Shown: positions 1 through 10,946 of the stretch, piece after piece | Layout of the letters: each line of letters opens with the position of its first letter | Position numbering within the stretch: the stretch's first letter is position 1 | DNA from: a virus | Length of the DNA stretch: 10,946 bases | UHGV virus genome: UHGV-0116491 | Strand: one strand, 5' to 3' | Made by a program: the position numbers and the translations under genes | The notes under the pieces: model-generated | What the model saw: the letters and a program-made list of their open reading frames with translations, nothing else | Databases searched by the model: none | Told to the model about the DNA's origin: nothing

Positions 1-14
1 GCTTAAGAATGAGA

Positions 15-20
15 TATAAT
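15..20 (+). promoter_or_regulatory. Possible -10 hexamer (TATAAT) for the 50..586 gene; a -35 would lie outside the window
   Basis: Exact TATAAT at 15-20, about 30 nt upstream of the ATG at 50; no -35 visible. Confidence 0.2.
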
Positions 21-49
21 GCGACTTTTAGTGTTCCGCTTGAGAGGCC

Positions 50-586
50 ATGATGCTTACCTTGGACGAGATAGGTCAATCAGTACGTAACAATATCCAG
101 TTGATTATTGATCATGTCGGCTTACCTCTTGCTGTTGGTCCGCTCAGTGATGATGATTACAAGATTCTGTGTGGTGGCTATGGTGAGCTTGAATGGGACT
201 ATGCGTTAAGTACCTATGGCAACTCCAGAGAAAAGTATGAGTTCTGCATAAAACTTGTTCAGCAAGGTCGGGTTCAGGGAATACCATCAGGAGCAGCAAT
301 TTGTGTTTATGGGGTTGAAGAAAACATCTTTCGTATCCATATGATCGAAAGGTTTTCTAGAGAAGATGAATCTCACCCATTGAAAGGGCGCATGGTTTTA
401 CTCACTCTTATGAGTGCTTTTATATTTTGTAAAGCTGTTGAATGTAAAGTTGTCCACATTGTAGAGCCAGTACCAGAACTGGTGCAGTATTACGAGTCTT
501 TTGGTTTCCGCATGGAACAGTGCGGTTATGTGATGTCGGCAGTCATTGATGAGCTGCAGGATATCTTTCTTAAATTTGCTCAGTAG
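50..586 (+). CDS. Hypothetical protein, possibly GNAT-family acetyltransferase-like (178 aa)
   Basis: ATG ATG start with GAGAGG 4-7 nt upstream; C-terminal LVQYYESFGF resembles GNAT motif B and HPLKGRMVLL a degenerate motif A. Fold assignment is by motif resemblance only. Confidence 0.55.
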   Translation: MMLTLDEIGQSVRNNIQLIIDHVGLPLAVGPLSDDDYKILCGGYGELEWDYALSTYGNSREKYEFCIKLVQQGRVQGIPSGAAICVYGVEENIFRIHMIERFSREDESHPLKGRMVLLTLMSAFIFCKAVECKVVHIVEPVPELVQYYESFGFRMEQCGYVMSAVIDELQDIFLKFAQ

Positions 587-691
587 GTATAGACGAGAAG
601 GGTCTACAAATTGTAGGATACCCGTCCAGATTACCTTAAAGGTACATCTATGGCAGTCGTTTTGTGCTTAAACTACTAAGAAACGATGTCA

Positions 692-712
692 CCAATCGAC
701 ATGATCGATTGG
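692..712. promoter_or_regulatory. Perfect 8-bp inverted repeat CCAATCGA-N5-TCGATTGG, candidate protein-binding site
   Basis: CCAATCGA at 692-699 and its reverse complement TCGATTGG at 705-712, about 70 bp upstream of the small gene at 783. Confidence 0.3.
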
Positions 713-782
713 CATAAGTTAGCGAAACAAGCTAGCTTTAAAGAAAGGGTTAGAGACGCCTTTACTGTCTCGGGAGTTTTCT

Positions 783-956
783 ATGAAAGATCAAAAAGCA
801 ACCAAGCCACAGGTTAAGTTCGACACAATGAAAGCATTCGCAGGTATGGGTGCTGCTGTTGAAGTTCTGATGAAGGCTGCTCCTAATGCGTTCACTCACG
901 CTACTGTCTCTGGTAAAGAGCAGCAGGGTAAGCTTCGTCGTCGCAAAGCAGCATGA
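783..956 (+). CDS. Small basic Lys/Ala-rich protein (57 aa), function unknown
   Basis: ATG at 783 with GGGAG (772-776) 6 nt upstream; stop TGA 954-956 followed at once by an intrinsic terminator. Below the ORF-track length threshold, so not listed there. Confidence 0.55.
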   Translation: MKDQKATKPQVKFDTMKAFAGMGAAVEVLMKAAPNAFTHATVSGKEQQGKLRRRKAA

Positions 957-974
957 TCATAGCTGGTGCTTTTT

Positions 975-1001
975 GAAAACCCGCCTGAAGGCGGGTTTTT
1001 T
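975..1001. terminator. Bidirectional rho-independent terminator for the converging + and - transcripts
   Basis: Stem CCCGCC (980-985), loop TGAA, stem GGCGGG (990-995), flanked by an A-run upstream and T6 downstream. It sits between the stop of the 783..956 gene and the stop of the minus-strand gene at 1004. Confidence 0.8.
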
Positions 1002-1003
1002 CT

Positions 1004-1285
1004 TTAGTGATGTTCTTTGTCCTTCTGTTTGACTGTTCTGACCTGTTCCCACTCGATACGTCCTTCTTCTCGCCTTTTGTCTATGTATTCCGCAAGATCT
1101 TGAATATTGATGCAACGTTTTGCTTTTTGTGATGTGCCGATGCGATATGTTGGAACGGGCAACTTACAAGCGTTTGCTTTTGCTTCTGCCGTGGCTGGAC
1201 TCATACCAAAGTACTTTTGGCTAACTGCTGAGAGTTCAATGTTTGGGGTATTGAATTCAGCCATCAGTAAAAACAAGGTGTTCAT
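1004..1285 (-). CDS. PrtN-family / excisionase-like DNA-binding protein (93 aa)
   Basis: ATG at 1285 (MNTLFLLMAEF...) with GGAG 6 nt upstream; the track ORF starts at an upstream GTG (1312) that lacks an SD. C-terminal INIQDLAEYIDKRREEG matches my recollection of pyocin-activator PrtN-like proteins found next to prophage int/xis. Last gene of the leftward operon. Confidence 0.75.
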   Translation of the reverse strand: MNTLFLLMAEFNTPNIELSAVSQKYFGMSPATAEAKANACKLPVPTYRIGTSQKAKRCINIQDLAEYIDKRREEGRIEWEQVRTVKQKDKEHH

Positions 1286-1321
1286 AATTTTCTCCATCAA
1301 AACCGGCTGCACCCGGGAAAA

Positions 1322-1894
1322 TCATAATTCTGTGCTGGTGGCAGGAATTAATTTCTGCCAGATAGCGGAAACATATTTTGCCTGATGACGGGCATCAGCC
1401 AGGGCGTTGTGCCGTTCGCCATCGAAAGGCATGTCCATTTTGGGGTCGAATCCGATGGAACGCCCAAGCGTAACGATCGTGCGTACATCGTGGTCATTCC
1501 AGTACGCCCACGGGCAGATTTGTCCTGCTCGCTCGTAAGCTCCACGTAAAATTACGTTGTCGAAGGTGGCCCCGTTACCCCAGACTTTTAAATATTTCGT
1601 ATTGTCTGCGTGCCGGTTAATGAAATGGTTTAGTTCTGAGAGAGCATCGCTGATCGACAAAGTATCATCAATACAGATTGCAGCTCGCGCTTCAGGGCTT
1701 TGTTTCAACCACCACAGGATGGTATCGCCGTCAGGTGTAGCTCCTTGCTTCATAGCACTGTCTAGGCTGACAACCGCATAGAATTCTTGTCCGATGTCTC
1801 CGGTTTCTGGAGTGAAGAACACCGCGCCAATGGAAACGATCGGTGCATCCTTATTTTTCCCCATCGTCTCAAGGTCGATCATTAAGTTGTTCAT
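1322..1894 (-). CDS. DEDDh-type 3'-5' exonuclease (DnaQ-like), 190 aa
   Basis: Motif I MIDLETMG (D-x-E) and motif III HNALADARH (H-x4-D). ATG at 1894 with GGAGG 8 nt upstream; its start overlaps the stop of the upstream gene (TGATG). Confidence 0.85.
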   Translation of the reverse strand: MNNLMIDLETMGKNKDAPIVSIGAVFFTPETGDIGQEFYAVVSLDSAMKQGATPDGDTILWWLKQSPEARAAICIDDTLSISDALSELNHFINRHADNTKYLKVWGNGATFDNVILRGAYERAGQICPWAYWNDHDVRTIVTLGRSIGFDPKMDMPFDGERHNALADARHQAKYVSAIWQKLIPATSTEL

Positions 1895-2646
1895 CACTTC
1901 ACCTCCTGCGGCGGTTCCGGTAGCGGCATCCAGTGAGTTGCTTGCTCAATACCATTACCCGGCTTAATCGTTGCATCTCCGCGCCGAAAGGTGCTTCCGG
2001 TATAGCGTGCGGAGCATATTAGCGGTTCAACCAGAGAGCTATCGAAATTTATCGAAATAAGCACGTTCTGGCCCTTTTCAGGCATTCGATCACTACAGCT
2101 TATCCAACTATCCGGAGTTCCCGGAGAGTTGCCATTTACATCGAAGTTTGGCTCTGCGTCCTGAACCAGGAGGATGTAACCATTCTTGGCCGTATCAAGT
2201 TCTAACGCCTCGGTGACGGTGCCGAAATAGCGATTACCTAAATCAGCATCACAAGTGCTAACATCAATGGAAACTTCCATGCCTTCGATTAATTCTGGCA
2301 AGTTGTAAGTTTGGTTTACAGGTTGGCCTCCCTGAAGCATGGCGGCGCGGTGACACCAGATAATCCAGCCAAGCGCCATATCCCATGCCATGTATTCTCT
2401 ATCACCATTTTTTGCCCTGCGGCGATCTACAGATTCCCCGAAACGCTTCTCCATAAATAATTCATAGGCTGCCCGTTCATCTGATACTGCTGCCAGCGAT
2501 GCCAGTGCAATTTTAAATGCGGTAAGTATGTTGTTAACCACACCTATTTCGAATGCTATTTCACTACATACAAACGATTTATCGTCTATTATCGACTCAA
2601 TTCCGGTAATCGTGTTCTGTAACCATTCTTTGGTAATAGTATTCAT
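1894..2646 (-). CDS. DUF551-domain phage protein (250 aa)
   Basis: C-terminal HWMPLPEPP is typical of DUF551 as I recall it; ATG at 2646 with AGGTGA 7 nt upstream; good E. coli codon usage. Confidence 0.75.
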   Translation of the reverse strand: MNTITKEWLQNTITGIESIIDDKSFVCSEIAFEIGVVNNILTAFKIALASLAAVSDERAAYELFMEKRFGESVDRRRAKNGDREYMAWDMALGWIIWCHRAAMLQGGQPVNQTYNLPELIEGMEVSIDVSTCDADLGNRYFGTVTEALELDTAKNGYILLVQDAEPNFDVNGNSPGTPDSWISCSDRMPEKGQNVLISINFDSSLVEPLICSARYTGSTFRRGDATIKPGNGIEQATHWMPLPEPPQEVK

Positions 2647-2648
2647 AA

Positions 2649-2840
2649 CTATTTCACCTTAATCTCAACATTTCGCAGCTTTAGCTCTACTGGCAGGTCT
2701 GACTTTCCGGTTAATGCTAATGCGAGATTTTCTGGAGTAATGAGAGCAGTTATTGTTTTCCCCCTCGCCAGACGAATAATCATTCGTATCTCGCTATCGT
2801 CACATGCTCCAGGTCGAACAATTGATATTTGTCCGTTCAC
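2649..2840 (-). CDS. Small hypothetical protein (63 aa), GTG start
   Basis: GTG at 2840 preceded by GGGGAAG; lies 1 nt downstream of the Ea22-like stop (2842) and its stop overlaps the next gene's ATG (2644-2646). Confidence 0.5.
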   Translation of the reverse strand: MNGQISIVRPGACDDSEIRMIIRLARGKTITALITPENLALALTGKSDLPVELKLRNVEIKVK

Positions 2841-2841
2841 C

Positions 2842-3480
2842 TCACTTCCCCTTCACACCAATGTTAGCGGCGGCGCGCTCGGCTTCACTTTGTTCCCAAA
2901 ACCACTTGTGAAGCTCCATAAGCTTTTCGTCAATCGGTGCATATTTGCGATTAAAGTAGGCCTGAGCATCTTTCTCAGATTCGTCCGGCAATTCGCCTGG
3001 GCCAAACAGTGTGTTATAAATCCATGCCAGTCCGCTTTTAGCGTCGCCAGTTGCCTGCCATTCGATAATCGCAGCCTGCATGACCAGAATGTTTTTCCCG
3101 ATTAATAGGTCCAGTTCTTTGAACCGGTTGCGGATGTATGCATTCTCGCTTTGTAATTTTGCGTTGCGCTTCTCTGCGGCTTCCAGCTTAACGCGCAGCT
3201 TCCCAACCGTTAGCGCAATATCCTCGTTCTCCTGGTCACGGCGTTTGATGTATTGCTGGTTTCTTTCCCGTTCATCCAGCAACGCCAGCACGGTTTCTGG
3301 TCCGGCCAGAAATTTGAAGGCGTTGAGCGCATCAATATCCACACCGTAATCTTTAAGTTCCTGTTCACTTATCAGATCATCATCAACTGGCAACATTAAC
3401 AGGCGTTCCATTGCCGGAATTGCACGTTCTGCCGCCTCACGCAGCGCCAGTGTGTCGATGTCGATGTCGATGTTGCTCAT
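2842..3480 (-). CDS. Ea22-like (ead/Ea22 family) early protein, 212 aa
   Basis: Starts MSNIDIDIDTLALREAAE...; acidic, coiled-coil-like composition typical of Ea22-like proteins. The ATG at 3480 overlaps the upstream stop as ATGA, so the track's upstream start (3504) is probably not used. Confidence 0.7.
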   Translation of the reverse strand: MSNIDIDIDTLALREAAERAIPAMERLLMLPVDDDLISEQELKDYGVDIDALNAFKFLAGPETVLALLDERERNQQYIKRRDQENEDIALTVGKLRVKLEAAEKRNAKLQSENAYIRNRFKELDLLIGKNILVMQAAIIEWQATGDAKSGLAWIYNTLFGPGELPDESEKDAQAYFNRKYAPIDEKLMELHKWFWEQSEAERAAANIGVKGK

Positions 3481-3710
3481 TGTGCCTCCTCGATTTCGTC
3501 CCATTCCACCCAGGCATTCTCTCCATCAGCATCGATTTCACCTTTGTGACCGCATTTGGAACAAACGGCCTCATCACCCGCCCACAAAGAATCTTTGGTT
3601 ACCGACCATCCTGTTACCTTGGCTTTGCCGTGCTGGCACTTAGGGCAATCATCAAGCCATTCGACTTCGACCGTTGAAGGACCAAATCCATGTTCAGTTC
3701 GGATGCTCAT
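3477..3710 (-). CDS. Small zinc-ribbon protein (77 aa)
   Basis: Two CxxC pairs (CPKC ... CSKC); ATG at 3710 overlaps the upstream stop as ATGA. Confidence 0.65.
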   Translation of the reverse strand: MSIRTEHGFGPSTVEVEWLDDCPKCQHGKAKVTGWSVTKDSLWAGDEAVCSKCGHKGEIDADGENAWVEWDEIEEAQ

Positions 3711-4051
3711 GACTGAACTCCTTTGCGAATCTGTTCCGCCCATTCTTCAAGGGATTTCTCCGCATATTCACCGGACAAGCCATCAATCGGGTGCGGTTCA
3801 TTAGCCAACTCTTCTTTCGCTGACAGAACCATGCGCGTAACGTCGAAAACTTCACGCAAAGGCTTATTGATAAATCCGTGATTGAAAGCAGCAGCAAGAC
3901 GGCTTGCGGTATAGTTAATACCCTCGTTGCGAGCCTCAGCACGTACTTCATCGAATTTACGCACCAGATACTCAGCATTTGTTTCATTCACTTTCAGATC
4001 TCGCGGTACACATTTCCCGCGAAGAAACCCTTCCATTTCGAAAACATTCAT
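3707..4051 (-). CDS. Hypothetical phage early protein (114 aa)
   Basis: ATG at 4051 overlaps the upstream stop (4048-4050) as ATGA; no recognisable motif. Confidence 0.6.
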   Translation of the reverse strand: MNVFEMEGFLRGKCVPRDLKVNETNAEYLVRKFDEVRAEARNEGINYTASRLAAAFNHGFINKPLREVFDVTRMVLSAKEELANEPHPIDGLSGEYAEKSLEEWAEQIRKGVQS

Positions 4052-4584
4052 GCGCATTTGCGTAACTCCGATAAATCGTTAAAACGTTCCATAAACATCC
4101 CGTAGGCATGACCCGGTGCCAGTGGAATCACGTTGAACATCTCTGTTGCCGGGATGCCTTCCAGTACAGGCCAGAAAGAGCCATCATCAAGCCCGAGATC
4201 GCGGCGTTCGGTTGCCAGCATGATGAGATCGGCATATTTCACGGGCGTGCTCATAGCCTGAGGTAACCCGTATTTCTCACGGATTACGGCGTCTATTTTT
4301 TCTTCCATCCGTTTATAGTCAGGAAGAAGGCGTTTCAGTGGTGCGGGGATGTCCTGGCAATACGCTTCTGTTGCATCATGCATTAACGCTTCAAAAGCAA
4401 ATTCCTGCGGCACCAGCTGGCTGCAAAGCACCGCATGCTGGGCGACACTGTAGAAGTGTGAAAGATGTCCTGCAAAGCGACAGATATTTGAAAGGGAAAC
4501 TGCGATATCGTTAATCACGATGTCGTCTTTATTTATCTTGTCATAATAAAAATGCTTCCCGGAAAAAGTTTTAATAAATGACAT
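4048..4584 (-). CDS. yfdR: HD-domain phosphohydrolase, YfdR-like (178 aa)
   Basis: His...HD motif (GHLSHFYSVAQH ... LMHDATEAY). ATG at 4584 with GGAG about 6 nt upstream; the track's longer ORF begins at a TTG without an SD. Length and context match my recollection of CPS-53 YfdR; not verified. Confidence 0.8.
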   Translation of the reverse strand: MSFIKTFSGKHFYYDKINKDDIVINDIAVSLSNICRFAGHLSHFYSVAQHAVLCSQLVPQEFAFEALMHDATEAYCQDIPAPLKRLLPDYKRMEEKIDAVIREKYGLPQAMSTPVKYADLIMLATERRDLGLDDGSFWPVLEGIPATEMFNVIPLAPGHAYGMFMERFNDLSELRKCA

Positions 4585-4677
4585 TTTGTTCTCCACGTAT
4601 ATGCGCTGCACCGCGCTGAATTCGGGTAAAAGGAAGCCCTCGCTATCAGGCGATTGTTGAGTCAATTACGTTTCCAT

Positions 4678-4699
4678 AAATGCCCCCGCAGGGGCATTT
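4678..4699 (-). other. Perfect 9-bp GC-rich hairpin between the yfdQ-like and yfdR-like genes
   Basis: AAATGCCCC-CGCA-GGGGCATTT; the flanking T-tract is only 3 nt, so this is more likely a processing or stability hairpin, or a weak attenuator, than a full terminator. Confidence 0.4.
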
Positions 4700-4711
4700 G
4701 CAGCAATGAAA

Positions 4712-5536
4712 TCAGGCGGTGAAAGTACCAATAAAGGTTTCTACTTTGCTGTCTTTGAATTTCTCAACAAGCAGATCACGAAATTCGTTAGCCATTTCTT
4801 CCTGCATCGCTTCCAGCTGAATAATGCGCAGAACCAGTACAGGACGATCGCCAGTGATAATGCTGAGGCGTAATTTAAACGGACGTTCTTTCAGGCCTTC
4901 AAACGGAACGCATTTAAATTCAAATGCCACTGGCATAATGTCTTTGGTCTTCGCTTCGACAGACTCCATCAGGGAGCGTTTGCCGCTGAAGTCATTGTCT
5001 TCAAAATCAGCGGTCTGGTTTGCTTCAATTGTGATTTTACGGACTGCCGCAGCCGCTTTGGTTGCCTGAATGGTGTCACCATTAGCATCAAAGCCCACAA
5101 GGTAGTCGGCCCAGTCTTCAATCCATTCTGCCAGTGACTTCTGGGAGTTACGCTCGCCATTAACAGACAACAGAGCAGAAAACGGTGCTGTCTTTTTCAG
5201 TTTGAGGGTGGCGGTGTTATCTGCGTGACCTGGTTCATCAATAGTACCCAGGTTAAGCACACTGACGGCTCGCATATTATCGGCATCGATAAAGCAGCGG
5301 GTGCCTTCATCTGCAAGATCTTTAGAATAACGGGTAAAGTCATCGATGCTGGCAGTGGAAAGCGCACCACGGAAACGGAAGCGATTTAAATTAAATTTTT
5401 CCAGATCATGAATGCGGAAATGCTCAGGCAATGCCACAGCATCGGCACCAATCTTACTGATAATTTCATTAACACCCTGAGCAGAAATAAGGGCATGGAT
5501 TTGATTAATTGCGGTTGCGTCTAAGTTCTGAGACAT
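4712..5536 (-). CDS. yfdQ: YfdQ-like protein (DUF2303 family as recalled), 274 aa
   Basis: ATG at 5536 with GAGGA upstream; length and position next to the HD-domain gene match CPS-53 YfdQ from memory; not verified. Confidence 0.75.
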
Positions 5537-5601
5537 AATAAGTCCTCACTATATAAAGATATTCAGTGATGAGATAAATAATCAGTTAATTAAGAACGAT
5601 A

Positions 5602-5964
5602 TTAATGACCTGCTGCGCGGAGTTTTCCGTCAGGTTCACCGGCAAGAGTCAGTAATTGTCCCTGGTCTTCCTGCAGAATAGTCAGGCGACCACCGCGATT
5701 GACATACATCGGCGTTTCGGTGGTGTCTTCTTCGGAAATTTTCCCGCGGTTAGTCGGGCGAACATATGAGAGTTTGTGTTTTATTTTCACACGGTTCTCA
5801 TCAAACGGTTCGATTTCCAGGTTGAGCGAGACCTTACCTTTGGTTTTCGTGTTCATCACACCGGAAGCGACTTCACTGAGAACTGCGCCGATTTTGGTTT
5901 CAAATACGCCGCCGTCCAGCTCCCCGATAAATGCCTGCACATCAGTACTGCGTTCGCTAGCCAT
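5602..5964 (-). CDS. yfdP: YfdP-like hypothetical protein (120 aa), first gene of the early-left operon
   Basis: ATG at 5964 (MASERSTDVQAFIGELDGG...) with GAGGAG 8 nt upstream. The track's 197-aa version begins at an upstream start with no SD and runs through the large inverted repeat. Confidence 0.7.
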   Translation of the reverse strand: MASERSTDVQAFIGELDGGVFETKIGAVLSEVASGVMNTKTKGKVSLNLEIEPFDENRVKIKHKLSYVRPTNRGKISEEDTTETPMYVNRGGRLTILQEDQGQLLTLAGEPDGKLRAAGH

Positions 5965-6012
5965 TTTGCTGCTCCTCATCATATCGACCCTGCAAGGTCG
6001 GTTGGTTTCTCC

Positions 6013-6101
6013 ACAAAACAGAGAAGAACACCTGCGGTGGCAGCCGCCCGGATGGATTGGGTTATGAGCCCGTCGTCCGGTGATGCTCTTCTCTGTTTTG
6101 T
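6013..6101 (-). repeat. 15-bp perfect inverted repeat enclosing a 59-nt loop, forming a large hairpin just upstream of the yfdP-like RBS
   Basis: ACAAAACAGAGAAGA (6013-6027) and its exact reverse complement TCTTCTCTGTTTTGT (6087-6101). Possible RNase III or translational-control element. Confidence 0.6.
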
Positions 6102-6147
6102 AAAAAGAGCGGTACCAGCCGGAAGCAAGTGTACAAACTGGTACCGC
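6101..6147 (-). terminator. Intrinsic terminator inside the early-left leader (tL1-like)
   Basis: On the minus strand: 10-bp perfect stem (GCGGTACCAG / CTGGTACCGC; plus 6138-6147 and 6109-6118) with a 19-nt loop, followed by UCUUUUUA. Confidence 0.5.
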
Positions 6148-6564
6148 CAACGCAGTGGCTGTTGTGGTGGGGTTGTCACTTAGGCGTATGGTCAACCTGA
6201 CAATCCGGTGTCCTCAACGGGGAAAGAGTAACCCCGCCATACTTACCGCCGCGCCATTTCGCGGATTACCACAACGCTGAGAGCACTTAGCCAGTTACGG
6301 CACCACACTTTGTCGCGGTTCCATAAATGCCCTCATCGTTGCACCCTGGTCTCTTCCCAGGCGTCAAACCGAATCGCCACGCTGGTTAGGCGTCTTATCA
6401 GCATCCTCATTGACTTGCACATTCCGGCTACCTGGTTTGTTTGCCCGAGCAAGGAGTGGATTGTCCCCTTTAACGTCCCCAGACCGCTAACGACGCATGT
6501 GCCATACGCCGTGTTACAACCAAATTTTGTTAGTACCTTGTTTGTAGGTCTGGAGAGAAAGATA

Positions 6565-6615
6565 AAATGAAGTTGCGCATTATGCAAGTATTTTATTGCG
6601 AGATATGCAATTTGG
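6565..6615 (-). promoter_or_regulatory. OL operator pair and putative leftward early promoter (pL)
   Basis: Two 15-mers of the form TTGCG-N6-GCAA (6573-6587 TTGCGCATTATGCAA; 6596-6610 TTGCGAGATATGCAA) spaced 23 bp apart; the same form recurs at OR. TTGCAT and CATAAT-like hexamers lie on the minus strand, but exact -35/-10 spacing is unresolved. Confidence 0.5.
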
Positions 6616-6623
6616 TGGGTAAT

Positions 6624-6644
6624 GAAAAGCCACCTTCTGGTGGC
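6624..6644 (-). terminator. Intrinsic terminator downstream of the repressor gene
   Basis: On the minus strand: GCCACC-AGAA-GGTGGC followed by UUUUC, 22 nt after the repressor stop. Confidence 0.6.
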
Positions 6645-6666
6645 TAATTGATGTTGAGGTAGGGGG

Positions 6667-7359
6667 TTAATTGTGTCGCTTAAGGGTCTGTGACTGACTG
6701 ATTAAGACCTTTCCAAAGACCATAAACCGGTGTTCGTTTTCGCTGGTAATTCCCCATTCGCGGTAAATCTGATTATCAGAAATTACCAGCAGTTTATCAG
6801 GTATCATTTGCAGTCGTTTGACGTAAATTTTATCATCAAAACCAAATACATATATACCATCCCCATCAAACTGATTGATACTGATATCAACGAAGATGAG
6901 ATCTCCTGGCTCAATGGTTGGACACATACTGTCCCCACGAACGTTGATAACTTTAATGTGATTTGCTGGTCGTCCACCAAACATCGATACAGCATTATCA
7001 GTTCTGTATTCAATGGCATGAATCACATCAATGACATCACCGCCCTGGATAAGGCCATTTCCCGCACTGGCACTGACATCCAGCATTTCAATACGGAATA
7101 CATCCTTCACCTGCGCAACATCCTCACTAATACTGTTTTTACATACAGTATTACTTTTGAGGTCTGAGGTAAAGAGATCAGCAATATCAACACCTAAGCT
7201 CCTGGCAATATTACTCAGGGCTTGTTCAGTGAATTGTTTCTGCTTACCTGTTTCGAGGCGCGAGATATTCGCCGCATCCACTCCTATTGCTTCAGCGAGA
7301 TCGGCGATTTTCATGTTCTTCGCCTGGCGAAGTTGTCTGACTCGATTTCCTATGTTCAT
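6667..7359 (-). CDS. cI: CI-type prophage repressor: N-terminal XRE-family HTH plus C-terminal S24 (LexA-like) autopeptidase, 230 aa
   Basis: HTH region IADLAEAIGVDAANISRLETG; Ala-Gly cleavage site (SASAGNG); GDSM serine motif and downstream KRL lysine; divergent from a Cro-like gene. Confidence 0.9.
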   Translation of the reverse strand: MNIGNRVRQLRQAKNMKIADLAEAIGVDAANISRLETGKQKQFTEQALSNIARSLGVDIADLFTSDLKSNTVCKNSISEDVAQVKDVFRIEMLDVSASAGNGLIQGGDVIDVIHAIEYRTDNAVSMFGGRPANHIKVINVRGDSMCPTIEPGDLIFVDISINQFDGDGIYVFGFDDKIYVKRLQMIPDKLLVISDNQIYREWGITSENEHRFMVFGKVLISQSQTLKRHN

Positions 7360-7456
7360 GCGTTTATTACATTTCTTTATTGCGCGTTAAGCAAATCAAC
7401 TTGCGCAAAATATTTGCGTGAAATAATATGCTCATCACGCAATATGTGGAGGTTAT
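7360..7456. promoter_or_regulatory. OR region with divergent pRM (leftward) and pR (rightward) and operator-like repeats
   Basis: pR candidate: TTGCGC (7401-7406), 17 bp, TAATAT (7424-7429). pRM candidate on minus: TTGCTT (7394-7389), 17 bp, TGTAAT (7371-7366), ending 6 nt before the cI ATG with no SD. Operator-like TTGCGCGTTAAGCAA (7380-7394) and near-palindrome CGCAAAATATTTGCG (7404-7418). Confidence 0.55.
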
Positions 7457-7717
7457 ATGCAATCACCATTACGGAATGTGCGTAAGGCGCACGGATTTAC
7501 TTTGCAGCATGTTGCTGCGGGCGTTCAGGTCAATCCAGCGACGCTGAGTCGTATTGAAAGACTGGAACAAATTCCATCTATCGATCTTGCAGAACGTCTG
7601 GCCAATTTTTTTAAGGGTGAAATCAGCGAAATGCAGATTCTTTATCCGGCACGTTTTCAATCTAGCCAAAACCAGAATGGGTTTAAACCACAGGAACAGG
7701 AGGTAAGCCGTGGGTAA
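7457..7717 (+). CDS. cro: Cro-like HTH regulator (86 aa)
   Basis: ATG at 7457 with GGAGG 5 nt upstream; HTH region FTLQHVAAGVQVNPATLSRIER; divergent from the repressor gene. Confidence 0.8.
   Translation: MQSPLRNVRKAHGFTLQHVAAGVQVNPATLSRIERLEQIPSIDLAERLANFFKGEISEMQILYPARFQSSQNQNGFKPQEQEVSRG
7469..7669 (-). CDS. This -strand reading frame runs 201 nt (66 codons) without a stop; no product assigned
   Basis: An open frame of 201 nt on the - strand, long enough to be a gene and not just a gap between stop codons; no ribosome-binding site or similarity was checked. Confidence 0.3.
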   Translation of the reverse strand: MARLKTCRIKNLHFADFTLKKIGQTFCKIDRWNLFQSFNTTQRRWIDLNARSNMLQSKSVRLTHIP

Positions 7718-8261
7718 GCATCATTGGAAAGTGGAAAAACAACCCGAGTGGTACGTGAAAGCTGTCAGAAAAACTATCGCGGCATTGCCTAGGGGTTACG
7801 CTGAAGCTGCTGACTGGCTGGATGTAACAGAGAACGCTTTATTCAACCGCCTTCGTGCAGATGGCGATCAGATTTTCCCGCTGGGATGGGCAATGGTTTT
7901 ACAGCGCGCGGCTGGCACTCACTACATTGCGGATGCTGTCGCACAGTCTGCTGGTGGGGTGTTCGTATCGCTTCCTGAAATTGAGGAAGTAGAGAACGCC
8001 GATATAAACCAGCGCCTGCTGGAAGTCATCGAACAGATCGGGAATTACTCAAAGCAGATTCGTTCGGCAATCGAAGATGGGGTCGTGGAGCCACACGAGC
8101 AGACAGCAATTAATGATGAGTTGTATCTGTCAATTTCGAAGCTCCAGGAGCATGCAGCACTGGTCTACAAAATCTTCTGCGCTCCAGAAAAGAGTGACGC
8201 CCGCGAGTGTGCAGCTCCGGGCGTCGTGGCGTTTTGTGTCTGTGGAGAAACTAACGCATGA
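7710..8261 (+). CDS. CII-like phage regulatory protein (YdaT/CP76-like), 183 aa, GTG start
   Basis: GTG at 7710 with GGAGG 6 nt upstream, overlapping the Cro-like stop; position (third gene of the rightward operon) and size match CII/YdaT-type proteins; family assignment from memory. Confidence 0.65.
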   Translation: MGKHHWKVEKQPEWYVKAVRKTIAALPRGYAEAADWLDVTENALFNRLRADGDQIFPLGWAMVLQRAAGTHYIADAVAQSAGGVFVSLPEIEEVENADINQRLLEVIEQIGNYSKQIRSAIEDGVVEPHEQTAINDELYLSISKLQEHAALVYKIFCAPEKSDARECAAPGVVAFCVCGETNA

Positions 8262-8862
8262 ACAGTTTAACGGCAAATAACCGTTTGTCGCAACAGCTGG
8301 TGGTCAGTGTCGCTGAACACCTGTTGTTACGGCATGAATGCAGATTACCAAATCACTTGGCTGTAAGTAACCACAGAGAACTTTACCTGACTGTGGGGGG
8401 CGAGTTGTGCAGGAACTTAACCGCTGGTTTCGTGACGGAAGAGGGCTTTATGTCCATGTTATTCGTTGGGAGCCAGAAACACAGCGCGTTATCTATCTTC
8501 GCAAAGACTACCCGCATGAGTGCTTTAGTCCTTTGTGGAAATTCAGGCGTGATTTTGTTGAGTGTGAAGGACCACCAGCACATTGATTCTGCCATTCCGG
8601 GACGTTACACTGTTCAGGCACCTTATAAAGCGGGTGCCGGGCGTGGAAACCCGGAATTCACCAAAGCGCACAACCGCGCTCTTGCGGTTTTTTTGTGTAA
8701 TGAGCAGCATTACGCCCAAATTATGGTGGGGCGTGCAGGGCCAACTTCGGTTGGGCCGGGTTCTTTGGTGACCGGTATTTCCACCCCTGTACGTCTCACC
8801 ACCAATAAGGTCGTGGAAAGCCTTGGTGGTGAGTTATTAAAAATCACCAAAGAGGCTGCCAT
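8258..8862 (+). CDS. Unresolved ORF that overlaps the CII-like stop (ATGA) and runs in-frame into the Rha gene with no stop; either an N-terminal extension (full ORF 8258..9409, 383 aa) or a frameshifted / dual-coding segment
   Basis: ATG at 8258 with GGAG 10 nt upstream. Codon usage in 8585-8862 is strongly coding-like (all five Arg codons are CGT/CGC; ACC x6, GGT x5). No recognisable domain. Confidence 0.35.
8407..8586 (+). CDS. Alternative -1 frame ORF (59 aa, GTG start) inside the unresolved segment
   Basis: GTG at 8407, 6 nt after a G6 run; product VQELNRWFRDGRGLYVHVIRWEPETQRVIYLRKDYPHECFSPLWKFRRDFVECEGPPAH is protein-like, with 6 of 8 Arg codons CGT/CGC. Just under the ORF-track length threshold. 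Confidence 0.3.
   Translation: MQELNRWFRDGRGLYVHVIRWEPETQRVIYLRKDYPHECFSPLWKFRRDFVECEGPPAH
8672..8694 (+). terminator. Terminator-like hairpin plus T-tract inside the unresolved segment; contains a boxA-like CGCTCTT
   Basis: AACCGC-GCTCTT-GCGGTT followed by T5 (T7 in total); CGCTCTT at 8677-8683. Lies inside a frame that looks coding, so it may be coincidental. Confidence 0.3.
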
Positions 8863-8863
8863 C

Positions 8864-9409
8864 ATGGCTACGATCCCAACCCTCACTCAACCTGAAATTG
8901 CCATCGTTGATGGTCAGGCTGTTACTTCATCCTTGGCTGTTGCCAACTTCTTCTCCAAACGTCATGACGATGTACTGAAAAAGATCCGCACGCTTGAATG
9001 CTCTGCATCATTCACTTCCCGCAATTTTTCGGTGAGTGATTACACCGATTGCACAGGCCGCAAACTACCTTGCTATCAAATAACCCGCGACGGCTTTGCG
9101 TTTCTTGCTATGGGTTTCACGGGTAAACGTGCTGCCCAGTTCAAAGAGGCATACATCAATGCCTTTAACCAGATGGAGAAACAGCTTTCAAATCCCTCTG
9201 TACTGAGCGACGTTGCACATAACGCCAGCGTTCTCTATTCCTACATTTCATCAATTCATCAGGTCTGGCTGCAGCAGCTTTATCCTATGTTGGCAAAAGC
9301 CGAATCTCCGCTGGCTGTTAGCTTGTATGACTATATTAATGATGCTTCGGCGCTGGCCTGCCTCATAAATTTGTCGCTGAATCCTTCAGAGGTAAGGGGG
9401 CGCAAATGA
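8864..9409 (+). CDS. rha: Rha-family phage regulatory protein (181 aa)
   Basis: ATG at 8864 with AGAGG 8 nt upstream; N-terminal region (FFSKRHDDVLKKIRTLECSASFTSRNFSVSDYTDCTGRKLPCYQITRDGFAFLAMGFTGKRAAQFKEAYINAFNQME) matches the Rha domain pattern as I recall it, in its usual N-terminal position. Confidence 0.7.
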   Translation: MATIPTLTQPEIAIVDGQAVTSSLAVANFFSKRHDDVLKKIRTLECSASFTSRNFSVSDYTDCTGRKLPCYQITRDGFAFLAMGFTGKRAAQFKEAYINAFNQMEKQLSNPSVLSDVAHNASVLYSYISSIHQVWLQQLYPMLAKAESPLAVSLYDYINDASALACLINLSLNPSEVRGRK

Positions 9410-9630
9410 TCCGGAATATTTTCAAACGGTTTACCAATCAGACTTTCCGTTGTCCTCGTCCGGGTCAGTGGTACACCACACCTGCAGGACATGTTCTACG
9501 TGTTAGCCTGGTTGACCGTGAATGTCAGAAGGTGATTTGTGAACCGCTGGGCCGTAATTACCGCGTCAGTATGCCGCTTATAGCCTTTCGCTCCGGAAAA
9601 AACATGAAGCATCTCGGAGGTGCTGCATGA
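9406..9630 (+). CDS. Small hypothetical protein (74 aa)
   Basis: ATG overlaps the Rha stop (ATGA) and its own stop overlaps the next ATG (ATGA); consistent with translational coupling. Confidence 0.55.
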   Translation: MIRNIFKRFTNQTFRCPRPGQWYTTPAGHVLRVSLVDRECQKVICEPLGRNYRVSMPLIAFRSGKNMKHLGGAA

Positions 9631-10445
9631 GTATGGAGCTGATGGTTAAAGCGATGAAAATTCGAGTGGGTAATCCATTGCGAAAACTGGTTCTGATCAA
9701 GCTGGCTGATAATGCCAGCGATCAGGGGGAGTGCTGGCCCAGCTACCAGCATATTGCTGACCAGTGCGAGATTAGCAAACGTTCTGTGATGAATCATATT
9801 GCGGCCCTTTGTGAGTCCGGGCTAGTAAAAAAAGTCACTCGGAAAGGTGAAAAAGGTAACTCAAGTAATATCTATCTCCTTCATCTGGATGGTGCAGGAG
9901 ATTCACTAGGGGGTAGTGCAAATAATTCACTATCTGGTGCAGCAAATTCACCAGGTAGTGCAGGAGTTGCACCAGGGGGTAGTGCAGGAGATTCACCCAG
10001 AACCAGTCACTCTTTTGAACCAGTCAAAGAACCAGTCAATGAACCAATAGCTGTTGGTGCATCTGCTGATGAGTCTGTGCGAGTTCGTTCAAACCGACCG
10101 GAATACTCTCCGGAGTTTGAGCAGGCATGGCTGGCATATCCCAAACGTGCTGGTGGCAATTCAAAATCTGCAGCCTTCAAAGCCTGGAAAGCCCGTTTGA
10201 ATGAGGGGGTAAATCCCGAAACCATGCTGGAAGGTGTGAAACGCTATGCGGGCTGGGTATCTGCGATGGGTAACAGCGGCACACAATTTGTGAAACAGGC
10301 TGTCACGTTCTTTGGTCCGGATCGTCATTTCGAAGAATCCTGGGAAGTTCCTGCGGTATCTGCAGCCAGACGTGAGGACCCGTACTTCAAAGCCAGTTAC
10401 GACAACGTGGACTACAGCCAGATCCCGGCAGGATTCAGGGGGTGA
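9627..10445 (+). CDS. Lambda O-like replication initiator (N-terminal HTH), 272 aa
   Basis: N-terminal winged-HTH-like region (LRKLVLIKLADNASDQGECWPSYQHIADQCEISKRSVMNHIAALCESGLV); iteron-like direct repeats embedded mid-gene, as in lambda O. Confidence 0.75.
   Translation: MSMELMVKAMKIRVGNPLRKLVLIKLADNASDQGECWPSYQHIADQCEISKRSVMNHIAALCESGLVKKVTRKGEKGNSSNIYLLHLDGAGDSLGGSANNSLSGAANSPGSAGVAPGGSAGDSPRTSHSFEPVKEPVNEPIAVGASADESVRVRSNRPEYSPEFEQAWLAYPKRAGGNSKSAAFKAWKARLNEGVNPETMLEGVKRYAGWVSAMGNSGTQFVKQAVTFFGPDRHFEESWEVPAVSAARREDPYFKASYDNVDYSQIPAGFRG
9891..10038. repeat. Iteron-like direct repeats with internal dyad symmetry, then 3.5 tandem GAACCAGTCA units; candidate replication origin inside the O-like gene
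   Basis: 16-mers RGTGCAGSARWTKCAC at 9891-9906, 9936-9951, 9957-9972 and 9981-9996 (each GTGCA...TGCAC); GAACCAGTCA at 10000-10009, 10017-10026 and 10029-10038. Confidence 0.6.
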
Positions 10446-10447
10446 TC

Positions 10448-10927
10448 ATGAGCCTTATGAGTGAGATTCAAAAATTCATTGAAAGCAATCCTGGATGTAC
10501 GACCGGTGATATTGCGAACGCGTTTGCATACTTTCCACGTCCCCGTGTACTGAATACGACCAGTAAGTTACGCCAGTGCAGACGTGTCGCTTATCGCAGT
10601 GAAGGCAAAACACACAGGCATTTTTCTCGCAAGGCTGTATTGCCACCTGAGCCGGTGCTGAAACATATGAGTGTGGCCAGTAAAAGCTACGTCGGCACTA
10701 ATGATCAGCGGGTGATTTTGCGCCTGATTCAGCAGGCAGAAGATCTGGAGTCCAGAGGTTTATTCCGCCGGGCTGCAACGGTGTGGATGGAGGCATTCCG
10801 TGAAAGCCACTCCCAGCCAGAGCGAAACAATTTTCTTGCGCGTCGTGAACGGTGTTTACGGAAAAGCAGCAAGCGCGCTGTATCGGGTGATGAGTGGTAT
10901 CTGTCAGGGAATTACGTGGGGGCTTAA
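10448..10927 (+). CDS. PerC-like transcriptional regulator (159 aa)
   Basis: ATG at 10448 with a purine-rich RBS (CAGGGGG) 5 nt upstream; C-terminal LESRGLFRRAATVWMEAF resembles the PerC/ANR RRAA-x-W motif (from memory). Confidence 0.55.
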   Translation: MSLMSEIQKFIESNPGCTTGDIANAFAYFPRPRVLNTTSKLRQCRRVAYRSEGKTHRHFSRKAVLPPEPVLKHMSVASKSYVGTNDQRVILRLIQQAEDLESRGLFRRAATVWMEAFRESHSQPERNNFLARRERCLRKSSKRAVSGDEWYLSGNYVGA

Positions 10928-10946
10928 TGAGTAATAAATATTGCCA
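10927..10946 (+). CDS. Start of a further rightward gene, truncated by the window end
   Basis: ATG at 10927-10929 overlaps the upstream TAA stop (TAATG); only 6 codons (MSNKYC) are visible. Confidence 0.25.

Follow-up and report, generated by a model that had tools for sequence, protein, structure and literature searches.

A GNAT-fold gene and a conserved downstream gene form a mobile two-gene cassette at the attachment-site end of dusA-integrating mEp460-type prophages

The question raised by this locus is which gene partners an acetyltransferase-like gene carried at the end of a prophage, and what the two might do together. The stretch of DNA analyzed here, hereafter the window, comprises 10,946 nucleotides of the virus genome UHGV-0116491. 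An earlier sequence-only reading had proposed that a GNAT-like protein and a small basic protein are encoded there as a cargo module, and that the first could be a tRNA-acetylating toxin whose antitoxin is encoded immediately upstream.

The window is a lambdoid prophage of the phage mEp460 type whose integration site is dusA. Two plus-strand open reading frames were found where they had been claimed (Table 1). Their coordinates place them in convergence on a minus-strand PrtN/excisionase-family gene, which confirms that they face the leftward early operon; the family assignment of that gene, also part of the earlier claim, was upheld by its Pfam and PHROG matches, and mEp460 annotates it as an excisionase. 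Upstream of the GNAT gene lie, in phage and lysogen alike, the att site and a 40-42-codon 5' stub of dusA, beyond which the integrase is found in the phage and host genes in the lysogen. This placement agrees with the proposal of accessory cargo near a lambdoid prophage end. In lysogens the host dusA stub ends ~125 bp upstream of window position 1; a terminator was looked for between the stub and the GNAT gene and none is present, and read-through into the GNAT gene from the upstream dusA promoter is possible. The region is best explained as the variable slot for cargo that dusA-integrating lambdoid prophages of the mEp460 type have at their attL-proximal end, and a mobile two-gene cassette fills it here. 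Both genes are annotated as CDS in mEp460 (gp23 and gp24) and in RefSeq E. coli genomes, and both have homologues as far as Photorhabdus, Xenorhabdus, Morganella and Shewanella.

Table 1. Features of the cassette and its immediate neighbor, in window coordinates.
Feature	Position	Strand	Evidence or remarks
Candidate -10 TATAAT of GNAT gene	15..20	+	sequence; inferred
Shine-Dalgarno GAGAGG of GNAT gene	42..47	+	sequence, 5 nt from ATG 53
GNAT-fold protein gene	53..586 (or from 50)	+	mEp460 gp23, WP_000956557, PHROG 4350
Intergenic region, 196 nt, palindrome-rich	587..782	+	folding z=-2.2
Inverted repeat ACCAATCG/CGATTGG	~691-712	+	conserved across loci
Second inverted repeat	~716-739	+	conserved across loci
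Candidate promoter of 57-aa gene	-35 TTGGCA 709-714, 18-nt spacer, -10 TAGCTT 733-738	+	conserved position; inferred
Hairpin GAGAC-N9-GUCUC	753..771	+	directly 5' of the 57-aa gene's Shine-Dalgarno
Shine-Dalgarno GGGAG of 57-aa gene	772..776	+	sequence, 6 nt from ATG 783
57-aa basic protein gene	783..956	+	mEp460 gp24, WP_000654815, PHROG 2741
Intrinsic terminator hairpin AAAACCCGCC-TGAA-GGCGGGTTTT	975..1000	both	strong on +, weaker on -
PrtN/excisionase-family gene, end of leftward early operon	1004..1312	-	Pfam PF11112 E=4e-23; PHROG 1300 'excisionase'

The product of the first gene is 177 aa long if translated from ATG 53 and 178 aa long if translated from ATG 50. ATG 53 is probably the true start, since GAGAGG lies 5 nt from it and only 2 nt from ATG 50, and since all homologues and RefSeq have an 'MLTL' N-terminus. 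The claim of a GNAT fold was borne out by a confident AlphaFold model, which resembles GNAT acetyltransferases and shows their mixed alpha/beta arrangement in the order b1-a1-a2-b2-b3-b4-a3-b5-a4-b6. Good structural matches of this model include Gcn5/PCAF, NatD, RimI/RimJ and SpeG among others, with no preference for TacT-type toxins over other GNATs. Neither the protein nor its family profile matched anything in Pfam, NCBIfam or PDB sequences; only 1 of 69 distant relatives has a weak Acetyltransf_1 match (E=0.006), and a profile search of 1.84 billion representatives retrieved only 93 clusters, which lack Pfam GNAT annotation, and no bridge from the family to a characterized subfamily. The protein is a member of a small orphan family unrecognized by sequence libraries, and the gene is under purifying selection (median pairwise dN/dS 0.13). 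In the alignment, E100, H97, H109-P-L-x-G113 and Y148-x3-G-F are invariant across the family; E100 falls on b4 and Y148 in a4, and these positions would correspond to those of the catalytic Glu/Tyr and CoA loop of GNATs. The b4-a3 loop (102-114) is longer than usual and reads H109-P-L-K-G113-R-M115, so that the CoA pyrophosphate motif is P-L-K-G-R-M against a canonical Q/R-x-x-G-x-G/A, with G113 invariant and the first and last positions non-canonical. Since this motif departs from the canonical form, the GNAT-fold protein could be non-enzymatic. It is acidic (pI 4.8, net charge -10), as is the family as a whole (median pI 4.47, median net charge -14 in 32 sequences).

Which gene belongs with it is indicated by gene order in other genomes. 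The small gene lies 77-200 bp downstream of the GNAT gene in 105/105 loci retrieved with the GNAT (34 distinct protein pairs), and in these phages and tailocins the pair fills slots of at least six kinds: the dusA attL end in E. coli and Salmonella, a position adjoining an integrase in Morganella, the late region upstream of the lysis genes in Enterobacter, a P2-like prophage's variable slot flanked by gene A and the portal gene in Edwardsiella, the interior of a contractile-tail cluster in Photorhabdus, an element edge in Pseudescherichia and a prophage end in Shewanella. Upstream neighbors in these other genomes are EamA, tail genes, an integrase, a CRISPR-like array or late-region genes (a 201-aa ORF after RusA/DUF968). 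Judged by this conserved arrangement, the conserved partner of the GNAT gene is the downstream 57-aa gene and not an upstream gene. Among 5,426 complete E. coli genomes, the GNAT gene is found in 358 (~6.6%), including O157:H7 and O111 strains, and the small gene in 562. The linkage is one-way: the small gene also occurs without the GNAT gene, always behind recognized toxin-antitoxin-type genes, namely PanA (a Panacea-domain antitoxin) and a 139-aa gene in E. coli, TacA-GNAT and a HEPN gene in Shewanella baltica, and YhfG-Fic in Photorhabdus. Neighboring genes of one orientation that travel together on mobile elements, with the GNAT gene never alone and the orphaned partner dispensable, are what is expected of type II toxin-antitoxin systems generically; the dependence of one gene on the other would suit an enzyme and its cofactor as well.

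Replacement of the GNAT gene in sibling phages provides a comparison. In the dusA phages Lys8385Vzw and SKA5 and in the ETEC H10407 prophage, a PanA cassette that is not present in the window stands in exactly its place, flanked by the attP P' arm on one side and the 57-aa gene on the other. This cassette consists of a gene for a 190-aa PanA protein (PF13274) and a 139-aa putative toxin gene, which overlap by 4 bp, and it is the alternative allele in ~200/5,426 E. coli genomes. This defines the att-proximal slot of dusA phages as a hotspot with two alternative alleles, the GNAT pair or the PanA cassette, which share the slot and differ in that their proteins are unrelated and the PanA order is antitoxin-first. 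Beside the GNAT gene, the small gene carries 9 synonymous and 3 nonsynonymous polymorphisms, against 3 synonymous and 15 nonsynonymous when orphaned behind the PanA cassette. The contrast has a Fisher p=0.0024, with counts taken from related isolates and hence lacking phylogenetic independence, and it was p=0.12 with 4 PanA-context loci, becoming significant only after 65 more were added. The nonsynonymous changes in the orphans strike the family-invariant residues P34, L29 and A57 and the near-invariant A33 and K50. A K2E-type form is present in 69/70 counted PanA-context copies, alleles of this type include indels and truncations, and the small gene has lost its own candidate promoter and hairpin in the PanA context. 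Orphan copies in Shewanella and Photorhabdus are apparently intact (dN/dS 0.16 between two Shewanella copies). Taken at the level of these polymorphisms, the selection test links the small gene to the GNAT gene.

The small protein matched only PHROG 2741, which like PHROG 4350 of the GNAT gene is of unknown function; Pfam, NCBIfam, PADLOC and PDB sequences were blank, in agreement with the earlier description of a protein without an obvious family. Its gene is under purifying selection (median pairwise dN/dS 0.16), and a recognizable motif is kept down to 27-29% identity. The protein is strongly basic (pI 10.2, net charge +7) and is predicted to be mostly disordered, with one helix at residues 15-37 between Lys/Arg-rich tails and with no DNA-binding fold for autoregulation. 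The family has no invariant lysine: K50 is often Arg, K31 is K/R/Q/S/N and the N-terminus is MK or MS. The C-terminus, RRRKAA, resembles in sequence the known C-terminal ClpX degrons of ssrA (...LAA), RseA (...VAA) and MuA (RRKKAI) (PMC8138137 Table 1). Optimal codons make up 74% of the gene, compared with 49-52% in its neighbors, and only 1/57 codons is rare; dS between E. coli and Salmonella is 0.08 for this gene and 1.45 for the adjacent GNAT gene. Codon optimization and low dS are signs, at the sequence level, of high expression.

Both genes had been credited with signals of their own and with a dedicated bidirectional terminator. The ribosome-binding sites and -10-like elements stood, whereas the consensus scan called a full sigma-70 promoter at neither gene, and the candidate promoters of both are drawn from conservation. 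Upstream of the GNAT gene, TATAAT has no good -35, and a TACAAT/TAAACT element occupies the equivalent position in 4 other genomic contexts. Between the genes, both palindromes are kept in 14 Enterobacteriaceae loci, with compensatory changes in 5/15 pairs; this covariation supports pairing, yet the same changes would fit DNA operators overlapping the candidate promoter. The hairpin that precedes the second Shine-Dalgarno is present in all Enterobacteriaceae copies, has equivalent stems (GAGA/UCUC, AGAGG/CCUCU) in Xenorhabdus, an orphan Photorhabdus copy (L117) and Edwardsiella, and is missing where the PanA cassette stands in for the GNAT gene. The terminator was confirmed and is strong on the plus strand (-19.3 kcal/mol, z=-3.7), where U6 follows a stem of 11 bp that includes 6 GC pairs. 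For the minus-strand xis transcript the hairpin still forms, with just 4 U behind it and no call from the scan, leaving it bidirectional in shape only. The terminator and the 57-aa gene are conserved together where the flanks are unrelated (nucleotide identity of 78-96% at 951-1000). An Rfam scan of positions 1-1400 at E<=1 gave only sub-threshold, terminator-driven matches. Two further candidates were set aside: a 43-aa ORF at 686-817 as a third gene, which lies in the palindromic spacer, is unannotated in the records examined and has no family match, and sRNA-17, a published prophage sRNA of E. coli K1 reported to lie in an mEp460-like prophage, which maps to window ~6103-6170 and not to the intergenic region of the module.

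The best explanation, which we hold tentatively and with rather less than even confidence, is that the pair is a reverse-order toxin/antitoxin-like addiction, abortive-infection or defense cargo. The first gene would encode the effector, an acidic orphan-family GNAT-fold enzyme that, when unrestrained, would acyl-modify a basic target (a protein or polyamine-like molecule) rather than tRNA; a tRNA target is unlikely given a partner encoded downstream and an acidic enzyme without a Pfam GNAT match. The largely disordered and presumably abundant 57-aa protein would be its dedicated neutralizing partner, with optimized codons, a putatively stabilizing 5' hairpin and probably a promoter of its own, and ClpXP would recognize it by the C-terminal RRRKAA. 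If synthesis of the partner stopped, through prophage loss or shut-off by an infecting phage, the enzyme would be freed. Transcription in the lysogen could begin at the cassette's own weak -10 element and could also enter the cassette from the dusA promoter of the host left at attL. What leads to the toxin/antitoxin-like reading is the opposite charge of the two families (pI 4.5 and net -14 for the GNAT, pI 10.2 and net +7 for the small protein), the strict one-way linkage with orphan small genes behind toxin-antitoxin-type genes, the decay of the small gene once orphaned behind the PanA cassette, and the combination of a disordered single-helix protein, a ClpX-degron-like C-terminus and signs of high expression. 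It is possible, if somewhat more doubtful, that the pair represents a new class, in which an acidic and Pfam-invisible GNAT would harm the cell through acylation of a basic protein (ribosomal or nucleoid, for instance) and not of tRNA, the disordered antitoxin encoded downstream would be highly expressed and ClpXP-labile, and the cassette would hop between att-proximal, Q-lysis, P2 and tail-cluster hotspots in temperate phages and tailocins of Enterobacterales and Shewanella.

An enzyme that does no harm and strictly needs the small protein as its substrate or cofactor would produce the same one-way linkage and asymmetry in selection, and a moron of this kind, an accessory unit of prophage genes carrying its own expression signals, is the most serious rival, although we consider it unlikely. 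The GNAT would modify the 57-aa protein, at its N-terminus or at several lysines, or would use it as an adaptor, and the modified basic protein would be the active species, e.g. a nucleic-acid- or ribosome-binding factor in lysogenic conversion or regulation, with no toxicity. An acidic enzyme beside a Lys-rich basic protein suits this reading, as do the presence, among the good structural matches, of enzymes with basic tails and N-termini as substrates, and the optimized codons, which suggest an abundant product. The absence of an invariant lysine speaks against it, however, as does the toxin-antitoxin type of the alternative cargo in the slot, and a degron-like tail is better suited to a labile neutralizer than to a stable effector.

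Less likely still, the two genes could be unrelated morons, the 57-aa gene and terminator being a backbone or boundary element at the 3' edge of the hotspot which a GNAT gene inserting upstream carries along. The small gene and terminator do form an island of 80-100% nucleotide identity amid diverged flanks, cargo exchange breaks exactly at the small gene's ribosome-binding site (window ~770), and in three lineages the small gene also closes other stacks of cargo on their 3' side. Against this reading, the small gene loses its amino-acid constraint once the GNAT gene is replaced, and its protein motif is kept at such low identity; in addition, the pair is intact in six unrelated kinds of slot with differing flanks, and the small gene is missing behind more remote relatives of the PanA cassette's 139-aa gene.

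A precedent for the reverse polarity is TopAI/YjhQ, where a prophage-like element of E. coli encodes a small toxin and, beside it, a GNAT-family antitoxin. The present pair is alike in combining a GNAT-family protein with a small protein on such an element, but its gene order is opposite, with the GNAT first, and the small protein matches neither the Pfam family YjhX_toxin nor any other. The K2E form and the lost promoter and hairpin of the PanA-context alleles could be inactivating, as a toxic small protein would predict. It is nevertheless very unlikely that the toxicity lies with the small basic protein and that the GNAT is its antitoxin: an antitoxin can stand alone, yet the GNAT is alone in 0/105 loci; the supposed toxin stands by itself, to all appearance intact, in ~200 E. 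coli genomes and two other lineages; and optimized codons and strong expression signals are unexpected of a toxin. The pattern of occurrence argues that the GNAT is the dependent or dangerous partner.

The proposal that the GNAT is an aminoacyl-tRNA-acetylating toxin of the TacT/AtaT/ItaT type with a DUF1778/RHH antitoxin just upstream of the window is the least probable of all. It is contradicted by gene organization: the sequence upstream holds the att site and the dusA stub with no other ORF above 43 aa and none of DUF1778/RHH size, and in all the other contexts the upstream neighbors are unrelated. Fold scores do not separate one kind of GNAT from another, and the strongly acidic protein (net charge being a proxy) is ill-suited to tRNA binding and lacks the Pfam Acetyltransf match of the TacA-linked toxin (pI 8.8, net charge +4) that a related Shewanella prophage (locus L115) carries in a canonical TacA1 (PF08681)+GNAT pair.

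Set against known systems, the toxin/antitoxin-like reading implies an unusual arrangement. Unlike the GNAT/RHH type II systems TacAT, AtaRT, ItaRT and KacAT, this pair has no DUF1778/RHH antitoxin and nothing encoded upstream; its partner is downstream by 77-200 bp, unrelated in sequence and without a DNA-binding fold, and its enzyme is acidic (pI ~4.5-4.8) rather than basic and has no Pfam GNAT match. A gap of this size and a likely separate promoter are unusual for type II pairs in general. A small, intrinsically disordered antitoxin without a DNA-binding domain is known in PaaA2 of the paaR2-paaA2-parE2 system of E. coli O157 prophages. PaaA2 and the 57-aa protein have in common a length of ~60 aa, predominant disorder with short helices, a prophage location and a proposed folding onto the partner; they differ in having no sequence similarity, and the partner here is putative and GNAT-fold rather than ParE. 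The cassette also resembles the bor/lom-type morons of lambda and the P2 tin/old variable region in being self-contained, since its ribosome-binding sites, -10 elements and terminator all belong to it. Like the cargo of lambdoid morons and defense hotspots, it is exchanged among phages, and the slots in which it is found are att-proximal, Q-lysis, P2 A-portal and tail-cluster ones. It differs from these in being a new gene pair: neither protein matches a defense model of PADLOC-DB 2.0 at E<=1, and we found no study of either protein in the literature on mEp460, dusA or GNATs in phage defense.

If the pair is a working toxin-antitoxin or defense module, it would represent a GNAT effector lineage missed by Pfam, NCBIfam and PADLOC, with an architecture unlike that of known GNAT toxins: the effector gene would precede the gene of its partner, a disordered protein without a DNA-binding fold. 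Among pathogenic E. coli the cassette is common, it is found in Salmonella too, and since the host dusA promoter can read into it at the prophage end, its expression in every lysogen is possible. Finally, the decay of the orphaned partner is a simple population-genetic signal that could help to match up other genes whose functions are unknown.

The arrangement proposed by the sequence-only reading, in which two plus-strand genes converge on an excisionase-family gene, is borne out by the features tabulated below. Positions 1-1320 of the window share 99.2-99.7% DNA identity with phage mEp460, where the gene order is int (-), attP, gp23 (+), gp24 (+), xis (-), and the window DNA is 99.8% identical to prophages of many E. 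coli chromosomes, O157:H7 and O111 strains among them. Judging by homologues as distant as Photorhabdus, Xenorhabdus, Morganella, Edwardsiella and Shewanella and by low dN/dS (median pairwise values of 0.13 for the GNAT gene and 0.16 for the small gene), both ORFs are genuine genes. The first product, originally taken as 178 aa, most likely starts at ATG 53 and has 177 aa, since a GAGAGG Shine-Dalgarno sequence is properly spaced there and all homologues and RefSeq begin there. As for the "dedicated bidirectional terminator", the hairpin is strong on the plus strand (11-bp stem, U6, z=-3.7), but on the minus strand the stem is followed by four U only, making it bidirectional in shape, not demonstrably in function. 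Its 4-nt loop is inverted in an O157:H7 lysogen, PV15-279, with the same stem (TGAA at window 983-990, TTCA at L002 6983-6990). Elsewhere in the window lies a match to sRNA-17, an ArcA-regulated prophage sRNA of E. coli K1 RS218 (PMC7719688); this copy lacks the 3' terminus of the 193-nt form and so corresponds to the short "degenerate" variant reported in many pathogenic E. coli (PMC7719688).

Features of the window bearing on the GNAT/small-gene pair, with the sRNA-17 match
Feature	Position	Strand	Remarks
GNAT-fold ORF	50..586	+	ORF call; gp23 in mEp460, annotated hypothetical
Spacer palindromes	691-739		ACCAATCG-N6-CGATTGG and AGTTAGC...GCTAGCT-type repeat
Small-gene ORF	783..956	+	ORF call; gp24 in mEp460, annotated hypothetical
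Intrinsic terminator hairpin	975-1000		between small gene and converging minus-strand gene
PrtN/excisionase-family gene	1004..1312	-	Pfam PF11112 E=4e-23; PHROG 1300
sRNA-17 match	~6103-6170	+	5' part of sRNA-17; exact 30-mer at 6109-6138

The larger protein had no match in Pfam, NCBIfam, PADLOC or PDB sequences and belongs to PHROG 4350, where no function is assigned. Searched with a family profile, 1.84 billion representative proteins yielded just 93 clusters, and one of 69 relatives scanned gave a weak Acetyltransf_1 match. Structure prediction nevertheless confirmed the suspected GNAT fold: the AlphaFold2 model (32-sequence alignment; pLDDT 92.7, pTM 0.89) has GNAT topology, and Foldseek searches of PDB and BFVD (predicted viral-protein structures) returned generic GNATs at TM 0.5-0.6. 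The invariant residues (E100, H97, H109-P-L-x-G113 and Y148-x3-G-F) occupy the positions of GNAT catalytic and CoA-binding elements, and the pyrophosphate motif is non-canonical. The family is strongly acidic (median pI 4.47, net charge -14); the pI is 8.8 for a canonical TacA-linked GNAT toxin that turned up by chance in a related Shewanella prophage.

The 57-aa protein is basic (pI about 10.2-10.5) and, as first described, lacks an obvious family: searches of Pfam, NCBIfam and PADLOC added nothing to PHROG 2741 (function unknown). AlphaFold predicts one helix (residues 15-37) with disordered tails (pLDDT 65). G23, L29, A32, P34, E46 and G49 are invariant, with a motif M-G-A-A-V-x-x-L-x-K-A-A-P, and no lysine is invariant in the family. 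Its basic C-terminus, with -AA as the last two residues in nearly every case (RRRKAA, SRKVAA, AKAA), resembles the ClpX degrons found at the C-termini of ssrA, RseA and MuA (PMC8138137); by this analogy the protein may be labile. Optimal codons make up 74% of its gene, compared with 49-52% in neighbouring genes, and only 1 of its 57 codons is rare. Between E. coli and Salmonella its dS is 0.08, versus 1.45 for the adjacent GNAT gene, and the small gene and its terminator stand out as a block of 80-100% nucleotide identity between otherwise diverged flanks. A hairpin, GAGAC-N9-GUCUC, adjoins its Shine-Dalgarno sequence in all Enterobacteriaceae copies. In the spacer, both palindromes are conserved with compensatory changes (14 loci), and a candidate small-gene promoter, -35 TTGGyA and -10 TAnCyT, is kept in position; we infer these elements, as a promoter scan left both uncalled. 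The palindromes overlap them and, given this overlap, could act as operators or form RNA hairpins.

The two genes travel together. In 105/105 GNAT-retrieved loci (34 distinct protein pairs) the small gene lies 77-200 bp downstream of the GNAT gene, in mutually unrelated settings: at the dusA attL end in E. coli and Salmonella, next to the integrase at dusA in Morganella, in the late region after RusA/DUF968 and upstream of lysis genes in Enterobacter, in a P2-like Edwardsiella prophage between gene A and the portal gene, within a contractile-tail cluster in Photorhabdus, at the margin of a phage-like element bordering host EamA in Pseudescherichia, at a prophage end in Shewanella and beside a CRISPR-like array in Xenorhabdus. 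In Xenorhabdus kozodoii (L012 4400-4864) the pair directly follows a repeat array with a 61-nt period that resembles a type I-E-like CRISPR array. In loci L013/L014 and L015-L017, the Photorhabdus pair sits between tail genes, a Pam3_gp18-like gene and a baseplate hub, and the Pseudescherichia pair flanks an element with lysis and contractile-tail genes and, in the fetched stretch, no head genes; both elements look tailocin-type. The PV15-279 prophage is degraded (L002 7322-9994), with ISEc8/IS66 disrupting the exonuclease gene that adjoins xis, and pseudogenes in place of several early genes, yet its GNAT pair is intact.

The GNAT gene is present in 358 of 5,426 complete E. coli genomes, and the small gene with its terminator in 562. 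Small genes without GNAT occur in three lineages, each behind recognised toxin-antitoxin-type genes: PanA, a Panacea-domain antitoxin (PF13274, E=2e-19), and after it a 139-aa gene overlapping by 4 bp in E. coli, TacA-GNAT, a 269-aa gene and a HEPN gene in Shewanella baltica, and YhfG-Fic in Photorhabdus. This E. coli cassette, a PanA antitoxin with a putative 139-aa toxin gene (L021 2486-3474; L022; L119-L121), is the slot's alternative allele and is present in ~200 complete genomes, including ETEC H10407; the two alleles are exchanged at a breakpoint in the small gene's ribosome-binding site (window ~770). In H10407 (L119 3821-4855) the 57-aa gene and xis are separated by an inserted gene for a CoiA-like protein of 344 aa, so the downstream side can also accept cargo. 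At the S. baltica prophage end (L115 1610-3920), the canonical TacA1(DUF1778)-GNAT toxin pair and the 269-aa/HEPN pair stand immediately upstream of the orphan small gene, in the position of the GNAT pair in S. frigidimarina (L018).

A small gene that works independently should keep its constraint after GNAT replacement. Within the set of E. coli- and Salmonella-type copies, those adjacent to GNAT (76) hold 9 synonymous and 3 nonsynonymous polymorphisms and those behind the PanA cassette (70) 3 and 15, respectively (Fisher p=0.0024), in tallies of related isolates counted without a tree. Some of the PanA-context changes strike the family-invariant P34, L29 and A57 and the near-invariant A33 and K50; K2E was counted in 69/70 copies, and in-frame indels and truncations also occur among K2E cluster representatives. 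Further from this cassette, relatives of the 139-aa gene lack a downstream small gene. By these results the small gene behaves as a partner dedicated to the GNAT that degenerates once orphaned.

We tentatively favor a reverse-order toxin/antitoxin-like or abortive-infection cassette, a possible reading to which several features point: the GNAT is never alone, the lone partner is dispensable, the charges are opposite, the partner appears abundant, disordered and degron-tailed, and the slot's alternative alleles are toxin-antitoxin-type pairs. An enzyme with the small protein as its obligate substrate or cofactor would be expected to leave the same comparative signals; we consider it rather unlikely, and the lack of an invariant lysine counts somewhat against site-specific lysine acetylation of the small protein. 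A pair of independent morons, the small gene marking the boundary of a hotspot, is less likely given the lost constraint behind PanA, as is a GNAT/small-protein pair of reversed polarity.

Also less likely is the TacT/AtaT/ItaT-type toxin first proposed, which fails on gene organisation, profile match and charge. Its antitoxin was expected upstream of position 1, where we found no antitoxin-sized ORF, the sole ORF being a 42-codon dusA stub. The phage mimics the dusA 5' end (first ~35 codons, matching the host at 71% amino-acid identity; L001 5802-5924 and L002 5796-5924, upstream of window position 1). Alignment of phage attP with lysogen attL puts the crossover near dusA codon 35 and the cargo start immediately past a P' arm bearing GGGAACC repeats; arm-type GGGAACC repeats flank the att core. 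By this alignment the host dusA promoter and the stub lie directly upstream of the GNAT gene in the lysogen. After integration, the host's original promoter and stub face into the cargo module. No intrinsic terminator was found between stub and GNAT gene, making read-through from the dusA promoter plausible; at attR, dusA is presumably made whole again by the phage copy.

Our literature search found no publication on either protein, and PADLOC defence-system models matched neither. The GNAT fold and toxin-antitoxin logic are known; the family, its partner and the architecture appear undescribed. In the proposed cassette the GNAT would act as effector, kept in check by a labile 57-aa neutraliser, and because the enzyme is acidic, its target is more likely to be a basic protein or polyamine than tRNA.

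Follow-up and report, generated by a model that had tools for sequence, protein, structure and literature searches.

What does an early-left operon of a lambdoid prophage carry between its promoter and its first gene, when no N gene is found there? The question is raised by the leader at 5965-6570 of the window (the whole stretch of 10,946 nt that was analysed, virus genome UHGV-0116491). This leader lies between OL/pL and yfdP of an SfV/mEp460-type lambdoid prophage. The first-pass annotation had described it as ORF-free and highly structured, and had proposed either RNA-based antitermination or a phage non-coding RNA. The features that flank the leader and control it are as follows.

6667-7359, minus strand: repressor gene (cI-like)
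6628..6645, minus strand: terminator hairpin of the repressor transcript, upstream of pL (consensus scan; 7-bp GC-rich stem, then a T-run)
6553..6610, minus strand: OL operators and probable pL (palindromes seen, promoter deduced)
6000-5985, minus strand: small hairpin ahead of yfdP (read from the sequence)
5977-5972, minus strand: Shine-Dalgarno GAGGAG of yfdP (read from the sequence)
5964-5962, minus strand: start codon of yfdP (read from the sequence)
5602-5964, minus strand: yfdP, the first early-left gene (identity from RefSeq annotation and PHROGs)

An operator-like palindrome, TTGCGN6GCAA, is present twice at OL (6573-6587, 6596-6610); OR has it as well (7380-7394). The promoter pL probably consists of a -35 element TTGCAT (6587-6582) and a -10 element TATCTT (6564-6559) with a start near 6552; these hexamers are weak matches read by eye, and the consensus scan made no call there. 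In place of the small hairpin at 6000-5985, other genera have a different GC hairpin (CGGCGG...CCGCC). The tRNA scan of the window found none.

Several GenBank phage records place "hypothetical protein" features in this region. All the features behind the description of an ORF-free leader were found in place, and the six-frame ORFs at 6333..6587(-), 5979..6179(-) and 6310..6570(+) exist as listed. With 6155..6280(+) there are four candidates, and frameshifts or premature stops break all of them in diverged homologues, although the RNA motifs are retained there. Pfam gave zero matches for the leader ORFs and for the gp36/gp37 ORFs of mEp460. The leader has no conserved ORF. In a genome with 99.5% identity, PGAP, the RefSeq pipeline, left the interval from yfdP to the repressor without annotation. 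It is therefore very improbable that the leader is decayed or unrecognised protein-coding cargo of the kind annotated as gp36/gp37 in mEp460 and gp40 in cdtI. The GenBank features speak for such cargo, but ORFs of this kind have no Pfam match and none is called by PGAP, and the window's own candidates, which are the ORFs traced through homologues, are interrupted on both strands where the RNA motifs are kept. In addition, indels in the leader are not multiples of three, and conserved positions on the pL strand covary as base pairs, G-U included. The "hypothetical proteins" of this region in several phage records are probably spurious.

The pL strand of the whole leader folds at -233 kcal/mol with z -4.4 against shuffles, while the opposite strand has z -2.8; the leader is highly structured, as had been proposed. 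It is not a single RNA. Instead it is a mosaic whose five modules also occur apart from one another in other phages. Counted from pL, the order is B1, H, B2, the DicF-position hairpin and A, followed by yfdP.

6340..6531, minus strand: B1, a conserved pseudoknotted RNA (covariation, pairing statistics)
6270..6343, minus strand: H, a long hairpin GCAACGAUGAGGGCA...UGCUCUCAGCGUUG, imperfectly paired and variable at its tip (fold and conserved stem base)
6165..6263, minus strand: B2, the element preceding DicF-type small RNAs (homology to dicF loci)
6100..6148, minus strand: DicF-position hairpin and U-run (fold, position, cross-genus covariation)
6008..6106, minus strand: A, an element with a Y shape in the 5' untranslated region of yfdP (fold and conservation)

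In the 600-base leader, folded modules of non-coding RNA thus follow one another in a chain. The modules are conserved and covarying, which bears out the proposal of a phage non-coding RNA; covariation of paired bases in homologues was observed for B1 and A, and for B2 from few events. The locus had also been called a hotspot for accessory cargo, and this is supported: modules are exchanged among phages at precise junctions. In mEp460, for example, a different module takes the place of B2, and the exchange coincides exactly with the 7-mers GUUGUGG and CCACAAC, which are complementary. The leader would have been assembled from independently exchangeable modules. There was no match to the leader in Rfam 15 at gathering thresholds. 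At E<=10 in the window, B1, H, B2 and A gave only chance-level matches, as did P1, Uetakevirus, Evi and related loci at E<=1 and the other yfdP leaders at E<=0.5. The Rfam check, which covered the window and 17 related loci, thus returned nothing in the leader. Literature searches that covered yfdP, the ban operon of P1, SfV/mEp460 and structured RNAs of phages gave no description of B1, H, B2 or A.

The middle of the chain relates the leader to known small RNAs. Across 6286-6153, which comprises B2 and flanking sequence, identity is 87% to the bases immediately upstream of dicF in the Qin prophage of E. coli K-12 and 88% to phage Evi, where the homologous sequence lies upstream of a DicF of 76.4 bits. 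This part of the leader is also homologous to the "dicF-like region" of P1. The nested minimum-energy fold of B2 is not significant. A pseudoknot is proposed, with the following stems.

6242-6237/6191-6186, minus strand: B2 stem S1
6206-6198/6178-6170, minus strand: B2 stem S2

In the B2 alignment, 97.8% of the cells are paired, and four pairs change on both sides, from few independent events. Upstream of B2, H folds at -34.1 kcal/mol (z -4.2). Its stem base is conserved, and compensatory changes are seen by eye (GAGAGCA/UGCUCUC against AAGAGCA/UGCUCUU). In K-12 Qin, H is present upstream of B2 without B1; in Uetakevirus, it sits between B1 and a tRNA-Arg. H may be a punctuation between RNA modules and a probable target of RNase III. 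In K-12, the unannotated gap from ydfC to dicF, at 1,649,240-1,649,381 of NC_000913, accordingly holds H and B2 as additional conserved RNAs, and the description of this well-studied locus is incomplete.

Directly after B2, bases 6148-6136 pair with 6120-6108 in a 13-bp hairpin of -21.2 kcal/mol (z -4.0). It is directly followed by CUUUUUAC at 6107-6100. Its arms, GGCGGUACCAG...CUGGUACCGC, and the following UCUUUUU reproduce the GGCGG...CCGCC and U-run that end DicF. The context is also that of DicF: right after B2, in a repressor-controlled early operon, and ahead of early genes, as seen when the window is aligned with Evi, pPE4, P1 and K-12 Qin. In Evi, in Qin and in more than 100 viral contigs, DicF has the same place behind B2 as this hairpin. 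At this place a graded series of hairpins leads from canonical DicF to the version in the window, and the stem covaries across genera. The Rfam DicF model (RF00039; gathering threshold 48 bits) had no match on 6085-6175 at E<=10, nor any on 5800-6700, while a Leclercia homologue at the same position scored 28.4 bits against it. Judged by eye, CGGA and AAACU, which match the ftsZ ribosome-binding site, are retained, with an additional insert between them. The anti-ftsZ duplex energy is similar for DicF (z -1.35) and the window (-1.4), and unrestricted folding separates neither from shuffles. In the best reading, a diverged small RNA of the DicF type ends in this hairpin, which doubles as an intrinsic terminator; the DicF-type assignment is based on the position, the conserved 5' flank and the intermediate homologues.

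In the dicBF operon, termination yields the 53-nt DicF, and RNase III cleavage of the read-through mRNA yields a 72-nt form (PMC5069750). The terminator of the small RNA is leaky there, and both RNase III and RNase E take part in processing (PMC5069750). RNase E makes the 5' end of DicF, and RNase III an alternative 3' end. By analogy, leaky termination and processing of the dicBF kind are inferred at this locus. The first-pass annotation had placed a strong intrinsic terminator at 6101-6147, which the transcript must cross. The hairpin and its U-run are indeed present, but as a barrier the claim is weakened, since the DicF place of the cassette is read through in Qin.

The alternative is that the hairpin at 6148-6100 stops polymerase efficiently, so that pL makes non-coding RNA only and yfdP and the following genes depend on a separate promoter or an unknown factor. 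The 13-bp stem, the six U among the next eight bases, and the conservation of the hairpin with its UUUUUAC tail upstream of yfdP across genera are consistent with this. However, no promoter-like site was found on the minus strand in a scan of 6100-5965, where such a separate promoter was looked for. A loop as large as this one (15 to 19 nt) should weaken termination, the stem of the conserved module A takes up the sequence directly past the U-run, and the homologous DicF terminator of Qin is read through (PMC5069750). An efficient stop is thus unlikely.

Module A folds at -51.2 kcal/mol (z -6.5).

6106-6082/6032-6008, minus strand: basal stem of A, 25 bp

The basal stem swallows the U-run of the terminator hairpin, and the two inner arms bear the conserved loop GGGCUCAUAACCCAAUCC. 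Compensatory changes were observed in 12 of the 33 predicted pairs. At least 12 enterobacterial genera have A ahead of yfdP, mostly with 78-88% DNA identity (about 70% in the most distant), while the YfdP protein is only 57-76% identical. Duplexes of about 20 or more near-continuous base pairs are of the size cut by RNase III; A has 25 consecutive pairs, and H has about 30 with small interruptions. Both H and A are inferred to be candidate RNase III sites.

It is likely, with a probability of roughly 0.6, that this leader acts as a polycistronic precursor, resembling the dicBF operon of Qin, from which non-coding RNAs are made. Upon removal of the repressor, pL would transcribe this precursor. 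Polymerase stopping at the hairpin and U-run would create the 3' end of the DicF-type small RNA. With read-through, the U-run and the downstream sequence would form the 25-bp basal stem of A, and the transcript would serve as mRNA for the downstream genes. RNase III cuts in the long duplexes of H and A would release B1; the same cuts would free a unit of B2 and the small RNA and leave a trimmed yfdP mRNA.

The first module, B1, is widespread. Its elements are listed below.

6511-6504/6498-6491, minus strand: helix P1
6487-6479/6435-6427, minus strand: helix P2, which encloses a variable hairpin
6432-6414, minus strand: near-invariant 19-mer GGUAGCCGGAAUGUGCAAG
6393-6390/6382-6379, minus strand: helix P4
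6387-6384 with 6370-6367, minus strand: pseudoknot
6361-6357/6349-6345, minus strand: helix P5, with the loop GAAGAGA

In an alignment of 48 representatives with less than 93% identity, 96.1% of the cells are paired and 13 of the 29 pairs show changes on both sides. The covariation score is 0.249. Shuffles give 0.112, none of 500 attaining the observed value, and the score of slid controls does not exceed 0.064. The strand was assigned from G-U pairs. Two closely related Kosakonia loci differ by a double change in B1 from A-U to C-G. RNAalifold gave a long-range pairing GCACAU/AUGUGC as an alternative to P1. Both of its strands are invariant, even in a differently anchored sample; the G-C to A-U covariation at 6507/6495 favours the local P1 hairpin instead. 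Of 134 copies retrieved via a different anchor, 128 have an intact 19-mer.

B1 was found in 1833 of 5426 complete E. coli genomes (34%), annotated in none, and also in P1, D6 and Uetakevirus phages. An exact 18-mer and the HMM recover B1 members among the loci examined, and the HMM search of the 10.9-kb window found a single copy. Searching the literature by B1 sequence strings led to no paper. B1 is a widespread RNA that is absent from Rfam and for which no description was found in the literature. In 48 of 134 contexts, a same-strand tRNA adjoins B1, which fits a discrete RNA freed by processing. In several contigs, B1 begins at +1 of a good sigma-70 promoter. We lean towards B1 being a stable early-lytic RNA with its own role, freed by processing. 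Considering the invariance of the 19-mer and the lack of its own terminator in most contexts, a role in cis fits at least as well as a free RNA. Tentatively, B1 may even be a new class of functional phage RNA whose invariant core binds a conserved host machine. If so, it could be a put-independent RNA through which polymerase resists termination in lambdoid phages without N and in P1-like and epsilon15-like phages, or, alternatively, a trans-acting decoy or inhibitor freed beside phage tRNAs. In that case, early phage operons would have a modular "RNA cargo" system, with the H hairpins and the GUUGUGG/CCACAAC repeats as its junctions.

The multi-helix core with a pseudoknot, invariant junctions and variable peripheral stems is typical of aptamers and ribozymes, and B1 is always on the 5' side of a transcription unit. 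These features would suit a riboswitch-like sensor of a ligand or factor, or a ribozyme, that controls the fate of the downstream transcript. Such a function is improbable, more so than an efficient stop at the hairpin. No consistent expression platform follows B1; the next element is H, a tRNA, the ribosome-binding site of ban or the terminator of a convergent gene. The downstream genes have no common function, and Rfam riboswitch and ribozyme families remained unmatched even at permissive E-values.

The lack of N was the starting point for the proposal of RNA-based antitermination. As had been stated, there is no N-like antiterminator gene, either in the leader or among the ten proteins of the leftward operon scanned in the window; N is likewise absent from SfII, SfV and SfIV (PMC3851460). 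A boxA-like sequence, CGCUCUUUUUAC, is present at 6111-6100, where homologues read GCAAUUUUUUAC or GCCCCUUUUUAC. The boxA/nut interpretation was rejected, as the sequence is not conserved in homologues. Besides 6148-6100, the leftward operon within the window contains no second convincing intrinsic terminator. With only one convincing terminator in the operon, processive antitermination is not required for its expression.

B1 might nevertheless be a put-like cis-acting RNA, folded at the 5' end of the pL transcript, which stays with polymerase and modifies it. It would carry polymerase past the DicF-type terminator, terminators of convergent cargo and Rho sites in the long untranslated leader. 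This is possible though doubtful, somewhat below the rating given to a new class of RNA. B1 is the first element past pL, about 20-25 nt beyond the predicted start, and the terminator hairpin follows about 380 nt further on, which is the location of put; at several other prophages B1 is at promoter +1. It does not bring its own terminator, and the transcription unit always continues beyond it. The near-invariant 19-mer suggests a conserved macromolecular partner. The phage group lacks N (PMC3851460), and specialists guessed put-like antitermination for a related N-less phage in 2025 (PMC12315714). The P1 hairpin of the window type and stem I of put both have ACGGCG...CAUGCGUCG, and the CAUG of stem I holds a base that contacts the zinc-binding domain of polymerase beta' (PMC9378689).

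However, the likeness to putL/putR of HK022 and putL of HK639 is within the range of shuffles (z -1.0 to +2.4); the best put alignment was reached by 18 of 1000 dinucleotide shuffles. The shared 9-mer is altered in most B1 variants. The essential G35 of put is not conserved, and the junction after P1 reads UUA or CA instead of the GG (G35/G36) between the two stems of put. B1 measures about 190 nt and has additional helices as well as a pseudoknot, compared with about 70 nt and two stems in put. The B1 HMM gave only chance matches in HK022 and HK639; one in HK022 was discarded, as it falls inside the nun coding sequence. No second copy is present downstream of pR in the window, although HK639 is annotated with a single putL-like site and a pR copy is thus not universal to put. 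In P1, B1 is about 2.3 kb into the ban operon behind a tRNA, and in Uetakevirus it heads a very short unit. Many yfdP leaders are without B1, and there is one real terminator alone to cross. Of the earlier proposal of RNA-based antitermination, the need for it falls away and the put likeness fails against shuffles, while a role of B1 as an RNA-based antiterminator is possible. The preferred reading is still that of an RNA-producing leader; a new antitermination device in it is unproven.

The SfV-, mEp460- and LLS-type lambdoid phages have no N, cII or cIII, and the mode of their early-left operon now becomes testable. Their leader is a stack of conserved RNAs around a DicF-type cassette, with exact coordinates. 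Within it, B1 is a highly constrained pseudoknotted RNA of a third of complete E. coli genomes and of P1, unannotated everywhere examined.

Among known systems, lambda N/nutL has the same arrangement of a leader between pL and the first early-left genes. The lambda early-left leader contains an RNase III site, to which H and A would correspond here as candidate sites. In contrast to lambda, the window has no N-like ORF and no conserved boxA.

The put sites of HK022 and HK639 share with B1 a promoter-proximal place at pL, in lambdoid phages that lack N. Put and B1 alike are folded RNAs that act, or in the case of B1 possibly act, ahead of terminators, and P1 of the window type has the 5-bp CGGCG/CGUCG helix and the CAUG of stem I. 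Unlike put, B1 has five helices and a pseudoknot, with no significant sequence similarity, and it adjoins tRNAs in P1 and Uetakevirus, where put-like logic fails.

The leader of the P1 ban operon is a further such system. It is under repressor control, contains B2 with a dicF-like hairpin (225-390 of locus L034) and B1 (2496-2689 of the same locus), and has interleaved tRNA genes. It differs in that B2 comes first and B1 follows about 2.3 kb downstream, after tRNA-Ile and just before ban, in the trnI-ban spacer at 71,005-71,200 of AF234172, without H after it and without module A.

The system on which the best reading is modelled is dicBF of Qin. The window hairpin differs from DicF in its loop and 3' half, with no score against the DicF model, and the contiguous anti-ftsZ sequence of DicF is interrupted in it. 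The upstream partner is B1 in the window and the ydfABC genes in Qin, and the downstream partners are module A and yfdP in the window and dicB in Qin. Both are repressor-controlled early operons of lambdoid prophages, with H and B2 (87% identity to K-12) immediately ahead of the small-RNA position, and both have a GGCGG...CCGCC hairpin with a U-run that is read through in Qin, and would be read through here, to reach the downstream genes.

The window belongs to a lambdoid E. coli prophage of the SfV/mEp460/cdtI type and represents its immunity and early region. Over 761 bases around the leader (5965-6570, minus strand), PhiR40_1, PhiR55_1, and many E. coli chromosomes are 99% identical to it. 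A RefSeq genome of 99.5% identity has the cI-like repressor, an unannotated gap, and then yfdP, yfdQ, and yfdR, all on one strand. Every item described in the first-pass annotation, namely the ORFs, the repressor terminator, the OL/pL region, and the terminator hairpin of the leader, was present in the sequence.

Genes and control sites in the window
7457-7717, plus strand: cro-like gene
7380-7394: OR, the same TTGCGN6GCAA palindrome as at OL
6667-7359, minus strand: cI-like repressor
6645-6628, minus strand: terminator of the repressor transcript, a hairpin and T-run, from the consensus scan
6573-6587 and 6596-6610: OL, two copies of the operator-like palindrome TTGCGN6GCAA
5602-5964, minus strand: yfdP
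4712-5536, minus strand: yfdQ
1004-1312, minus strand: excisionase gene, adjoining a hairpin at 975-1000

The putative pL (TTGCAT at 6587-6582 and TATCTT at 6564-6559, separated by 17 nt, with a start near 6552) was placed by eye; the consensus scan made no call. The hairpin at 975-1000 (GAAAACCCGCCTGAAGGCGGGTTTTT) is strong, GC-rich, and flanked on either side by A/T runs. It separates the excisionase gene from the plus-strand ORFs and probably ends the leftward operon as a bidirectional terminator. On the plus strand, Rfam matches to isrK (8618-8694, 67 bits) and C4 antisense RNA (8719-8806, 83.6 bits) fall inside a mechanically listed 383-aa ORF, 8258-9409. The region 8618-8806 looks like a P1 immI/Gifsy IsrK-type small-RNA control region 5' of a Rha/antirepressor gene. 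Because PGAP starts this gene further downstream, the long ORF is probably over-called.

The three candidate ORFs in the leader have no Pfam match. Frameshifts of -2, -1, or +1 and early stops destroy them in diverged homologues in which every RNA motif is retained, a pattern that supports the earlier suggestion that the leader is a non-coding RNA. On the pL strand, the predicted fold of the entire leader has a free energy of -233 kcal/mol (z -4.4); the other strand has a z of -2.8. Comparison with other loci revealed a mosaic whose modules travel separately. No earlier description of the modules, here named B1, H, B2, and A, as defined RNA elements was found in the literature.

Modules of the leader, in order from pL
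6531-6340, minus strand: B1, conserved structured RNA
6343-6270, minus strand: H, long hairpin (-34.1 kcal/mol, z -4.2)
6263-6165, minus strand: B2
6148-6136 paired with 6120-6108, minus strand: hairpin and U-run at the DicF position (13 bp, -21.2 kcal/mol, z -4.0), with CUUUUUAC next
6106-6008, minus strand: A (-51.2 kcal/mol, z -6.5)

Sequence comparison gives good support for B1 as a structured RNA, and its distribution is very wide. Long near-invariant blocks (UAUGGCACAUG, AGCGGUCYGG, GGUAGCCGGAAUGUGCAAG, GUGGCGAUNNGGUGUGAC, and the GGAAGAG loop) have variable stems between them. Among 48 representatives of less than 93% identity, the structure of helices P1, P2, and P4, a pseudoknot, and helix P5 is 96.1% paired, and both partners have changed in 13 of 29 pairs. 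Covariation scores 0.249, versus 0.112 for shuffles (none of 500 reaching 0.249) and at most 0.064 for slid controls. The pseudoknot, between the P4 loop and GGUGUGA (6387-6384 with 6370-6367), is supported by a double change from A-U to C-G, which also distinguishes two closely related Kosakonia loci. The frequent G-U pairs indicate that the B1 strand is the pL strand. Of 134 copies sampled by means of the 5' motif, 128 have an intact 19-mer (6432-6414 in the window) and five have one substitution in it; the remaining one is a truncated B1. As this sample was anchored independently, the invariance of the 19-mer is not a sampling artefact.

B1 is present in 1833 of 5426 complete E. coli genomes and annotated in none. 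It matched no Rfam family, and literature searches by sequence strings found no description of it. In P1, P7, and D6, B1 lies between tRNA-Ile and ban, and in Uetakevirus phages directly 5' of tRNA-Arg. Kosakonia and Phytobacter prophages also carry it. A same-strand tRNA adjoins B1 in 48 of 134 contexts, and B1 begins at +1 of a good sigma-70 promoter in several prophages. B1 is worth experimental work.

B2 and its flanks (6286-6153) show 87% identity to the stretch immediately 5' of dicF in the Qin prophage of E. coli K-12, where the homologue sits between ydfC and dicF in a gap of 340 nt that carries no annotation. The same gap holds conserved H and B2 (2600-2875 in the Qin comparison locus L166; about 1,649,100-1,649,375 in NC_000913). 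In phage Evi, the sequence 5' of a 76-bit DicF is 88% identical to B2 with its flanks, and the annotated "dicF-like region" in the ban operon leader of phage P1 is a B2 homologue. The proposed B2 pseudoknot (S1, 6242-6237/6191-6186; S2, 6206-6198/6178-6170) is 97.8% paired and has four compensated pairs, with few events behind them.

The position after B2 is occupied by canonical DicF or one of several different-loop variants in at least 120 viral contigs. In other genera, 5' of yfdP, the hairpin stem covaries and the UUUUUAC tail is retained. A Leclercia copy at the DicF position scores 28.4 bits against Rfam DicF; the window hairpin received no score from this model. The series of hairpins, the covarying stem with its tail, and the Leclercia score suggest that what had been annotated as a terminator forms the 3' terminus of a diverged unit of DicF type, which falls outside RF00039 as defined.

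In Rac-type phages, STnc100 matches of 34-39 bits, below the gathering score of 47, lie directly 3' of DicF and overlap the beginning of kil (L039 2686-2871; L037 2766-2950). L037 is vB_Apl-pPE4 (PP818812), deposited as infecting Actinobacillus. It carries a Rac/Qin-type DicA-B2-DicF-kil arrangement that is ~85% identical to E. coli prophages at the DNA level, and the host assignment or purity of the record may be in question.

H has a conserved base and a variable tip. It recurs as punctuation, at the B1/tRNA-Arg junction of Uetakevirus and, without any B1, 5' of B2 in Qin. A is tied to yfdP, being conserved 5' of this gene in at least 12 enterobacterial genera. Its basal stem of 25 bp takes in the U-run of the terminator, and 12 of its 33 predicted pairs show compensatory changes. 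The DNA identity of A is 78-88% in most genera and ~70% in the most distant, against only 57-76% for the YfdP protein.

In mEp460, an unrelated module occupies the place of B2, exactly between GUUGUGG, with which H ends, and CCACAAC. The two 7-mers, which are complementary, could form a closing stem or mark a recombination junction. They bracket the cargo after H at 6270-6264 and 6168-6162 in the window and at about 3340-3190 in mEp460 (L002), where the module is ~150 nt. In other yfdP leaders, tRNAs or further conserved elements replace B1 and B2. A prophage of Phytobacter ursingii (L018) has a tRNA at 2723-2796 (Rfam, 52.8 bits; tRNA-Ile by ARAGORN) in its pL leader, with B1 on one side and the DicF-type hairpin on the other, where B2 lies in the window. 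The yfdP-type leaders without B1 contain another conserved promoter-proximal element, ACAGCGAACAGGCAGGACGCCCACGAAGUAGCCGCCGGUGGCAUAUGAAUGACCGGAUGAUUCG (about 2575-2650 in comparison locus L009, and the same relative place in L026, L029, and L031). It matches no Rfam family, and in L009 and L026 a long GC-rich, structured-looking region lies 3' of it. The yfdP gene of K-12 CPS-53 (L165 7248-7604) has lost B1, H, B2, and A; the match to the window is limited to the last ~19 nt before the yfdP start, and further upstream the sequence is repetitive, with repeats of GACGGGTCAGATTTTGA. Enterobacterial yfdP prophage sequences also occur in assemblies labelled Fredinandcohnia, Martelella, and Chryseobacterium, three on short contigs of 240 to 4,233 bases (L013, L016, and L017) and one on a 420-kb contig (L021). 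They are probably due to contamination or mislabelling.

No N-like ORF was found in the leader, as the first-pass annotation had stated, or among the leftward-operon genes in the window, and SfII, SfV, and SfIV are likewise reported to be without N, cII, and cIII (PMC3851460). A boxA-like string was discarded, being unconserved in homologues. On the pL strand, the leftward operon within the window contains no second convincing intrinsic terminator. With a single terminator to cross, partial read-through as in dicBF suffices, and the unrecognised antitermination mechanism proposed earlier is not needed.

The window-type P1 hairpin of B1 has ACGGCG...CAUGCGUCG in common with stem I of putL, a cis-acting antiterminator RNA of HK022 and HK639, and the P5 loop GGAAGAG is reminiscent of the upper part of stem II in HK639 putL. 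The identification of B1 as a put RNA was rejected. The B1 HMM found nothing in HK022 or HK639, and gapped alignments between B1 and put gave z of -1.0 to +2.4 against dinucleotide shuffles, the best case being reached by 18 of 1000. The shared 9-mer is altered in most B1 variants, the essential G35 of put is absent from B1, and the architectures differ. It is also unlikely that B1 works in a put-like way: its position directly after pL, its invariant core, and the lack of a terminator of its own would suit such a role, but B1 lies inside the ban operon in phage P1, heads a very short unit in Uetakevirus, and is missing from many yfdP leaders.

From the anatomy and homology of the modules, we infer a dicBF-type logic for the leader. 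The pL transcript would consist of B1, H, B2, and the small-RNA hairpin, at which part of the polymerases would stop. The remaining polymerases would read on, and the U-run would then be locked in the 25-bp stem of A. The predicted duplexes of H and A are of RNase III size, and cutting would divide the transcript into B1, B2 with the small-RNA hairpin, and the yfdP mRNA. Among documented systems, the dicBF operon of Qin comes closest; in it, termination at the DicF hairpin yields a 53-nt small RNA and RNase III cleavage of the read-through mRNA yields a 72-nt form, the 5' end being generated by RNase E (PMC5069750).

Follow-up and report, generated by a model that had tools for sequence, protein, structure and literature searches.

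Terminators between an early promoter and the delayed-early genes are a familiar part of lambdoid phage leaders, and those of the lambda tL1/tR1 type are read through by N-Nus or put-type antitermination. Premature termination is also the source of a class of 5'-UTR-derived sRNAs, known from 3'-end mapping in E. coli, in which one transcription unit gives a short terminated regulatory RNA as well as a readthrough mRNA. The immunity RNAs C4 of P1/P7 and CI of P4 are processed from leader transcripts and have tRNA-like features. Efficient intrinsic terminators typically have loops of 3-8 nt.

The closest described RNA is the 193-nt sRNA-17 of E. coli K1 RS218, which lies in an mEp460-like prophage and was mapped there by Northern blot and 5'/3' RACE (Front Microbiol 2020, PMC7719688). 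It was reported to be absent from Rfam and to be more abundant in stationary phase; its deletion changed approximately 48 transcripts, its promoter region was bound by phosphorylated ArcA, and its expression was reported in a lysogen (PMC7719688). The 3' hairpin of the RNA was not described as a terminator in that study, nor was sRNA-17 placed in a pL leader (PMC7719688). The terminator described below is a sequence variant of the terminator of this published prophage sRNA and is not new in itself.

The stretch of DNA analysed here (10,946 nt, hereafter the window) represents the immunity region of a temperate phage of the SfV/mEp460/cdtI-like kind. A cI-type repressor gene with HTH and peptidase S24 domains by Pfam (7359-6667, minus strand) ends before a terminator-like hairpin of its own found by the terminator scan (6645-6628, minus strand). 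The repressor gene is divergent from two others, one Cro-like (7457-7717) and one CII-like (7710-8261). The minus-strand early-left genes begin with a yfdP-like gene of 120 aa (5964-5602, ATG at 5964), which matched no Pfam family and is preceded by the Shine-Dalgarno sequence GAGGAG (5977-5972, minus strand). It is followed by a YfdQ/DUF2303 gene (5536-4712, minus strand) and then by a YfdR-like nucleotidase gene. Approximately 700 nt without a convincing gene separate the cI stop from the yfdP-like ATG. Within this gap lies a putative OL (6573-6610) made up of two TTGCG-N5-YGCAA operator repeats (6573-6587 and 6596-6610), a third copy of which is found in the cI-cro spacer (7380-7394). Similarity to phages of other immunity types begins at about 6531, just downstream of the putative OL. 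A putative pL promoter, recognised from the sequence on the minus strand (6559-6587), combines a -35 element TTGCAT (6587-6582), a 17-nt spacer and a -10 element TATCTT (6564-6559). It is a weak sigma-70 match with a predicted start near 6552, and it is absent from the promoter scan list because only 8 of 12 consensus positions agree. In a lysogen pL should be repressed. From the putative pL to the yfdP-like gene runs a non-coding leader of about 590 nt.

Searching the whole window with cmscan against Rfam 15 (E up to 1) gave no match in the leader (5960-6560). ARAGORN found no tRNA in the window, and of 41 relatives scanned 35 had none in the leader, the exceptions being a tRNA adjoining the upstream module (module A, below) in phiV10-type and P1-type phages. 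The yfdP frame is open upstream as far as a TTG at 6195 (5602-6195, minus strand), through the terminator and the structured RNA downstream of it. Small 'hypothetical proteins' annotated in the leaders of mEp460, phiSTEC1575-Stx2k and Ayreon are inconsistent among records, occur on either strand, lie across the RNA modules and are probably spurious.

The terminator hairpin with its U-tract occupies 6101-6148 on the minus strand, as judged from sequence, folding, conservation and the 3' end found by RACE in a homologue, which corresponds to 6103. Its 5' arm GCGGUACCAG (that is, GCGGTACCAG; 6147-6138), a 19-nt loop TTTGTACACTTGCTTCCGG (6137-6119), the 3' arm CUGGUACCGC (that is, CTGGTACCGC; 6118-6109) and the U-tract UCUUUUUA (that is, TCTTTTTA; 6108-6101) follow one another on that strand. 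The stem consists of ten perfect pairs, seven of them G-C, and an eleventh can be added as G6148-U6108; the earlier note's description of a 10-bp perfect minus-strand stem followed by a U-tract is exact. U occupies six of the eight positions of UCUUUUUA. RNAfold adds two inner G-U pairs within the loop, which if formed leave it at 15 nt. The hairpin alone folds at -20.7 kcal/mol; in a 66-nt context the value is -21.2 kcal/mol (z = -2.1), with equally good folds in 8 of 200 shuffles.

A G+C-rich stem with a directly adjoining U-tract is a hallmark of intrinsic terminators, and both are present; the loop, at 19 nt, falls outside the short range (3-8 nt) of that class. The consensus terminator scan permits loops of 3-8 nt only and for this reason skipped the hairpin. 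The description of the terminator as strong is unproven: the stem and the U-tract are good, whereas the long loop argues against that label. Simulation for the size and composition of the window gives 0.31 expected perfect inverted repeats (at least 10 bp, loop of at most 25 nt) per window and 0.03 once a U-tract is also demanded. The window holds two of the latter kind, the hairpin at 6101-6148 and one at 976-999. The second belongs to a textbook plus-strand terminator at the far left of the window (975-1000), with an 11-bp stem, a 4-nt loop and a U-run; weak sub-threshold Rfam matches there (rnk leader, P9, RNAI) probably reflect the hairpin only.

Relatives of the leader were gathered in three ways, by similarity to phage records, by an exact pattern for the core of the structured RNA downstream (a three-way junction, below) and by a pattern for its 3' arm. 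The last pattern lies outside both the terminator and the core, so that the set it yields avoids circularity. In that set, a hairpin folding at -10 kcal/mol or better, with four or more U behind it, immediately precedes the junction in 115 of 120 distinct relatives, and the 5-7 U adjoining the stem are likewise kept in 115 of 120. The stems themselves differ. Among 33 hairpin-carrying cluster representatives there are 19 different outer stems, for example GCGG-UACCAG, GCGG-CAUC, GCGG-CGCCAG, GCGG-UUAUCC, GUCGGCGUC, UGCCCAUC and CUGGCGG. Counted in register by script, 97% of the outer-stem positions form standard pairs as against 56% with shuffled partners, a paired fraction that is high partly by construction since the hairpins were picked by folding. 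The solid observation is that a stable hairpin and a U-run are nearly always present and that the stem sequence differs; pairing and U-tract are kept despite the changes in the stem, as for an intrinsic terminator. The loops of the relatives are mostly 13-19 nt long or contain a branched insert, and the terminator loop is pyrimidine-rich with a CCC core kept across relatives. This conservation with compensatory stem changes, together with the 3' end in a homologue, upholds the earlier proposal of an intrinsic terminator in the early-left leader.

There are exceptions. In two relatives (L084, L224) the junction comes directly after the promoter region, and in a third (L060) a different hairpin stands in the terminator's place; terminator and junction are therefore separable. 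Minimal relatives (L245 type) have promoter, approximately 30 nt, terminator, junction and gene in this order, which makes the terminator an integral element of the leader and more than the end of an RNA gene that was inserted. No base differs between phage mEp460 and the window from the terminator hairpin to the ATG, the only nearby difference being one base just upstream of the hairpin. In one subfamily (L007, L014, L018, L059, L226, L229, L239 and L270) the terminator loop carries an insert of 25-30 nt with a Shine-Dalgarno-like GGAGGA or GGGGGA and a conserved GAUAAUGUUCU (AUG or GUG). This insert, absent from the window, puts a possible start codon within the 3' half of the terminator.

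A query of 5985-6280 comprises the domain preceding the terminator (module B, below), the terminator, the junction and a last hairpin (P4). Of 5426 complete E. coli genomes, 4707 contain matches to parts of this query, at a median of 2 and up to 9 places per genome, and 817 genomes have 80% or more of it covered. No annotated feature lies under any E. coli match among the matches listed. In CPS-53 of E. coli K-12 the whole leader has been removed by deletion.

Placement of sRNA-17 relied on the supplement of the published study and on mEp460. The supplementary alignment includes 'caccacaacagccactgctttggcggtaccagtttgtacacttgcttccggctggtaccgc', which is the terminator hairpin, and its full-length row begins, in reverse complement, 'aaaagagcggtaccagcc' (PMC7719688). 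On mEp460, the 193 nt that end ...CTGGTACCGCTCTTTT (RNA end ...GGTACCGCTCTTTT) start exactly at GTTGTGGTG, in agreement with the alignment rows, and the RNA 3' end thereby falls at window position 6103, inside the U-tract. Minus-strand 3' ends at about 6101-6105 had been expected by the earlier note, and the in vivo end mapped by RACE in a homologous prophage with an identical hairpin lies within that interval; the RACE used circularised RNA (PMC7719688) and would give the same result for termination as for the trimming of a longer RNA as far as a stable hairpin. The earlier note had missed that a discrete small RNA, expressed in lysogens, ends in this hairpin.

By homology to sRNA-17 through mEp460, the window is predicted to encode a related unit of 173 nt (6103-6275, minus strand), in the order closing helix (GUUGUGGU, 6275-6268, with ACCACAAC, 6168-6161), variant central domain (module B), linker and terminator. 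The two RNAs agree in 8 nt at the 5' end and in about 60 nt at the 3' end, where one base differs. Hairpin and U-tract of the terminator are the same in both, the approximately 22 nt before the hairpin (CACCACAACAGCCACUGC-G/U-UUGG) differ at that one base, and both RNAs begin with the 8 nt GUUGUGGU and have the same genomic position, the cI-yfdP leader of mEp460-like prophages. In contrast, the central 105 nt or so are replaced by another domain, which gives the predicted length of 173 nt instead of 193 nt. The cdtI, Ayreon and Stx2c phages have this central domain too, and such copies have been classed as 'degenerative sRNA-17' (PMC7719688). The published 5' end of sRNA-17 is the first base of the closing helix and the sequence has no convincing promoter directly upstream of 6275, which together suggest that the 5' end arises by processing of a longer transcript. 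An anti-sRNA of the AgvB type was considered on account of CACCACAAC, which is GcvB-target-like, and was rejected: AgvB is 51-60 nt long, and AgvB and AsxR are Rfam families of late-region sRNAs. CACCACAAC is the 3' strand of the helix formed with GUUGUGGU.

The hairpin and U-tract are thus probably an intrinsic terminator in which an sRNA-17-family RNA of the prophage has its 3' end, the end arising, we infer, by termination rather than by processing. Polymerase arriving from upstream would first transcribe two structured RNA modules, and part of the transcripts would be released at the U-tract as an RNA (6275 to about 6103, minus strand, 173 nt) carrying a stable 3' hairpin. Polymerases that read through would go on into the separate three-way junction and then into the early-left genes, with the terminator acting constitutively and letting part of the transcription pass. 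The distances noted earlier, approximately 450 nt from the presumed pL and 140 nt to the first gene, agree with a start near 6552, for a promoter read from sequence, and with 137 nt from the end of the U-tract to the ATG at 5964. The promoter scan finds no promoter-like minus-strand site from the terminator to the yfdP-like ATG, so the downstream genes plausibly depend on readthrough. As with the 5'-UTR-derived sRNAs, one transcription unit would yield both a short regulatory RNA, by termination, and an mRNA, by readthrough; in contrast to them, the leader here is an array of several mobile structured RNA modules, and the 5' end of the sRNA lies within the leader at the base of a helix, suggestive of processing.

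Directly downstream of the release site lies a three-way-junction RNA (6013-6101, minus strand), predicted by RNAalifold from 23 diverse relatives. It is closed by a near-perfect helix P1 of 20-22 bp (6101-6082 with 6032-6013) and contains P2 (6080-6076 with 6052-6048), P3 (6047-6034) and an invariant 21-nt core GACGGGCUCAUAACCCAAUCC (6074-6054). RNAalifold gives 37 pairs, 9 of them with compensatory changes, which occur in all three helices (columns 15-113 of the alignment, for example, are CG in 12 and GC in 11, and compensatory changes are also seen at 18-110, 21-107, 30-58, 32-56, 63-97 and 64-96). Rfam has no match for it. The 15-bp inverted repeat whose 5' arm the U-tract had been said to abut, as the sequence confirms it does, is part of P1. 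A conserved GGAGA (6008-6012, minus strand) can extend P1 by pairing with the U-tract (U-G, U-G, U-A, U-G, U-A), and it is kept also in relatives in which the U-tract is lacking or displaced (L084, L033 type), so that this pairing is not its only role. Between the junction and the gene stands the hairpin P4 (CGACC-UUGCAG-GGUCG; 5985-6000, minus strand), whose UKGCAG loop is kept and whose stem varies in relatives, and beyond it lie the yfdP-like gene's Shine-Dalgarno sequence and ATG. The first gene after the leader varies among relatives, being YfdP-like (in two forms) or RdgC, and the junction accordingly belongs to the operon leader and not to one gene.

The tip of P2, GGGCUCAUAACCC (6059-6071, minus strand), together with the preceding C is identical at 14 of 14 positions to the anticodon stem-loop of the E. 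coli initiator tRNA (metY), including its three G-C pairs. Among the 120 relatives of the 3'-arm set the tip loop is CUCAUAA in 66, CUCAUUC in 31 and UUCAUAA in 7, and a few have no CAU at all (CCCUAA, CUCCUAA, CCCACCA). Mimicry of the initiator tRNA as a strict rule is weakened by these variants; the resemblance is frequent, not strict. There is no cloverleaf as in a tRNA-like gene, only the 14-nt anticodon-arm identity to metY, and any tRNA-mimic function of the tip is a low-probability lead. The 21-nt core is found again in other scaffolds. It immediately precedes a holin gene, after a tR'-like terminator, in three late-operon leaders (L231, L011, L241), in the first of which a Q antiterminator gene (PF03589) is confirmed upstream of the late leader, and it occurs also in a gene 5' UTR of an Acidobacteriaceae MAG (L230). 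Terminator and junction occur together in more than 100 distinct early-left leaders. That the terminator and the abutting junction are one conserved, undescribed phage leader module placed after terminators that need readthrough is a doubtful proposal at this point. If it is true, the junction tip could act on 30S subunits or on translation initiation at the first cistron, or alternatively could be a decoy for nucleases that cut the initiator tRNA (VapC type).

Upstream of the sRNA-17-like unit lies module A (6276-6525, minus strand), a structured non-coding RNA whose stems covary (CCUGG/CCAGG, CCGG/CCGG, CCUCG/CGAGG) and whose indels are not multiples of three. It contains a hairpin ACGGCGUA-UGGCACA-UGCGUCGU (6512-6490) and another with a GAAGAGA loop. 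Module A is approximately 78-80% identical to the trnI-ban spacer of P1/P7 (P1: L004 2501-2685) and to intergenic DNA adjoining tRNA-Arg in phiV10, TL-2011b and phages related to them (phiV10: L005 2501-2745). It is common to epsilon15-like, Klebsiella and Enterobacter phages, usually beside tRNA genes. By cmscan neither module A nor module B matches Rfam, and neither matches the HK022 put RNAs, to which the junction also has no similarity. An antiterminator of the HK022 put type was rejected: the score of module A against putL was equalled by 68 of 500 shuffles and against putR by 291 of 500, whereas in the positive comparison putL against putR was equalled by none of 500.

Like C4 and CI, the RNAs of this leader are small and structured and would be excised from a leader transcript of the phage; in contrast to them, the leader modules have no sequence or Rfam relationship to C4 or CI, and no target sites were identified. 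A genuine C4 antisense RNA (8719-8806, plus strand; Rfam, 83.6 bits) and an isrK RNA (8618-8694, plus strand; Rfam, 67 bits) are present on the other arm of the window. Both lie within a 383-aa ORF (8258-9409) annotated as antirepressor or peptidase in phage records. A Pfam 'Ash' match (residues 117-213, about 8606-8896) overlies isrK and C4, and the Rha domain begins after these two RNAs; the 5' part of this ORF, and perhaps the Ash family match too, may be RNA read as protein. A perfect inverted repeat of 10-11 bp with a 17-19 nt loop (8795-8833), one of only three such perfect repeats in the window, begins in the last 12 nt of the C4 match.

How polymerase would pass the terminator bears on the comparison with lambdoid leaders. 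The terminator stands, as tL1/tR1-type terminators do, between an early promoter and delayed-early genes, and active antitermination of the early-left genes is plausible. The particular form in which the terminator is the target of lambda-N-like, Nus-dependent processive antitermination with nut-like signals in the leader is compatible with an intrinsic terminator ending the sRNA and would add a mechanism for the readthrough, and we regard it as rather unlikely. BoxA GCUCUUUAACAA is known from nut and rrn sites, and in this subfamily a similar string, CGCUCUUUUUACAA, runs across the 3' arm and the U-tract; hairpins with UKGCA loops occur at 6512-6490 and 6000-5985. The mEp phages were collected as Nus-dependent (PMC11893012), so that the phage family here includes a member of such a collection, and mEp460, which has the same leader, would by its name and collection be Nus-dependent. 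However, the boxA-like string is confined to this subfamily and is replaced in relatives (CCGCCCUUUUUAC, CCGUCCUUUUUAC), and a Pfam scan of ten ORFs of the window revealed no N-like, arginine-rich protein. In contrast to the case of the lambdoid leader terminators, neither an N-like protein among these ORFs nor a conserved boxA/boxB was found, there is no significant similarity to HK022 putL/putR, and the terminated product is, from the homologue data, itself a stable sRNA.

The main rival to termination is a processing route, by which P1 would be cut, for example by RNase III, and exonucleases would trim back to a hairpin that serves mainly as a 3'-end stabiliser or binding platform, with sRNA and mRNA both coming from one processed transcript. 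We consider this improbable, somewhat more so than antitermination. P1 is a long, near-perfect helix that includes the U-tract in the predicted fold, the long pyrimidine-rich loop with its conserved CCC core suggests a second function, and RACE by circularisation (PMC7719688) is compatible with either route. Against these points, the 5-7 U after the stem in 115 of 120 relatives are a signature of termination for which processing has no need, and the published 3' end lies inside the U-tract.

A regulated attenuator, with termination switched by an alternative fold of the downstream repeat or of a segment upstream, is very unlikely. The earlier note had taken the abutment of the U-tract and the repeat as typical of a regulated terminator; this does not hold, since the repeat is the closing helix of a separate junction supported by covariation and both its arms are transcribed after the release point, where P1 is unable to compete with the terminator hairpin or to block its formation. 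In many relatives an upstream G/U-rich segment can pair with the U-tract and the 5' arm of P1 (mean z = -0.9, 24 sequences), yet folding of alternative structures finds no such upstream competitor helix in the window, where the segment is unpaired and the duplex amounts to -3.1 kcal/mol (z = +0.5). The segment was consequently rejected as a competitor for the 5' arm, the trend being weak in relatives and absent in the window. No conserved leader peptide spans the terminator, and attenuation by a leader peptide was rejected as neither start codon nor frame is conserved. A chance palindrome without function, for which the modest z in the 66-nt context could be cited, is hardly credible beside the 0.03 expected per window, a position kept with different stems in more than 100 distinct relatives and a 3' end mapped there in a homologue.

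With termination at the U-tract as the preferred reading, the hairpin can be annotated as the site at which an sRNA-17-type RNA of the pL leader terminates, and a published virulence-linked sRNA gains a phage regulatory context. An sRNA cut from, or terminated within, the early-left leader would have its level linked to early-left expression. The larger value lies in the 590-nt leader as a mosaic of mobile structured RNAs, none of them in Rfam, one module of which is common to the P1 ban operon and epsilon15-like phages and another of which, the junction with an initiator-tRNA-like tip, recurs after terminators in early and late leaders. The terminator is ordinary; it is the surrounding unannotated RNA array, above all the terminator-plus-junction module, that is worth following up.

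Follow-up and report, generated by a model that had tools for sequence, protein, structure and literature searches.

The inverted repeat at 6013–6101 of a DNA stretch from the virus genome UHGV-0116491 is the basal helix of a conserved, non-coding three-way-junction RNA, located in the leader of the early-left (PL) transcript of SfV/ST64B/mEp460-type lambdoid prophages. This structured regulatory RNA of the lambdoid early leader is not in Rfam, and we found no description of it in the literature. Its most likely role, which we propose tentatively on the basis of computational analysis, is that of an RNase III processing, stability or translation element. The window, that is, the whole stretch of DNA analyzed, comprises 10,946 nt, and the element is read from its minus strand.

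Genomic setting of the element

The window comes from a lambdoid E. coli prophage of the SfV/mEp460/CPS-53-like kind and covers its immunity and early region. The gene of the cI-like repressor (7359–6667, minus strand) is followed by its terminator, found by a scan (6645–6628, minus strand). Just downstream lie the putative PL promoter and operator repeats (6570–6612, minus strand), with −35 and −10 boxes inferred from the sequence. The operator-like repeat at 6592–6610 recurs at 7376–7394, beside the cro-like gene. The first early-left gene of this prophage is yfdP (5964–5602, minus strand, 120 aa), which was assigned from the RefSeq annotation of near-identical loci and a phrog_204 match; together with its RBS, GAGGAG at 5977–5972, it occupies 5602–5977. 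The approximately 600 nt between PL and yfdP contain no RefSeq gene, and the hairpin lies at the 3' end of this leader. The fold of the whole 616-nt leader had a z score of −5.9.

Two side observations concern gene calls. The E. coli variant has a pair of in-frame ATGs (AUGAUGAGGAGCAGCAAAAUG; 5965–5982, minus strand) that overlaps the RBS, six codons ahead of the annotated yfdP start; this upstream ATG pair was picked by a simple start-finder in 19 variants. Elsewhere in the window, Rfam matches were obtained on the plus strand for the isrK Hfq-binding RNA (8618–8694, 67 bits) and the C4 antisense RNA (8719–8806, 83.6 bits). Both fall inside the CDS of a 383-aa 'Rha family phage regulatory protein' (RefSeq equivalent 8258–9409). 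Either these RNAs are embedded in the gene or the long ORF is partly over-called.

The inverted repeat and the fold of the leader RNA

The initial annotation reported a perfect 15-bp inverted repeat with a separation of 59 nt, beyond chance expectation. The sequence agreed exactly: ACAAAACAGAGAAGA is found at 6013–6027, and its exact reverse complement, 59 nt apart, at 6087–6101. The pair ranks first among the inverted repeats of the window, with an imperfect extension to 25 nt per arm. The number of perfect 15-bp local inverted repeats expected by chance in 11 kb is about 0.001 (approximately 1.1 × 10^6 position pairs within 100 nt, times 4^−15). Folding of 6005–6125 yielded −53.3 kcal/mol for the minus strand (z = −6.0), a value matched by none of 200 shuffled sequences, and −51.1 kcal/mol for the plus strand (z = −4.7). 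These values confirm that the match exceeds chance.

The perfect 15-bp run is present, but it is only part of the stem. In the minimum-free-energy fold of the minus-strand RNA, helix P1 consists of 25 pairs, i.e. 20 bp and five U–A/U–G pairs at the base. P1 is lengthened at the top by GCAUC/GGUGU and at the base by UUUUU/GGAGA, through G–U pairs absent from the other strand. Its 5' strand, UUUUU-ACAAAACAGAGAAGA-GCAUC (6082–6106, minus strand), holds the arm at 6087–6101, and its 3' strand, GGUGU-UCUUCUCUGUUUUGU-GGAGA (6008–6032, minus strand), holds the arm at 6013–6027; both were delimited by the fold and by pair counts (alignment A3, below). The 'loop' of the initial annotation proved to be a three-way junction, closed by P1, with two additional helices, P2 (6080–6048) and P3 (6047–6034). 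P2, on the evidence of fold and pair counts, is composed of CCGGA/UCCGG, GA/UC and GGG/CCC helices with 1 × 2 internal loops. P3 is a short helix (GCGG-CUGCCA-CCGC, from pair counts), the length and loop of which vary in the homologues.

P1 leads into a near-invariant single-stranded tail (6001–6012, minus strand), which reads GGAGAAACCAAC here and GGAGAAACUAAC in most homologues. In alignments A2 and A3, the tail (GGAGAAACYAAC, or more generally GGAGAAAC(C/U)AAC) was almost invariant. The first five tail bases are able to pair with the U-run that precedes P1; the tail persists in a locus (L132) which has no U-run. Between the tail and the RBS stands the small hairpin P4 (CGACCU-UGCA-GGGUCG, 5985–6000, minus strand). 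Its stems vary yet remain complementary, and most variants have GGCA, UGCA or GUGCAG as the loop. A UUGCAG loop, as on P4, was seen again on many P3 helices. The gap between the arm and GAGGAG, previously given as about 25 nt, measured 35 nt. The tail and P4 had been omitted from the initial annotation, as had the branched top with its tRNA-like loop and the terminator-like hairpin that abuts P1.

Conservation, covariation and distribution

Variants were gathered from YfdP relatives (one genome per species) and by a conserved-string search of viral contigs. This gave 115 distinct element variants from Enterobacterales prophages. The source labels include Escherichia, Shigella, Mangrovibacter, Enterobacter, Atlantibacter, Leclercia, Superficieibacter, Phytobacter, Kosakonia, Scandinavium and Pseudocitrobacter; the same element is carried by a contig labeled Chryseobacterium (L021), a label that may be a contaminant. 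A divergent version occurs in two Providencia loci.

The main pair counts were derived from a MAFFT alignment of 45 sequences (A3). Standard pairs were found in 93.8% of the cells, and this value fell to 40–58% once the partners were slid. Both sides had changed at 13 of the 39 pairs, and the observed covariation score was reached by none of 500 shuffles; alignment A2 agreed with this result. All three helices contributed: 94.3% of the cells were paired in P1 (six pairs changed on both sides), 92.7% in P2 (four pairs) and 93.3% in P3 (three of four pairs). Conservation with compensatory change had been proposed as the check on the hairpin, and the arms are indeed conserved and co-varying in homologues from many genera.

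The conservation is unevenly distributed. P1 is free of indels in all aligned sequences, whereas insertions in P3 can reach about 30 nt. Pair 11 of the 20-bp P1 core is unpaired (C·U or C·C) in 40 of the 45 aligned sequences, and the uninterrupted 15 bp is therefore a feature of the E. coli clade. The upper part of the hairpin is far more conserved than lower P1, where mostly pairing alone is kept. Together with the junction, the tail and the P4 loop, upper P1 is nearly invariant.

We found the element in 2478 of 5426 complete E. coli genomes, mostly unannotated; a single genome may carry as many as five copies. Its carriers include Stx2a and Stx2c phages, the Shigella serotype-converting phages SfII, SfIV and SfV, and phages of Salmonella (ST64B), Klebsiella and Citrobacter. 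Searches with covariance model R1 returned exactly one copy each in mEp460, ST64B and the window, and no second copy was found in the PR operon of the window. K-12 is probably without the element, judging from the K-12-like junction loci (L004 and L012, both E. coli). These loci carry other sequence upstream of yfdP, which makes K-12 RNase III and transcriptome data sets probably uninformative. As a side observation, the leader and the immunity region are absent there, and iteron-like repeats (TGACGGGTCAGATTTTGA and similar) precede yfdP.

Strand, coding potential and rejected identities

With a covariance model built from A3, the minus strand reached 115.7 bits and the plus strand 35.5 bits. 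G–U pairs occur at five or more stem positions of the minus-strand RNA, and several positions are G–U in most sequences. Since these G–U pairs exist on the minus strand only and the scores are strand-asymmetric, the functional form is the early-left RNA and not a DNA palindrome. The same two observations disfavor the protein-binding dyad at the DNA level that had been offered as one possible role.

No frame was open in all 115 variants on either strand. Stops occur in all three frames in 21 of the 115 variants in the sense direction and in 17 in the antisense direction. The indels across the element are not multiples of three, and the open frame moves with them. The coding ORFs that cross the hairpin (the yfdP frame, open to 6195, a 66-aa ORF on the minus strand and a 135-aa ORF on the plus strand) were rejected, as they showed no conserved frame and the Pfam search was empty. 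The ORF at 5776–6183 (plus strand) matched PHROG 3651 (E = 4e-86), and the ORF at 5979–6179 (minus strand) matched PHROG 33599 (E = 5e-17). Both families are probably artefacts of the conserved RNA, or of nucleotide conservation. ORFs crossing the hairpin are annotated as hypothetical proteins in phage records, e.g. mEp460 gp36.

Known RNA identities were also considered. Rfam 15 gave no hit at the gathering score and none that was credible at E up to 10 for 5900–6700. A tRNA gene was rejected: ARAGORN found none in the window, and the match is confined to the anticodon stem-loop core. A boxA/nut reading of CGCUCUUUUUA was likewise discarded. The GCUC part is not conserved, and the sequence corresponds to the 3' side and U-run of the terminator-like hairpin. 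No N gene is annotated in the three genomes of this group that were checked, mEp460, SfV and ST64B. Homology to HK022 put was rejected as well, as model R1 had no match in the HK022 genome at E up to 10; the putL and putR sequences themselves were also inspected. Full-text literature searches, conserved sequence strings included, returned no published description of the element. A metagenome scan for the loop motif produced mostly chance 16-mers, from which only a few family members were gained; one match among 30 checked loci falls within a predicted tRNA-Met gene.

The terminator-like hairpin and neighboring genes

P1 abuts an intrinsic-terminator-like hairpin, read from the sequence (6102–6147, minus strand). 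Its 10-bp stem pairs 6147–6138 with 6118–6109 around a 19-nt loop and is followed by UC and U5 (6106–6102). The sequence thus has the GC-rich stem directly before a U-run that defines an intrinsic terminator. In 109 of 114 variants, a comparable GC-rich hairpin ends at most 3 nt from a run of four to eight T. These stems differ among homologues with complementarity kept. Locus L132 has another arrangement: about 25 nt, free of any terminator, separate the promoter and operators from the start of the element.

At its upstream edge, the conserved module carries a CACCACAAC motif (6161–6169, minus strand), which recurs upstream of the terminator in many loci. Several side observations relate to this motif. 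It stands about 40–50 nt upstream of the terminator and resembles the start of the P1 5' arm (ACACAAC). In SfV/ST64B-type leaders, a small hairpin, CCGGGAGGCACCCGG, precedes it. Homology to several mosaic phages stops at about 6169, so that CACCACAAC marks the edge of the shared module.

On the downstream side, the initial annotation had tied the hairpin to the yfdP-like gene. This link did not hold across the family. By-eye assignment showed a YfdP-like gene next to the element in many phages and, elsewhere, an RdgC-like protein (approximately 305–309 aa), a YfdR-like HD-domain protein or another product. Because the first downstream gene varies, the element belongs to the PL leader and not to yfdP. 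The distance from the element to the RBS is 30–50 nt, and that to the start codon shifts as P3 and P4 change in length and from one downstream gene to another. A simple scan of the early-left genes (1–5960, minus strand) detected only one weak, 5-pair terminator-like site, which implies that processive antitermination past the element is not obviously needed.

Domain A and the rest of the leader

Near the 5' end of the PL transcript, alignments A4 and A5 delimited a separate block of conserved, structured RNA, domain A (6344–6513, minus strand). Its invariant blocks are AUGGCACAUG, AGCGGUC, GGUAGCCGGAAUGUGCAAG, GGUGUGAC and GGAAGAG. Among the fetched loci, 125 distinct copies were counted, which fall into 47 sequence clusters. 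When 34 sequences were aligned, 93.7% of the cells were paired, eight pairs had changed on both sides, and none of 500 shuffles reached the covariation score. In several phages, domain A starts about 10–15 nt after promoter-like sequence. The hairpin follows within 1.5 kb downstream in only 11 of the 47 clusters, and ST64B has the hairpin with no domain A match. Domain A is therefore independent of the hairpin, as only 11 of the 47 clusters have both. It gave no match in Rfam, nor any nhmmer match in HK022. Its stem I resembles putL stem I, a likeness that may be due to chance. Domain A may be a put-like candidate and, as a candidate for an RNA that lets the PL polymerase pass the terminator, it is better placed than the hairpin.

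Three further observations were made in the upstream part of the leader. The stretch 6170–6343 (minus strand) is highly structured, with a long-range helix of GCAACGAUGAGGGCAUU with AGUGCUCUCAGCGUUG, the motifs of which recur in other loci. The cargo upstream of the terminator depends on the phage: domain A in the window, a tRNA-like gene in Phytobacter prophages and orf33 in SfV. In two Phytobacter ursingii prophages, a predicted tRNA-Ile with the unusual anticodon AAT lies directly before the terminator and the hairpin (L018, 2222–2300; L023, 1186–1264). This suggests that the part of the leader from PL to the terminator serves as a slot for RNA cargo.

The P2 tip and the initiator tRNA

The tip of P2, GGGCUCAUAACCC (6071–6059), folds as GGG-CUCAUAA-CCC and is identical at 13 of 13 nt to the anticodon stem-loop of the E. 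coli initiator tRNA. The identity spans three G–C pairs and the 7-nt loop with CAU; the tRNA sequence was confirmed in annotated tRNA-Met genes, of which there are about four per genome. At least 93 of the 115 variants have CAU in the P2 loop, and one of the two divergent Providencia versions (L028) retains UCAUA. Exceptional loops are CUCCUAA, CCUAUAA and CCCUAA. A CUCAUUC loop, in which positions 37–38 are altered, occurs in 22 of the 115 variants. The loop also fits the YUNR U-turn motif of antisense recognition loops. A search of the window for an RNA target complementary to the loop gave nothing above chance.

Discussion

Among the roles named in the initial annotation, we still favor an RNase III site of the lambda N leader kind over any other single mechanism. 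This tentative preference is due to P1, a near-perfect helix of 20–25 bp that matches the size accommodated by the enzyme. Near-perfect helices of this length are usually cut in vivo by RNase III. For the E. coli enzyme, a footprint of approximately 22 bp, scored over 11 + 2 + 11 positions, has been described (PMC6212723). P1, with its 20 bp plus five basal pairs, offers the required length of about two turns (approximately 22 bp), fixed in the 45 aligned sequences, 40 of which have the central mismatch. According to the proposed mechanism, transcripts that read through the terminator would fold P1. RNase III would then cut P1 and thereby detach the early-left mRNA from the leader or cargo RNA that precedes it. 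The detached upstream RNA would end near the terminator hairpin, and the mRNA would now start at the conserved tail, a short way ahead of P4 and the RBS. In this way, the cut may set how stable the message of the first early-left gene is or how well it is translated, as RNase III does in the lambda N leader. The zero spacing between P1 and the terminator fits this model, as read-through RNA cut in P1 would end almost where terminated RNA ends. The C·U or C·C mismatch in the middle of the helix could weaken or redirect the cleavage. The near-invariance of upper P1, the junction, the P2 loop and the tail is not explained by RNase III, because the enzyme has little sequence specificity. This implies that a second, specific partner is likely, and the mechanism would include such a partner for upper P1, the junction and the P2 loop.

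We weighed this processing role against several other explanations. As a put-like cis-acting RNA, the nascent three-way junction would bind the elongation complex, suppress pausing or termination in the early-left operon and thereby replace the missing N. The absence of an annotated N gene from mEp460, SfV and ST64B speaks for this role, as does the position of a conserved structured RNA early in the PL transcript, where in L132 it is the first thing transcribed. The invariant tail also appears to fit the G(−10)Y(−1)G(+1) pause consensus. A put-like RNA has been suggested by the Casjens laboratory as a possibility for LLS, in which the early-left operon most resembles those of ST64B and phiNP (PMC12315714). 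HK022 put consists of two irregular stems arranged in a V, 73 nt in all, and is found in both early operons upstream of terminators (PMC9378689). The element, in contrast, is built of one long helix and a junction, has no putL or putR similarity (model R1, HK022, E up to 10) and occurs as a single copy per phage, with none in the PR operon. Its sole clear terminator lies upstream and not downstream, the early-left and early-right genes are tightly packed, and a near-perfect 20–25-bp helix would likely be cut by RNase III. On balance, we regard a put-like function of the hairpin as unlikely. A DNA-level element (a palindromic protein site, a cruciform, or a recombination or module-boundary signal) is very improbable. 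The arms do form a perfect palindrome in E. coli, and the homology blocks of mosaic phages stop about 70 nt upstream, at about 6169. Nevertheless, the positions that are G–U on the minus strand become A·C mismatches on the other strand, the scores are strongly strand-asymmetric, and the compensatory changes, which extend to P2 and P3, preserve pairing and not sequence.

The remaining explanations center on the P2 loop. The element could be an operator at which a sequence-specific partner (a protein, the 30S subunit or another RNA) recognizes this loop and controls translation of the first early-left gene. The 13-nt identity with tRNA-fMet, three G–C pairs included, is consistent with such recognition, and so are the persistence of CAU and of UCAUA in Providencia, the near-invariance of upper P1, junction, tail and P4 loop, and the location 30–50 nt upstream of the RBS. 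Several findings make the operator doubtful all the same: the 'anticodon' is changed in a few variants, the distance to the start codon is variable, the window yielded no complementary target, and no candidate binding protein is encoded at a fixed position. Alternatively, RNase III might excise upper P1 together with P2 and P3 as a trans-acting small RNA of approximately 65–80 nt, e.g. a decoy for a factor that binds the initiator-tRNA arm. In its favor, conservation is much higher in this upper part than in lower P1, the early promoter PL is strong, and the anticodon-loop identity is exact; on the other side, this proposal is purely inferential, and positions 37–38 are altered in the 22 variants with CUCAUUC. 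We consider it quite unlikely. More speculative still, and of low probability, is that the branched top is a deliberate mimic of the initiator-tRNA anticodon arm, made abundantly from the strongest of the early phage promoters, possibly released by RNase III, and engaging a host component that reads this arm. The host component might be the 30S P site, IF3 or MetRS, or else a tRNA-fMet-cleaving nuclease such as the VapC toxins encoded on Shigella and Salmonella plasmids. If such mimicry were true, translation initiation would be biased or the abortive-infection response blunted.

To our knowledge, the control of the early operons in lambda-like phages without N has been resolved only for HK022. 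The element and domain A are concrete conserved RNAs on which N-less early control can be tested. The early-left genes include excision genes in mEp460, SfV and ST64B, and prophage induction would be affected if the element controls early-left expression. The results also bear on annotation: this very common element is either unannotated or hidden under 'hypothetical protein' calls, and two PHROG families are flagged as probable conserved-RNA artefacts.

Comparison with known systems

With the processing role as the preferred reading, the closest comparison is the lambda N leader, which is known to contain an RNase III hairpin. Both are large hairpins in the untranslated PL leader, with control elements on the upstream side and the first gene's RBS on the downstream side, and the helix of the element is likewise long enough for RNase III. 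The T7 early sites (e.g. R1.1) are characterized by internal loops, which the internal mismatch of most element variants recalls. The element differs from the lambda and T7 sites in several respects. It is unrelated to them in sequence and is accompanied by neither an N gene nor a conserved nut site; instead, the element has a conserved three-way junction with a tRNA-like loop and abuts an upstream terminator, and its cleavage by RNase III is putative. With HK022 put, a processive antiterminator RNA that works without accessory factors and depends on the beta' zinc-binding domain, it shares the setting, a lambdoid phage without N and a conserved structured RNA transcribed early from PL, but not the sequence and structure, the two-stem V shape or the copies in both operons that would assign it to put. 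The likeness to the initiator tRNA is limited to 13 contiguous nt: the next two stem pairs are mismatched here, and the element has no acceptor, D or T arms. In the thrS operator, a tRNA-like loop is located in the 5' leader of the mRNA, upstream of the RBS, and the tRNA-like loop of the element occupies the same kind of position.

Follow-up and report, generated by a model that had tools for sequence, protein, structure and literature searches.

A lambdoid phage locus of P4 eta/kil-CI architecture overprinted by a DUF4222 gene

The window, a stretch of 10,946 nucleotides from the virus genome UHGV-0116491, contains the following features between positions 7710 and 9409:

7710-8261, plus strand: YmfL/CII-like gene (Pfam Phage_CP76), whose stop codon TGA shares an ATGA with the start of the long ORF
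8258-9409, plus strand: long, Eta-like frame-0 ORF of 383 aa within a chain of 4-nt stop/start overlaps; its parts are, in order, a YmfM-like N-terminal remnant, a DUF4222-overprinted tail, Phage_ASH (aa 117-213), and the Rha domain
8395-8400, plus strand: G6 run, which lies 6 nt upstream of the GTG at 8407 and is the Shine-Dalgarno element of DUF4222
8407-8586, plus strand: DUF4222 gene of 59 aa that begins with GTG and is read in the -1 frame of the long ORF
8583-8611, plus strand: candidate internal sigma-70 promoter, TTGATT (8583-8588), 17 nt, TACACT (8606-8611)
8618-8694, plus strand: isrK/P4 seqA-like RNA (RF01394), with b1 at 8643-8649, a1 at 8658-8666, and an intrinsic terminator at 8672-8694
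8719-8806, plus strand: C4/P4 CI-type antisense RNA (RF01695), with loop a' at 8760-8771 and b' at 8778-8784
8813-8855, plus strand: downstream targets b2 (8813-8819) and a2 (8844-8854), the latter overlapping the Shine-Dalgarno sequence AGAGG (8851-8855)
8864-9409, plus strand: nested short Rha gene of 181 aa, the positional homologue of P4 kil, with the Rha domain at about 8924-9181

The starts and frames given by the original prediction are correct. The ATG at 8258 lies in the ATGA overlap with the stop of the CII-like gene and is preceded by a Shine-Dalgarno sequence (GGAG at 8244-8247), the frame opened there runs without a stop for 383 codons to 9409, and the -1 frame holds a 59-codon ORF starting with GTG. 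AGAGG precedes the in-frame ATG at 8864, and the Rha domain begins about 10-20 residues past M203. The Rha profile matches are above cut-off (PF09669 with 106.8 bits, TIGR02681 with 102.4 bits) and start at residues 223 and 214 of the 383-aa ORF, respectively. The segment had been described as dual-coding or frameshift-prone, of which the dual coding stands and the proneness to frameshifting has to be given up. The locus is a hard case for gene callers, with a 1.15-kb "Rha" ORF hiding a small gene in another frame, two RNAs, a candidate promoter, a terminator, and a nested start, and public records annotate identical DNA in three different ways.

The product of the -1 frame (8407-8586), for which a profile search had been proposed, matches Pfam PF13973 (DUF4222) with 51.1 bits at a gathering score of 27. 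Residues 3-52 correspond to model positions 4-51 of 53, and the domain is complete within the 59-aa ORF. Its homologues in the databases stand alone and are about 59 aa long. In about 130 loci the aligned position holds an ATG, GTG, or TTG start codon, and a Shine-Dalgarno-like motif lies 6-10 nt upstream; other lineages have AAGGAG, GGAGGG, or AAGGGG at the position of the window's G6. Because the motif of the homologues aligns with the G6, the G-run is the ribosome-binding site of DUF4222. Selection is specific to the frame: over 8407-8562, pN/pS in the window-type group (37 sequences) is 0.08 in the -1 frame versus 2.3 in frame 0, and in diverse Enterobacteriaceae the same stretch has 0.36 in the DUF4222 frame versus 1.33 in frame 0. 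By these values the frame switch exceeds chance, and DUF4222 is under strong purifying selection. It is an independent conserved gene with its own start and Shine-Dalgarno sequence. Among the explanations originally offered, that of truly overlapping genes is borne out for 8258-8586, where DUF4222 lies in the -1 frame within a frame-0 ORF that the homologues keep open. The DUF4222 protein is predicted to fold into a small β-barrel; a fold search with this model gave only generic small β-barrel matches (KOW/SH3/Tudor-like, E of at least 0.06), and no NCBIfam models for DUF4222 or YmfM were found.

Programmed -1 frameshift sites are known from dnaX, IS3-family transposases, and the phage tail chaperones G/GT, and like these the window combines an in-phase X_XXY_YYZ heptamer with a downstream -1 ORF. 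The heptamer GGGGGGC (8395-8401) is in phase with frame 0 from ATG 8258, with an open -1 frame from 8371 on. A programmed frameshift at G_GGG_GGC would place the DUF4222 frame behind the first 46 codons of frame 0 and produce, besides the read-through form, a protein of about 109 aa with the junction peptide TVGGRVVQELNR. Such a fusion would give the same pattern as seen in diverse loci, where constraint acts on frame 0 in the N-terminal domain and on the -1 frame in the next one, and YmfM-like N-domains and DUF4222 are found together in essentially all diverse loci sampled. However, the heptamer is lineage-specific. ST64B and Citrobacter, the nearest diverged relatives, have GGGGGAT, and between it and the GTG a TGA interrupts the -1 frame, which rules out the fusion product. 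Other lineages have GGAGGGC, AAGGAGA, or AAGGGGC, some with a stop 0-3 nt before the DUF4222 start, whereas the start codon and the Shine-Dalgarno-like motif of DUF4222 are kept in all lineages and the whole Pfam domain is contained in the 59-aa ORF, as in the stand-alone database proteins. Unlike the known sites, the window thus has a heptamer that is not conserved and a -1 ORF that is self-initiating and separated by a stop in close relatives, and no stimulatory structure was detected downstream of the G-run (8402-8470; MFE -13.2 kcal/mol, z = +1.0 versus shuffles). Longer DUF4222 proteins in the databases were considered as a fusion family and rejected, being singletons produced by indels. 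On sequence grounds, programmed frameshifting at the G6 is largely refuted and has to be regarded as highly improbable.

The G-run could also be a mutational hot spot, at which a gene has been broken by sequencing error or phase variation. Homopolymer tracts can vary, and the IMG/VR matches listed include two contigs with G7, which would fuse the frames, and one with G5. However, at least 120 IMG/VR contigs have G6, as do nearly all of about 95 close loci. Phages with 82-99% identity to the window keep both frames intact, and DUF4222 has no need of upstream coding sequence. The comparison of run lengths across homologues, as originally suggested, therefore reveals an essentially fixed G6 and no phase variation, and a phase-varied, misread, or pseudogenised gene has next to no probability left.

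The stretch 8585-8862 had been judged to look coding in frame 0. It is open and matches Pfam Phage_ASH, but two Rfam RNAs occupy it, isrK at 8618-8694 (67 bits, gathering 50) and C4 at 8719-8806 (83.6 bits, gathering 45). The protein-like appearance is due to these RNAs encoded in 8618-8806, and the conservation of the stretch is therefore at least largely at the RNA level. Pairing in the C4 structure is complete (324 of 324 cells), with compensatory changes at 11 pairs; in slid controls, 34-48% of cells pair. Across 13 alleles, loops a' and b' of C4 covary with their targets on both sides, a1/b1 upstream and a2/b2 downstream. Loop a' is matched by the a1 and a2 of the same allele over 7-12 nt each, and the b' element by b1 and b2 over 6-7 nt. 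Target a2 covers the Shine-Dalgarno sequence of the Rha ATG at 8864, and in most of the 13 alleles the a'/a2 duplex extends into it; the distance from C4 to this ATG is only 57 nt. In total, the cassettes comprise at least nine a-type and at least three b-type specificities. The reading of 8585-8862 as an ordinary protein-coding segment in frame 0 is superseded by the Rfam matches and the covariation, and the coincidence of Phage_ASH with the RNA cassette advises caution against interpreting this segment as a protein domain. The isrK-like RNA ends with a terminator at 8672-8689 followed by a T run. Upstream, TTGATT-17-TACACT would set the +1 near G8618, the 5' end of isrK. This candidate promoter, whose activity we infer, agrees with the consensus at 8 of 12 positions by manual matching, and all aligned homologues share both hexamers unchanged. 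It was not called by the promoter scan of 8150-8950, which found nothing at its threshold.

The long ORF is kept open and is probably translated. In 44 distinct cassette alleles, which are related and thus constitute non-independent samples, frame 0 contains no stops compared to 83 and 172 in the other frames. The spacing is 271, 274, or 277 nt, the indels are all multiples of three, and all 44 alleles have the ATG in frame. Across DUF4222, frame 0 is open in 63 of 63 unique CDS. Under synonymous recoding according to codon usage, the probability of an open frame 0 is about 0.04-0.06 per sequence, while permutation of codons within the gene provides weaker support per sequence (0.08-0.70). The codons for Val18 and Val28 of DUF4222 are always GTT or GTC and never GTG or GTA, either of which would introduce a stop into frame 0. 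The genes of the operon overlap throughout by 4 nt from stop to start, with ATGA coupling at both ends of the long ORF, which is annotated as one protein in many phages and whose Phage_ASH segment (aa 117-213) matches P4 Eta.

These data have to be weighed against the view of the long ORF as an annotation artefact, in which function is confined to DUF4222, the two RNAs, and the short Rha, while frame 0 upstream of 8864 is open by descent or chance and its translation has no role. The window lineage indeed lacks amino-acid-level constraint in frame 0 over 8258-8586, its N-terminal segment having a pN/pS of 0.60 versus 0.54 in another frame and thus no frame preference. RNA conservation can account for the Phage_ASH similarity, and PGAP frequently calls DUF4222 plus a shortened Rha or an 'ash' protein instead. 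In addition, a few contigs (L122, L132) carry frame-0-breaking indels near the G-run, so that an intact frame 0 may be dispensable or these contigs contain assembly errors. Against an artefact stand the stop-free alleles with indels in threes and an ATG that is always in frame, the synonymous codon choice in DUF4222 that avoids frame-0 stops, and the coupling at both ends. In addition, the homologous P4 eta has a published translation-dependent function (PMC10111431). We therefore consider an artefact rather unlikely.

The opposite view, that the N-terminal 200 residues of the 383-aa Rha are a functional protein domain and not just a translated conduit, is very unlikely. The ORF is conserved and appears as a single protein in many phage annotations, a Pfam family exists for its middle part (Phage_ASH), and BLASTP aligns the first 105 residues to YmfM-type ORFs (E = 1e-15 and 7e-9), about half of the alignment being overprinted by DUF4222. 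As to purifying selection on a YmfM-type N-terminal domain, the frame-0 segment has a pN/pS of 0.33 in diverse loci but 0.60 in the window lineage. Against a functional domain, pN/pS in the extension is at least 0.6, a homologue from an Stx1 phage (L015) entirely lacks the N-terminal part, and the variation of the ASH segment falls exactly at the covarying specificity loops and targets of the RNAs. A conserved protein domain in the extension of Rha was not detected. The originally suggested long Rha with an N-terminal extension thus holds in the sense of P4 eta only, as an ORF that is kept open.

The immI operon of P1/P7, reportedly described by Citron and Schuster in 1990, is said to consist of the c4 antisense RNA, the a1b1/a2b2 targets, icd, and ant. 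Its antisense RNA belongs to the same Rfam C4 family, and as in the window a' and b' match upstream and downstream copies of the target and the downstream target lies over a ribosome-binding site. Specificity alleles define heteroimmunity in P1/P7, and the a-type (at least nine) and b-type (at least three) specificities of the cassettes in these phages should define heteroimmunity groups. The window differs in lacking icd between C4 and the regulated gene, a2 covering the Rha Shine-Dalgarno sequence directly, and in the regulated protein, which is Rha instead of Ant.

The eta/kil region of P4 also has a long ORF that begins by an ATGA overlap (on ORF88), isrK-type (seqA) and C4-type (CI) RNAs inside this ORF, a Phage_ASH match co-extensive with the RNAs, and a nested in-frame gene with the same start context, GAGGCTGCCATCATGGCTAC. 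The nested gene encodes an Icd-like Kil in P4 but a Rha-family regulator in the window, whose ORF has no Icd-like match. Further differences are the YmfM-like segment overprinted by DUF4222, which precedes in the window, and the gap between isrK and C4, which is 24 nt compared to about 107 nt in P4. P4 is a satellite, whereas the window's locus follows cro and ymfL in the early-right operon of a lambdoid phage. According to PMC10111431, CI of P4 arises from a promoter internal to eta, and eta translation from an upstream promoter prevents termination (both citing Forti et al. 1999) and is reported to override RNA immunity. In Gifsy-1 of Salmonella, the isrK-orf45-anrP region similarly has an isrK RNA with a leaky terminator, after which come a C4 homologue that is processed (STnc1160) and a gene resembling antirepressors; anrP expression requires that orf45 be translated across the C4 region (PMC4825925). 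There, the translated ORF is a separate one of 45 codons whose end overlaps anrP in AUGA, whereas the window's frame is fused to Rha and begins about 600 nt upstream. The C4 RNA, the terminated isrK-type target RNA, the downstream target at the nested start, and the spanning coupled ORF are all present and conserved in the window's locus, which is a lambdoid, DUF4222-overprinted member of the P4 eta/kil-CI architecture.

It is likely that three layers share this DNA, the DUF4222 gene, an RNA immunity cassette, and a frame-0 ORF serving as a conduit. The 59-aa DUF4222 protein would be translated independently from GTG 8407 with the G6 as Shine-Dalgarno sequence. The second layer would be a cassette of the P4 (seqA-CI-seqC) or P1 (a1b1-c4-a2b2) type, in which the putative internal promoter (about 8583-8611) would give rise to a short, terminated isrK-like RNA and, by read-through, to the C4 antisense RNA. 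By pairing with a2 and b2, which lie shortly before ATG 8864, loops a' and b' would occlude the Rha ribosome-binding site, and we propose that the nested short Rha would therefore be off in the lysogen. As the third layer, frame 0 (8258-9409) is ATGA-coupled to ymfL and open through DUF4222 and the cassette. Because it is coupled and open, ribosomes on the early-right transcript after induction could, as we propose, read through the terminator, C4, and the targets. By analogy to P4 eta, frame-0 translation would override the RNA control, and long Rha would be expressed along with the replication genes downstream. With this locus, lambdoid phages of the mEp460, ST64B, and Stx-converting types have a P4/P1-type RNA immunity switch in their early-right operon, directly upstream of the Rha regulator and the replication genes.

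The ymfM gene of E. coli K-12 carries the same unannotated DUF4222 ORF (NC_000913.3 1204001-1204180). In the e14 prophage, ymfL-ymfM-oweE has the same ymfL and the same ATGA-coupled ORF starting with MNSLT as the window, and the DUF4222 ORF is in the -1 frame with its own Shine-Dalgarno sequence and start. The e14 frame-0 ORF has 112 codons and ends at the Shine-Dalgarno sequence of the replication gene, and neither the RNA cassette nor Rha is present. Tentatively, ymfM-type ORFs and DUF4222 might be a conserved overprinted pair in Enterobacteriaceae prophages, in which the 3' half of ymfM is selected only for openness, guiding ribosomes to the next gene or across the RNA cassette, and the real protein constraint is in the DUF4222 frame. 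If this were true, conservation of the window's 383-codon ORF would mainly serve translation as such. The ymfM gene of e14 is identical to sfiC (bioRxiv 10.1101/2020.11.19.390815), and the SOS-inducible division block of YmfM/SfiC could then be wholly or partly due to the DUF4222 protein.

The window belongs to the mEp460-like lambdoid or e14-like prophages, with 99.8% identity over 8100-9450 and related regions in Stx-converting phages, cdtI and Salmonella ST64B. Its immunity and early-right region holds the following genes:

6667-7359, minus strand: cI-like repressor
7457-7717: cro
7710-8261: YmfL/CII-like gene (Pfam Phage_CP76)
8258-9409: long frame-0 ORF of 383 codons without a stop
9406-9630: 74-codon ORF
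9627-10445: replication-protein gene
10442-10927: further ORF

From ymfL on, the early-right genes (7710-10927) are linked without a break, the stop of each overlapping the start of the next by 4 nt (ATGA or GTGA). As stated in the original prediction, the ATG at 8258 overlaps the ymfL stop (GGAG lies 11 nt upstream of the ATG) and opens an uninterrupted frame of 383 codons. In e14 and SfII the frame-0 (ymfM) stop coincides with the Shine-Dalgarno (SD) sequence of the replication gene, and the stop of the DUF4222 ORF described below lies 8 nt beyond the ATG of that gene. Elsewhere in the window, at about 936-1008, there is a strong terminator-like hairpin (AAAACCCGCC-TGAA-GGCGGGTTTT, flanked by T and A runs) that gives several weak, sub-threshold partial Rfam matches on both strands (rnk_pseudo, P9, sroH, RNAI).

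The 59-codon ORF in the -1 frame (8407-8586), with its GTG start, exists as predicted. It is an independent DUF4222 gene, and its product matches Pfam DUF4222 along the entire domain (51 bits, gathering score 27). RefSeq lists DUF4222 at this ORF in many E. coli genomes. In a set of about 130 loci, made up of 9 phages, 37 genomes of different species and 80 contigs from IMG/VR, the first aligned residue of every homologue is a start codon (mostly ATG; TTG in e14 and SfII, GTG in the window type), with an SD-like purine run 6-10 nt 5' of it. The window type has GGGGGG as this run, ST64B and Citrobacter have GGGGGA, e14 and SfII have AAGGAG, and other lineages have GGAGGG or AAGGGG; by this alignment the G-run is the SD element of the DUF4222 gene. 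Truly overlapping genes, one of the explanations offered for the segment, are supported over 8258-8586, where homologues keep open the frame-0 ORF around the DUF4222 gene. The pN/pS of the DUF4222 frame is 0.08 in 37 window-type sequences and 0.36 in 21 diverse Enterobacteriaceae sequences, versus 2.3 and 1.33, respectively, for the identical nucleotides read in frame 0. Between the window type and ST64B nearly all substitutions are at third positions of the DUF4222 frame. In databases the homologues occur as stand-alone proteins of about 59 aa, apart from a few longer singletons made by indels. The AlphaFold model (pLDDT 85) is a small beta-barrel with only weak KOW/SH3/Tudor-like matches, and the papers naming DUF4222 give it one passing mention each. 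Identical or near-identical DNA (L010, L011 and L012 from E. coli RefSeq; L004, phage 1720a-02) carries conflicting annotations, namely one 383-aa Rha, DUF4222 plus a 297-aa Rha from the equivalent of 8516, or DUF4222 plus an "ash family protein".

The GGGGGGC at 8395-8401 does stand in X_XXY_YYZ phase, on which a programmed -1 frameshift had been proposed, but this proposal is refuted by the comparison of homologues and the absence of a downstream structure. In ST64B and a Citrobacter prophage, whose DUF4222 identities are 92% and 86%, the run is G5 followed by AT, so that the heptamer is lost and a TGA appears in the -1 frame, past the run but ahead of the GTG, where a ribosome that slipped by -1 would stop immediately. 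In the comparison loci L015, L016, L046 and L048 a stop is found 0-3 nt ahead of the DUF4222 start, slippery heptamers are missing from the G-run position in all other lineages, and the 69 nt 3' of the run show no excess folding stability over shuffled sequence (z = +1.0). Phase variation or a sequencing error at the G-run is refuted by the IMG/VR counts for the exact context, with G6 in at least 120 contigs, G7 in 2 and G5 in 1. Rare contigs carry length variants (G7 in L122, L255 and L256; G5 in L257) or, in L132, a 1-nt deletion just after the run, all of which may be true variants or homopolymer assembly errors. A G7 would join the frame-0 N-terminus in frame to DUF4222.

The segment 8585-8862 had been thought to look coding in frame 0. 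The frame is indeed open, but Rfam matches identify the segment as an RNA immunity cassette consisting of isrK (similar to seqA of satellite phage P4) and a C4 antisense RNA, neither of which is listed in any of the inspected phage or E. coli records:

8605-8657: c4-a1b1, sub-threshold Rfam match
8618-8694: isrK, Rfam RF01394, 67 bits (gathering 50)
8658-8666: a1, complementary to the C4 loop a'
8672-8689: intrinsic terminator from the terminator scan, AACCGC-GCTCTT-GCGGTT followed by a T run
8719-8806: C4 antisense RNA, Rfam RF01695, 83.6 bits (gathering 45)
8844-8854: a2, complementary to a'

On the Rfam structure, 12 distinct C4 sequences (P4 CI among them) form standard pairs in 324/324 cells, with compensatory changes at 11 pairs; in slid controls 34-48% of the cells pair. 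In 13 alleles that share less than 93% identity, the 12-nt loop a' (8760-8771) has its complement in the a1 and a2 of its own allele; for the element b' (8778-8784) the complementary sequences are b1 (8643-8649) and b2 (8813-8819). We consider this intermolecular covariation of a' and b' the decisive sequence evidence for the cassette. The a2 element adjoins the SD that precedes the downstream ATG or overlaps with it, and the a' duplex reaches into this SD in most alleles. The C4 alleles comprise at least nine a-types and at least three b-types. These are mixed among otherwise near-identical phages (L001-L133, equivalent of 8640-8860), ST64B for example having the b type of the window and a different a type, which suggests that immunity determinants are exchanged as modules. 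TTGATT-17-TACACT (8583-8611) is a candidate promoter that was not scored by the promoter scan; both hexamers are invariant among the aligned homologues, and transcription from it would begin at G8618, where the isrK match starts. P4 has TTGCCT-18-TATAGT equally far from its own isrK match. The target logic of a' and b' is the a1b1-c4-a2b2 logic of P1/P7 immI. It is also the seqA-CI-seqC logic of P4 as presented in PMC10111431 and PMC4825925.

The Rha domain was expected right after the internal ATG at 8864, and this ATG is in frame, preceded by AGAGG, with the Rha profile matches starting 10-20 residues past that Met. Of the suggested Rha protein with an N-terminal extension, it is the open frame that stands. 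Every annotated phage and E. coli locus examined (L001-L016), and about 90 of 96 window-type loci, keep frame 0 intact between the ATGA start and the 3' end of the following gene; the exceptions are broken near the G-run (L122, L132, L120), end early (L064) or are truncated (L051). The following gene codes for Rha, Ant or an "ash family" protein. No frame-0 stop occurs from the end of DUF4222 to the nested ATG in 44 distinct alleles, versus 83 and 172 stops in the other frames. The spacing is 271, 274 or 277 nt, every indel thus being a multiple of three, and the ATG is in frame in 44/44 alleles. Over the length of DUF4222, all 63 unique CDS have an open frame 0; after random synonymous recoding it stays open in only about 4-6% of the trials per sequence. 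The two Val codons of DUF4222 before Ile are always GTT or GTC and never GTG or GTA, which would result in a frame-0 TGA or TAA. When codons are permuted within the gene, which is a conservative test, the probability of an open frame 0 is 0.08-0.70 per sequence. The product is 1.5e-7 for a set of 13 representatives, which have diverged at more than 30% of synonymous third positions and are not fully independent. By these patterns the ORF is kept open, as in P4 eta. In diverse loci, frame-0 codons 1 to about 55 encode a conserved YmfM-type N-domain (pN/pS 0.33 in frame 0 and about 1.2 in each alternative frame). The window lineage has a shortened remnant of this domain without frame-specific constraint (pN/pS 0.60, 1.13, 0.54), and the Stx1-phage homologue L015 lacks the domain, its frame-0 ORF beginning 17 nt 5' of the DUF4222 ATG, just past the preceding gene. 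Therefore, the window ORF looks conserved for its translation rather than for its N-terminal protein sequence.

The layout of P4 matches that of the window. Its eta ORF (199 aa) starts at ATGATGATG, overlapping the ORF88 stop, and holds the isrK and C4 (CI) matches; the kil start context GAGGCTGCCATCATGGCTAC is common to P4 and the ATG at 8864. According to the summary of Forti et al. 1999 in PMC10111431, P4 Kil is a truncated Eta. Full-length Eta is described there as translated from the upstream promoter only, coupled to the upstream gene, and its translation as stopping termination from occurring. In Gifsy-1, anrP expression requires translation of orf45 across a C4 homologue (PMC4825925). 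Pfam Phage_ASH (PF10554) covers residues 22-146 of Eta, over the RNA cassette, and residues 117-213 (nt 8606-8896) of the window ORF. It is thus co-extensive with isrK and C4 in both phages, and its conservation is probably driven largely by RNA constraints and not by a protein domain. The Kil part of Eta (residues 146-193) matches NCBIfam "host cell division inhibitor Icd-like" (NF033153), which connects P4 kil to P1 icd. P4 RefSeq retains a historical CDS, "cI gene product (AA 1-137)", over the CI RNA region.

Beyond the observed elements, their covariation and the frame-specific selection, we infer from P4, P1 and Gifsy-1 the activity of the internal promoter, the action of C4 on Rha and an anti-termination role of frame-0 translation. 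In the lysogen, the early promoter would be repressed and the internal promoter would yield the isrK-like RNA and then, by read-through and processing, C4. C4 would pair with b2 and a2 and block the Rha ribosome-binding site, probably with polarity on the replication genes. Upon induction, ribosomes handed over from ymfL via the ATG at 8258 would translate the DUF4222 region, terminator, C4 and targets, and this frame-0 translation would keep inhibitory structures from forming, allowing expression of the long Rha and the downstream genes. DUF4222 would be produced from the same transcript by initiation at the weak GTG/G6 signals of its gene. The eta/kil principle was known before, as were the RNA families, DUF4222 and Rha; new is a lambdoid member of the eta/kil architecture in which the nested gene is Rha, and to this is added here an out-of-frame DUF4222 gene within the translated conduit.

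The most interesting by-product of the analysis is the ymfM/DUF4222 overlap in E. coli K-12, where e14 ymfM (b1148, "cell division inhibitor", 1203822-1204160) holds an intact, unannotated DUF4222 ORF:

NC_000913.3 1204001-1204180 (2502-2681 of comparison locus L258): DUF4222 ORF, -1 frame relative to ymfM, TTG start, SD AAGGAG

The constraint on the 3' half of ymfM in relatives acts in the DUF4222 frame and not in that of ymfM, and in other strains PGAP calls DUF4222 where ymfM would be. In the ymfM preprint (bioRxiv 10.1101/2020.11.19.390815) the whole ORF was cloned into pBAD24, and a search of the preprint text found no frame-specific control. The filamentation assigned to YmfM could thus be due to YmfM or to the DUF4222 product.

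Follow-up and report, generated by a model that had tools for sequence, protein, structure and literature searches.

In the rightward early operon of a lambdoid phage, several hairpins and a terminator-like element are crowded into about 130 nt between the cII-like gene and rha, which raises the question of what this cluster does. An earlier note, made from the sequence alone, had described a hairpin at 8633–8662, the element AACCGC-GCTCTT-GCGGTT with a T-tract and a boxA-like CGCTCTT, and a UUCG tetraloop hairpin, and had offered two readings: a regulated terminator or antitermination site inside or beside coding sequence, comparable to lambda nutR/tR1, or coincidence. The window analyzed here (the whole stretch of 10,946 nt) is phage mEp460, which is lambdoid. 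All three elements were located in the sequence as claimed, and their position after the cII-like gene and before rha and the O-like gene was correctly given. The cluster is very probably the RNA core of a secondary immunity module of the P4/P1 type that controls rha, an antirepressor-type gene, in mEp460.

Two known regulatory RNAs account for the hairpins

The module is of an already known type, with two phage regulatory RNAs, one IsrK/seqA-like, from the Hfq-binding isrK family, and the other C4/CI-like. Both the isrK and the C4 model of Rfam exceeded their gathering thresholds in mEp460, adjacent and on the same strand (Table 1); these scores put the set far beyond chance, and the option of coincidence was discarded. 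The same models found the pair in N15, P4 and F004, and more weakly in P1. GenBank entry LC710661 already carries an isrK/C4 annotation of such a pair, and IsrK–C4 systems in lambdoid prophages have been noted (PMC3632133). The parts follow in the order promoter, a1, b1, terminator, C4-like RNA (with a' and b'), a2, b2 and rha, which is the layout of P1 immI, P4 immunity, N15 immA and the Gifsy-1 IsrK locus. When the structure of the whole module was tested, 97.7% of cells were paired, against about 42% with the partners slid, and 19 pairs had changed on both sides, against 6.1 in shuffles, a value reached by none of 500 shuffles.

Table 1. Features of the hairpin cluster and the genes around it in the mEp460 window
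Feature	Position	Strand	Details
Long eta-like ORF (GenBank mEp460_041, "regulatory protein Rha")	8258–9409	+	383 codons; ATG overlaps the stop of the cII-like gene (ATGA)
DUF4222 gene	8407–8586	+	59 aa; Pfam DUF4222, E 9.5e-14; phrog_1343, E 1e-36; in another frame inside the long ORF
Putative internal sigma-70 promoter	8583–8611	+	Read from sequence: -35 TTGATT 8583–8588, 17-nt spacer, -10 TACACT 8606–8611
IsrK/P4 seqA-like RNA	8618–8694	+	Rfam RF01394, 67.0 bits (gathering 50), E 6.3e-13, full-length match 1–77
a1 target site	8643–8649	+	GUGGAAA; loop of IsrK hairpin 2; 7-nt perfect complement of a'
b1 target site	8658–8666	+	UCACCAAAG; single-stranded linker; 9-nt perfect complement of b'
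Intrinsic terminator	8672–8694	+	Stem AACCGC 8672–8677/GCGGUU 8684–8689, loop GCUCUU 8678–8683, seven U; dG -7.9, z -2.6
C4/P4 CI-like antisense RNA	8719–8806	+	Rfam RF01695, 83.6 bits (gathering 45), E 1e-15
AUG at 5' end of C4-like RNA	8723–8725	+	In frame with the rha ATG, no stop between; 47-codon extension
b' recognition sequence	8762–8771	+	UCUUUGGUGA; 12-nt loop of C4 hairpin 2
a' recognition sequence	8778–8784	+	UUUCCAC; unpaired, between hairpin 2 and outer stem
a2 target site	8813–8819	+	GUGGAAA; 3' of C4-like RNA; 7 nt complementary to a'
b2 target site	8844–8853	+	UCACCAAAGA; 10 nt complementary to b'; overlaps rha SD AAGAGG 8850–8855
Nested rha	8864–9409	+	181 aa; Rha/Bro-network regulator, putative antirepressor; Pfam Phage_pRha, E 4.5e-31; phrog_821 and anti-repressor PHROGs

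The putative internal promoter matches 8 of 12 consensus positions, which is under the scan threshold. Its -10 hexamer ends 7 nt 5' of position 8618, where the Rfam isrK match begins and near which the start of transcription is predicted. In alignment, both hexamers fall in the same columns as those of the annotated P1 promoter P1c4/P51b, and as the TATAGT of the P4 promoter PLE. The consensus promoter scan missed this promoter as well as pR, each at 8 of 12 positions, and so cannot be used to argue that a promoter is absent between the terminator and the O-like gene.

The IsrK-like RNA is predicted to form two hairpins (8618–8623 with 8632–8637, and 8638–8641 with 8650–8653 around an 8-nt loop), followed by a linker and the terminator. 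Compensatory changes were seen in five of the six pairs of hairpin 1, and an alignment of 16 modules showed conservation of the hairpin 2 core, the terminator stem core and the T run. The first hairpin of the earlier note consists of GGTG (8633–8636), CCGGG (8637–8641), the loop CGTGGAAA (8642–8649), CCCGG (8650–8654), AATT and CACC (8659–8662). Its coordinates were exact, but the outer GGTG/CACC arm is probably not a native pairing: in the family GGUGC (8633–8637) pairs with GCACC (8618–8622) instead, and CACC belongs to the variable b1 site. The note had called all of these hairpins stable. In a shuffle test this held for the C4 part, the terminator and the UUCG hairpin (z -4.1, -2.6 and -3.0, respectively), but the 30-nt first hairpin (z -1.1) and the IsrK part (z -1.0) were unremarkable in fold energy, so that support for the IsrK-like RNA comes from the covariance model and covariation, not from thermodynamic stability.

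The element with the T-tract proved to be a real intrinsic terminator, as judged by its sequence, by a terminator scan that picked it up independently and by the invariance of its stem core and T run across the 16 diverse modules, in which the loop varies. Changes in the helix are only one-sided, and the pairing is therefore backed by conservation and not by covariation. The element aligns with the P4 terminator GACGCGCCACGCGTCTTTTTTT, corresponding to P4 t1, and by homology with t1 a 3' end would form there and the efficiency of termination may be regulated. An automated terminator search over the IMG/VR loci, with a count of 32 of 70, was unreliable, the wrong T run being chosen in several.

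The tetraloop hairpin, placed by the note at about 8738–8760, is likewise real; it lies at 8741–8754, with the UUCG at 8746–8749, and is part of the C4-like RNA recognized by Rfam. This RNA folds into an outer stem of 17 bp (8724–8740/8785–8801) that encloses the UUCG hairpin and hairpin 2 (8755–8776). The minimum free energy fold (-44.6 kcal/mol) coincides with the model structure, none of 200 shuffles folded as well, and 19 of 27 pairs carried compensatory changes among 57 sequences. An unpaired CCA (8802–8804) stands directly 3' of the outer stem, and CACCACC is nearly invariant in the C4 family. A tRNA-like stem followed by CCA would be compatible with excision of the RNA by RNase P; Hartmann et al. 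reportedly described RNase P processing of P1/P7 C4 in 1995. Conservation in homologues had been suggested as a check on the hairpins and on CGCTCTT. Far from drifting freely, which would have refuted the note's reading, the stems are kept through compensatory changes. This supports an RNA function, of the IsrK/C4 kind. CGCTCTT, by contrast, varies.

Recognition sequences co-vary with their target sites

The C4-like RNA of mEp460 carries two recognition sequences, a' and b', each complementary to one site upstream and one downstream of it (Table 1). Complementarity was tested over 70 unique C4 loci, among which 27 versions of a' and 46 of b' occur, counting a match as at least 7 nt. Matches at a1 were found for the cognate recognition sequence in 96% of the loci and for non-cognate sequences in 1.2%; the corresponding values were 61% and 1.5% for b1, 90% and 2.0% for a2, and 83% and 1.5% for b2. 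Across the 70 loci, a' and b' thus co-vary with their own target sites. The cognate value for b1 is the weakest and some relatives keep a1, a2 and b2 with a poor b1, which makes the role of the upstream sites the least certain step of the mechanism.

The b2 site overlaps the Shine–Dalgarno sequence of rha, which ends 8 nt before the rha ATG, and its geometry resembles that of the annotated P1 b2 site ahead of icd. rha is the first gene with a ribosome-binding site of its own 3' of the internal promoter, and holds the position of kil in P4. The context of its Shine–Dalgarno sequence and ATG, GAGGCTGCCATCATGGCTAC, is common to F004, and the peptide EAAIMAT around its start is common to P4 Eta. 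Genes downstream of other C4 loci are of the antirepressor type (Derepression, Rha, Bro-N, P22_AR and ORF6N), and by homology Rha of mEp460 may act as an antirepressor.

A long reading frame is kept open across both RNAs

The long ORF spans the internal promoter, the IsrK-like RNA, the terminator and the C4-like RNA, and continues in frame into rha. The terminator thus does lie within an ORF, as one of the readings in the earlier note had it; the regulation assumed there would follow by homology to P4 t1, and Nus/N antitermination was unsupported (see below). In the 606 nt 5' of the rha ATG, the long frame contained no stop in any of nine phages (83–100% identical), against 11–16 and 6–12 stops in the other two frames, and only 2 of 20,000 dinucleotide shuffles were free of stops. 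All indels in this frame among the nine phages were of 3 or 6 nt. On this sequence evidence the long frame is kept open by selection.

Codon-position bias was absent from the long frame upstream of rha in the nine phages. Substitutions per codon position within 8587–8863 were 13/18/11, 17/16/18 and 12/15/13, without bias toward the third position. The only codon signal upstream came from the DUF4222 gene, in which 17 of 24 substitutions among the nine phages fell at its own third codon positions; the stop of this gene overlaps the -35 hexamer of the internal promoter.

A second start was examined within the same frame. The AUG at the 5' end of the C4-like RNA sits at the start position of Gifsy-1 orf45 (8618 + 106 = 8724), the first AUG of orf45 having been placed at +107 from the IsrK start (PMC4825925). 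The frame of this AUG stayed open as far as the start of the downstream gene in 41 of 51 loci and the other frames did so in 19 and 10, a difference that is partly confounded by conserved RNA sequence and can be taken only as suggestive. Looking upstream, 44 of 61 loci had 40 or more open codons in this frame, and the other two frames reached that length in 14 and 12 loci.

These observations bear on a rival account, in which the module is a translational repressor only, as in P1: rha translation would be blocked by the C4-like RNA, the terminator would do no more than close off a decoy RNA, and the long ORF would be an artefact of annotation that contributes nothing to readthrough. The contact of b' with b2 over the Shine–Dalgarno sequence is the best supported of all, with 10 nt here and the cognate match across loci given above; P1 immI is described in this way in its GenBank annotation, and amino-acid constraint is absent from the long-ORF product. 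A frame of 202 stop-free codons in nine diverged phages, with indels in multiples of three, an ATGA junction and so few equally open shuffles, speaks against an artefact, as does the homologous P4 eta, which is reported to be translated and thereby to prevent termination (PMC10111431, where the eta/kil/CI/seqA model of P4 is summarized). We consider a repressor-only module unlikely.

The opposite account, that the segment is purely protein-coding, encoding the "Ash domain" of a 383-aa Ash-Rha protein with incidental hairpins, fared worse. One long CDS is annotated in both GenBank and RefSeq, its frame is kept open, and the Pfam Phage_ASH profile matches aa 117–213 of the long-ORF product (E 2e-15). 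The same profile, however, picks up the N15 "cA" CDS and the old "cI" CDS of P4 as well, and each of these lies over a C4/CI-like RNA; the products of these two genes were later shown to be RNAs. Third-position bias was lacking throughout 8587–8863, variation there tracks base pairing and trans-complementarity, and the sole upstream codon signal belongs to another frame, that of DUF4222. As far as the sequences tell, conservation in 8587–8863 is at the level of RNA and not of amino acids, and a purely coding segment is highly improbable. The further idea that Ash is a spurious protein family was softened, since eta in P4 is a genuine long ORF that covers the same RNAs and the mEp460 frame is kept open.

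The boxA-like heptamer is very unlikely to mark a nut site

The lambda nutR/tR1 analogy of the earlier note, with its expected dependence on NusB/NusE, was not supported. According to it, CGCTCTT would be a boxA at which NusB/NusE and an N-like factor modify RNA polymerase to pass the terminator ending near 8695. Like nutR/tR1, the locus has a terminator in the early rightward operon, past which transcription has to go if the replication genes are to be expressed; the heptamer is indeed present just 5' of that terminator, at 8677–8683, and a hairpin with a 5-nt loop (GTAATG-AGCAG-CATTAC, 8696–8712) follows 13 nt downstream. The heptamer, however, occurs at chance frequency, twice in the window against 1.19 expected, and at least twice in 63 of 200 shuffles. 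It is composed of the last base of the terminator stem (C8677, paired) and the 6-nt loop, so that in the predicted fold it is not an accessible single-stranded boxA. Nor is it conserved: CGCTCTT was found only in copies essentially identical to mEp460, the nearest relatives (L009, L072 and L028) have CGCTCAT, and N15, P4, F004 and others have the loop CGCGCCAGCG or another one, those of N15, P4, P1 and F004 being unrelated to CGCTCTT, while stem and T run are invariant. A conserved boxB was absent downstream, the T run following directly after the heptamer hairpin; the 8696–8712 hairpin, the only one there, is broken in the same three relatives, and 92% of columns in the spacer around it are variable. 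Pfam and PHROG profile searches recognized no N-like gene within the window, and two Rfam families account for the whole segment. On motif frequency, lack of conservation and lack of a conserved boxB, the nut reading was rejected as having very little chance of being right, and the way past the terminator is likely to be translation through it together with RNA–RNA pairing rather than modification of RNA polymerase by Nus factors.

Proposed operation of the module

In a lysogen, the internal promoter would start untranslated transcripts near 8618, most of which would end at the terminator, giving an IsrK/seqA-like RNA of about 77 nt that carries a1 and b1. Readthrough transcripts would contain the C4/CI-like RNA, which may be excised from them with RNase P forming its 5' end. 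Its a' and b' loops could then pair with a2 and b2 on the mRNA, and because b2 covers the Shine–Dalgarno sequence, rha would stay untranslated and downstream expression low. Pairing of a'/b' with a1/b1 probably adjusts the switch. Termination could become stronger, as happens at P4 t1, and the C4-like RNA could also be titrated by free IsrK-like RNA, in the way that orf45-anrP is activated by IsrK in Gifsy-1. The published signs are opposite, seqA being required for P4 immunity and IsrK acting as an activator in trans in Gifsy-1.

During lytic growth, transcripts from pR would enter the module with ribosomes on them, by way of the 383-codon frame that is coupled to the cII-like gene. Ribosomes translating this frame probably disrupt the terminator and the RNA pairings, and with these melted, pR transcription would reach rha and the replication genes regardless of immunity, as reported for P4 eta/kil. 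We put forward, tentatively and as a possibility that we rate a little below even, that the early rightward operon of this large group of lambdoid phages is gated by a frame for the transit of ribosomes: 202 codons, which are coupled to the cII-like gene and overprint DUF4222 and two RNA genes, would be kept free of stops without amino-acid constraint. The sole job of the frame would be to carry ribosomes past the terminator of the immunity module and past the sites targeted by C4, allowing transcripts from pR to arrive at rha and the O/P-like replication genes.

Comparison with known systems

P4, whose immunity region comprises the promoter PLE, seqA, the terminator t1, the CI RNA, seqC and the nested genes eta and kil, is among the closest known systems. 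Its isrK and C4 matches stand in the same order on one strand, and the two loci can be aligned at the -10 hexamer of the promoter, in the loop of the a1-type hairpin, along the b1 linker, at the terminator and its T run, and over the C4 fold. Each phage has a long ORF that starts 5' of the internal promoter, directly adjoins the gene before it and extends across both RNAs; a shorter gene nested within it starts at a common EAAIMAT motif. P4 eta (8767–8168) spans seqA and CI and abuts ORF88, and its product aligns with that of the mEp460 long ORF across the RNA region (E 4e-10). The gap between seqA and CI, however, is about 107 nt in P4 and 24 nt in mEp460, a' is UUCUCAC in place of UUUCCAC, and P4 carries kil (65 aa) as its nested gene, with replication genes after it, where mEp460 has a Rha-domain protein. 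Whereas P4 is a satellite phage, mEp460 is lambdoid, with an upstream promoter that is presumably pR and with DUF4222 overprinted on the long ORF.

P1/P7 immI shares the order of promoter, a1, b1, c4 (a', b'), a2, b2 and the ribosome-binding site of the first gene. Its C4 belongs to the same family, its cargo is of the antirepressor type, b2 lies just before the first gene (overlapping the Shine–Dalgarno sequence in mEp460), and Ant1/Ant2 are likewise in-frame nested products. In P1 isrK scores 35 bits, below threshold, and c4-a1b1 is above it, whereas mEp460 has isrK at 67 and c4-a1b1 at 22.6 bits; P1 also has a separate icd between b2 and ant, and its cargo is Ant1/Ant2 rather than a Rha-domain protein.

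Gifsy-1, for which the IsrK/orf45 (STnc1160)/anrP mechanism and the analogy with seqA/CI have been described (PMC4825925), is a lambdoid prophage with a short terminated IsrK that has a readthrough isoform; downstream, according to the same paper, a processed RNA overlaps a short ORF whose AUG lies about 107 nt from the IsrK start, and an antirepressor-like gene comes next. There orf45 is a separate ORF of 45 codons coupled to anrP, whereas the equivalent frame of mEp460 is fused to rha. That paper stresses activation by IsrK in trans via alternative folds, and raises a C4/CI-like role for STnc1160 only as a possibility (PMC4825925).

In N15 immA, whose cA RNA controls the antirepressor operon, isrK and C4 are above threshold, a' and b' match both target pairs, and the old "cA" CDS corresponds to the frame of the C4 AUG and matches Pfam Ash, as in mEp460. 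N15 has other recognition sequences and another cargo (antA/icd/antB), and its prophage is a linear plasmid. The one N15 sequence examined has the C4-AUG frame closed one codon upstream, so that an eta-like long ORF is not evident there.

Implications for lambdoid phages and Stx prophages

The cluster is explained by two curated RNA families and should not be counted among candidate sites of antitermination. Although the module is very common, it is almost never annotated as RNA: it was found in 1,367 of 5,426 complete E. coli genomes (about one-quarter), Stx-converting phages included, and at these loci the RefSeq annotation consists of a long "Rha family" CDS alone. An "Ash domain" of unknown function is listed in regulatory regions of Stx phages (PMC8951638), and it coincides with these RNA genes. 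Should the ribosome-transit reading hold, conservation of the RNA would have produced the Pfam "Ash domain" as a side effect, making it no protein domain, and the principle of P4 eta would extend to lambdoid replication control. The a' and b' variants (27 and 46 in 70 loci) define immunity specificities, which could predict cross-talk between co-resident prophages, including antirepressor control that influences Stx-phage induction.

Identification of an IsrK-C4 module in phage mEp460

The window was identified as phage mEp460 (JQ182728, 100% identity). The three structures flagged in the earlier note, two hairpins and a terminator, were all present at the coordinates it gave, and in GenBank a single 383-codon CDS (8258-9409, 'regulatory protein Rha') passes through them. 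An Rfam scan of the window gave two full-length matches over curated thresholds, adjacent and on the plus strand. The first, isrK Hfq-binding RNA (8618-8694, 67.0 bits, threshold 50, E 6.3e-13), takes in the first hairpin and the terminator; the second, C4 antisense RNA (8719-8806, 83.6 bits, threshold 45, E 1e-15), takes in the UUCG hairpin. The C4 part folded as in the model structure (dG -44.6 kcal/mol, z -4.1). Folding stability of the IsrK part was not unusual (z -1.0), and it is the covariance model and comparative data that support this part. IsrK-C4 is a known element, and mEp460 carries one more copy of it. Elsewhere in the window, a strong intrinsic terminator (AAAACCCGCCUGAAGGCGGGUUUUUU, 976-1003, plus strand) gave several weak sub-threshold Rfam matches (rnk leader, P9, sroH, RNAI), which most likely reflect the terminator hairpin only.

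The anatomy of the module was established by aligning mEp460 with P1 (in which immI is annotated in detail), N15, P4, Stx phage F004 and eleven IMG/VR relatives. On this basis, the 8-nt loop of the first hairpin is the a1 target and its AATT-CACC arm the start of b1; a1/b1 (upstream) and a2/b2 (downstream) are complementary to the recognition sequences a' and b' of the C4-like RNA. A likely pR (TTGCGC-N17-TAATAT, 7401-7429) agrees with the consensus at 8 of 12 positions and was not picked up by the promoter scan.

Features of the mEp460 early region and its IsrK-C4 module
Feature	Position	Detail
cI-like repressor gene	6667-7359	minus strand
cro-like gene	7457-7717	
CII/CP76-like (cII-like) gene	7710-8261	
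DUF4222 gene	8407-8586	frame differs from long ORF
Putative internal promoter	-35, 8583-8588; -10, 8606-8611	TTGATT; TACACT; aligns with P1c4/P51b of P1
IsrK hairpin 1	8618-8637	
First flagged hairpin	8633-8662	GGTG-CCGGG-(CGTGGAAA)-CCCGG-AATT-CACC
a1	8643-8649	GUGGAAA; within 8-nt loop of IsrK hairpin 2
b1	8658-8666	UCACCAAAG; within linker after IsrK hairpin 2
Terminator	8672-8694	AACCGC-GCTCTT-GCGGTT and T run; also found by terminator scan
Spacer		24 nt, between terminator and C4-like RNA
UUCG-loop hairpin	8741-8754	
b'	8762-8771	UCUUUGGUGA; loop of second hairpin of C4-like RNA
a'	8778-8784	UUUCCAC; unpaired stretch after second hairpin of C4-like RNA
a2	8813-8819	GUGGAAA; downstream of C4-like RNA
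b2	8844-8853	UCACCAAAGA; overlaps Shine-Dalgarno AAGAGG, 8 nt before rha ATG
rha (Rha-domain gene)	ATG 8864	good Shine-Dalgarno sequence
Small ORF	9406-9630	
O-like replication gene	9627-10445	
PerC-like gene		last in listed gene context

Pairing between the C4-like RNA and its targets

The conserved C4 core, used as a pattern against IMG/VR, was found at 120 loci. Among them were 70 unique C4-like modules, in which a' has 27 variants and b' 46. A match was scored when a locus's own a' or b' was perfectly complementary to a target site over 7 nt or more; as a non-cognate control, loops and flanks were paired across loci differing in recognition sequences. Cognate matches were found at a1 in 96% of loci (non-cognate pairs, 1.2%), a2 in 90% (2.0%), b1 in 61% (1.5%) and b2 in 83% (1.5%); in mEp460 the complements span 7, 7, 9 and 10 nt, respectively. 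This cognate matching amounts to co-variation in trans and shows mutual recognition of loops and targets, a pattern with which mEp460 agrees. Compensatory changes were seen in 19 of 27 C4 pairs (57 sequences). Over the complete module, aligned for 16 diverse sequences, paired cells made up 97.7% versus ~42% with partners slid, and two-sided changes occurred in 19 pairs versus 6.1 in shuffles (0/500). The variety of a' and b' points to numerous immunity specificities; the upstream b1 site is probably less constrained. Recognition sequences were also shuffled among relatives of mEp460: L009 has the same a' as mEp460 and a different b', with a b1 match of 5 nt only; L072 combines the b' of L009 with another a'.

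Assessment of a lambda-like antitermination site

The earlier note had likened the region to lambda nutR/tR1, with CGCTCTT as a boxA core, and had named NusB/NusE dependence of readthrough as a test. Neither the analogy nor the NusB/NusE prediction is supported: the heptamer occurs near its expected frequency (two in the window, 1.19 expected), the flagged copy (8677-8683) is the terminator's final stem base plus loop, the loop varies among relatives (GCTCAT in the closest; CCAG or unrelated in N15, P4, F004 and many IMG/VR loci), and no conserved boxB lies 3' of CGCTCTT in the aligned relatives. The terminator stem core, T run and following GTGT were invariant in the aligned sequences. The cII-like gene starts at 7710, within the cro-like gene (end 7717), leaving no room between them for a nutR as in lambda. 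What is borne out of that interpretation is a regulated terminator within an early-operon ORF, the structures lying inside the long ORF; the remainder is not.

The other CGCTCTT of the window (CGCTCTTTTTAC, 6111-6100, minus strand) looks more boxA-like than the flagged copy. It sits 3' of the cI terminator and a likely pL, within ~600 nt that would form a leftward early leader (about 5965-6580, minus strand; segment of interest 6010-6111), and continues directly into an almost perfect stem of ~23 bp (dG -51.5 and z -4.9 for the 121 nt folded). The putative leader had no match in the Rfam scan of the window and is overlapped by a plus-strand ORF (5776-6183, phrog_3651). The cdtI, Ayreon and Stx2c phages share it at 99% identity, and their IsrK/C4 region has only 74-90% identity to that of mEp460.

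The stop-free frame and the Ash domain

The long-ORF ATG (8258) overlaps the cII-like stop codon (ATGA). The 606 nt from there up to the rha start codon contain no stop in the annotated frame, in mEp460 and in eight other phages (83-90% identical over this stretch); the remaining two frames hold 11-16 and 6-12 stops, and only 2 of 20000 dinucleotide shuffles were stop-free. All indels among the nine phages were of 3 or 6 nt. Among these phages, substitutions showed no codon-position bias in the long-ORF frame and none whatever in the RNA region; at 8407-8586 the bias belongs to the DUF4222 frame, whose third positions take 17 of the 24 substitutions. The 8258-8863 frame is stop-free yet without amino-acid constraint, and DUF4222 is overprinted in another frame. 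In a wider set of 61 loci, the frame of the C4 5'-end AUG stayed open 40 codons or more upstream in 44, versus 14 and 12 for the other frames.

Pfam Phage_ASH (PF10554) is, judged from its matches, a conceptual translation of the RNA genes. It matches 8606-8897 (amino acids 117-213 of ORF 8258-9409), its positions 1-48 corresponding to the putative promoter -10 and IsrK-like RNA and 49-94 to the C4-like RNA. Further matches are the N15 'cA' CDS (L002:413-712) and the old P4 'cI' CDS (L125:8168-8584, minus strand), each lying over the C4/CI-like RNA. Ash was listed as a domain of unknown function in a 2022 paper on Stx-phage regulatory regions (PMC8951638).

Comparison with known systems and proposed mechanism

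The isrK and C4 pair is present as in mEp460 in N15, P4 and F004, the GenBank record of the last having 'isrK' and 'C4 antisense RNA' annotated side by side; P1 has the pair, but with a sub-threshold isrK score. The P4 eta ORF (8767-8168, NC_001609) starts beside ORF88, the same arrangement as for the mEp460 long ORF, and spans seqA (isrK match 8692-8615) and CI (C4 match 8507-8420). Its nested gene is kil, that of mEp460 rha. The Eta product aligns with the mEp460 ORF over the RNA region, and EAAIMAT around the nested start is common to both. The ST64B record notes its homologue's similarity to 'P4 ORF199'.

Elsewhere, C4 modules were mostly followed by genes of antirepressor type (Derepression family, Rha, Bro-N, P22 antirepressor, ORF6N). 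Of 49 genes directly following C4-like RNAs in IMG/VR, two encode a Tad2-like (Thoeris anti-defence) domain, and one IMG/VR locus had a large helicase/intein protein in place of an antirepressor; C4-type control is therefore not limited to antirepressors.

In P1, going by its annotation and reportedly by Citron and Schuster in 1990, C4 RNA binds a2 and b2 by base pairing, which prevents translation of the first gene and thereby antirepressor expression. Earlier accounts had noted IsrK-C4 systems in lambdoid prophages (PMC3632133; PMC10111431) and APSE phages (PMC7313666). For P4, PMC10111431 and PMC4825925 describe how CI-seqA interactions cut short the constitutive internal-promoter transcripts, whose processing yields CI, and how eta translation from an upstream promoter prevents termination. 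In Gifsy-1, IsrK is a short terminated RNA; readthrough yields an inactive mRNA together with STnc1160, a processed RNA overlapping orf45, and IsrK in trans activates orf45-anrP translation (PMC4825925).

From these mechanisms a model is proposed for mEp460, observed directly as far as the geometry of the ribosome-binding-site overlap. In the lysogen, the internal promoter would give IsrK-like RNA (ending at 8692-8695) and some C4-like RNA, which would mask the rha ribosome-binding site; a1/b1 pairing may modulate termination or titrate the C4-like RNA. Transcripts from pR would be translated along the module and thereby escape it. Inferred for mEp460 are where the RNAs end, processing by RNase P, the sign that the IsrK effect has, and that readthrough depends on translation.

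Prevalence and annotation

Megablast with the 301-nt module matched 1367 of 5426 complete E. coli genomes, with 545 records at at least 99%; 744 genomes held at least 80% of the module. Among the matches listed (e.g. NZ_AP022351 429870-430170), no ncRNA was annotated over the module, the only features being 'Rha family phage regulatory protein' and 'DUF4222 domain-containing protein'. What value the finding retains lies in this widespread mis-annotation, RefSeq having only a Rha-family CDS over the module; in a frame free of stops yet otherwise unconstrained; and in the coincidence of Phage_ASH, treated in the literature as a domain of unknown function, with the RNA genes.

What the first reader, a model, noticed from the sequence alone, without database searches (positions are those of the whole stretch)
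9891..10038. Candidate replication origin: dyad-symmetric iterons inside the O-like gene
Four 16-mers of the form RGTGCAGSARWTKCAC and three tandem GAACCAGTCA units lie in the middle of the replication initiator gene, encoding a low-complexity Gly/Ser/Ala/Pro linker. This mirrors lambda, where the ori iterons lie within O and are bound by the O N-terminal domain. It allows prediction of the origin and initiator specificity.
Basis: partly seen in the sequence, partly recalled or inferred. Interest (0 to 1): 0.45.

Follow-up and report, generated by a model that had tools for sequence, protein, structure and literature searches.

The report
Prophage replication origin inside initiator gene
The repeats are real and are almost certainly the replication origin of this lambda-like prophage, lying inside the gene of the protein that binds them; this layout is familiar from phage lambda, but beside the repeats is a DNA block conserved across many bacterial groups whose reader is unknown.

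Summary
There are five dyad-symmetric 15-19 bp repeats, not four, at 9892-9996, spaced 24/21/21/24 bp. Three exact GAACCAGTCA units follow at 10000-10038. All lie in the predicted disordered linker of a 272-aa replication initiator (9627-10445) that has an N-terminal winged-helix HTH_36 domain.

Comparative evidence supports a lambda-like origin:
- 72 of 77 homologues found without reference to the linker carry 3-7 repeats of their own at the same place. Spacing is 21-24 bp and the repeats are dyad-symmetric.
- In 43 of those 72 the copies are read in different reading frames, so the DNA is what is selected, not the peptide.
- Repeat sequence tracks the variable recognition-helix/wing half of the N-domain.
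- Natural chimeras move the N-domain and its repeats together onto other C-domains.
- Copy number ranges from 1 to 9 among near-identical alleles.

They belong to a 35-48 nt element that is nearly invariant from Escherichia to Pseudomonas and Shewanella, fixed even at synonymous sites, and translated in two or three frames.

The protein is not a sequence homologue of lambda O or P22 gp18. Nothing has been tested experimentally. I rate this a new member of a known kind, of moderate interest.

The parts
9627..10445 (+). Replication initiator gene (272 aa), the last replication-related gene of the early-right operon. Gene order is cI-like 6667-7359 (-), cro-like 7457-7717, cII/CP76-like 7710-8261, Rha/Ash 8258-9409, a 74-aa ORF 9406-9630, then this gene.
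   Evidence: Pfam HTH_36 E=1.8e-11 (44.1 bits, cutoff 25), with DnaD_N just below its cutoff. PHROG 270 'replication initiation protein' 1e-88. Genes 97-99% identical are annotated as replication protein in SfV, cdtI, mEp460, Ayreon and Stx2 phages.
9627..9881 (+). N-terminal winged-helix DNA-binding domain (aa 1-85). Residues 1-47 are nearly invariant in the family. Residues 48-85, the recognition helix and beta-hairpin wing, are variable.
   Evidence: AlphaFold2 pLDDT is 79-91, with helices 3-11, 17-28, 40-47 and 51-63 and strands 67-73 and 79-85. Foldseek returns only generic winged-helix matches, including DnaD-N 2v79.
9892..9906 (+). Iteron 1, GTGCAGGAGATTCAC
9916..9930 (+).
9937..9951 (+). 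Iteron 3, GTGCAGCAAATTCAC
9958..9972 (+). Iteron 4, GTGCAGGAGTTGCAC, the best dyad (GTGCA-N5-TGCAC)
9982..9996 (+). Iteron 5, GTGCAGGAGATTCAC. It ends 2 nt before the conserved element, as in most homologues.
9999..10050 (+). Family-wide conserved DNA element, AGAACCAGTCACTCTTTTGAACCAGTCAAAGAACCAGTCAATGAACC.... GAACCAGTCA units lie at 10000, 10017 and 10029, with a degenerate unit at 10041. It is a candidate unwinding or helicase-loading core, and it is also the junction at which modules are exchanged.
   Evidence: 69 of 77 homologues chosen without reference to the linker match the 35-nt core with at most 7 mismatches, and 12 match exactly. Synonymous sites are fixed: AGA 65/65, AGT 67/67, TCT 65/65. 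Unit 1 is read as R-T-S-H and units 2 and 3 as E-P-V. GC is 0.375-0.45 here. Averaged over 66 loci this is the least stable duplex stretch.
9848..9877 (+). A-rich stretch on the left flank of the iterons. It has the lowest duplex stability in the window's gene and is an alternative site for unwinding.
   Evidence: Nearest-neighbour dG is -33.9 kcal per 30 bp, against -38.4 at the conserved element. GC is 0.325-0.375.
10095..10442 (+). C-terminal helical domain (aa ~157-272), exchangeable between relatives. It is presumed to be the adaptor to the helicase system.
   Evidence: PHROG 26426, 1701 ('DnaD-like helicase loader') and 9327 ('primosomal protein') match only this half. There is no Pfam or PDB match. 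The 13 N-domain clusters are found in 21 different pairings with the 17 C-domain clusters.

Best explanation
Region 9892-~10050 is the origin of replication of a lambdoid prophage, embedded in the linker-coding part of its own initiator gene. Shown: there are five dyad-symmetric repeats about two helical turns apart. An adjacent conserved element follows them. Selection acts on the DNA rather than the peptide. The repeats are inherited together with the N-terminal winged-helix domain. Inferred: dimers of the 272-aa initiator bind each iteron through the recognition helix and wing (aa 48-85), one half-site per monomer with half-sites about 10 bp apart. The 21-24 bp phasing puts all dimers on one face of the helix, so the DNA wraps into an O-some-like complex. 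This strains and opens an adjacent stretch, most likely the conserved, moderately A+T-rich GAACCAGTCA element directly to the right. The C-terminal domain then brings in the replicative helicase. In this phage type that would be the host's DnaB(-DnaC), because no phage helicase or loader gene is present. Translation of the repeats yields a disordered Gly/Ser/Ala/Pro tether whose sequence is a passenger of the DNA.
For: (1) The repeats are far above chance: 5 matches against 0.07 expected.
(2) The gene is a replication initiator by family and by position in the pR-type operon. It is the only annotated replication protein in the early regions of the isolated phages mEp460 and cdtI, which share this module.
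(3) Among 77 homologues retrieved with N-terminal peptide patterns only, 72 have at least 3 copies of a 15-mer in the linker. Equal-length control stretches of the same genes never have more than 2. Spacings cluster at 21-24 bp, and the last copy typically ends about 2 nt before the conserved element.
(4) In 43 of those 72 the copies sit in more than one reading frame. For example GTGCAGGAGATTCAC is read as SAGDS in one frame and VQEIH in another, which a peptide repeat cannot explain.
(5) The 33 distinct iteron consensus sequences average 5.06 of 7 complementary pairs. Shuffles give 1.85 +/- 0.20 and never exceed 2.64.
(6) Iteron distance correlates with distance in the variable half of the N-domain (Mantel r=0.61, 0 of 2000 permutations) and much less with the constant half (r=0.20).
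(7) Natural chimeras P0064 and P0072 carry foreign N-domains with their own iterons on the window's C-domain. ZF40 gp14 joins this N-module to a C-domain similar to that of P22 gp18 (pairwise E=1e-6) and is likewise followed by a DnaB-type helicase. P22's origin is annotated inside gene 18.
(8) Copy number varies in whole iteron units among near-identical alleles: about 1, 2, 5, 7, 8 or 9 copies, and 8 in phage cdtI. Lambda-type Stx phages show the same kind of variation, 4 versus 6 iterons (PMC7466680).
(9) The geometry matches lambda, whose four 18-bp iterons are spaced 20, 24 and 23 bp in the middle of O.
(10) The iteron-coding stretch is predicted to be disordered.
Against: There is no experimental binding or replication data for this family in the literature I could search. 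The Eru papers state that nothing is known about replication of these Stx phage types (PMC8951638). There is no lambda-like strongly A+T-rich tract: the right flank is only 55-62% A+T, and in the window itself the least stable duplex lies to the left of the iterons. The iteron/N-domain correlation could partly reflect simple physical linkage. Some alleles with only 1-2 iterons persist in genomes. No DnaA boxes are enriched and no promoter-like site lies nearby.
Confidence: 0.8

Rival explanations
1. The repeats bind the initiator but act mainly in control, such as autoregulation, titration or handcuffing, or replicon incompatibility. DNA synthesis would start at another site in the phage.
For: Iterons in plasmids have such control roles (general knowledge; reviews PMC4980987 and PMC6090056 appeared in the search results, but I did not open them). 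No strong A+T-rich tract abuts the repeats. Copy number is very variable.
Against: The position and geometry match those of the lambda and P22 origins. The repeats sit at a fixed distance from a DNA element conserved across the whole family. No other repeat array or second copy of the iteron exists in the 10.9-kb window.
Confidence: 0.08
2. The repeats are only a by-product of a low-complexity, slippage-prone protein linker and have no function as DNA.
For: The encoded peptide is Gly/Ser/Ala/Pro-rich and predicted disordered. All five copies in the window are in one frame. Copy number changes in frame.
Against: In 43 of 72 homologues the same 15-mer is read in different frames. Dyad symmetry is strong across 33 unrelated repeat types. 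Spacing is held at 21-24 bp whatever the frame. Peptide sequences differ completely between lineages while the architecture is kept.
Confidence: 0.03
3. For the GAACCAGTCA element only: it is conserved as a short peptide motif (RTSHSFEPVxEP) that docks a host protein, or as a homology patch that promotes exchange of N- and C-terminal modules, or both. It would not be a working part of the origin.
For: The peptide is conserved in most homologues. Chimeras join exactly there. The 13 N-domain clusters occur in 21 pairings with 17 C-domain clusters. In E. coli genomes one hit consists of this 37-nt island alone (H130).
Against: Six of seven conserved residues use a single codon in 97-100% of 68 distinct sequences from hosts of very different G+C content. 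Conserved columns of the N-domain average a major-codon share of only 0.54. The 10-mer is read in different frames within one gene (window units 1 versus 2 and 3), after a 2-nt deletion in Shewanella loci, and in a third frame in mEp013. The element keeps a fixed distance from the last iteron.
Confidence: 0.3
4. The repeats are operators for another phage regulator, for example the Rha/Ash protein upstream or the PerC-like protein downstream.
For: Both neighbouring genes encode predicted DNA-binding regulators.
Against: Homologues keep the repeats while their neighbours differ. F451, ZF40, the Klebsiella phage and the Vibrio phages lack Rha/Ash or PerC at those positions. Repeat sequence follows the initiator's own N-domain.
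Confidence: 0.03

Closest known systems
Phage lambda ori-lambda inside gene O (O protein, Pfam Phage_rep_O); also the lambda-type Stx phages 933W and P27 with 6 iterons
   Same: The initiator gene lies in the pR operon after cII. Four to six dyad-symmetric 18-19 bp iterons, spaced 20-24 bp, lie in the middle of the gene and encode an interdomain linker. The N-domain binds the iterons and the C-domain recruits the helicase system. Iteron number varies between relatives and lengthens the protein (PMC7466680).
   Different: There is no detectable sequence similarity between the proteins (hhalign probability 1.4%), and the window protein gave no Phage_rep_O hit at E<=0.01. No P gene follows in this phage type. 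Lambda's strongly A/T-rich tract to the right of the iterons is replaced by a sequence-conserved, only moderately A+T-rich element with GAACCAGTCA repeats.
Phage P22 gene 18 origin, and the predicted origin in phage L gene 18
   Same: The origin is annotated inside the initiator gene (rep_origin 32840-32984), with lineage-specific repeats (PMC8022706 / bioRxiv 10.1101/2020.10.05.325894). The C-domain of the family member ZF40 gp14 is similar to the P22 gp18 C-domain, and both are followed by a DnaB-type helicase. P22 and lambda share a conserved stretch to the right of their differing iterons. That is the same logic as here: variable iterons next to a conserved core.
   Different: The window protein shows no significant similarity to gp18. 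The repeat sequences differ. The window has no helicase gene.
DnaD-like replisome organisers of Gram-positive phages (for example SPP1 G38P), whose origins lie within their own genes (from my own knowledge)
   Same: They have a winged-helix N-domain of DnaD-N type. Here Pfam DnaD_N scores 24.3 bits against a cutoff of 27, and Foldseek lists 2v79 among many generic winged-helix matches. In both, repeats lie inside the organiser gene.
   Different: There is no DnaD C-terminal (DnaB_2) domain. The hosts are Gammaproteobacteria. The DnaD_N match is below the Pfam threshold.
Iteron plasmid origins (RK2 TrfA, F RepE, pPS10 RepA), with repeated motifs in the unwinding element that are read as ssDNA by the initiator
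   Same: Directly repeated initiator sites about 22 bp apart lie next to an unwinding element that carries its own short direct repeats. According to its abstract, PMC4081077 concerns sequence-specific Rep-ssDNA contacts in the AT-rich region. That is a precedent for a sequence-specific GAACCAGTCA core.
   Different: The window protein is not a Rep_3 / WH1-WH2 protein. The iterons here are dyads inside a coding region. No DnaA box is associated.
Eru6-type 'non-lambdoid' replication region of Stx phages (Stx2a_WGPS2, AP012537)
   Same: The gene is 98.7% identical at the DNA level (H18-H20). The module order is the same: Rha/Ash protein followed by an HTH_36 protein (PMC8951638).
   Different: That work classifies the gene content only. 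It mentions no iterons or origin and states that the replication proteins of Eru phages are unstudied.

Membership tests
Lambdoid 'origin inside the initiator gene' architecture (lambda, P22, phi80, 82) | The initiator gene lies in the early-right operon downstream of cro/cII | tested here: met
   The order is cI-like (-), cro-like, cII/CP76-like, Rha/Ash, a 74-aa ORF, then the initiator.
Lambdoid 'origin inside the initiator gene' architecture (lambda, P22, phi80, 82) | At least 3-4 dyad-symmetric repeats of about 15-19 bp, about two helical turns apart, in the middle of the gene | tested here: met
   There are five copies spaced 24/21/21/24 bp, against 0.07 expected. Each copy forms 4-5 of 7 complementary pairs. 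Lambda's spacings are 20/24/23 bp.
Lambdoid 'origin inside the initiator gene' architecture (lambda, P22, phi80, 82) | The repeats encode a flexible interdomain linker | tested here: met
   pLDDT is below 50 for residues 92-156, between a confident N-domain and a helical C-domain.
Lambdoid 'origin inside the initiator gene' architecture (lambda, P22, phi80, 82) | Repeat sequence is specific to the initiator's N-domain (cognate pairs) | tested here: met
   Mantel r=0.61 with the variable half of the N-domain. Chimeras carry the N-domain and its iterons together. This is correlative only.
Lambdoid 'origin inside the initiator gene' architecture (lambda, P22, phi80, 82) | A strongly A+T-rich unwinding tract lies immediately to the right of the iterons | tested here: inconclusive
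   GC is 0.375-0.45 at 10000-10050. Averaged over 66 loci this is the least stable stretch, but in the window itself the minimum lies to the left of the iterons. There is nothing like lambda's run of A residues.
Lambdoid 'origin inside the initiator gene' architecture (lambda, P22, phi80, 82) | The initiator binds the repeats, and the fragment supports initiator-dependent replication | not testable with these tools
   This needs EMSA or footprinting and a plasmid replication assay.
Lambda O protein family (Pfam PF04492 Phage_rep_O) | Sequence homology to the lambda O N-terminal domain | tested here: not met
   No PF04492 hit at E<=0.01. hhalign against lambda O gives probability 1.4%.
Lambda O protein family (Pfam PF04492 Phage_rep_O) | A partner P-type helicase loader is encoded immediately downstream | tested here: not met
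   The downstream gene is PerC-like. No P, DnaC or DnaB gene is annotated in the early regions of cdtI or mEp460. A Klebsiella phage relative does carry a lambda-P homologue.
HTH_36 / PHROG 270 phage replication initiators | Pfam HTH_36 above the gathering score, and a PHROG 270 match over the full length | tested here: met
   HTH_36 scores 44.1 bits against a cutoff of 25. PHROG 270 gives E=1.1e-88 over residues 3-271.
DnaD-like replisome organisers | A DnaD N-terminal domain together with a DnaD/DnaB_2 C-terminal domain | tested here: not met
   DnaD_N scores 24.3 bits, below the 27-bit cutoff. The C-domain has no Pfam match and no PDB sequence match.
Iteron-plasmid Rep proteins (Rep_3, WH1-WH2) | A Rep_3-type double winged-helix initiator | tested here: not met
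   No Rep_3 hit. The model has a single winged-helix domain.

The most novel reading that the evidence does not exclude
The nearly invariant 35-48 nt block to the right of the iterons would be a sequence-specific origin core shared by a very large family of prophage replicons across Gammaproteobacteria. This is AGAACCAGTCACTCTTTTGAACCAGTCAAtGAACC, whose GAACCAGTCA units are translated in two or three different frames. It would be a defined unwinding or helicase-loading site read by the invariant half of the initiator (aa 1-47) or by a common host factor. Specificity would reside only in the neighbouring iterons. That would be a two-part origin code, with a variable address and a universal start site. 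It would also explain how one N-terminal module can work with lambda-P-type, DnaB-type, DnaC/DnaB-type, primase-helicase or host-only helicase systems.
Probability: 0.4. Interest if true: 0.65.

Novelty: new member of a known kind. Interest (0 to 1): 0.45.

Why it matters
This initiator gene is present nearly full-length in 897 of 5,426 complete E. coli genomes. It also occurs in cdt-, serotype- and Shiga-toxin-converting phages: cdtI, SfV, and Stx2 phages including the Eru6 type. The authors who typed those Stx phages say nothing is known about their replication (PMC8951638).

Locating the origin and the specificity determinants makes several things directly testable:
- which prophages can cross-activate or exclude each other's replication;
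- how toxin gene dosage rises after induction;
- how a single phage protein recruits the host helicase without a P-like loader.

Across the family, this is a clean natural experiment of DNA function overriding coding, since the repeats and the core element are kept across reading frames. It also yields a simple rule for predicting origins in thousands of prophages: a winged-helix HTH_36 domain, then 3-9 dyads at 21-24 bp spacing, then GAACCAGTCA.

Tried and rejected
- Sequence relationship to lambda O and P22 gp18: none by hhalign. A Klebsiella phage relative that is followed by a lambda-P homologue shows no BLASTP similarity to lambda O either.
- Identity of the C-terminal domain: no Pfam hit even at E<=10. 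No PDB sequence match with either the single sequence or the profile. Foldseek found only generic winged-helix matches to the N-domain, with E>=0.0096.
- DnaA boxes: 22 matches against 23.7 expected, and none in the origin.
- Promoter or terminator near the origin: no promoter-like site, and terminator-like sites at the chance level.
- RNA explanation for the conserved element: no Rfam family there. Single-strand folding of 9885-10060 gives z=-0.99.
- Programmed -1 frameshift at UCU UUU GAA, which would give an immediate UGA: considered and rejected, because many homologues carry TCT or CTT in place of TTT.
- A GAAYCAGTCA motif shared with P22: P22 has one copy inside its annotated origin. On inspection it looks like a degenerate copy of P22's own CGGTAAAAC repeat, so I do not count it as a shared motif.
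- Cluster-level association of iteron type with N- versus C-domain clusters: adjusted mutual information 0.72 against 0.66. This is not discriminating, because lineages co-inherit both halves.
- Literature: seven searches found no description of iterons or an origin for this family. The SfV genome paper is not held, so an earlier mention there cannot be excluded.
Full report
**1. The observation**

The window is the early region of a lambdoid prophage. On the left arm are an excisionase and an exonuclease. These are followed by:
- an S24/HTH cI-like repressor at 6667-7359 (-);
- a cro-like HTH protein at 7457-7717;
- a cII/CP76-like protein at 7710-8261;
- a Rha/Ash regulator at 8258-9409;
- a 74-aa ORF at 9406-9630;
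- a 272-aa ORF at 9627-10445;
- a PerC/ANR-like gene at 10442-10927.

The 16-mer RGTGCANNARWTKCAC, allowing one mismatch, occurs five times. All copies are on the + strand, at 9891, 9915, 9936, 9957 and 9981. The shuffle mean is 0.07 and no shuffle out of 200 reaches five.

Spacing is 24/21/21/24 bp. With flanks, the unit is a 19-bp dyad, T-R-GTGCA-N5-TKCAC-Y-A. GAACCAGTCA occurs exactly at 10000, 10017 and 10029 and nowhere else in the window.

**2. The gene**

The protein has a Pfam HTH_36 domain (residues 17-67, above the cutoff), with DnaD_N just below its cutoff. It matches PHROG 270 'replication initiation protein' over its full length at 1e-88. Other PHROGs match only the N-half or only the C-half, which is a signature of a two-module protein.

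AlphaFold2 on a 27-sequence alignment gives three regions:
- a confident winged helix at residues 1-85 (pLDDT 79-91);
- a disordered stretch at 92-156, which is what the iterons and the GAACCAGTCA units encode;
- a moderately confident helical C-domain at 162-229.

Foldseek finds only generic winged-helix folds such as MarR, PadR, TFE and DnaD-N. Profile comparison finds no similarity to lambda O or P22 gp18. The protein is therefore 'O-like' in position and architecture, not in sequence.

Genes 97-99% identical at the DNA level occur in phages SfV, cdtI, mEp460, Ayreon, 2H10, 1720a-02 and Stx2 phages. These include Stx2a_WGPS2, the type phage of 'Eru6' (PMC8951638). The gene is nearly full-length in 897 of 5,426 complete E. 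coli genomes.

**3. Homologues keep repeats at the same place, each with its own sequence**

Thirteen relatives found by tblastn were examined, from E. coli, Salmonella, Aeromonas, Vibrio, Klebsiella and Pectobacterium phages. Each carries its own dyad repeats just after the winged helix. Examples are:
- GTGAYnnnnTGTCAC in Vibrio phage D67;
- GGGGCAGGAGCTGCCC in Stx2a_F451;
- the same type seven times in Stx2_EH2085;
- TATGCCAnCnGATGGCAC in the Klebsiella phage;
- GGTGACAGAGAGTCAC in Vibrio phage D79.

I then retrieved 80 loci from one-genome-per-species contigs using only N-terminal peptide patterns (SMxLM[VA][KQ]AM and KLVL[IL]KLAD). This sampling is independent of the linker. Of 77 usable genes, from Pseudomonas, Shewanella, Aeromonas, Xenorhabdus, Marinomonas, Providencia and others:
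- 72 have 3-7 copies of a 15-mer (at most 3 mismatches) in the linker;
- equal-length control stretches of the same genes never exceed 2 copies;
- spacings are 21 (70 cases), 22 (38), 23 (29) and 24 bp (60), or about 45 bp where one copy is degenerate;
- the last spacing is 24 bp in 46 of the 72.

The 33 distinct consensus 15-mers average 5.06 of 7 complementary pairs, against 1.85 +/- 0.20 in shuffles. The outer GTG...CAC triplets are common to most of them. Positions 4, 6-10 and 12 vary.

**4. The DNA is selected, not the peptide**

In 43 of the 72 loci the copies lie in more than one reading frame, with spacings of 22 or 23 bp. For instance GTGCAGGAGATTCAC is translated as S-A-G-D-S in one copy and V-Q-E-I-H in another copy of the same gene. 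A peptide-repeat or slippage explanation cannot account for this. In the window itself all five copies happen to be in one frame.

**5. The repeats go with the DNA-reading half of the N-domain**

Residues 1-47 are nearly invariant across the family. Residues 48-85, the recognition helix and wing, vary. Distance between iteron consensus sequences correlates with distance in the variable half (Mantel r=0.61, 0 of 2000 permutations). The correlation with the constant half is much weaker (r=0.20). Helices of the type S(K/R)S(A/T)VR-H go with TGCC...GGCA-type repeats. Helices of the K/RRSV type go with GTGnA...TnCAC.

Physical linkage contributes to this correlation, so natural chimeras carry more weight:
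- P0064 carries an F451-type N-domain and GGGGCAG-type repeats on the window's C-domain.
- P0072 does the same with a Klebsiella-type N-domain and TGCC-type repeats.
- In a viral-contig sample, the 13 N-domain clusters occur in 21 different pairings with 17 C-domain clusters.
- ZF40 gp14 joins this N-module to a C-domain similar to that of P22 gp18 (pairwise E=1e-6), and both are followed by a DnaB-type helicase. P22's origin is annotated inside gene 18.

The same N-module is found upstream of four kinds of partner gene:
- a lambda-P homologue in a Klebsiella phage;
- a DnaB-like helicase in ZF40;
- a Toprim primase-helicase in F451;
- a DnaC-like plus DnaB-like pair in AsXd-1.

In the window's own phage type there is no helicase or loader gene at all. 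This fits a model in which the N-domain with its repeats recognises the origin and the C-domain is the adaptor to the helicase system.

**6. Copy number varies**

Phage cdtI carries an exact 66-bp duplication of three iterons, giving eight. By my reading of the linker peptides, near-identical alleles in the protein collection have about 1, 2, 5, 7, 8 or 9 iterons. The five-iteron form is by far the commonest, with a cluster of 2,852 member sequences. The number of GAACCAGTCA/EPV units ranges from 2 to 4. Lambda-type Stx phages differ from lambda in the same way, with 6 iterons against 4 and 13 extra residues (PMC7466680).

**7. The GAACCAGTCA units are something else**

They are not specific to this lineage. 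The 35-nt block AGAACCAGTCACTCTTTTGAACCAGTCAATGAACC follows the last iteron in 69 of the 77 independently sampled genes with at most 7 mismatches. Twelve copies are exact. The block is kept even in high-G+C Pseudomonas. An exact 25-nt core retrieved at least 120 viral contigs, which yielded 101 different proteins.

Codon usage shows direct constraint on the DNA:
- In conserved amino-acid columns of the N-domain, the commonest codon accounts for 54% of sequences on average, and 3.55 codons are used per column.
- In the element, Arg is AGA in 65/65, Ser is AGT in 67/67, Ser is TCT in 65/65, both Glu are GAA, and Val is GTC in 97%.
- The difference is significant (Mann-Whitney p=5e-4).

The 10-mer is also read in different frames:
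- In the window, unit 1 gives R-T-S-H and units 2 and 3 give E-P-V.
- Three Shewanella loci have a 2-nt deletion, so both units are read E-P-V.
- Aliivibrio loci read RTSH-RTSQ-LEPV.
- mEp013 reads AACCAGTCA as N-Q-S.

The element is therefore a DNA-level feature. It is moderately A+T-rich (GC 0.375-0.45). Averaged over 66 loci it is the least stable 30-bp stretch within +/-420 bp, with a second dip to the left of the iterons. In the window itself the left dip, at 9848-9877, is the deeper one.

Lambda and P22 likewise share a conserved stretch to the right of iterons that differ between them. By analogy, I take the element to be the origin core where opening or helicase loading occurs. What reads it is unknown. 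A role as a homology patch for module exchange, or as a peptide motif, is not excluded (confidence 0.3).

**8. Mechanism, with shown and inferred steps kept apart**

Shown:
- the repeat array, its dyad symmetry and its phasing;
- its position in a disordered linker of a winged-helix initiator;
- DNA-level selection;
- co-inheritance with the N-domain;
- the adjacent conserved element;
- the absence of a phage helicase or loader gene in this phage type.

Inferred:
- Initiator dimers occupy the five dyads on one face of the helix.
- The DNA is wrapped as in the lambda O-some.
- The flanking element opens.
- The C-domain recruits host DnaB(-DnaC).
- Transcription from the pR-type promoter through the gene may assist, as in lambda.

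**9. Novelty and limits**

The principle is textbook for lambda and P22, and has been predicted for other gene-18 types (PMC8022706). I found no description of the origin or iterons of this HTH_36 family in the searchable literature. The Eru papers do not mention them. The SfV genome paper could not be read, so an earlier mention there is possible.

I therefore file the finding as a new member of a known kind. The family-wide element, conserved independently of reading frame, is the part that could be new. No binding or replication experiment exists.

Noticed in passing
window 8618-8694 (+) and 8719-8806 (+): Rfam hits above the gathering score to isrK Hfq-binding RNA (67 bits) and C4 antisense RNA (83.6 bits). 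Both lie inside the 5' half of the 383-aa Rha/Ash ORF 8258-9409. This suggests a P1/P7-type C4-controlled antirepressor module, and the annotated ORF start may be too far upstream: PHROG 821 matches only residues 61-383.
   Followed up: no
window 9999-10050; loci L014-L213: A 35-48 nt DNA block with GAACCAGTCA units is nearly invariant across phage and prophage initiator genes of Enterobacterales, Vibrio, Aeromonas, Shewanella, Pseudomonas and Marinomonas. It is fixed at synonymous sites and read in 2-3 frames. What reads it is unknown.
   Followed up: yes
L215 (P22) 914-923: P22 has a single GAATCAGTCA in 4.5 kb, and it lies inside the annotated rep_origin just after the repeats (4 of 200 shuffles have any match). 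It resembles a degenerate copy of P22's own CGGTAAAAC repeat, so it is probably a coincidence.
   Followed up: partly
proteins P0039, P0036, P0042 (alleles of window 9627-10445): Some alleles in genomes have internal deletions. P0039 lacks iteron 5 and the whole conserved element; the deletion ends at the GGTGCA half-site at window 10056. P0036 lacks the wing of the N-domain. P0042 keeps one iteron. These are probably decaying prophages.
   Followed up: partly
window 10370-10445; hits H116, H125, H126: E. coli K-12 lineage strains (C600, HB101, TUM1509) match only the last 76 nt of the gene, next to yfdN, a PerC-family gene. This looks like a remnant of such a replication module in the CPS-53/KpLE1 cryptic prophage; the prophage assignment is from my own knowledge.
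   Followed up: no
L009 (ZF40) 1501-2271 versus L215 (P22) 489-1304: The C-terminal ~95 residues of ZF40 gp14 align with the C-terminus of P22 gp18 (pairwise E=1e-6). Both are followed by a DnaB-type helicase, while the N-domains and repeats are unrelated. This is a natural swap of origin-recognition modules.
   Followed up: partly
window 7010-7039 and 3453-3473: Two short tandem repeats: TCAATGACA x3.3 inside the cI-like gene, and TGTCGA x3.5 near the 5' end of ORF 2842-3504 (-).
   Followed up: no
hit H130 (NZ_CM172609.1 4799766-4799802): In one E. coli genome the only match to the gene is a 37-nt island at query positions 371-407 (97% identical). This is the conserved element alone, inside another HTH-domain gene.
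   Followed up: no
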